From the IMG/VR virus record IMGVR_UViG_3300020042_009361, positions 1-31,076 of that record: 31,076 bases of DNA; one strand, written 5' to 3'. The position numbers and the translations under genes are program-made. This document shows positions 1 to 31,076 of the stretch, piece by piece; the first letter of the stretch is position 1, and the number at the start of each line of letters is the position of its first letter. The DNA comes from a virus (Duplodnaviria; Caudoviricetes). The notes below the pieces were generated by a model that made no database searches, was not told the origin of the DNA, and was given only the letters and a program-made list of their open reading frames with translations.

Positions 1-1
1 G

Positions 2-49
2 TACAATATGTCTCGTCGTCGTATGAAGACTATCGAGTTAGTGGGTTAA
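2..49 (+). CDS. 3' end of a gene truncated by the window edge (..YNMSRRRMKTIELVG*)
   Basis: Open frame from the window edge to TAA at 47-49, followed by the same CATGTGTGTGTTTTTA + hairpin module that follows the stop at 1862. Confidence 0.45.
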   Translation, partial: YNMSRRRMKTIELVG

Positions 50-57
50 TACCCAGC

Positions 58-112
58 CATGTGTGTGTTTTTACAAGTAGGGGCCCAAAGGGGCCCCATC
101 TTGTTGTGTACC
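58..112 (+). repeat. 3' module copy 1: CATGTGTGTGTTTTTA + GGGGCCC hairpin + TGTACC
   Basis: 16 bp identical to 1867-1882; stem 80-86/91-97; TGTACC 107-112. Confidence 0.75.
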
Positions 113-137
113 TTCCTTAAACCCCCTTACACCTTTG

Positions 138-167
138 TTTGGCTCAGCTGAACATAGATGTTATATT
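138..167 (+). promoter_or_regulatory. Early promoter repeat (TTTGGC-N18-TATATT)
   Basis: TTTGGC 138-143, GATGTTATATT 157-167; resembles the Bacteroidota -33 TTTG / -7 TAnnTTTG promoter; fixed spacing in at least 12 copies. Confidence 0.85.
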
Positions 168-190
168 CAGGTATAATTAAAAACACGAAT

Positions 191-463
191 ATGAAAAATT
201 TCAGAGAAGAACAAATTAACTCAACTAAAGACCATTGCATTAACCAGTATTGGGAGAAGGATGTAAAGGTAGATGGTGTAAACATTACTTTTTATTACTG
301 GAGAAGAAAGGAAGGATGTAAAGGTTTTACAGGTGAAGAACGAATTATGAAGGTAGTAGGAGTTAAGGATGGTAAAAAGAGAATGGTTAGAAGTGTTTGG
401 ACACTTAATTTAGGAGAAGGACATTGTATTAAGGACATTATAAATAAATTTAAAGGGGTTTAA
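191..463 (+). CDS. Hypothetical early protein (90 aa, basic)
   Basis: ORF; start moved from 158 (inside promoter) to ATG 191 after A-rich leader. Confidence 0.75.
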   Translation: MKNFREEQINSTKDHCINQYWEKDVKVDGVNITFYYWRRKEGCKGFTGEERIMKVVGVKDGKKRMVRSVWTLNLGEGHCIKDIINKFKGV

Positions 464-470
464 CCCTTTG

Positions 471-500
471 TTTGGCTTAACGGGACATAGATGTTATATT
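471..500 (+). promoter_or_regulatory. Early promoter repeat
   Basis: TTTGGC 471-476, GATGTTATATT 490-500; 467-525 matches 1021-1079 at 57/59. Confidence 0.85.
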
Positions 501-527
501 TAACCATAATTAAAAAACATAAACACA

Positions 528-737
528 ATGGAATTATTAAAACATGAAATTGAGGGTCAAGTAGTTGAAAACACTTACACTATTCAACATCCAAAGGAAG
601 GAGTATTAGTGTATAAAGAGTTTATTGACTCTAGTAATGGTAAATGTATTGATTTCATTTTACGTAGTAAAGATGGATATGAAATTGATGATGCAAGTTT
701 GGTTGAAGAAGTACAAGAATTTATTGATAACCTATAA
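528..737 (+). CDS. Hypothetical early protein (69 aa, acidic)
   Basis: ORF directly after promoter/leader repeat. Confidence 0.8.
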   Translation: MELLKHEIEGQVVENTYTIQHPKEGVLVYKEFIDSSNGKCIDFILRSKDGYEIDDASLVEEVQEFIDNL

Positions 738-747
738 TTATAGACAC

Positions 748-1017
748 ATGGACTACAATAAACACACTGACGAAGTATTAGAACGCTTACAGGCACATCA
801 AGTTCTAGAGATACTGGCTATGGCTAACCAATCAATAAGCCAGGCATTAACACAGATACAGGAACTAGAGCATAACTCGATGATGTACCTGGATATGAGA
901 CCAACTAGGGAGATCATGGACGACATAAACGCCTTGCATTTACACCTACACTTCCTAGACTCCGCTAAGTCATTCGCTAAAAATGAAATACATGAGATAG
1001 GGTTTTACCTTAACTAA
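748..1017 (+). CDS. Hypothetical helical protein (89 aa)
   Basis: ATG 748 (MDYNKH..) avoids overlap with upstream gene; stop abuts next repeat. Confidence 0.75.
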   Translation: MDYNKHTDEVLERLQAHQVLEILAMANQSISQALTQIQELEHNSMMYLDMRPTREIMDDINALHLHLHFLDSAKSFAKNEIHEIGFYLN

Positions 1018-1024
1018 CCATTTG

Positions 1025-1054
1025 TTTGGCTTAACGGGACATAGATGTTATATT
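1025..1054 (+). promoter_or_regulatory. Early promoter repeat
   Basis: TTTGGC 1025-1030, GATGTTATATT 1044-1054. Confidence 0.85.
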
Positions 1055-1080
1055 CAATCATAATTAAAAAACATAAACAT

Positions 1081-1263
1081 ATGAAGACATTTAAGGTAGA
1101 AGAAACAGTTTTGAAAACAGTTAAACGAGTTTATTTTGTGGATGCTGAGGATGAGGAAGCAGCGGTTCACCGAGTGATGAGTCATCAGAAGGATGTTGAT
1201 GAGGAGGATGAGGTGGATGAAGAAGTAACTGATTATAAGGTAAAGAAATACAAATTTAAATAA
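1081..1263 (+). CDS. Hypothetical small acidic protein (60 aa)
   Basis: ATG 1081 after leader; DVDEEDEVDEEV tract. Confidence 0.75.
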   Translation: MKTFKVEETVLKTVKRVYFVDAEDEEAAVHRVMSHQKDVDEEDEVDEEVTDYKVKKYKFK

Positions 1264-1270
1264 CCTTAGA

Positions 1271-1300
1271 TTTGGCTCTCGGAGGACAGGACGTTATATT
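1271..1300 (+). promoter_or_regulatory. Early promoter repeat
   Basis: TTTGGC 1271-1276, GACGTTATATT 1290-1300. Confidence 0.8.
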
Positions 1301-1325
1301 TAGATTAATAATAAAAACAGATAAC

Positions 1326-1862
1326 ATGAAAACAGTATTAGAACAATTAACAGAGTTAAAGGAAAAGATTGATGCAATCGAAAATGCAATATGTGGCGAC
1401 ACATCATCAGAATTTGAACCATGTTGCAGCGGTGAATGTGATTGCGGATGTGATGAACCACCTGTGGAGGTGGAAGATGACAGCCCAGAGTATGATGGTG
1501 CTGGGTTTACTCATGCAGATAGAGTAGTGGATAGTCAATACATGGTAACAGAGGATAATAAGTACGCGGGACATGTTCACCTTACCAGAGCAGAGATGAT
1601 CGACTTCGCCACTAGGTTAACAGAACGAGTAATCGCCTCAGTTAAGGAAGCAGTCACAAACACTAGTTTGGATGTAGATGACTTGGTCACTCTAGAGCTA
1701 AATACTTGGAATGGTAATACAATTGAAATGGAGTTGGATAAGGATACACTCACTAATAACATCAATAGTGAAATTGAGGATGCGGTTTGTTTAGATGTAG
1801 ATTCAATAAATGATGAGATAGATGATATTTTTGGGGACATGTACCTAGAGAGGATCAGTTAA
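1326..1862 (+). CDS. Highly acidic protein with CCSGECDCGCD cysteine cluster (178 aa)
   Basis: ATG 1326 after leader; D/E-rich throughout. Confidence 0.8.
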   Translation: MKTVLEQLTELKEKIDAIENAICGDTSSEFEPCCSGECDCGCDEPPVEVEDDSPEYDGAGFTHADRVVDSQYMVTEDNKYAGHVHLTRAEMIDFATRLTERVIASVKEAVTNTSLDVDDLVTLELNTWNGNTIEMELDKDTLTNNINSEIEDAVCLDVDSINDEIDDIFGDMYLERIS

Positions 1863-1866
1863 GTAG

Positions 1867-1924
1867 CATGTGTGTGTTTTTAATTATATAGGAGTTGGGG
1901 CCGCTTGCGGCCCCTCTCTGTACC
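1867..1924 (+). repeat. 3' module copy 2: CATGTGTGTGTTTTTAATTATA + GGGGCCG hairpin + TGTACC
   Basis: Matches 58-112; stem 1897-1903/1908-1914 (terminator-like or stabilising hairpin). Confidence 0.75.
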
Positions 1925-1928
1925 TAGG

Positions 1929-1958
1929 TTTGGCCTCTGGTAAAGGTGATGTTATATT
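1929..1958 (+). promoter_or_regulatory. Early promoter repeat
   Basis: TTTGGC 1929-1934, GATGTTATATT 1948-1958. Confidence 0.85.
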
Positions 1959-1982
1959 TAGTCATAATTAAATAACACGAAC

Positions 1983-2246
1983 ATGAACAAAACAGAATCA
2001 AGAAAAGCGCTTAACAAGCTAGTATTTGAAATGGTAACATCATTAGGTTACAATATCGATGATGATGGGGATGGAGGACGAGTAACGTTTATCAAACCTA
2101 ACTTCAAAAATTATCATGACAGTATTGATTATCACAAATCACGTTTTGACATTTGCGTTTTAAATGACGCTAGTGATAAGGTTAAGGAGGATGGTGAGAC
2201 AATTGAGTGGTTTATTAATGTACAAAGAAAAGCATTAGACATATGA
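1983..2246 (+). CDS. Hypothetical early protein (87 aa)
   Basis: ORF after promoter repeat; ATGA coupling to next gene. Confidence 0.8.
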   Translation: MNKTESRKALNKLVFEMVTSLGYNIDDDGDGGRVTFIKPNFKNYHDSIDYHKSRFDICVLNDASDKVKEDGETIEWFINVQRKALDI

Positions 2247-2578
2247 GTAAATTTAAAGCAACAGAAAACGAGTGGCACAATGGTTTCCACATCACATTTA
2301 AGAACGGTTATACCATAAGTGTTCAATTCGGTAAAGGTAATTACTCAGACAAAGGTGAGACCACAGCTGAGATAGCAGCGTGGGGCCCTGATGGTGAGTG
2401 GATGATACTAGGTGAGGGTGATACCGTTAGAGGATGGTGTTCACCAGATGAGGTACTCGAGGTCATGAACACAGTAGCGAGCCAGGGTAAGAAAAAGATG
2501 TCTACATTTAAGGTGTTACGCCTAGCATTATACATCGCATTAGTAACAGCAGTAATAATATTAATAATAGCAGTATGA
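2243..2578 (+). CDS. Hypothetical protein with C-terminal transmembrane anchor
   Basis: FHITFKNGYTISVQF beta domain; hydrophobic tail LALYIALVTAVIILIIAV; 4-nt overlaps at both ends. Confidence 0.8.
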   Translation: MSKFKATENEWHNGFHITFKNGYTISVQFGKGNYSDKGETTAEIAAWGPDGEWMILGEGDTVRGWCSPDEVLEVMNTVASQGKKKMSTFKVLRLALYIALVTAVIILIIAV

Positions 2579-3123
2579 AACGCCTAGTAATACACCCGAC
2601 AGACGAGTCCACAGACTTCCTAGCGCCAATATACAACCGCTTACCAGACGTCACGTTAGTGACTACAGGATGTAGCCGGCTCGAGCTCATGGATATGATA
2701 GACGAACACGATCAGGTGATCATGTTAGGTCATGGAACGCCAGGTGGGTTGTTGAATGTATCAGGATTCAGATCAGGCATGTACATTGTAGATGCACTGG
2801 TGGCTGAAGCATTAGCGGTTAAGGACAATAGCATATTCATCTGGTGCAACGCGGACCAGTTTGTTAACAGACATAAGCTCAAGGGCATGTACTCAGGGAT
2901 GTTCATCAGCGAGGTAGCGGAAGCGTCTTACTTTAAAATATTGACAGACCAGGATACAGTAGACAGATCCAATGATACGTTCGCGCAGTTGTTAGGTGAA
3001 CGTTTACTGGTGTCAGACGCCATGGATGAGATACATACCAGTGTAGGTCATCAATACCGCTTACTAGCGGAGACAAACGACATCGCTAGGTACAACAGTG
3101 ATAGATGGTATATAAGTAGGTAA
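2575..3123 (+). CDS. Hypothetical protein, possible clan CD (caspase/gingipain-like) fold
   Basis: VIMLGHG and IFIWCNA strand-His-Gly / strand-Cys motifs; ORF solid, function inferred. Confidence 0.6.
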   Translation: MKRLVIHPTDESTDFLAPIYNRLPDVTLVTTGCSRLELMDMIDEHDQVIMLGHGTPGGLLNVSGFRSGMYIVDALVAEALAVKDNSIFIWCNADQFVNRHKLKGMYSGMFISEVAEASYFKILTDQDTVDRSNDTFAQLLGERLLVSDAMDEIHTSVGHQYRLLAETNDIARYNSDRWYISR

Positions 3124-3130
3124 CCTCTTG

Positions 3131-3160
3131 TTTGGCCTTATGGACATATGATGTTATATT
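3131..3160 (+). promoter_or_regulatory. Early promoter repeat
   Basis: TTTGGC 3131-3136, GATGTTATATT 3150-3160. Confidence 0.85.
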
Positions 3161-3186
3161 TAATCATAATTAAAAAACATAAACAT

Positions 3187-3381
3187 ATGAAACCAAAAAG
3201 CACTTATTTAATTTTCATGGACCGTCGTGACATCTTTAATTACATCACAATCAAATGTGTTAGCGGAGAATTAAACCAAGCATTAGTTAAAGAAGAATTG
3301 ATGATGAATGGTAACCACTGGCAGGATTTTAATTGGGTTATCTTTAAGGATAGTGTTTTATTAGGTGCGTACAGTGAGTAA
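3187..3381 (+). CDS. Hypothetical early protein (64 aa)
   Basis: ATG 3187 after leader; single-gene unit between two repeats. Confidence 0.75.
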   Translation: MKPKSTYLIFMDRRDIFNYITIKCVSGELNQALVKEELMMNGNHWQDFNWVIFKDSVLLGAYSE

Positions 3382-3387
3382 CACTTG

Positions 3388-3417
3388 TTTGGCTTAGCGA
3401 GACAGGGATGTTATATT
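3388..3417 (+). promoter_or_regulatory. Early promoter repeat
   Basis: TTTGGC 3388-3393, GATGTTATATT 3407-3417; 3407-3436 identical to 157-186. Confidence 0.85.
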
Positions 3418-3443
3418 CAGGTATAATTAAAAACACATATAAT

Positions 3444-3701
3444 ATGAAATTTAGATCAGACAATGAAGCCCCAGTAACAGCAGTTGAAACGGCAATCGAA
3501 AACATTTTAGTAAACAACGGTTACGACGCTAGTGATATCCAATTCCGTATATTCAAAGACAACGAACGTTATTTGAGAATCGGTTACTGGCAACGCTTAA
3601 ACGAAGACATTAGAGTGCAGTTATCAGGTCTGGTAGTATCTGAGTTTGACATGTACGATGACGACTGTGGTTACTTATTCAGTTACGAAATTAAACACTA
3701 A
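3444..3701 (+). CDS. Hypothetical early protein (85 aa)
   Basis: ATG 3444 after leader. Confidence 0.75.
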   Translation: MKFRSDNEAPVTAVETAIENILVNNGYDASDIQFRIFKDNERYLRIGYWQRLNEDIRVQLSGLVVSEFDMYDDDCGYLFSYEIKH

Positions 3702-3714
3702 TTAAAAACCAGAT

Positions 3715-3924
3715 ATGAACAGATTAATTCAATACATCGAAGCCAATTTAGATCGTTTCTCAAACATGGATGAGGACGAGGTAATAGAGTTAGACGCTCA
3801 CTACATGGATGATGACATAGTTGAGTACTTGAAAGGAACAACCCAATATATGTACAAAGGGATCTGCATGTACTATGTAGGCGAAAGTGATGAAGTGTGG
3901 ATCGAAAAAGTAGACATACCATGA
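3715..3924 (+). CDS. Hypothetical acidic protein (69 aa)
   Basis: ORF with A-rich leader. Confidence 0.75.
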   Translation: MNRLIQYIEANLDRFSNMDEDEVIELDAHYMDDDIVEYLKGTTQYMYKGICMYYVGESDEVWIEKVDIP

Positions 3925-4058
3925 TAGAATATAAGCGAATGAGGATAATGACTCACAACCAAATAGGTTTAATGATCACTTGGGGCACTTCTGTTATACC
4001 AAAACGCAGATACATCTCATTAGACATTCCATTTTTAATCATCCAATTTTATATATAA
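3921..4058 (+). CDS. Small hypothetical protein (45 aa, MIEYKRMRIM..FLIIQFYI), not in ORF track
   Basis: ATGA overlap with upstream stop; fills the gap to 4067. Confidence 0.55.
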   Translation: MIEYKRMRIMTHNQIGLMITWGTSVIPKRRYISLDIPFLIIQFYI

Positions 4059-4066
4059 TTAAGAAC

Positions 4067-4252
4067 ATGAACGCTAAAAAATTCATAATCGAATACACTG
4101 GTAAGACAATAGATCAATTTCCTGAACACCAGTTCAATCCATACCCAGCAACTGCACCAGCATGGGAGGTGTTAGACCAGAATGGAGCCTCTAGGTTCGT
4201 CGGTCCATATCAAGCGTGTGAAAACTTCATCCAAATGTACTACCAACGATGA
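4067..4252 (+). CDS. Hypothetical protein (61 aa)
   Basis: ATG 4067 (MNAKKF..) preferred to TTG 3980. Confidence 0.7.
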   Translation: MNAKKFIIEYTGKTIDQFPEHQFNPYPATAPAWEVLDQNGASRFVGPYQACENFIQMYYQR

Positions 4253-4413
4253 TGACAACGATGAGCTACAACGCCGCGCTAGTGATGATGGAGGTCCATC
4301 GTCAACAAGTGCCACATGGTGAACTGTCACCTAATATGGTGAAGACGATCGCCGATGAAATTCACGTCCCACTGACTAGTGAGGAGGTGGTTTACATATC
4401 CGACCACGCTTGA
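4249..4413 (+). CDS. Small hypothetical protein (54 aa, MMTTMSYNAAL..ISDHA), not in ORF track
   Basis: ATGA overlap with upstream stop; TGA 4411-4413. Confidence 0.6.
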   Translation: MMTTMSYNAALVMMEVHRQQVPHGELSPNMVKTIADEIHVPLTSEEVVYISDHA

Positions 4414-4660
4414 TCCTCCTACATCGCATAAGTGTGCGTGTACACGGTATGTACATATGCGGTACTGCGCTCACGCTACCATGCGCGTTGATATCCATAT
4501 ACCCGGTAGTCCTGAAAACCCGTGGAATGGATTAACTTTCAGATCGTAAACGATCTTTACACGCCGATTTGTATATACATATATACTACCCAACAACACA
4601 CCTCAAATCCCAAACTAACCCCTTCAACCAAAAATCACAAGAGATGAAAAAACTCCTCTA
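4414..4660. other. Non-coding palindrome-rich region with G-free tract (candidate genome end / packaging site / origin)
   Basis: Palindromes GTGTACAC, ATGTACAT, TGTATATACA; hairpin 4541-4556; no G on + strand 4572-4640. Confidence 0.4.
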
Positions 4661-4668
4661 ACAAAAAG

Positions 4669-4698
4669 TTTGGCATCGAGTGAGTATATACATATATT
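4669..4698 (+). promoter_or_regulatory. Promoter (TTTGGC-N18-TATATT), divergent spacer
   Basis: TTTGGC 4669-4674, TATATT 4693-4698; same spacing as other copies. Confidence 0.75.
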
Positions 4699-4718
4699 CA
4701 TATATAAAATAAAAACAT

Positions 4719-4976
4719 ATGATTTCACCAAGAGCAATTAGAAAAAACATTACCATTAAATTCGATGGTAAGGTAGTAGACAAAGCAGTGGTAGTAGAAG
4801 CGAGTAAAACATGGGAACCTAAGCATGCAACGCTATTCACGAAGTTGCTAAAACAGGGTGGTAAATTCACTGCTAACGGCGTTATAGTCGAAGTAATACC
4901 ACAGGAACAAATGTTAACTTCACGAGGTGAAAAAGATGGTGGTATCATCACTTCAGATCCTTTAGCACGATTTTAA
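4719..4976 (+). CDS. Hypothetical basic protein (85 aa)
   Basis: ORF after promoter and A-rich leader. Confidence 0.8.
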   Translation: MISPRAIRKNITIKFDGKVVDKAVVVEASKTWEPKHATLFTKLLKQGGKFTANGVIVEVIPQEQMLTSRGEKDGGIITSDPLARF

Positions 4977-4977
4977 T

Positions 4978-5157
4978 ATGAAAGACAAAATAAAAGCACA
5001 CCTAAAAGCAATAGGAACAATGTTAGCAATAGTAGGAGCATCAATAATACTATCGCTATTACCACCAAAGGTAATATTAGCACTAACATTATTAACGCCA
5101 ATAGCATTTATATATTGGTTAATATATGAAAACTTCTTACGCAATAGAAAAAAATAA
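4978..5157 (+). CDS. Small membrane protein (59 aa, 2 hydrophobic segments), not in ORF track
   Basis: MKDKIKAHLKAIGTMLAIVGASIILSLLPPKVILALTLLTPIAFIYWLIYENFLRNRKK; fits exactly between neighbours. Confidence 0.7.
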   Translation: MKDKIKAHLKAIGTMLAIVGASIILSLLPPKVILALTLLTPIAFIYWLIYENFLRNRKK

Positions 5158-5161
5158 AAAG

Positions 5162-5404
5162 ATGGCAAAATTAACAATAGAATTTGACCTCGTTGAGGAA
5201 GCAGAAGGAATACACTCTGCACTATACGGATACAAGTATAGAAGTTTACTTTGGGAACTAGACCAAAAACTCCGTAGCGTCCATAAGTATGGAGCCGCAT
5301 TACAAGGTCAAGGTGAGGCAACATCTGAAGAAATGGATGTATGTTACCGTCTAAGAGACGTTATTAGAGAAATGCTACAAGAAGATAACTTAACAATAGA
5401 ATAA
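5162..5404 (+). CDS. Hypothetical protein (80 aa)
   Basis: ATG 5162 (MAKLTIEFDL..) follows stop at 5157. Confidence 0.75.
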   Translation: MAKLTIEFDLVEEAEGIHSALYGYKYRSLLWELDQKLRSVHKYGAALQGQGEATSEEMDVCYRLRDVIREMLQEDNLTIE

Positions 5405-5429
5405 ATCGTATATACGTATTAAAGTGCAA

Positions 5430-5467
5430 TAAGATGGGGTTCACACATGGACCTCTCTTACTTTTTT
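5430..5467 (+). terminator. Putative intrinsic terminator
   Basis: TAAGATGGGGTTCA-caca-TGGACCTCTCTTA imperfect stem with G-U pairs, then T6. Confidence 0.45.
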
Positions 5468-5469
5468 AA

Positions 5470-5477
5470 TATTTATA
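5470..5477 (+). promoter_or_regulatory. Putative late promoter TATTTATA
   Basis: Motif recurs 3-17 nt before ATG of nine genes in the window. Confidence 0.6.
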
Positions 5478-5480
5478 ACC

Positions 5481-6440
5481 ATGATAAAACTTACTGATTT
5501 ACTTAAAGAATTAGACCTACGTAGTGGGGACCTAGATGATAATATCACTTTAGAACAGGTATTAATAGCGTTTATAGAAGATTTTAATTTAGATGAAGAT
5601 GAATTTATTACTGTAAGTAAAGGTAAGTTTAATTCTGATGTGTTTACTTTAAAACCTAGTATTCCATTTAACCCTCGTTTAATTAAAAAGAGTATTATCA
5701 TAGCAGATGGTGAATATGAATTCATAGTACCTTCTTCTTATCGTGGTACTTTATATTTAGTGAATACTAAAGGTACTACTTTAGATGATTATGTTATAGG
5801 GCAAGTAGAGGTAGAAAAAATATATATTAACGCGAATTCAGGGCGTACTAAACCATATCGCCTACCTGGTGCAGAGATACATTTAACATATATTAGCCCG
5901 AAGTACCGCGGAAAAGGACTGGGTGTTAAGATGTATACTATGTTATTAGAAGCATATAAGACAATTTTCTCAGATAATACCTTATATCCAGGTAGTTGGA
6001 ATCTATGGATTAGTAAGTTAGCCCCTATAGGTTTACAAAGTGGTAATTTTATTGGGGGTGAAGTAGGTGGAATTATTGTTCCGTTCACTCCTGCAGATAT
6101 AAGTGATTCTAGTTTAATGCAAGGTATAGGAGTGGACCATTTAATACTGTCCACTGAGCCACCTCAAGTGTTACTTGATATTAAACAGGCTTTATCTGGA
6201 TTATCTCTATCTAGTGGTGATTATGGGATTTATGAATCAACTACAAAAATTAAAGTAACTGAGTTAGATGCAATTGTTGATGAGTCTGCTTCAATCGAAG
6301 AAGTAATTGAAGGAGCCGATTTAATGCAAATGGTTGGGTTGAATGACGATGATAACTACCCAGTTATAGTAGTAGCAACTCAGGACGCTTTAGCGGTGAT
6401 TCGCGAGGTAGGTGACGATGTTACTCTAGAAATCGTCTAA
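5481..6440 (+). CDS. GNAT-fold acetyltransferase-like protein with MIKLTDLLKE leader
   Basis: EIHLTYISPKYRGKGLGVKMY matches GNAT motif A (R/Q-x-x-G-x-G/A). Confidence 0.7.
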   Translation: MIKLTDLLKELDLRSGDLDDNITLEQVLIAFIEDFNLDEDEFITVSKGKFNSDVFTLKPSIPFNPRLIKKSIIIADGEYEFIVPSSYRGTLYLVNTKGTTLDDYVIGQVEVEKIYINANSGRTKPYRLPGAEIHLTYISPKYRGKGLGVKMYTMLLEAYKTIFSDNTLYPGSWNLWISKLAPIGLQSGNFIGGEVGGIIVPFTPADISDSSLMQGIGVDHLILSTEPPQVLLDIKQALSGLSLSSGDYGIYESTTKIKVTELDAIVDESASIEEVIEGADLMQMVGLNDDDNYPVIVVATQDALAVIREVGDDVTLEIV

Positions 6441-6492
6441 TCCATTAATTTTCAACATTCTAGTACCTTTCTGTAACCTTTCCGGTTGAATG

Positions 6493-6522
6493 TTTGGCTT
6501 CTGGGGGAGTTGATGTTATATT
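6493..6522 (+). promoter_or_regulatory. Early promoter repeat
   Basis: TTTGGC 6493-6498, GATGTTATATT 6512-6522. Confidence 0.85.
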
Positions 6523-6550
6523 TAGCTTATAATAATTAATAATAACGGTT

Positions 6551-6721
6551 ATGAGCACAACAATGATTATCTTTTTAATTTTAGGAGCAGTAGTTACACG
6601 AGTAATCGCAACTAAAAAAGCTGGAGTTAAACCAACAACTAAACAGGAAATGGTTAACTTTTTATGTAACGTGACTATTAATTTTGCAATTTATATCACT
6701 TTAACAATCATTTTCGGTTAA
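6551..6721 (+). CDS. Small membrane protein (56 aa), not in ORF track
   Basis: MSTTMIIFLILGAVVTRVIATKK..FAIYITLTIIFG; single-gene unit between two promoter repeats. Confidence 0.7.
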   Translation: MSTTMIIFLILGAVVTRVIATKKAGVKPTTKQEMVNFLCNVTINFAIYITLTIIFG

Positions 6722-6724
6722 GAG

Positions 6725-6754
6725 TTTGGCTCACCAGGATAAGGATGTTATATT
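6725..6754 (+). promoter_or_regulatory. Early promoter repeat
   Basis: TTTGGC 6725-6730, GATGTTATATT 6744-6754. Confidence 0.85.
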
Positions 6755-6784
6755 TAGGTATAATTAAAAACACAAATAAAGGTT

Positions 6785-7078
6785 ATGAAAAAAAGAGGAC
6801 GCCCACCCGGGACAAAGAAACAAGAAGTTAAATTAGAAGTAAGCACAGCTGAACCTATAAAAAGAGGCCGTAAGGCAGTTCAAAAAATATTTATTGTACC
6901 TACAATTGATGCCTTAGAAGGTGAATTTGAAGGTACTACACCTGAGAGATTAAAGATATATGCAGACCAGGCAGTTCTTTTAGCTCAAGATATAGATAAG
7001 GATCCATGGAGAATGGATTATAGAGAAAAATACAGAAACACAATCAGTCGTATGTGTTCATTAATTCAAGAATTATAA
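6785..7078 (+). CDS. Protein with AT-hook-like motifs (putative DNA binding)
   Basis: KKRGRPPG and KRGRKA. Confidence 0.65.
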   Translation: MKKRGRPPGTKKQEVKLEVSTAEPIKRGRKAVQKIFIVPTIDALEGEFEGTTPERLKIYADQAVLLAQDIDKDPWRMDYREKYRNTISRMCSLIQEL

Positions 7079-7099
7079 ACAAATAAATAAATAAAGGTT

Positions 7100-7903
7100 A
7101 TGCCACTAGATTTAAACAACAACACGTTCTTAACTTCTCCTGAAATTAAGGAAAAAGCAAGTTCAATTTTCACAACTACAAGTGCCCCAGGCACTAGTCA
7201 GAAGTATTCACACATCTCAACTAAACAAATCATTGATGATATGGAAGAATTAGGATGGGGTGTAGTAGATGCTAAACAAGTACGCGCCCGTAAAGGTGAA
7301 GGTTTTCAAAAACACTTAGTAGTATTCCGTAATAATGATTTATTCATTGAGGGTGCTGATGGTGATAATGTTTTTCCACAAATTCTATTAACTAATAGTC
7401 ATGATGGTAAAAATGCATTTACATTCACAGCTGGTTTGTTCCGAATGATTTGTGAGAATGGTTTAGTAATTTCAACTCAAGAGTTTGAAAATATGAAAAT
7501 TCGTCACTACGGATATGATTTTAATGAATTACAAACTGTTATTAATACAATGGTGGAAGCATTACCGTTGGCAGTTGAGTCAATGAATAAATTTAAACAA
7601 ACACAATTAGCTCAAGAACAGATTTTAGAGTTTGCTCGTAAAGCAGTTCAAGTACGTTTTGGAGAAGAACAAGCACAAAACATCGCAATTGATTATAACG
7701 CCTTAACTACAGCCACTAGACCTGAAGATCGTGGTACTGATTTATGGAGTGTGTTTAATGTGATTCAAGAAAAAATTACTCAAGGAATGTTTGAATACCA
7801 ATCAGGAGCTAAAGTAAGAAAAGCTCGTAAGATTAAGAACTTCAAACAAGATTTAGATTTAAATGCTAAATTGTATGAGTTAGCAGCTGAGTTTGCTGCC
7901 TAA
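7100..7903 (+). CDS. DUF932/DUF945-family phage/plasmid protein
   Basis: LLTNSHDG, GLFRMICENGL, R-x-ED..LWSVFNVIQE motifs. Confidence 0.85.
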   Translation: MPLDLNNNTFLTSPEIKEKASSIFTTTSAPGTSQKYSHISTKQIIDDMEELGWGVVDAKQVRARKGEGFQKHLVVFRNNDLFIEGADGDNVFPQILLTNSHDGKNAFTFTAGLFRMICENGLVISTQEFENMKIRHYGYDFNELQTVINTMVEALPLAVESMNKFKQTQLAQEQILEFARKAVQVRFGEEQAQNIAIDYNALTTATRPEDRGTDLWSVFNVIQEKITQGMFEYQSGAKVRKARKIKNFKQDLDLNAKLYELAAEFAA

Positions 7904-7924
7904 TTAGTTTAAGGTTGATTATTA

Positions 7925-7950
7925 AGAAGGGAGCGAAAGCTCCTTTCTCT
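7925..7950 (+). terminator. Intrinsic terminator
   Basis: AGAAGGGAGC-gaaa-GCTCCTTTCT with GNRA loop. Confidence 0.75.
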
Positions 7951-7978
7951 GTTGTATTTATAATAAACATTATATATT

Positions 7979-8227
7979 ATGGGAAAAAAAGGAAAGTTAA
8001 TTGATATAATTAAAAGCATTATTGTTGAGAATAGAGGAACAGTTTCTTTAGAGAATGATAAAAATGAATTTAAATTAAGTACTTATAGAATAATTAGAAG
8101 TTTAGATGATTATAATATAGCTATGAGAAATGGAGATTATAAAAAAATGAGTGAGGAACTAGATGTACTTAGATTCCAATTAAGAAAATTAAAAGAGACT
8201 ATAAATTTACTTGAGAAAAAAATATAA
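7979..8227 (+). CDS. Hypothetical coiled-coil protein (82 aa), late motif upstream
   Basis: TATTTATA 7955-7962; N-terminal KLIDIIKSIIVE. Confidence 0.7.
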   Translation: MGKKGKLIDIIKSIIVENRGTVSLENDKNEFKLSTYRIIRSLDDYNIAMRNGDYKKMSEELDVLRFQLRKLKETINLLEKKI

Positions 8228-8249
8228 TATTTATATCAAAACACACATT

Positions 8250-8537
8250 ATGAAAAAATTCTTTAAAGATTTATTATCAGGATCTTCTGATACTTCAAGT
8301 AAGCGTTTCGCTTCAATTTTAGCTCTATTTGTTGTTATATCTCTAGCGTACATAGCTACTTATAAGAATGAGGAACACATCACACCCGAATTCATGTTCG
8401 ATTCAATCGCGTTAATTGCTGGTGGTGGATTAGGTTTAACTGTTATAGAAAACGTTGTTAAGATGAAACAGCAAGCCAAGAATAACACGCCAAATCCCAC
8501 GGATACCCCACCTACTAACCCGAATGAGCAATTATAA
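8250..8537 (+). CDS. Two-TM membrane protein, holin-like
   Basis: ATG 8250 after TATTTATA 8228-8235; SSKR followed by two hydrophobic helices and hydrophilic tail. Confidence 0.55.
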   Translation: MKKFFKDLLSGSSDTSSKRFASILALFVVISLAYIATYKNEEHITPEFMFDSIALIAGGGLGLTVIENVVKMKQQAKNNTPNPTDTPPTNPNEQL

Positions 8538-8560
8538 CGATAAAATATAAGTAGTCGTTT

Positions 8561-8587
8561 AAAGCCGGGTTAAGCCCGGCTTTTTTT
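8561..8587 (+). terminator. Intrinsic terminator
   Basis: GCCGGG-ttaag-CCCGGC followed by T7. Confidence 0.9.
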
Positions 8588-8598
8588 ATCAATAAGAG

Positions 8599-8628
8599 TT
8601 TGGCTTCTTAATGGATATATACTATATT
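8599..8628 (+). promoter_or_regulatory. Promoter of tRNA operon
   Basis: TTTGGC 8599-8604, TATATT 8623-8628, 8 nt before first RNA. Confidence 0.75.
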
Positions 8629-8636
8629 CATCATAT

Positions 8637-8777
8637 GCTCAAGTGGCGAAAGGATCAGGAGGCCCTGGTCGATGGTAGACGCGACGTATGGTTATAACAA
8701 CGTGAGTAAAAAATTATCTGAACAAGATAAGGTCATTATAATGGCAGCTCGTGCAGGTTCAACTCCTGCCTTGAGTA
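8637..8777 (+). ncRNA. Enlarged (141 nt) tRNA-like RNA with Leu-type body
   Basis: Acceptor GCTCAAG/CTTGAGT, discriminator A, D arm GCG..TGGTAGACGC, T arm GCAGG-TTCAACT-CCTGC; extra hairpins in D loop and variable region. Confidence 0.7.
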
Positions 8778-8782
8778 CAAAA

Positions 8783-8853
8783 GGTCCTGTAGCCGAGTGG
8801 TTAGGTGGGGCTCTGCAAAAGCTCATACAGCGGTTCGATTCCGTTCGGGACCT
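8783..8853 (+). tRNA. trnC: tRNA-Cys(GCA)
   Basis: GGTCCTG/CGGGACC acceptor, GGGCT-CTGCAAA-AGCTC anticodon arm, TTCGATT loop, U73. Confidence 0.92.
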
Positions 8854-8859
8854 CAAATA

Positions 8860-8933
8860 GCGCCCTTAGCTCATTTGGTTAGAGCAACTGACTCATAATC
8901 AGTAGGTACCTGGTTCGATCCCAGGAGGGCGCA
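8860..8933 (+). tRNA. tRNA with CAT anticodon, probably Ile2 (lysidine) rather than Met
   Basis: GCGCCCT/AGGGCGC acceptor with C4-G69, C5-G68; ACTGA-CTCATAA-TCAGT; paired 1-72 and no GGG/CCC anticodon stem so not fMet. Confidence 0.88.
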
Positions 8934-8934
8934 C

Positions 8935-9355
8935 AATTGTGGATGTGTTCTTTGACATAATAATAAGGAGAAAATAAATATGGAAACAATGTATTTCGTT
9001 TTAGGTATGCTCTCGATTGTTGGAGCTACTTTTGTAGCCACAACTGTTTGGGGTATAGTTAAGATTACTAAACTGTTAAAAGTAATTAAAGAACAAGAAC
9101 AACAAAGTAAGAATATTGAACGTGATGGGTGGGAAAATTTAAATCATCTACGCCAAGATTTGGATCGTAGATTAGATGAAATAGGACGCCATTCCGATCA
9201 TCAGGTCACTGAGTTGCAGCGTGAATTAGATATTAAATTTAATAACACTGTGTCTTATGTAGACTCAAGAATTGATAAAATGTCTGCTACATTAAAAGAG
9301 CAAAAACAATTAATTAAAGGATAAATTTAAACCTGTCAATAACACATCCACAATT
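8935..9355. repeat. Inverted repeat pair (8935-8957 / 9334-9355) enclosing one ORF
   Basis: AATTGTGGATGTGTT-ct-TTGACA vs TGTCAA-t-AACACATCCACAATT. Confidence 0.85.
8980..9324 (+). CDS. N-terminal TM anchor + coiled-coil protein (114 aa)
   Basis: Hydrophobic residues ~5-28 then helical charged region; AAGGAG at 8965-8970. Confidence 0.8.
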   Translation: METMYFVLGMLSIVGATFVATTVWGIVKITKLLKVIKEQEQQSKNIERDGWENLNHLRQDLDRRLDEIGRHSDHQVTELQRELDIKFNNTVSYVDSRIDKMSATLKEQKQLIKG

Positions 9356-9362
9356 TTTTATT

Positions 9363-9390
9363 ATAGCGGCCTAAAGCCGCTATTCTCCTG
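9363..9390 (+). terminator. Putative terminator hairpin
   Basis: ATAGCGGC-ctaaa-GCCGCTAT. Confidence 0.65.
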
Positions 9391-9410
9391 TTTAACATAT
9401 ATTTATATAT

Positions 9411-9822
9411 ATGAATATTGATGATATCTTTAACTTATTTAAGTCCCCTGGAGAGGAAAATGAGACTACTACTCAAGTAGATATGTCAGATCATCCTATT
9501 GTCTGGATGGGAATGTTTAAAAAGTTAATCATAAATTATAAAGTATTTAGTAAACAGATGATAGAATTTTTTGAATCATCTGACCCTAAATTAGAATGAT
9601 GATATTAAATTAGCTGGTGGTATGATGGTATTTACTAGGGCTATGGATCATATTTCTAAAATAGACACTACTAATCAAATGCATCGTGATTGTCTTATAT
9701 TATATTCAGATGAACATTTTTTAAAAGCATTATCATCAGCACTCTCTCACTTTGAAGATTTAGAAGAATATGAGAATTGTGCTCTTCTTAAAAAAATACA
9801 AGACGTAGCAAACCCCTCTTAA
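9411..9822 (+). pseudogene. Probably one frameshifted gene (9411-9599 + ~9595-9822) with C-terminal UVR-like motif
   Basis: +1 frame is open from 9595 (NDDIKLAGGMMVFTRA..) across the TGA at 9597; EDLEEYENCALLKKI resembles the UvrB/C motif. Confidence 0.5.
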
Positions 9823-9828
9823 AAATAG

Positions 9829-9858
9829 CTTGGCCTCGTAAATCCTAATTTGTATTAT
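9829..9858 (+). promoter_or_regulatory. Variant promoter (CTTGGC-N18-TATTAT)
   Basis: Same spacing as repeat family, mismatches in both boxes; heads HD/sigma operon. Confidence 0.45.
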
Positions 9859-9946
9859 ATAGATACGGGTTTTAGGAAACATCTAAAACGTAGGATATAA
9901 AGAACGTGGAATGTGACCACGGGTATATAAAACAAATAATAAACTT

Positions 9947-10129
9947 ATGAAAAACAAAGACAACGTATTACATCAATTAGATAAAATGGATAGCCTTGCT
10001 AACCAACTGAATTTTATTGTTAAACAAGAACAACCTTTAGAAGTGTATTTAGAAGGTATTAATAAATTAAAAGATATCATCGAACAAACTCGTTTATTTG
10101 TTGAATCTGAACAAACAATGTATAATTAA
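9947..10129 (+). CDS. Small helical hypothetical protein (60 aa)
   Basis: ORF with A-rich leader, stop adjacent to next ATG. Confidence 0.75.
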   Translation: MKNKDNVLHQLDKMDSLANQLNFIVKQEQPLEVYLEGINKLKDIIEQTRLFVESEQTMYN

Positions 10130-10130
10130 T

Positions 10131-10901
10131 ATGACTTTAACAGCAGAACAAATCCAACAAAACTGGATAGATTTTGAAGAAACAATTAAATCTTACATCA
10201 GTGAACCTCGTTGCTCACAATTATTAGATTTTTATTCTAAATACTCAGAACGTATTATGTTAATGCCAGCTGCTCATAAGAAAGAATATCATAATGCCTT
10301 CCCAGGTGGTTATGTAGATCACGTATTACGAGTAGTAGATTGCGCTCTTAAATTAAATAACGTTTGGATTGAAATGGGAGTGGACGAGTCTACTTATACT
10401 AAAGAAGAATTAGTATTTGCAGCTCTAAATCATGATTTAGGCAAAATGGGTGATGAACATAATGACGCTTACATTCCTCAGGATGATCAATGGCGTAAAG
10501 ATAAATTAGGTGAAGATTATAAATTTAATGATCGCTTAGAATTTATGTCAGTACCAGATCGTAGTTTACATTTATTACTTTCTCATGGTATTCAAATGTC
10601 TAAAAACGAGTGGTTAACAATTAAATTACATGATGGTTTATATGATGATGCTAACAAGCCATACTTAATGTCTTGGTCACCAGAAACTAAACCTCGTACT
10701 TCATTAATTTATATTGTTCATCAAGCTGATTTAATGGCTGCCCGTATCGAGTTTGAGCGTGAATGGAATCCTAAATTAAAAAGTGAAGTTAAAAAAACAA
10801 ATAACTTCTCAGTTACTAAAGCACCTAAACAAACAATTAAGACAAAAACATTAAGTAATGTTAAGTCTCAAGGCTTAATGGATATGTTAGATAATATATG
10901 A
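10131..10901 (+). CDS. HD-domain phosphohydrolase (YhaM-like HD)
   Basis: YHNAFPGGYVDHVLRV, NHDLGKMG, LHDG, HQAD motifs; start ATG 10131. Confidence 0.85.
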   Translation: MTLTAEQIQQNWIDFEETIKSYISEPRCSQLLDFYSKYSERIMLMPAAHKKEYHNAFPGGYVDHVLRVVDCALKLNNVWIEMGVDESTYTKEELVFAALNHDLGKMGDEHNDAYIPQDDQWRKDKLGEDYKFNDRLEFMSVPDRSLHLLLSHGIQMSKNEWLTIKLHDGLYDDANKPYLMSWSPETKPRTSLIYIVHQADLMAARIEFEREWNPKLKSEVKKTNNFSVTKAPKQTIKTKTLSNVKSQGLMDMLDNI

Positions 10902-11173
10902 TAGTATTAACAATAATATTAGGCTTAATGGTCGTGATCTTAGGATTCACGACCTTTAACCTTCTTAAAAAGAATGAACAACAAGAAGATATCTTAGCAG
11001 GATATATGGAATATTTAAGTAAAATATCTGGAGTAATCGAATTCTCAGATAAAAAACTTAAAGAAGTAGATCGTAAAGGCTCATTTGAGTCAGATGATGA
11101 AGTAGGATTCTTTTTCCAAGAAATAAAGCAAATTCAAGAAACATTGAATGCTTTTAAAATTAAAAATTTATGA
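10898..11173 (+). CDS. Single-TM membrane protein (91 aa)
   Basis: N-terminal hydrophobic helix; FESDDEVGFFF; ATGA coupling on both sides. Confidence 0.8.
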   Translation: MIVLTIILGLMVVILGFTTFNLLKKNEQQEDILAGYMEYLSKISGVIEFSDKKLKEVDRKGSFESDDEVGFFFQEIKQIQETLNAFKIKNL

Positions 11174-11886
11174 TTGAAATACAAGAGGCTAAAAAAAGAA
11201 AACCTAAAGGTGTTCAATATTTTACCCAAGATACAGAAAATGCTATTAATGAATATAATAGTACTACTGACTTTGAGTTAAAAGACAAAATATATCGTGA
11301 GCGTATTCATTACGCTTTCTTTAAATTAACAGAAAATATTATACATACCTTTAAGTTTTACTATACTGAGGTAGATAATATCCAGGATTTACAACATGAA
11401 GTAATAACATTTTTACTTTCTAAGATACATCTATTTAACCCAGCTAGAGGAGCAAAAGCGTTCTCATATTTCGGTACTATTGCTAAACGTTATTTAATTA
11501 TTACTAATACTAAAAATTATAAAAAACGAGTAGACAAAGCACCTATTGAGGAAATTGAATCAAATGAAAATTTTTCTTATAGAATTGATGAAGGATCACC
11601 ACATGATAAATTATCTAATTTTTTAGATGAGTATGTTACTTACTGTACTACTAATATTTATACTTTATTTCCTAAAGAAGCAGATGCTCAAATAGCTGAT
11701 GCTATCCTTGAGTTATTCCGTAAGAGAGAGCATATAGACATCTTTAATAAAAAGGCACTGTATATATATATTCGTGAGATTATTGATGCTAAAACCCCTA
11801 AAATCACTAAGATAGCCGACAAATTATATGGTATATTTAAACAATATTATTATTTCTATTTAGAAAACGGATACACAAATTTCTAA
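11170..11886 (+). CDS. Phage sigma factor, T4 gp55-like (late transcription)
   Basis: Sigma region 2-like DLQHEVITFLLSKIHLFNPARGAKAFSYFGTIAKRYLI; position ahead of structural module. Confidence 0.7.
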   Translation: MIEIQEAKKRKPKGVQYFTQDTENAINEYNSTTDFELKDKIYRERIHYAFFKLTENIIHTFKFYYTEVDNIQDLQHEVITFLLSKIHLFNPARGAKAFSYFGTIAKRYLIITNTKNYKKRVDKAPIEEIESNENFSYRIDEGSPHDKLSNFLDEYVTYCTTNIYTLFPKEADAQIADAILELFRKREHIDIFNKKALYIYIREIIDAKTPKITKIADKLYGIFKQYYYFYLENGYTNF

Positions 11887-11911
11887 TGTTTATATTTATA
11901 AATAAAATATT

Positions 11912-12253
11912 ATGAATGGATTAGACAATGTTGTATTTGGTAAAAAGAAATTTTCTGATATATTAGAGGAAATTTATACTAACCAACAAAAAAAAGATAA
12001 ACAAATATCTATCTTAATATCAGAACTAAAGCCACTTGTACAAGAAATAGGTGACGCTACCCTTATTGTTCCTTTGATTAAAGAATATTTAGAAATAAGT
12101 GTTAAGAATGATGAGCAGTTAATTAAAATGGCTACTATCATCCAACGTATTATGAATAATAGTACTGGCCCAAATGATGGTAGTTTTGGTATTTCTGAAG
12201 AAGAAAAACAACAATTACTAGCAGAATTAGATAAATTTAAAACTGAAGAATAA
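11912..12253 (+). CDS. Hypothetical helical late protein (113 aa)
   Basis: TATTTATA 11893-11900 upstream; TAATG coupling to next gene. Confidence 0.75.
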   Translation: MNGLDNVVFGKKKFSDILEEIYTNQQKKDKQISILISELKPLVQEIGDATLIVPLIKEYLEISVKNDEQLIKMATIIQRIMNNSTGPNDGSFGISEEEKQQLLAELDKFKTEE

Positions 12254-13539
12254 TGGCTACTATTAGATATGGCTCAATAGGTAACATACAAAATAATATT
12301 AGTTCTAATTCTTCTTTCACCCCAGGAATAACTAATAATACAATACCTATTAGGGTAGTTGATATTATTTTAGATAATTCTCACCTTAAATTTAAAGAAT
12401 ATGGTGAGTGGAATAGTATAGGTGTAATATTTTATGAGCATATTAATTTAGCATATAGTGCTATATCTGACACTCCATTATCAAGTTTACCCGCTTATCC
12501 TTTATTTCCTAACATAAAACAATACCCTCTTATAAATGAACTAACTTACTTAATATACCTCCCAGGAAGTGACATAATATCAAATCCTAATTCATCTATC
12601 CCGTATTATTTACCACCAATAAATGTATGGAATAGCCAATACCACAATGCTATTCCCGCTGCATCAGTATTACCCCCAAACCAAAAACAAGATTACCCCC
12701 AAATAGACTCAGGTTCATATAGGCGAGTAACGGATAGTAGCACTGAAATTAATTTAGGAAAAACATTTGATGATAATTTAAGTATTTACCCATTATTACC
12801 ATACGAGGGAGATATAATCTATGAGGGCAGATATGGGAACTCAATTCGTCTAGGATCAACTATAGGTAATTCTGTTATACCTAATGAATGGTCTAATGGA
12901 GCTAATTATGAAAATGGTGACCCTATCACTATTATAAGGAATGGTCAAACTAAGGATGATACTAACGTAGAGAATAATAAGTACTCATGGGTACCTACCT
13001 TAGAAAAAATAAACCAAGATAAATCATCAATTTATTTAACTTCTAACCAACAATTACCATTATTCCCAGCTAGTGTAAATAATTTCTCATTTTCTAAATC
13101 TACCCCACCTACTAATATAGGACAATATGAGGGAAACCAAATCATATTAAATTCAGGTAGATTAGTATTCAATGCAAAATCAGATTCAATACTAGCTTTA
13201 GCCAATAAATCAATACAATTATCATGTAATGAAACTTTAGGTGTAGATGCTAAACAAATTTCATTAACAGCTGATAAAGTTTATTTAGGTTCATCTGAAG
13301 GTATTGAAGGAACTAAAATACAATCTATTGTATTAGGTGAAAATCTAAATTTTGTATTAGGAGATATAGCTGTATTTTTACAAACACTTAATATAGCATT
13401 TAAAACAGCAACTGATAGTAATGGTGCTCCAATTGTATCATTACAATCAATAGCTTGTGATGCTGAAACTTTAAGTAATGATCTTTTAAATATAGTAAAT
13501 GGTAAAAATTTATTATCTAAAATAGTTAAAACTGTATAA
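12253..13539 (+). CDS. Baseplate hub/central spike protein (gp5/VgrG-like)
   Basis: N-terminal OB-like region (QYPLINEL..YYL), GDIIYEGRYGNSIRLG and C-terminal beta-strand repeats; context upstream of gp25/gp6. Confidence 0.6.
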   Translation: MATIRYGSIGNIQNNISSNSSFTPGITNNTIPIRVVDIILDNSHLKFKEYGEWNSIGVIFYEHINLAYSAISDTPLSSLPAYPLFPNIKQYPLINELTYLIYLPGSDIISNPNSSIPYYLPPINVWNSQYHNAIPAASVLPPNQKQDYPQIDSGSYRRVTDSSTEINLGKTFDDNLSIYPLLPYEGDIIYEGRYGNSIRLGSTIGNSVIPNEWSNGANYENGDPITIIRNGQTKDDTNVENNKYSWVPTLEKINQDKSSIYLTSNQQLPLFPASVNNFSFSKSTPPTNIGQYEGNQIILNSGRLVFNAKSDSILALANKSIQLSCNETLGVDAKQISLTADKVYLGSSEGIEGTKIQSIVLGENLNFVLGDIAVFLQTLNIAFKTATDSNGAPIVSLQSIACDAETLSNDLLNIVNGKNLLSKIVKTV

Positions 13540-13541
13540 TT

Positions 13542-14759
13542 ATGGCTTTATTTAGTGGAACAGTATTTACTGACAATGGAGAAAAATTAGCTAACGCTAC
13601 AGTTACTTTAACATCTCCTAATCTTACTACAAAAACAATTACAACTGATGCTAATGGAAATTGGTCTATTGATGTAAAAGAAAGTATTGATCCTAAAACA
13701 GCTACTGTTACTGTCTCTAAAGGTGGATATGACCTTAAATCAATCCCTAACCCTCAACCTACAGGAGAATACACACCACCACCACCCCAAATTAACCCAT
13801 TAACAGGAGGTACATTAAGTTTAACTGGTGGATTTAAAGGTGGGAAATATTTAATTTCTTCATTAAGTGAAGTAGATAAAAGTGCTTTAGACCAAGAGTT
13901 AAATAATTTAGCTTTATTTATTGAAAATAATCCTGGTAATTATACTGTTACTATAGTATCATCCGAGTCAAGATTAACTAATTATGATCGAGAAGAATCA
14001 AGTCCAACTAATAACAAACCAGTACCTGAAAAATGGTTATCCACTAAAAGACAAGATAATTTAGAAAAATATATTTTAGATTATTTAAATACAAATGGGA
14101 CACCATCACCTAGTATCATTAAATCACCTCTATTAGTACAAGGCCCAGCTAATGGAGCATTCCCTCCTTCCTCTCCTGAATATACAAAATATCAATATAT
14201 TGAACTAGAAGCTAAATTAATCCGCCCTAGATGTTCATGGGTAGAAGTTACAGGTAGTTTAAGAGGAGACAAATTATTAACTAAACCATCAGAATATATA
14301 ACTCGAATAACAATAGACGCAGCTATAGCCCCTGATAGATTTGGATTAAATGGATTCTATAAAGATTATTATTCACAAACCCCCACAGCTCCTGGAACAT
14401 TAGAATCATGGCAATTTATAGCTTATATAGGTTCTATACTTGGAAGAGGAGCAGGCGCTGTTCAATTTCCTATTGATAGAACATTATTAAAAAATAATTT
14501 ACTAGCAGATTATGATTTAGTACCTACTATAAAAGATAATATAATCAAATACGCTACTGATAAAAAAATTTATGATAATAATAAAGAAAAATTAATTGAT
14601 AATGTGATAACTAAAGCTGGGGCATTTGGTAAAAAAGTAGTCCGTGAAGAAACAGTATTTAACATCTCAAGAATACGTAATGGGGACACCTTTACTATAA
14701 ATGCTGAGAATTCATTATACGTAGGTGGCTCAGCTTGGAAATATAAAATGTGTGATTAA
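13542..14759 (+). CDS. Structural protein: Ig/carboxypeptidase-regulatory-like N-domain plus OmpA-C-like domain
   Basis: GTV..GEKLANATVTL..TTDANGNWSI..VSKGGY; VTIVSSES..LSTKRQDNLEKYI. Confidence 0.6.
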   Translation: MALFSGTVFTDNGEKLANATVTLTSPNLTTKTITTDANGNWSIDVKESIDPKTATVTVSKGGYDLKSIPNPQPTGEYTPPPPQINPLTGGTLSLTGGFKGGKYLISSLSEVDKSALDQELNNLALFIENNPGNYTVTIVSSESRLTNYDREESSPTNNKPVPEKWLSTKRQDNLEKYILDYLNTNGTPSPSIIKSPLLVQGPANGAFPPSSPEYTKYQYIELEAKLIRPRCSWVEVTGSLRGDKLLTKPSEYITRITIDAAIAPDRFGLNGFYKDYYSQTPTAPGTLESWQFIAYIGSILGRGAGAVQFPIDRTLLKNNLLADYDLVPTIKDNIIKYATDKKIYDNNKEKLIDNVITKAGAFGKKVVREETVFNISRIRNGDTFTINAENSLYVGGSAWKYKMCD

Positions 14760-15055
14760 TGACCAAACTTTAACTCAGCGTCACACATACTATACCATGT
14801 TTCATATTTATCTCCTTCAAACATAATTGCTATGGCACCAAATACCCAATTCTCTTCATTTAAATTAACTATCTGAATACTACTAGCTTTATAATAAGCT
14901 CCAAGACGAATTGTAAACTCTTCCCATTGGCAACACCCAACTAATGTATCCATTCCTAATTTTACTCCATAATCAACATTACATGGATTTTTCTGAGAAT
15001 ATAGATTTGAATATAATCCAAAAACTAAAAATACACTTGTGATCAATTTTTTCAT
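14756..15055 (-). CDS. Secreted Cys-containing protein with Sec signal peptide (99 aa)
   Basis: MKKLITSVFLVFGLYSNLYS-Q; own promoter at 15076-15105 on minus strand. Confidence 0.8.
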   Translation of the reverse strand: MKKLITSVFLVFGLYSNLYSQKNPCNVDYGVKLGMDTLVGCCQWEEFTIRLGAYYKASSIQIVNLNEENWVFGAIAIMFEGDKYETWYSMCDAELKFGH

Positions 15056-15075
15056 AGTATCTTAATTTATACCTA

Positions 15076-15105
15076 AATATAATAAATATAACTTGGGAAG
15101 CCAAA
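15076..15105 (-). promoter_or_regulatory. Early-type promoter on minus strand
   Basis: Reverse complement reads TTTGGC-N18-TATATTTAGGTATAAATTAA. Confidence 0.8.
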
Positions 15106-15148
15106 CATAATTTCGTATTTTTCGCATATTTATTGTAAATAACCAAAC

Positions 15149-16558
15149 ATGAATACATCTATATATAAAGTTAGTGACGGGAGTACAATCACGTTTAAAA
15201 CACGTGGCCCTGAACTATACGCTGTATTATCTACTCCTAGTGGACAAGTTATTAATGGCCCATCAAGGATGGGTAACACTGAAGAAAAAGCAGCTAGGGA
15301 AATATTACTAGCTAATAATATAGTTGATCCTAACTCAGGTGAACCACTAACTTACACTATTGAAGGTTCACAAAACCAATCAAGTACTGAAGGAAATAAT
15401 ACTGTGTATGAACTTCCTAGAGTTACATTAAGTAAAGTTTCTGATGAAACATCTTTAAATATAGCTAAAGTTAATAAAGAAATATTAATCCAAGATAATC
15501 AAACTAAAAATGAAATATTAGAATCTGAACTTCCACCTGAGGTTAGGCTTACTAATTTTGTTAATAGTCAAAAATCAAAAATAAAAAAAAGATTAATACC
15601 TTTTGTTATAGGATTAATTACTCCTTATGCACCTACAATAATACCTATAGTAGTTTCTCAATTAGGTGTAAGTGGAGATTCCTCAGTTGATTCTATAAAA
15701 GCAAACGCTCAAGCTAAAAGAGATGAAGCTCAAGCTAAAATAGATGCTGCTAGAGACCAAACTGAAAATACTATAGCTGGTGCTAGGGAAACTACTGCAA
15801 GTGCTAAAGAAGCAGCCAAAGATAAAGAAAAACTAAAAGAAATAACTAAAAAAATACAAGCTACCTCAATCGGAGCTCTTTTACTAAGCCAATTACCTAT
15901 AGAGCAATTAAGAGATCAAATAAATTGCCCATCATCTGCCCTCATATCCTCAATTATTAAAAAGCGAGACTCATTAGCTACTCAAATAAATGGTATATAT
16001 ACTCAAGTTCAAAGATTAACCTCTTTACAAACCACAGCTGGGCTAGCTATTACAACTGTGACAATAGGTATAAACCTCATCTCAGCTGCACCACCACAAA
16101 CTGTACCTGGTGCTTTTTTAATTACTCATGAAAAACTAGCTAACGCTTTAAAAGTAGCTAAAACCGTTGTTAATACTCTAACTTTAACTTTAGCATCATT
16201 CGGTGTACTTTTAGGTACTATTTTAAAACTTTTAGAAGCATTAGATGTAATATTACAAATATGTGCCAGTGATCAAAACATAAACCCAGTACAAATAAAC
16301 GACGAAATTAATGCTCTAGCTAACCCTACAGTAGTAGCAACTCAAAATAATAATACTAATACTTATAAAGGATTTACTTTAGGAGTAAAAATTGATGAAA
16401 AAAATGAAAGCAAATATATTCGACGCTACGCCATAGCCCAAAATAAACAAGGCGTAGATATATTAAAAACCGACTCTTCATTTGCCTCAGATCCCGCAGT
16501 ATTAATATCTCAATTAAAATTTATAATAGATTTAAATCCTAGTATAACAGCTGAATAA
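15149..16558 (+). CDS. Putative virion protein with coiled coil and hydrophobic helices (469 aa)
   Basis: Ala/Lys/Glu-rich coil, several hydrophobic segments; TATTTATT variant motif upstream. Confidence 0.65.
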   Translation: MNTSIYKVSDGSTITFKTRGPELYAVLSTPSGQVINGPSRMGNTEEKAAREILLANNIVDPNSGEPLTYTIEGSQNQSSTEGNNTVYELPRVTLSKVSDETSLNIAKVNKEILIQDNQTKNEILESELPPEVRLTNFVNSQKSKIKKRLIPFVIGLITPYAPTIIPIVVSQLGVSGDSSVDSIKANAQAKRDEAQAKIDAARDQTENTIAGARETTASAKEAAKDKEKLKEITKKIQATSIGALLLSQLPIEQLRDQINCPSSALISSIIKKRDSLATQINGIYTQVQRLTSLQTTAGLAITTVTIGINLISAAPPQTVPGAFLITHEKLANALKVAKTVVNTLTLTLASFGVLLGTILKLLEALDVILQICASDQNINPVQINDEINALANPTVVATQNNNTNTYKGFTLGVKIDEKNESKYIRRYAIAQNKQGVDILKTDSSFASDPAVLISQLKFIIDLNPSITAE

Positions 16559-16576
16559 TCAAATATTTATAATCAT

Positions 16577-16927
16577 ATGAAAATCGAAGGACTAAAAAAA
16601 TTAATCAAAGAAGCAGTACGTGAAGCAATTCAAGAAGAATTAAAAGATATTCTACTTGAAGCAGTTAAATCACCTAGAACAGTAGTACAGGAAAATTACA
16701 CCCCAGTTCCTACTTATCAACAATCTTCTCCTGTGAATCATGATCTTAAACGTAATTTAAGAAGTATGATTGGAGGTGAATTTGATACAATGATATCTGC
16801 AAATTCATCTCATGCTCAACCTTCTTATACCCCACCTGCGTCAGCTAATACTATGGGTGAAGGATCAAGTTTACCTGGTGGTGAAGTAAGTTTAGATCAA
16901 ATAATGGGAATAATGAGTGGTAAATAA
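16577..16927 (+). CDS. Hypothetical late protein with LKKLIKEAVRE leader
   Basis: TATTTATA 16564-16571 upstream. Confidence 0.75.
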   Translation: MKIEGLKKLIKEAVREAIQEELKDILLEAVKSPRTVVQENYTPVPTYQQSSPVNHDLKRNLRSMIGGEFDTMISANSSHAQPSYTPPASANTMGEGSSLPGGEVSLDQIMGIMSGK

Positions 16928-17361
16928 TGGCTTATAGAGTTGAACCATCTAATATAGGGATAGATAATCCTTTCATCTCAGGATCAGTATTGACTGCAGT
17001 TGGGGTAAGTCTTCCTTTTAATGGAACTATTGGTTTTAATTCAACATATTCATCTATAGAACAAGTTCGTTCTAACTTAATTGATTATATATTAACTAAT
17101 AAAGGTGAAAGACCACTTAATCCTAATTATGGTAGTGACTTAAAAAAATATATATTTTCAAATATAACCGATACAACTTTATATGGAAATATGAGTATTA
17201 GTGATCTTAAAACTATGTTAACTACTGGTATTCAAAATAATTTTGCTAAAATAAAAATCATAAATCTAGACATCACTACTTCACCTGATACTAACTCAGT
17301 TAATATTTCTATAAATTATTCATTTTTAGGAACATTATCTACTGTTAATATTACAATATAA
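16927..17361 (+). CDS. Baseplate wedge protein, T4 gp25-like
   Basis: EQVRSNLIDYILTNKGERPLNPNYGSDL is the GPW/gp25 signature. Confidence 0.9.
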   Translation: MAYRVEPSNIGIDNPFISGSVLTAVGVSLPFNGTIGFNSTYSSIEQVRSNLIDYILTNKGERPLNPNYGSDLKKYIFSNITDTTLYGNMSISDLKTMLTTGIQNNFAKIKIINLDITTSPDTNSVNISINYSFLGTLSTVNITI

Positions 17362-17368
17362 TTCACAA

Positions 17369-19231
17369 ATGGCTGAAAACATAAATATAAACTATATAAA
17401 TAAAGATTTTACTGAGTATAAATCGTCATTAGTAGAGTTTGCTAAAACATACTTTCCCACAACATATACTGATTTTTCTCCATCTTCTCCTGGGACTATG
17501 TTCTTGGAAATGTCTGCTTATATAGGTGATGTTTTATCTTTTTATCTTGACAATCAAATTCAAGAAAATTTCATACAATATGCTAGACAACAAAATAATG
17601 TATATTCATTAGCATACATGTTAGGTTATCGCCCTAAAGTTACAGGCGCTGCTATAGTTAATATTGATTTTTATCAACAAGTTCCCTCAGTACTAATAGG
17701 AGGTTCATACCAACCTGATTATTCTTATGCTGTGCAAATACTAGAAAACACAGTAGTAAATTCAACTTCTACCAATAATATTCCATTTTTGGTACAAGAT
17801 CCAATAGATTTTTCATTCTCTAGTTCACAAGATCCAACCACATCTACTATATACCAAACAACAGGAACTAATGTTGATTACTTTCTTTTAAAGAAAACTA
17901 GAAAAGCTACATCTGCTGGAATTAAAACAACTACATTCTCATTTGGGACAGTGACAAAATACCCAACAATATCAATTACTGATTCAAATATTATAGGTAT
18001 ATTAGATATTGTAGATTCTGATGGAAACACTTGGTATGAAGTACCATACTTAGGTCAAGAAATGATATATGATACTATTAGTAACACTAATATCAATAAT
18101 CCTAACTTCTCGGCTAATCAAAGTGATGTTCCATTTTTACTTCAACTTAAAAAAGTACCTCGTAGATTTGTTACTAGATTCACAACCCCTACAAACTTTG
18201 AAATACAATTTGGAGCAGGAACAAATACTGCTAATATTGACGAAGAAATCACACCTAATCCAGATAATGTAGGTTTAGGTTTACCATATAAGAGATCAAA
18301 ATTAACAACAGCATTTTCACCAGTTAATTTCTTATATACTAATACTTATGGTATAGCTCCAAATAATACTACTTTAACAGTTAGATATTTAGTTGGTGGA
18401 GGATTAACATCAAATGTTTCTTCAAATACTTTAAATTCTATAGGTAATAAAGGAAATATTAAATTAAATAATGGATTAGATCCTACTTTAGCTCAATATG
18501 TTTTTAACTCTGTGTCTACTAATAATGCTTTAGCAGCTAGTGGAGGAGGTAGTGGTGACACTATTGAAGAAGTAAGGAATAATGCTTTAGCTAGTTTTAT
18601 AACTCAACAGCGAAGTGTTACATTAGATGACTATTTAATCCGAACCTTAAGCCTACCCTCAGAATATGGGACTATAGCTAAAGCATATATTGAGACTCAA
18701 AAATTACAATCTTTATCACCTGGAGAAACACCAGCAGTATTAGATTTATCTGTTTTATCTTATGATAAGAATGGTAAATTAAATAAAGCTTCTAAAGCTT
18801 TAAAACAAAATTTATCAACTTATTTATCACAAAATAAAATAATAAATGATTCTATAAAAATTAAAGATGCTTTTATTATTAATATAGGTGTTGATTTTGA
18901 TATAACTGTATTACCACAATATAATAGTAATGAAGTTATATTTAATTGTATATCTAAACTTAAAGAATATTTCGCTATAAATAATTGGCAAATTAATGAA
19001 CCTATTTTATTAAAAGATATATATATATTATTAGATAAAGTAGTTGGGGTACAAACAGTTAAAAATGTATCTATAACTAATAAAGCCGGATCACTCCTTA
19101 ATTATTCAGATTATGCTTATGATATCGCAGGTGCTACTCAAAATAATGTTATTTATCCAAGTTTAGACCCAATGATATTTGAAGTTAAATACCCAGATAC
19201 AGATATTAAAGGTCGTGTTGTATCTTTTTAA
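17369..19231 (+). CDS. Baseplate wedge protein, T4 gp6 / baseplate J-like
   Basis: KDFTEYKSSL..TDF..GTMFLEMSAYIGDVLSFY, LAYMLGYRP, GGGSGDTIEEVR..QQRSVTLDDY. Confidence 0.9.
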   Translation: MAENININYINKDFTEYKSSLVEFAKTYFPTTYTDFSPSSPGTMFLEMSAYIGDVLSFYLDNQIQENFIQYARQQNNVYSLAYMLGYRPKVTGAAIVNIDFYQQVPSVLIGGSYQPDYSYAVQILENTVVNSTSTNNIPFLVQDPIDFSFSSSQDPTTSTIYQTTGTNVDYFLLKKTRKATSAGIKTTTFSFGTVTKYPTISITDSNIIGILDIVDSDGNTWYEVPYLGQEMIYDTISNTNINNPNFSANQSDVPFLLQLKKVPRRFVTRFTTPTNFEIQFGAGTNTANIDEEITPNPDNVGLGLPYKRSKLTTAFSPVNFLYTNTYGIAPNNTTLTVRYLVGGGLTSNVSSNTLNSIGNKGNIKLNNGLDPTLAQYVFNSVSTNNALAASGGGSGDTIEEVRNNALASFITQQRSVTLDDYLIRTLSLPSEYGTIAKAYIETQKLQSLSPGETPAVLDLSVLSYDKNGKLNKASKALKQNLSTYLSQNKIINDSIKIKDAFIINIGVDFDITVLPQYNSNEVIFNCISKLKEYFAINNWQINEPILLKDIYILLDKVVGVQTVKNVSITNKAGSLLNYSDYAYDIAGATQNNVIYPSLDPMIFEVKYPDTDIKGRVVSF

Positions 19232-19250
19232 TAAATTATATTTATAACAA

Positions 19251-20339
19251 ATGGCTATATACAAATTATTTCCTTCACAAGACGCTACAATATATTCTAG
19301 ATACCCTAATAAAAACACAGGACTAAATGAAATATTATCTGTAAGTATTGAAGACGCTCAAGATAGTGGTAATACACAAGCTGTTAGAACTTTAATACAA
19401 TTTTCATCTACTGAAATAGCAGATGTTATTACTAATAAAGTAAGTGGATCTAATTGGAGTGCTTCTTTAAGAGGATTCATAGCTGAAGCCAATGGATTAA
19501 ATTCTGATACTACTTTAGAAGTATATGCTGTGACTGGCTCTTGGAATATGGGCACAGGAAAATATTCCTACTCCCCCGAATATACTAATGGAGTAAGTTG
19601 GTATAGCAGATTATCTTCAGGTAGTGGACTATGGAGAACAACGGGATTTCCCGCAGGAATAACAGGGTCATATGGTTCCGTGAGTGGTGGAGGTAACTGG
19701 TATACTGCCTCTTATACGCAGTCATTTTCATACTATGATGACAAAGATATAAACATAAATGTTACACCTATAGTTAGAAGTTGGTTCTCTGAATCTATAG
19801 CTAATAATGGGTTTATTATTAAACAAGCTGTTGAATTTATAGATGATCTTTTATATAATATTAATTTAGATTATTTTTCAAGAGATACTCATACTATATA
19901 TCCTCCACAATTAGAAATAAAATGGAGAGACTACTCATTTAGTACCGGATCATTAACTGAACTAAACATACTACCAGCTACAATATCTGTAGATAACAAC
20001 TCAGGAACTTTTTATCCTAATAGTATTAATGAGTTTAGAGTAAACAGCAGACCTGAATATCCAGCTAGAACATTTGCTACTGCTTCTTATTTTACAAAAA
20101 ATTATTATCTACCTACAGCATCATATTATGCTATTAAGGACACTTATACTAATGAATATGTAGTAGATTTTAATGATCAATTTACTCAATTAAGTGTGGA
20201 TACTAATGGAAGTTATTTTACATTATATATGAATGGTCTAGAACCTGAAAGATATTACAATATATTAATTAAAACTATCATAGATAGTAATACTTTAATA
20301 TTTGATAATAACTACACTTTTAAAGTAATAAATGGCTAA
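19251..20339 (+). CDS. Structural protein with DNRLRE/CBM96-like beta domain
   Basis: SQDATIYSRYPNKNTG..RTLIQF..W..NNGFII..F-SRD..P-LEI pattern; TATTTATA 19239-19246. Confidence 0.6.
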   Translation: MAIYKLFPSQDATIYSRYPNKNTGLNEILSVSIEDAQDSGNTQAVRTLIQFSSTEIADVITNKVSGSNWSASLRGFIAEANGLNSDTTLEVYAVTGSWNMGTGKYSYSPEYTNGVSWYSRLSSGSGLWRTTGFPAGITGSYGSVSGGGNWYTASYTQSFSYYDDKDININVTPIVRSWFSESIANNGFIIKQAVEFIDDLLYNINLDYFSRDTHTIYPPQLEIKWRDYSFSTGSLTELNILPATISVDNNSGTFYPNSINEFRVNSRPEYPARTFATASYFTKNYYLPTASYYAIKDTYTNEYVVDFNDQFTQLSVDTNGSYFTLYMNGLEPERYYNILIKTIIDSNTLIFDNNYTFKVING

Positions 20340-20685
20340 TTATAATTTAAATAAAACAGTCTATAATAGAAGAGAATATGTCAATGTTATTGATACCTCT
20401 TTCACACAATTAACTCCTCCTGCCCCACCAGTAGAGGATACTATTACTGTTGAAGAATTTTTCACTTATTATAATAAAATATTTTATGATATACCCACAG
20501 TAGGGAATACTAACTCTCATGAATACTTAGTTAAAACAAGTGCTGAATATTTAAATACTTCTGTACCAAATGATGAAGTACAATTATTATTAGATGAAAT
20601 AACATCATTGAGACAACAATTATTAGAGTCTCAACAACAATTAATTAATACTAAAATATCATCTAGTTTGTTAAATATACAATAA
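20332..20685 (+). CDS. Hypothetical structural protein with C-terminal coiled coil (117 aa)
   Basis: Overlap-coupled in tail operon. Confidence 0.75.
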   Translation: MANYNLNKTVYNRREYVNVIDTSFTQLTPPAPPVEDTITVEEFFTYYNKIFYDIPTVGNTNSHEYLVKTSAEYLNTSVPNDEVQLLLDEITSLRQQLLESQQQLINTKISSSLLNIQ

Positions 20686-23600
20686 TGGCTACAAATGTAA
20701 CTCCAATATTATCACCTAACTCATACTTACCAAGTGATGAGAGATTAATCCAATCCTCCCAGATTGAAGCTACATTTAATCCTTCTACAGACTATATAGA
20801 GTATGTAATTTCTACTCCTAATAAATCATTCCAAACAGTAGATTATAGATATAATAATTATTCTTTTCCTACTAATGGAACTGTAATTTCAAATAATATT
20901 AGTTCTATAGAAATAGACCCAGCAGCGGATATAAATCGTAAAGGTTTATCAAATGGGAATTATAATGTTTACTATAATTTTTATAAAAATGAATTATTTT
21001 CTTCTTTTGATAATCAATCATATTTTATAAATTCCATATCCCCTGATAGGACTGAAGTTGTAATAAGATATTTAGATCCTAATATAGGATTAGTAACAGC
21101 TGTAGATGAATTTAAACTATCTCTATCTACAGATATATCATATTTTCAAGATTTTTATTTAAATTTTGGTAATAATATATTATCTATAGCTAATAACATA
21201 GATATAGATCCTATCACATATGATATAATAGTTAATTTATACCAACCCCTACCTAATAATATAAGTGTAAATACACCATTATGGTTTATAACTAAAATAG
21301 CTGATGCTTTATCTTTTAATATATCATCTACCTCAGACCCTATATCTTCTCCCAATGTAACTTTTAATATTAAGGGACCTAATTTTAATATTGCTTCTCA
21401 AGATAAAGTTAACAATACAACAAATTACACTAATTATGATAATCTTTTAACAACTCAATTAACATCATCTGTTAATCAAATTAAAAGTTATTTAAATGAA
21501 AATAGTATAAATATTAGTATTGATTATACTGATTTTTCTAATTTTATACATTTCTCATCAGCTGAACAAAGAGTATATAATTTTTATTATAAAGTTAAAC
21601 AAATAGAAAGTTATACTAATGAATTAAATGCTTTATCTACTGTTACTTCTTCATTAAGTAGTTCAATTGTTATTCAACAAAAAGTAACAGATATAATTAA
21701 GAATTTTGATGGATATGAGTATTATTTATACTATGATTCTAGCTCATATACATGGCCTAAATCAACATCTACTATCCCATATGCTCTATACTCTACAGGA
21801 AGTGCACAAGTATTAACATGGTTTGCTTCTGCTACAGGAAGTGCCTCATTATATGATAGTAACAATCAAGATTATTTATATTATTCAATTCCTGAATATG
21901 TTACAGATGATACTAGAAATGATGCTTATGTTACTTTTACCCAATTAATAGGACAACATTATGATAATATTTGGACTTATTATAAAGATGTAACTAATCG
22001 TTATAATGCTGATAATAGATTAGATTATGGTATTTCTAAAGATTTAGTAGCAGAAGCTCTAAAATCATTTGGTGTAAAGATATACCAAAATAACTTCACA
22101 TCTGAAGACTTATTTAACGCATTCACTGGTTTTAACTCAGGTAGTACAGGTATAAATTTATCACCTACAGGATCTGATTTAATTACACAATATATAACAG
22201 CTTCATATGAAGCATCTGTGACCCCAATAGATGATTATAATAAAGAAATATACAAACGTATTTATCATAACTTACCTTATTTAGCTAAAACTAAAGGTAC
22301 TATACCTGGTTTACGTGCTTTAATAAATTGTTTTGGTGTACCTGATACTGTTTTAAGAATTAGTGAGTTTGGAGGCAGAGATAAAGATACCTCTACTTAT
22401 GATTATTTTGACCAACAGTTTGATTATGCTGCTGAAGCTAGTGCATCATCAATAATTACCACCCCATGGCTTTTAAATACTGCTTGGAGTGCTAGTATCA
22501 ATGAATTTAAAGCATCATCAGTGCAATTTAGATTTAAAACCAGTAACTTTGATACAGGATCTAATTACCAAATTTGGAGTTTAAACACAGGCCCAACTAC
22601 ACCACCCTCAGCTTCATTAGTCCTTAGATATAGTGGATCAGGTTTAACTACAGGTTCATACAGTGGATCATCAGTTAATCCTTATTACCAACATGCTTAT
22701 TTAACATTTTATCCTAAAGTAGATGATATTGTAAATACAGCAAGTGTATACTTACCATTTTTTGATCATGGATGGTGGTCAGTTATGATTAATAAATTCC
22801 AAGATACCTATACATTATATGCTAGTAATAAACTTTATTATGATGGATATGATGGTAATCAAATAGGATATCTAGCTTCCTCATCAGCTGTATTAGCTAA
22901 TACATCATGGACAGGAAGTAGTAGTGTATCAATGTTTCTTTCCTCATCATCCAGCATAGGAGGTACAACATATAATAGATTTACAGGTTCATTACAAGAA
23001 ATAAGATATTGGATCAAAACTGGAAGTGTAGATTCATTTAAAGATTTTGTAATGAATCCCCAATCTATAGATTACTCTGGAGAAGTTTTATATGATGATT
23101 ACTTAGTATTTAGACTACCATTAGGAGGAGATTTATATACAGGATCAACATCTGTTCATCCTAGAGTGACAGGTTCTTGGGGTGTGACAGGTTCATTTAT
23201 ATCCTCTAATAACGCTACCTTAACTAATGTTACTTTTAAACCAAATACAGAAGCACGATTCTTAAATTCACCTATAGTAGGTTTAAGAGGTAGAGTAACA
23301 GATAAAATACAAATTATATCTAGTAGTTTACCTACAGGAAGTGTTATATCACAATATATTTCTATAGAACAATCATATCCATCATTAGGTAGTGAATCAC
23401 CTGATGTTAATATGTTAGAGGTAGCATTTTCACCTCAAAACGAAGTTAATGATGATATTATTGACTCATTAGGATATTTTAATATAGGTGAATATATTGG
23501 TGACCCAAGACAAGTATCTTCATCTGCTACTTCATACCCTGACTTAAATACTTTAAGTGATAATTTCTTCCAAAAATATTTTGATTCTTATGATTTAAAT

Positions 23601-24158
23601 GATTATATAAGATTAATTAAATATTTTGATAATTCATTATTTAAAATGATTAAAGATTTTGTTCCTGCAAGAACAAGTCTTACAACAGGTGTAGTTATTA
23701 AACAACATATTTTAGAAAGAAATAAGTATCCTCAACCACAAGTTGAATGGGAAGAATTAGATTATAGTGGCTCTATACAAACTGCTTTCTTTAGTGGTAG
23801 TACTGGAGGAACATTTAACCAATATAATACTACAACATTTGCTCAAGATTGGATACAAACATATACTGGTTCAACAGGTGTATCTTATATCTCCCACTCA
23901 ACCCAAGATGAGTTTTATAATGGTGAGTTACCTGGAACAGAATTTATAGTAACAGATGGTGAACTAAACCCAGACAATGAGTTTAAATATCCTTCTACTT
24001 TTGAAGTATACTATGATCCAACTTTATATTTAAGTAGTATAACCCCACTAGAAAACTTTTTAAATATTAATACTTCACCAAATCAAGGTGAAATATATTT
24101 ATGGTTTGATACAGGTAGCACACTACAACCATTTCAACCAGGTATCCCACAAAGATAA
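20685..24158 (+). CDS. Large baseplate wedge/tail protein (gp7 / P2 gpI-like segment plus LamG-like domain)
   Basis: IYHNLPYLAKTKGTIPGLRALINCFG; SVQFRFK..WWSVMI..FTGSLQEIRYW. Confidence 0.65.
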   Translation: MATNVTPILSPNSYLPSDERLIQSSQIEATFNPSTDYIEYVISTPNKSFQTVDYRYNNYSFPTNGTVISNNISSIEIDPAADINRKGLSNGNYNVYYNFYKNELFSSFDNQSYFINSISPDRTEVVIRYLDPNIGLVTAVDEFKLSLSTDISYFQDFYLNFGNNILSIANNIDIDPITYDIIVNLYQPLPNNISVNTPLWFITKIADALSFNISSTSDPISSPNVTFNIKGPNFNIASQDKVNNTTNYTNYDNLLTTQLTSSVNQIKSYLNENSINISIDYTDFSNFIHFSSAEQRVYNFYYKVKQIESYTNELNALSTVTSSLSSSIVIQQKVTDIIKNFDGYEYYLYYDSSSYTWPKSTSTIPYALYSTGSAQVLTWFASATGSASLYDSNNQDYLYYSIPEYVTDDTRNDAYVTFTQLIGQHYDNIWTYYKDVTNRYNADNRLDYGISKDLVAEALKSFGVKIYQNNFTSEDLFNAFTGFNSGSTGINLSPTGSDLITQYITASYEASVTPIDDYNKEIYKRIYHNLPYLAKTKGTIPGLRALINCFGVPDTVLRISEFGGRDKDTSTYDYFDQQFDYAAEASASSIITTPWLLNTAWSASINEFKASSVQFRFKTSNFDTGSNYQIWSLNTGPTTPPSASLVLRYSGSGLTTGSYSGSSVNPYYQHAYLTFYPKVDDIVNTASVYLPFFDHGWWSVMINKFQDTYTLYASNKLYYDGYDGNQIGYLASSSAVLANTSWTGSSSVSMFLSSSSSIGGTTYNRFTGSLQEIRYWIKTGSVDSFKDFVMNPQSIDYSGEVLYDDYLVFRLPLGGDLYTGSTSVHPRVTGSWGVTGSFISSNNATLTNVTFKPNTEARFLNSPIVGLRGRVTDKIQIISSSLPTGSVISQYISIEQSYPSLGSESPDVNMLEVAFSPQNEVNDDIIDSLGYFNIGEYIGDPRQVSSSATSYPDLNTLSDNFFQKYFDSYDLNDYIRLIKYFDNSLFKMIKDFVPARTSLTTGVVIKQHILERNKYPQPQVEWEELDYSGSIQTAFFSGSTGGTFNQYNTTTFAQDWIQTYTGSTGVSYISHSTQDEFYNGELPGTEFIVTDGELNPDNEFKYPSTFEVYYDPTLYLSSITPLENFLNINTSPNQGEIYLWFDTGSTLQPFQPGIPQR

Positions 24159-24170
24159 TAAATAAAAGAT

Positions 24171-25133
24171 ATGCCAACAGGATTCGGACAAACATATAAT
24201 AGTGGAGTAAAATACATTAAAGTTAATAGATATGACTCTGGTGGACTTGATAGATCAGATTATTTAGGCCAACTGCAATCACTAACACTCACATACCCAG
24301 ACCGTAGTGCAATTGAATATCCTATTGTCACTACCCAAGAACAAGCTAACTTTTATCTATATAGTATAATACCAGGATATAATACTTCTTCTAGAGGAAA
24401 TATAAATGATTACAGTTTAATAGCTACACAATCTAGTTTTAATTTTCCAATAAGTACATTTGTACCCTTAACAGCTTCACTTACAGCAAGTGTTAACACA
24501 TTAGGATATTTTAACAACCTAACATCTTTTTATACCTTAGGAGATACTCCAAATATTCCTGTTAGTTTTTCTTTAGCGGCTACTAGTAGTAATAATTTAA
24601 CTAGTACTTTTATTATAGTATACTCTAATAGAAGCACCCCAGGTTTACCAACAGTAACACCTCCATTTTCAAATCCTGACTATATATATCAAGTAGCATT
24701 TTTAACCATCTCCCCATCTGTATTATCTGGGTCCTCAACAACAGTTGTGAATGGACTATTAGAAACTGATACTTTTGTAATAGGAGTAAGTACAGGACTA
24801 GGAGCAGCAGCTACTGTAACTAAATTAACTTGGGGTATAACTCAATCTGTAATATTTAATGGTTCATCATCATTAACAATATTTGATCCTGATGCTCTTA
24901 ATTTTGATTATAATGATTATAACCCATTACTAGGTAATGCTGAAACACCACAATACTCTACTGTATGGATGGATATAGATTATTCTCAAAATCCCTTGGT
25001 TCCTATTAATTTTGGCCTTATCATATCAGGAACAGCAGATAGAGCATTTGTTCAAGACTCAAATTATAATTCAAAAGCTTGGTCTAATATTAGATATAAT
25101 GGTAGTAGAACAACATCATATAGAATTAATTAA
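24171..25133 (+). CDS. Putative tail/baseplate structural protein (320 aa)
   Basis: S/T-rich beta-type composition, operon context. Confidence 0.65.
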   Translation: MPTGFGQTYNSGVKYIKVNRYDSGGLDRSDYLGQLQSLTLTYPDRSAIEYPIVTTQEQANFYLYSIIPGYNTSSRGNINDYSLIATQSSFNFPISTFVPLTASLTASVNTLGYFNNLTSFYTLGDTPNIPVSFSLAATSSNNLTSTFIIVYSNRSTPGLPTVTPPFSNPDYIYQVAFLTISPSVLSGSSTTVVNGLLETDTFVIGVSTGLGAAATVTKLTWGITQSVIFNGSSSLTIFDPDALNFDYNDYNPLLGNAETPQYSTVWMDIDYSQNPLVPINFGLIISGTADRAFVQDSNYNSKAWSNIRYNGSRTTSYRIN

Positions 25134-25143
25134 TAAATAGTTT

Positions 25144-26727
25144 ATGCCTGGAATACAACAATACACACCCCAATTATCTATTAATGATCCACAAGGATTT
25201 CTATTAGGTAGTAATATTATAGGTGATTTTAATACTACCACAAATAATGGTAGTGGTTATGGAGCTTTCTCTGCAGCTGAAAAAAACCAAACATATTTTG
25301 CTTACTTTAGTAGTGTGGGAGGAACAGGTCCTGAACTTATAGATCAAACTGCTTATTTTCTTAAATATTTAATTGATGCTCAAGGAAATGTAGTAACACC
25401 TCAACCAAACTCAATTGATACACTTAATATGTTACAAAATTTTGAGCCAGGGAGAGTAGTAAATGTTACTAGTTTAGAAGGTACAACATTATTTAAACAA
25501 TTATTAGGTTCTAAAACTATAACAGATATTGGAAGAATAGAAACATTATTAGTAACTGAAACTAGTTCAATTAGAACTGAGTTTCTTCCTACAATGAGTT
25601 TTGCTCAAAATAATTCTATGGTTCAACAAATAAATAACCCACCAAATTATTCATTTAAAGCATTAAAAACAGGTAATACTACTCTTACATCTACCTCAAC
25701 AGCTACTCTTCCCTTTGAATCAGCTTTATTAAATCCATTAGGTGATTATAGTACTTCAACATATGAATATGATTTTAGTACAACTACTTCTACTTATGGT
25801 GTTGAAGTTAAATTTAAAGTTGGTTTAGCTGTTAAATTTGTATCATTTAATACTGTTGGTGGTAATTATAACTCAAATAAAATGGAACTTGAAGTAGTTA
25901 AATCTTCTGATAATTTTGCAACATCCCAATCCTTAAATTTATCTATACTTTCAAATAATCCTATCGCTAATCCCCAACCTAATTATTTATACTTAGATGC
26001 TACTGGGAGTACACTATCTGCATTCATAAACTCATCAGATGATTTACCCCAAACTGATACTAGATATATAACATTTGAAACTTTACCTTATACTTTTACT
26101 AATAATGATAAAGTAAGAGTACAATATCGCTTATATCTTTCTAGTGCTGATACAACTAATATTCTTTTATATGGTACTCCTTCTACAGCTGGAAGTACAT
26201 TCTTTTCATTAACTACCAATTATAGTAATAATCTTCAAATCACATCATCATATTGGGATGGGGCAACATATCCTACACCTGGCTCAAATATCACTCAATT
26301 TTTAACAGCTTCCTTAGGGCTATCAGGATTTATAAATAATAACATGGTGCAGGTGACCCCAACTGCTTCAACAGCATTCGGTTTTGATACCATATACCAA
26401 CCAGCAAATTTACAACCTGGAGATTATATTAGATTTGAATATGATCCTTCTAAACAATCTAGAATATATGATGTAACTAATTTAAGTGATGGTAGATTAC
26501 TTGTAGAAATATCTCCACCAATCCCAACTGGATCAATTCTAGATCATTTCTGTGTATATAGAATAAACCCAAATGCTGGTAATCAAATAATACTAAACAT
26601 ACCTAAACCTCCAGGCACAACAGGTCAACAATTAACTGGTTTTATTAAACCTCAATATATGTCAGATGATTTAGAAAAGAATTTTACAACTATAATCCAA
26701 AAACTTGTCGCAGAAGGCACAATATAA
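25144..26727 (+). CDS. Putative tail/baseplate structural protein (527 aa), C1q/TNF-like segment possible
   Basis: YSFKALK..TLPF..NPLGDYSTSTYEY..KFKV; S/T/N-rich. Confidence 0.6.
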   Translation: MPGIQQYTPQLSINDPQGFLLGSNIIGDFNTTTNNGSGYGAFSAAEKNQTYFAYFSSVGGTGPELIDQTAYFLKYLIDAQGNVVTPQPNSIDTLNMLQNFEPGRVVNVTSLEGTTLFKQLLGSKTITDIGRIETLLVTETSSIRTEFLPTMSFAQNNSMVQQINNPPNYSFKALKTGNTTLTSTSTATLPFESALLNPLGDYSTSTYEYDFSTTTSTYGVEVKFKVGLAVKFVSFNTVGGNYNSNKMELEVVKSSDNFATSQSLNLSILSNNPIANPQPNYLYLDATGSTLSAFINSSDDLPQTDTRYITFETLPYTFTNNDKVRVQYRLYLSSADTTNILLYGTPSTAGSTFFSLTTNYSNNLQITSSYWDGATYPTPGSNITQFLTASLGLSGFINNNMVQVTPTASTAFGFDTIYQPANLQPGDYIRFEYDPSKQSRIYDVTNLSDGRLLVEISPPIPTGSILDHFCVYRINPNAGNQIILNIPKPPGTTGQQLTGFIKPQYMSDDLEKNFTTIIQKLVAEGTI

Positions 26728-26755
26728 TAATATTTATAATAAATAAAAATAAAAA

Positions 26756-27412
26756 ATGGGATATTTAAATAACCAAATAGTAACAGTTGACGCTATTTTA
26801 ACAAAAAAAGGCAGAGAATTATTAGCAAGAAATGATGGCTCATTCCGTATTACCCAATTCTCATTATCTGATGATGAAATTGACTACACCTTATTCAACC
26901 CAACAAATCCTTCAGGATCAGCATATTATGGTCAAGCAATTGAAGGTATGCCTTTATTAGAAGCATTTTCAGATGAAACACAAATAATGAAATATCAACT
27001 CACCACATTACCCCGTGGCACAGCTAAAATGCCTATTCTTAACATTGGTTACACTAATATAATATTAAAACAAGGTGCATCATTATCTATTACACCTCAA
27101 ACATTAAATTATCTAGGTGGAACACAAACATATGAAACATCAGGGTATAACTTTACTATAGGTGATGTTAGAACAATGAGTGTATTTAATGGTGTAGGTG
27201 TTAATACAAATACTTCTACTGCTTTAAATTCAACTACTACTCTTGGGACTAATGTATCTAAAACAGTAATTGGTACTACATTAAACTTAACTGGTACCAC
27301 TATTAATACATTATTTGGTTCACAAACTCAATTACAAACAATATTAATTGTAACAGGTAGAGATAGTGGAGCAAGAGTTACTATTCCAATTACTATAACA
27401 AGAGTTAGTTAA
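26756..27412 (+). CDS. Baseplate/tail-fibre attachment-like structural protein (218 aa)
   Basis: DAILTKKGRELLA..ITQFSLSD; TATTTATA 26731-26738. Confidence 0.6.
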   Translation: MGYLNNQIVTVDAILTKKGRELLARNDGSFRITQFSLSDDEIDYTLFNPTNPSGSAYYGQAIEGMPLLEAFSDETQIMKYQLTTLPRGTAKMPILNIGYTNIILKQGASLSITPQTLNYLGGTQTYETSGYNFTIGDVRTMSVFNGVGVNTNTSTALNSTTTLGTNVSKTVIGTTLNLTGTTINTLFGSQTQLQTILIVTGRDSGARVTIPITITRVS

Positions 27413-27429
27413 TAAAAATATTATAAAAA

Positions 27430-28500
27430 ATGTCATATAAAACATTAGACCCCCAAGATTTTTTAATTAGTGCTGATAGTATAACAGCACCATGTTGGAC
27501 TAATTACTCCAACCCAATAATATCATTATATACTTCTTCTGTACAAGTAAATGGAACATCTGGTAATTATTACCTAAACATATATAATGCTGACCCATCA
27601 ACAGATACTTCTTCTGAGATTCAATTTAATATTGCTTACGGAGCTAAAAACGGATCAGGTTCATTATTATACAACGCGGGTATAAATGGTTTATCTCCTT
27701 CAAGAACAGTTTATGGACAATTCCGTAATTTAATTTATGGAGACGAGAATACTCAATTTTCATTTTCATCTGTAACTCCATCACAACAAGATTTTTATTC
27801 TATCACTATTGATAGAGCAAGATTTAAAGAATCACTTTTCCCAGGATCATTAAACCTAACATTATATTCTCAATCTAGAACTATAACATTAACTGATAAT
27901 AGTTTAGATACAACAACAATTACATATTGTGATGCAGGAAGAGTATTTCAAATAGTATCAGGAAGTAATGGAACAGCAGTATCTACAGCTAATAGTGCTC
28001 CTGGAGCAGTAAGCAATGGTATGACTATTTCAGGTTCATATGGTTTATTTCTACCAGATATTGGAACTATCATATTAAATGCACCTGCTTTAGATTTACC
28101 ATTTGCTAGTGGAGGTATTGCTTTAGGAACAAAACGTAACTCTAACACTAATGACTCCAATCCAGTACGTTTATATTCAACAGGCTCAAGTCGAGTAGGA
28201 TTATCAACAGGATCATATACAAGTAGTTTCTCATTAAACAGCAATGAAACAGTAACTTCTGATTTTGTATTTTGTAGAGCAAGAAATGCTGAATTCAATT
28301 ATACTGAAAACCCAAGCTTTATATCAGGAAGTACAGGAGCTGTATTATATGATTTATTCATTAATAGCCCAACTACCTATATTACAACAGTGGGAATGTA
28401 TAATGATTCAAATGAATTATTAGCTGTAGCTAAATTATCTAAACCACTTAAGAAAGATTTTACAAAAGAGGCATTAATACGTGTTAAGCTCGACTTTTGA
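27430..28500 (+). CDS. Baseplate/tail structural protein (356 aa), paralog of 29411-30400
   Basis: EFNYTENPSFISGSTG..YITTVGMYNDSNELLAVAKLSKPL. Confidence 0.7.
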   Translation: MSYKTLDPQDFLISADSITAPCWTNYSNPIISLYTSSVQVNGTSGNYYLNIYNADPSTDTSSEIQFNIAYGAKNGSGSLLYNAGINGLSPSRTVYGQFRNLIYGDENTQFSFSSVTPSQQDFYSITIDRARFKESLFPGSLNLTLYSQSRTITLTDNSLDTTTITYCDAGRVFQIVSGSNGTAVSTANSAPGAVSNGMTISGSYGLFLPDIGTIILNAPALDLPFASGGIALGTKRNSNTNDSNPVRLYSTGSSRVGLSTGSYTSSFSLNSNETVTSDFVFCRARNAEFNYTENPSFISGSTGAVLYDLFINSPTTYITTVGMYNDSNELLAVAKLSKPLKKDFTKEALIRVKLDF

Positions 28501-28550
28501 TTCTAAATAGCATTTCTTTAGTAAATTTCATATATTTATAATAAAATTAT

Positions 28551-29411
28551 ATGAAGGGAAAATGTAATTTAGTAAGATGCCAAATTTGTAATCAAGAAAT
28601 GTCTTTTGGTAGGATAAAAAACCATATTAATTCCCAACATAAAAATATAACTGTAGATCAATATATTAAAAAATATTGGTCTACTTTACCCTCATATCAT
28701 CCATGTGAGGTGTGTGAAGATAAAATTGTATATAAGTATAAAACATGTTCTAAAGAATGTAGAAATAAATTAGATCATGGACAAAAAGGTAAACCAAAAC
28801 CTAAAGGATTTATGGGGAAAGAACATAAATCTAAAATAAGTAAATCAAAAATAGGTACAATAGTCCCAAAAGAAATAGGTGATAAAATAAGTAAAAGTTC
28901 TACTGGAGTAAGTCGAAATAAAGGAAAAACTCCAATGTTAGGTAAAAAACAAAGTGAATACCAAAAACAAAGAGTTAGAGAAAGATTTAATAAATATTAC
29001 TCTGAAGGAAATAAACCTTGGACTAAAACCCATTCTCATACTTCTGAGACTATAGAAAAAATATTTTCTAAAAGATCCATAAATAAATTAGAAAAGTTTG
29101 TATCTAGTATATTAGATGAGAATAATATAAAATATCAACAACAATTTTTTATCAAAACAAAAGAAGGGGTTTGTAAATCATATGATTTTAAAATAAAAAA
29201 TACAAACATCTTACTTGAAATAGACGGAGATTACTGGCACGGTGGACCAGGCTTACAAAAACATTTTTATAAAGTAGAAGAAACTAAACATAATGATATG
29301 TTAAAAAATCAACTAGCATTAGAAAATAATTTTAATCTAATAAGGATATGGGAGAGTGATATTTATTCCCAACCTAGTATCATTATGGATAAAATAAAAG
29401 ATTTAATTTAA
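28551..29411 (+). CDS. Free-standing homing endonuclease-like protein (Zn-binding motifs + NUMOD3-like repeats + Vsr/DUF559 domain)
   Basis: CQIC..H..H, CEVC..C..C; EHKSKISKS, HTSETIEKI; YDF..LLEIDGDYWHG..D..K..IRIWESD. Confidence 0.8.
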   Translation: MKGKCNLVRCQICNQEMSFGRIKNHINSQHKNITVDQYIKKYWSTLPSYHPCEVCEDKIVYKYKTCSKECRNKLDHGQKGKPKPKGFMGKEHKSKISKSKIGTIVPKEIGDKISKSSTGVSRNKGKTPMLGKKQSEYQKQRVRERFNKYYSEGNKPWTKTHSHTSETIEKIFSKRSINKLEKFVSSILDENNIKYQQQFFIKTKEGVCKSYDFKIKNTNILLEIDGDYWHGGPGLQKHFYKVEETKHNDMLKNQLALENNFNLIRIWESDIYSQPSIIMDKIKDLI

Positions 29412-30400
29412 TGAGTGCTTTCAAACAATTTCTAAGCACGGATGTTATTGTATCTCCGTTAGTTGTTAACAAAAGTTTTTCTTTTGAGGGCACTGCGTCT
29501 TTAGATAATAATAATATTAAAAGATTAGTTGGTTGTGCTACACTATATTTATCTGCTAATGATATTGTTTATACTTCTATTTTTTCTCAATCTATATCAT
29601 CATCATTAATTTATAGTTCATTTAAACAATTATACTACACTAACTATATACCTAACCCAATTAGTGGTTCAACTTATACTGTTAATTATTTAGGACAAAC
29701 AGTAGAAGATGATTCATTAACTAATGTCTATAGTAGATTTTATAACTATGAACAAACTACTTTATTCCAAACTAATTCTAATAGTGCTTATACCTCTAAT
29801 ACTAATTATTCATATAATAGATATTTCCCCCACCCCAACACATCCAATCTAACCCCAGGATTATCTATACCTAGAAATCTATTTGGAGATTATATAAATC
29901 CTAATACTTTTTATTTTAAAATAACAACTAGTGATGCTTCGTCATTTGAAGAAATAAGAGATGATGGGAATGGTATATTAATACAAGTAGATGGTACCGA
30001 TATCGACTTCCAAAACAAATCAGTAGGTATTATCAATTATTCTCATGGTACTATTGTTTTCACATCAGGAGCAGATATTATATCCGATCAGTTAATCGGT
30101 AATTATTCTAATAATAATATGACTTGTAGCTTTCAAAGCTCAAGAACAATATATGAAACCCAATACAAATGTACTATTAGACCTGATGAATTTAACTTTA
30201 GTCTAAACCCATCTTTAATATCCGGCTCTACAGAAGGTACAGTATATAATTTTGTAACAGGCTCATATTTTAGTCCCTATGTTACTACAGTAGGTTTTTA
30301 TAATGAAGCACAAGAATTACTAATGGTGGCTAAATTAGGTCAACCACTCCCAACAAGTGCAACAACTGACACAACAATATTAGTTAATATAGATAAATAA
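29411..30400 (+). CDS. Baseplate/tail structural protein (329 aa), paralog of 27430-28500
   Basis: DEFNFSLNPSLISGSTEG..YVTTVGFYNEAQELLMVAKLGQPL. Confidence 0.7.
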   Translation: MSAFKQFLSTDVIVSPLVVNKSFSFEGTASLDNNNIKRLVGCATLYLSANDIVYTSIFSQSISSSLIYSSFKQLYYTNYIPNPISGSTYTVNYLGQTVEDDSLTNVYSRFYNYEQTTLFQTNSNSAYTSNTNYSYNRYFPHPNTSNLTPGLSIPRNLFGDYINPNTFYFKITTSDASSFEEIRDDGNGILIQVDGTDIDFQNKSVGIINYSHGTIVFTSGADIISDQLIGNYSNNNMTCSFQSSRTIYETQYKCTIRPDEFNFSLNPSLISGSTEGTVYNFVTGSYFSPYVTTVGFYNEAQELLMVAKLGQPLPTSATTDTTILVNIDK

Positions 30401-30404
30401 GATT

Positions 30405-30872
30405 ATGATAAATTGGTTATATAAAGGTAATAAAATTGAAAATATAGAAGATTTTGGTGAGCATACTCCCTTTGGATTTGTTTATATTATCTCCAACACA
30501 ACCAATGCTAGAATATATATTGGTAAAAAATTCCTACAACATAAAAAGACTAAAAAATTAGGTAAAAAAGTCATGGCTGAACAAACTGGTCCTGGTCGTA
30601 AGAAAACTAAAGAAGTCTCATACGCTGAATCAGATTGGCAAACATATTGGGGTAGTTGTAAACCATTATTAGAAGACGTAAAACATTTAGGTGAAGATAA
30701 ATTCTATAAAGAAATACTAGACCTAGCATGGTCATCAAAACACCTGTCATACCTTGAGGCTAAATACCAATTCAAAACAGATGTCTTAGAAACAAATAGC
30801 TATAACGATAACATACAAGCAAGATATTATAGAAAAGACTTGGCAACCCCAAGTTCTATTGATATATTGTAA
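30405..30872 (+). CDS. GIY-YIG endonuclease, T4 endonuclease II-like
   Basis: GFVYIISN..IYIG-KK, ESDWQTYWGS, catalytic-type E in YLEAKYQ, YNDNI. Confidence 0.8.
   Translation: MINWLYKGNKIENIEDFGEHTPFGFVYIISNTTNARIYIGKKFLQHKKTKKLGKKVMAEQTGPGRKKTKEVSYAESDWQTYWGSCKPLLEDVKHLGEDKFYKEILDLAWSSKHLSYLEAKYQFKTDVLETNSYNDNIQARYYRKDLATPSSIDIL
30839..30868 (+). promoter_or_regulatory. Variant promoter (CTTGGC-N18-TATATT) inside the endonuclease 3' end, ahead of primase
   Basis: Same box spacing as repeat family. Confidence 0.55.
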
Positions 30873-30874
30873 GT

Positions 30875-31076
30875 ATGGTAAATCAAGCTTTAGTAGCAAC
30901 AATAAATTCTGTTTTAGGTACTGGTAAGTCTACCTCTAAAGGTAATTTTGCTTACCATTGTCCATTCTGTAATCATCATAAACCTAAACTTGAAGTTAAT
31001 TTATCTGAAAACGAAAAAGGTGAACATCCATGGCATTGTTGGGTTTGTGATAAAAGAGGTAAAAGCTTAGTTAAAC
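30875..31076 (+). CDS. DNA primase, N-terminal zinc-binding domain (truncated by window)
   Basis: MVNQALVATINSVLG..YHCPFCNHHKPKL..WHCWVCDKRG. Confidence 0.75.
   Translation, partial: MVNQALVATINSVLGTGKSTSKGNFAYHCPFCNHHKPKLEVNLSENEKGEHPWHCWVCDKRGKSLVK

What the first reader, a model, noticed from the sequence alone, without database searches (positions are those of the whole stretch)
58..1924. 3'-UTR 'anti-leader' element complementary to the shared early leader and start codon
Seen: CATGTGTGTGTTTTTA occurs twice (58-73, 1867-1882), each a few nt after a stop codon and followed by a GGGGCC-stem hairpin, TGTACC and then a promoter. The reverse complement of 1867-1888 is TATAATTAAAAACACACACATG, i.e. 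the consensus early 5' leader plus ATG (15-16 nt exact match to leaders at 172, 3422, 6759). On the minus strand that ATG opens only 4 codons and has no TTTGGC promoter, so it is not simply an inverted gene. Inference: a hairpin-protected 3' RNA segment that can pair in cis or trans with the translation start region of many early mRNAs, a single antisense switch for shutting off or processing the whole cassette array.
Basis: partly seen in the sequence, partly recalled or inferred. Interest (0 to 1): 0.8.

Follow-up and report, generated by a model that had tools for sequence, protein, structure and literature searches.

The report
Anti-leader tails on phage early mRNAs
Some early genes of an uncultured phage related to a Flavobacterium phage end, between stop codon and hairpin, in a sequence complementary to the start region shared by its other early genes, and this complement changes in step with the start region in related phages, including a cultured one, so it likely acts as a built-in RNA brake on early protein synthesis.

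Summary
The 16-nt element lies at 58-73 and 1867-1882, 8 and 4 nt after a stop codon and directly before a hairpin. Against ten window leaders it beats 300 of 300 shuffles. The window is part of a large myovirus whose nearest cultured relative is Flavobacterium phage immuto. A complete relative has three copies, ranking 1-3 of 40,193 windows, after an HTH gene, an ATPase gene and an acidic-protein gene. The element stays constant while its hairpin changes. In phages with other leader sequences the complement differs accordingly. Cultured immuto_2-6A has 15 forward copies of its leader core and one reverse copy, between a stop codon and a hairpin. It is not an inverted gene. Best reading: a 3'-terminal RNA that pairs with early leaders and damps their translation, in cis for two genes and likely on other messages for the HTH copy. 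No RNA data were obtained, several relatives lack it, and 'single switch' is overstated. This scan noted the same element before on a relative and analogues in unrelated phages. I found no paper describing it.

The parts
1..49 (+). 3' end of a 69-aa helix-turn-helix (HTH_3/XRE-like) gene; stop at 47-49
   Evidence: Same end as the full gene in relative L010 4232-4441; Pfam HTH_3 at the cut-off, E 1.9e-5
58..73 (+). Element 1: anti-leader, complement of the ATG-proximal part of ACAC-type leaders
   Evidence: inside an 18-column invariant block in 8 aligned copies
73..104 (+). Hairpin after element 1 (core 80-97), likely intrinsic terminator with a weak T-rich tail
   Evidence: 5 of 13 pairs keep pairing through changes on both sides
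138..193 (+). Cassette promoter (TTTGGC-N-TATATT) and leader of the gene at 191; next leader after element 1 and a predicted target
471..530 (+). Cassette promoter and leader of the gene at 528 (predicted target)
1025..1083 (+). Cassette promoter and leader of the gene at 1081 (predicted target)
1271..1328 (+). Promoter and leader of the acidic-protein gene; predicted cis partner of element 2
1326..1862 (+). 178-aa acidic protein gene of unknown family; carries element 2 in its 3' UTR
1867..1888 (+). Element 2: anti-leader, complement of the consensus leader from about the predicted transcription start to the ATG
1891..1919 (+). Hairpin after element 2 (core 1897-1914, CTTG loop), likely terminator; not flagged by the simple terminator scan
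   Evidence: different stems in relatives
1929..1985 (+). Cassette promoter and leader of the gene at 1983; next leader after element 2 and a predicted target
3131..3189 (+). Cassette promoter and leader of the gene at 3187 (predicted target)
3388..3446 (+). Cassette promoter and leader of the gene at 3444; best predicted target in the window (16-nt exact match at 3422)
6725..6787 (+). Cassette promoter and leader of the gene at 6785 (16-nt exact match at 6759)

Best explanation
The element is a conserved stretch between a stop codon and a hairpin that is complementary to the short leader shared by the phage's cassette genes, and as the 3' end of an mRNA (or a fragment cut from it) it likely pairs with those leaders and would block ribosome entry and speed decay, damping early expression as a class. 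Steps. (1) Shown: position, complementarity, conservation, and matching change across lineages. (2) Inferred: the TTTGGC/TATATT motifs are host-polymerase early promoters, the hairpins are terminators, and the 20-25 nt leader is the whole translation-initiation region. (3) Predicted: once a transcript is finished, the ATPase and acidic-gene copies fold back on their own 5' leader, so translation is mostly limited to the time of synthesis. (4) Inferred: the HTH copy (element 1) cannot pair with its own leader, so it would act on other messages, most likely as hairpin-protected 3' ends that build up with early transcription and give delayed negative feedback. Its G-rich make-up lets it read both C and U in the variable leaders.
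For: In complete relative G001 the three elements rank 1-3 of 40,193 coding-strand windows (z -10.4, -9.2, -8.1; next -6.1, inside a gene; 12 of 23 leaders used). 14 of their 20 best partners among 227 gene starts lie in the 27-gene array. The element is in 14 of 21 records screened, after the same three genes or a gene inserted behind the ATPase, and in two more phages whose ATPases are 63-64% identical to the G001 protein. It stays with the upstream gene when the downstream cassette is swapped. The anti-leader is invariant while the hairpin shows compensatory changes. Among 66 ATPase proteins, the 8 with a TG/T tail all have AC-rich leaders, and none of the 55 on the other side of a 96% branch has the tail. 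In 6 of 8 genomes the best hairpin-linked 3' UTR scores best against the genome's own leader type. The AAGGTT-type version is kept in a 49%-identical orthologue with a different hairpin. Cultured phage immuto_2-6A has 15 forward and 1 reverse copy of a 14-nt leader core in 160,410 bases; the reverse copy starts 1 nt after a stop codon and precedes a hairpin and T run. Predicted own-leader pairing is 0.68-0.85 in 7 of the 9 ATPase or acidic transcripts folded and at most 0.04 in 5 of 5 HTH transcripts. Precedent: anti-RBS sequences more than 500 nt downstream pair with the RBS and cut protein in B. subtilis (PMC12697547, results section part 1).
Against: No RNA evidence was obtained: expression, ends, stability and in vivo pairing are untested. 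There is no fine-scale covariation among the ACAC-leader clades (no diagonal), and leader changes in G005 and G008 are not mirrored in their ATPase elements. No convincing element turned up in the parts scanned of G022, G034, G036, G039 or G041. The 17-nt match in G040 is lineage-limited: by eye 1 of 54 distinct 3' UTRs of that gene family has it and one more has a 12-nt variant. Three of the six positive genomes were fetched because of earlier hints, and two positions were added by hand. Own-leader pairing is not predicted for the acidic gene in G011 and G020. The all-G bias (65 G, 1 A) could simply copy the all-C ATPase leader. The immuto copy does not reach the start codon. The tree is a quick one with long branches.
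Confidence: 0.62

Rival explanations
1. Local read-through insulator. On transcripts that run past the hairpin, the element pairs only with the next cassette's leader, so that gene is translated only from its own promoter.
For: Predicted pairing with the next leader is 0.67 and 0.84 in the window (MFE). The T-rich tails are weak. This would explain element 1, which has no own-leader partner.
Against: The next leader is only a middling partner (mean rank 0.32-0.38 among array leaders). The downstream cassette changes between relatives while the element does not. In G021 no cassette leader follows for about 500 nt, and in G040 the matching leaders are 46-54 kb away.
Confidence: 0.12
2. End-to-end pairing with a positive or kinetic role. 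The 3' tail caps the transcript's own 5' end and protects it from 5'-end-dependent decay, or tunes termination at the adjacent hairpin, rather than repressing.
For: In nested transcripts ending at element 2 the predicted partner is always the 5'-most leader (0.76-0.89). The immuto complement covers the invariant first 14 nt of the leader and stops at the predicted start site. The ATPase copy's best partner is its own leader (mean rank 0.02 in 10 genomes).
Against: The HTH copy has no own-leader partner. Pairing covers the initiation region, and published cases of this reduce translation (PMC3868564 abstract and section 14; PMC12697547).
Confidence: 0.1
3. DNA-level site. The leader motif is an operator (for example for the HTH protein) or a recombination site, and the elements are inverted auxiliary copies.
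For: The motif overlaps the predicted start of every cassette promoter. One copy follows an HTH gene. Some copies extend 1-2 nt beyond the predicted +1.
Against: Every copy is in antisense orientation between a stop and a hairpin, at three unrelated genes and in other lineages. None includes the promoter boxes. No inverted cassettes are seen in the arrays. No HTH homologue was found in the phage collection that holds immuto.
Confidence: 0.07
4. Relic of an inverted cassette, an antisense mini-gene, or a G/U-rich protein or nuclease site that resembles the leader complement by chance.
For: A-rich leaders and T-rich 3' UTRs are low in complexity, and the TG repeats vary in number. The minus strand has an ATG in leader-like context.
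Against: 0 of 300 shuffles reach the observed pairing. The antisense frame is not conserved (4 to 30 or more codons, absent in most ATPase copies). There is no minus-strand promoter. The sequence switches with leader type, which a fixed protein site would not do.
Confidence: 0.06

Closest known systems
icaR mRNA of Staphylococcus aureus, 5'UTR-3'UTR pairing (PMC3868564; abstract and section 14 read)
   Same: A 3' UTR motif complementary to the initiation region, with the cis or trans route unresolved. Predicted for element 2 and the ATPase copy.
   Different: icaR is one host gene pairing with its own Shine-Dalgarno region. Here there is no SD, the target is a leader shared by many phage genes, and the HTH copy spares its own leader.
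GcvB sRNA silencing ACA translation enhancers (PMC3879156; abstract read)
   Same: One RNA addressing A/C-rich initiation elements of many mRNAs. That GcvB's seed is G/U-rich is recalled.
   Different: GcvB is a free-standing host sRNA (Hfq dependence recalled). This element lies in mRNA 3' UTRs of a phage, targets the phage's own genes, has no promoter of its own and no Rfam match.
PeSL promoter-early stem-loop cassettes of T4-type phages (PMC2839356; abstract and section 13 read)
   Same: A shuffled array of small genes, each with a strong promoter, and intergenic G/C hairpins.
   Different: PeSLs have sigma70 boxes and an SD. The section read describes no leader-complementary segment.
Long-range anti-RBS folding in B. 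subtilis (PMC12697547; abstract and results part 1 of 2 read)
   Same: The biophysics: a distant anti-RBS pairs in cis, lowers translation and promotes decay.
   Different: There such sequences are depleted from genes. Here they are kept on purpose-like sites before terminators.
Flavobacterium phage vB_FspM_immuto_2-6A (Immutovirus, MW353175.1)
   Same: Nearest cultured relative (45-47% identity in two proteins). It has the same cassette array and one anti-leader before a hairpin at 72098-72111.
   Different: Different leader core, a single copy, a different carrier gene (immuto26A_136), and no reach to the ATG. The element is not annotated in the record.

Membership tests
icaR-type 5'-3' UTR pairing | 3' UTR motif pairs with the same mRNA's initiation region | tested here: inconclusive
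   Predicted for element 2 (0.76 against shuffles 0-0.24) but not for HTH copies (at most 0.04 in 5 of 5); folding only
icaR-type 5'-3' UTR pairing | Target is a Shine-Dalgarno sequence | tested here: not met
   Leaders are A/C-rich with no SD
icaR-type 5'-3' UTR pairing | Pairing blocks initiation and gives an RNase III substrate | not testable with these tools
   Needs toeprinting and cleavage assays
GcvB-like multi-target trans sRNA | Seed complementary to A/C-rich initiation elements of many mRNAs | tested here: met
GcvB-like multi-target trans sRNA | Discrete stable small RNA | not tested
   No RNA reads were obtained; no promoter lies directly upstream of the element
GcvB-like multi-target trans sRNA | Similarity to GcvB or another Rfam family | tested here: not met
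   Only tRNAs at gathering score; one chance-level hit, E 0.52, in 1-2100
PeSL cassette | Repeated strong promoters before small genes in a shuffled region, with stem-loops | tested here: met
PeSL cassette | sigma70 -35/-10 boxes and SD | tested here: not met
   TTTGGC-N-TATATT(T/C)A resembles the Bacteroidota TAnnTTTG box (PMC9723704 passages); no SD
Intrinsic terminator | G/C-rich RNA hairpin | tested here: met
Intrinsic terminator | U tract after the stem | tested here: inconclusive
   Hairpin 1 is flagged and hairpin 2 is not; tails are mixed pyrimidines
Inverted (minus-strand) cassette gene | Minus-strand promoter and conserved frame | tested here: not met

The most novel reading that the evidence does not exclude
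Immutovirus-like phages run an RNA-only timer. Early mRNAs share a leader address, and the 3' ends of a few of them carry the complement, build up as hairpin-protected RNAs, and switch off translation of the whole early class while sparing AAGTT-leader genes, including an HTH gene that may repress the same promoters. Address and anti-address co-evolve by lineage, and cultured phage immuto_2-6A allows a direct test.
Probability: 0.4. Interest if true: 0.87.

Novelty: new variant of a known kind. Interest (0 to 1): 0.72.

Why it matters
How large lytic phages turn off strong host-polymerase early cassettes is usually explained by proteins. A terminator-adjacent RNA that targets a shared leader would be a protein-free, class-wide control. 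It would work in hosts that initiate without Shine-Dalgarno pairing, where initiation is tuned by leader structure (PMC6847099, abstract). It would also give a function to the striking leader conservation in such arrays, and a short silencing module for Flavobacterium. The cultured phage with one copy and 15 perfect targets makes the idea testable with one mutation and its compensatory partner.

Tried and rejected
Inverted gene or antisense peptide: rejected, no minus-strand promoter and no conserved frame. The tally missed known copies because of its pattern, so counts come. TGTACC as part of the element: rejected, not conserved. A promoter inside the element: rejected by inspection, no TTTG box at the right distance. 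Fine-scale covariation within the ACAC clades: not found. Consensus structure of the element 2 family: uninformative because the hairpins do not align (2 of 11 pairs). G.U bias as proof of RNA pairing: set aside, because the ATPase leader alone explains it. Conservation of the G040 element: mostly absent. Pattern scans found only close relatives plus one ordinary minus-strand gene start (L008). The pattern matched 3 of 24 records and was not followed up. Rfam: nothing. PHROGs names none of the first 20 proteins. No RNA reads were obtained, so expression is open. Literature: searches gave 0 papers; some searches gave listings, none describing this element by title or abstract start. Only open-licence papers are searched and supplements were not read.

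Full report
Setting. The window is a 31-kb virus record with nothing beyond it. It encodes baseplate proteins and two tRNAs. Its nearest cultured relative is Flavobacterium phage vB_FspM_immuto, at 47% and 45% identity in two proteins. Bases 1-9,000 hold short plus-strand genes, most preceded by TTTGGC-N-TATATT(T/C)A and a 20-30 nt A-rich leader without a Shine-Dalgarno sequence. The promoter resembles the Bacteroidota TAnnTTTG box at -12 to -5 (PMC9723704, passages). A Bacteroidota host, and the label 'early', are inferences from this and from likeness to PeSL arrays (PMC2839356, section 13).

Observation. All stated coordinates check out. The two elements are the two best leader-complementary windows of 7,763 in the window and beat 300 of 300 dinucleotide and 300 of 300 mononucleotide shuffles. 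Element 2 covers the leader from about the predicted start site to the ATG. Element 1 covers only the ATG-proximal part.

Relatives. Seven close relatives carry element 2 at the same site, varying by one TG unit, with different hairpin stems; all seven carry element 1 too. The complete 160.8-kb relative G001 has a third copy, after a 267-aa P-loop ATPase gene that lies upstream of this window's start. Element 1 follows a 69-aa HTH gene. In G001 these three are ranks 1-3 of 40,193 windows scored against 12 of 23 cassette leaders. Of 227 gene starts, 14 of the 20 best partners are in the 27-gene array; mean energies are -13.0 there and -7.1 elsewhere. The two array leaders ending in A(A/G)GTT pair poorly (-7.7). 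Of 21 records screened, 14 have the element after one or more of these genes, or after a gene inserted behind the ATPase; 7 do not. Two further phages with ATPases 63-64% identical to the G001 protein have it at all three genes. In eight aligned HTH copies an 18-column block holding the anti-leader is invariant, while 5 of 13 hairpin pairs change on both sides. Downstream cassettes are swapped between relatives without change in the element.

Does the element follow the leader? Within the ACAC-leader clades there is no clade-specific tuning, which counts against tight covariation. Across lineages there is a match. Among 66 ATPase proteins, the 8 with a TG/T tail all have AC-rich leaders, and none of the 55 on the far side of a 96% branch has the tail (quick tree; 3 of 71 loci had no start called). 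Phages with other leader types have their own complements between a stop and a hairpin: G021 and G038 (AAGAT type), G035 (AAGGTT type) and G040. In a cross table, 6 of 8 genomes score best against their own leader type, and two have no element. This test is not blind: three positive genomes were fetched after hints, and two positions were added by hand. Strong hits sit before hairpins more often than other 3' UTRs (6 of 8 against 99 of 668). The G035 element is kept in a 49%-identical orthologue with another hairpin. The G040 element is not general: by eye 1 of 54 distinct 3' UTRs of its gene family has it, and one has a shorter variant. G022, G034, G036, G039 and G041 showed nothing convincing.

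Independent case. I looked at the cultured phage immuto_2-6A only after forming the hypothesis. The top of 6,494 windows (3 leaders used) lies 1 nt after the stop of immuto26A_136 and before a hairpin with a T run. The 14-nt leader core occurs 15 times forward, all in the cassette array, and once in reverse in 160,410 bases, at that site. Its sequence differs from the window's leader, and the complement differs accordingly. It ends at the predicted start site and does not reach the ATG.

Cis or trans. The ATPase copy's best partner is its own leader (mean rank 0.02 in 10 genomes). This is not so for the HTH (0.73, n 12) or acidic (0.59, n 10) copies, and the next leader downstream is middling for all (0.32-0.38). 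Whole-transcript folding predicts own-leader pairing of 0.68-0.85 in 7 of 9 ATPase or acidic transcripts and at most 0.04 in all 5 HTH transcripts. In nested transcripts ending at element 2 the 5'-most leader wins (0.76-0.89), and read-through pairing with the next leader is also predicted (0.67, 0.84). So a purely own-leader model fails for element 1, and a purely next-gene model fails on conservation. A mixed model fits best. All of this is folding prediction.

Mechanism. I commit to repression by pairing with the initiation region (confidence 0.62). In these hosts initiation is tuned by leader structure and key adenines (PMC6847099, abstract). Distant anti-RBS sequences pair in cis, lower translation and shorten half-life (PMC12697547, results part 1). 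A 3' UTR doing this is known for icaR (PMC3868564, abstract and section 14), and one RNA silencing ACA enhancers of many mRNAs is known for GcvB (PMC3879156, abstract). It works like these but is a member of neither family: there is no SD, no Rfam match, and the target is a class of the phage's own genes. Rivals are read-through insulation (0.12), a protective or kinetic end-to-end pairing (0.10), a DNA site (0.07), and relic or chance (0.06).

Novelty. Searches found no paper describing such an element, within an open-licence library and without reading supplements. This scan noted the same three tails earlier on a relative and analogous anti-leader hairpins in unrelated phages. Those are unchecked notes and are not counted as support. 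Verdict: real, conserved, a new variant of 3'UTR-to-leader pairing, function untested. Interest 0.72.

Noticed in passing
L010 4015-4170 (relative G001, between tRNA-Leu/tRNA-Met and the HTH gene; upstream of this window): A non-coding stretch of about 100-125 nt is conserved at 78-85% in G020, G031 and G032 (4 of 12 records, counting G001). It has no Rfam match and ends in a hairpin. Candidate unknown structured RNA.
   Followed up: partly
window 8637-8778: A tRNA-like element right after the promoter at 8599: complementary ends and a T-loop-like motif, but about 140 nt long. Not called by ARAGORN or Rfam. Other over-long tRNA-like stretches occur in relatives.
   Followed up: no
L010 2770-2935; G009 after the ATPase and HTH hairpins: G+C-rich stretch of short repeated and palindromic units, variable in length or absent among close relatives, between the ATPase hairpin and the next promoter.
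   Followed up: no
G012 and G014 (L107, L110 after the ATPase stop): A 133-aa gene, HNH-like by eye, is inserted between the ATPase stop codon and the element; the element stays at the end of the unit.
   Followed up: partly
window 4410-4660: A stretch with no called gene, with palindromic and alternating sequence and a local flip in GC skew. Similar stretches follow the array in G021 and G035. Possibly an origin or packaging-related site.
   Followed up: no
G021 oriented 7839-7890 (L094): The ATPase 3' UTR shows a 9-nt complement of that phage's start-codon context inside a hairpin loop rather than before the hairpin.
   Followed up: partly
window 14756-15105, minus strand: A single cassette with the same promoter type lies on the minus strand among structural genes; also seen in G001.
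   Followed up: no
window 28551-29411 and 30405-30872: Two genes with homing-endonuclease-like PHROG hits; the best hit of the second is labelled NAD synthetase.
   Followed up: no
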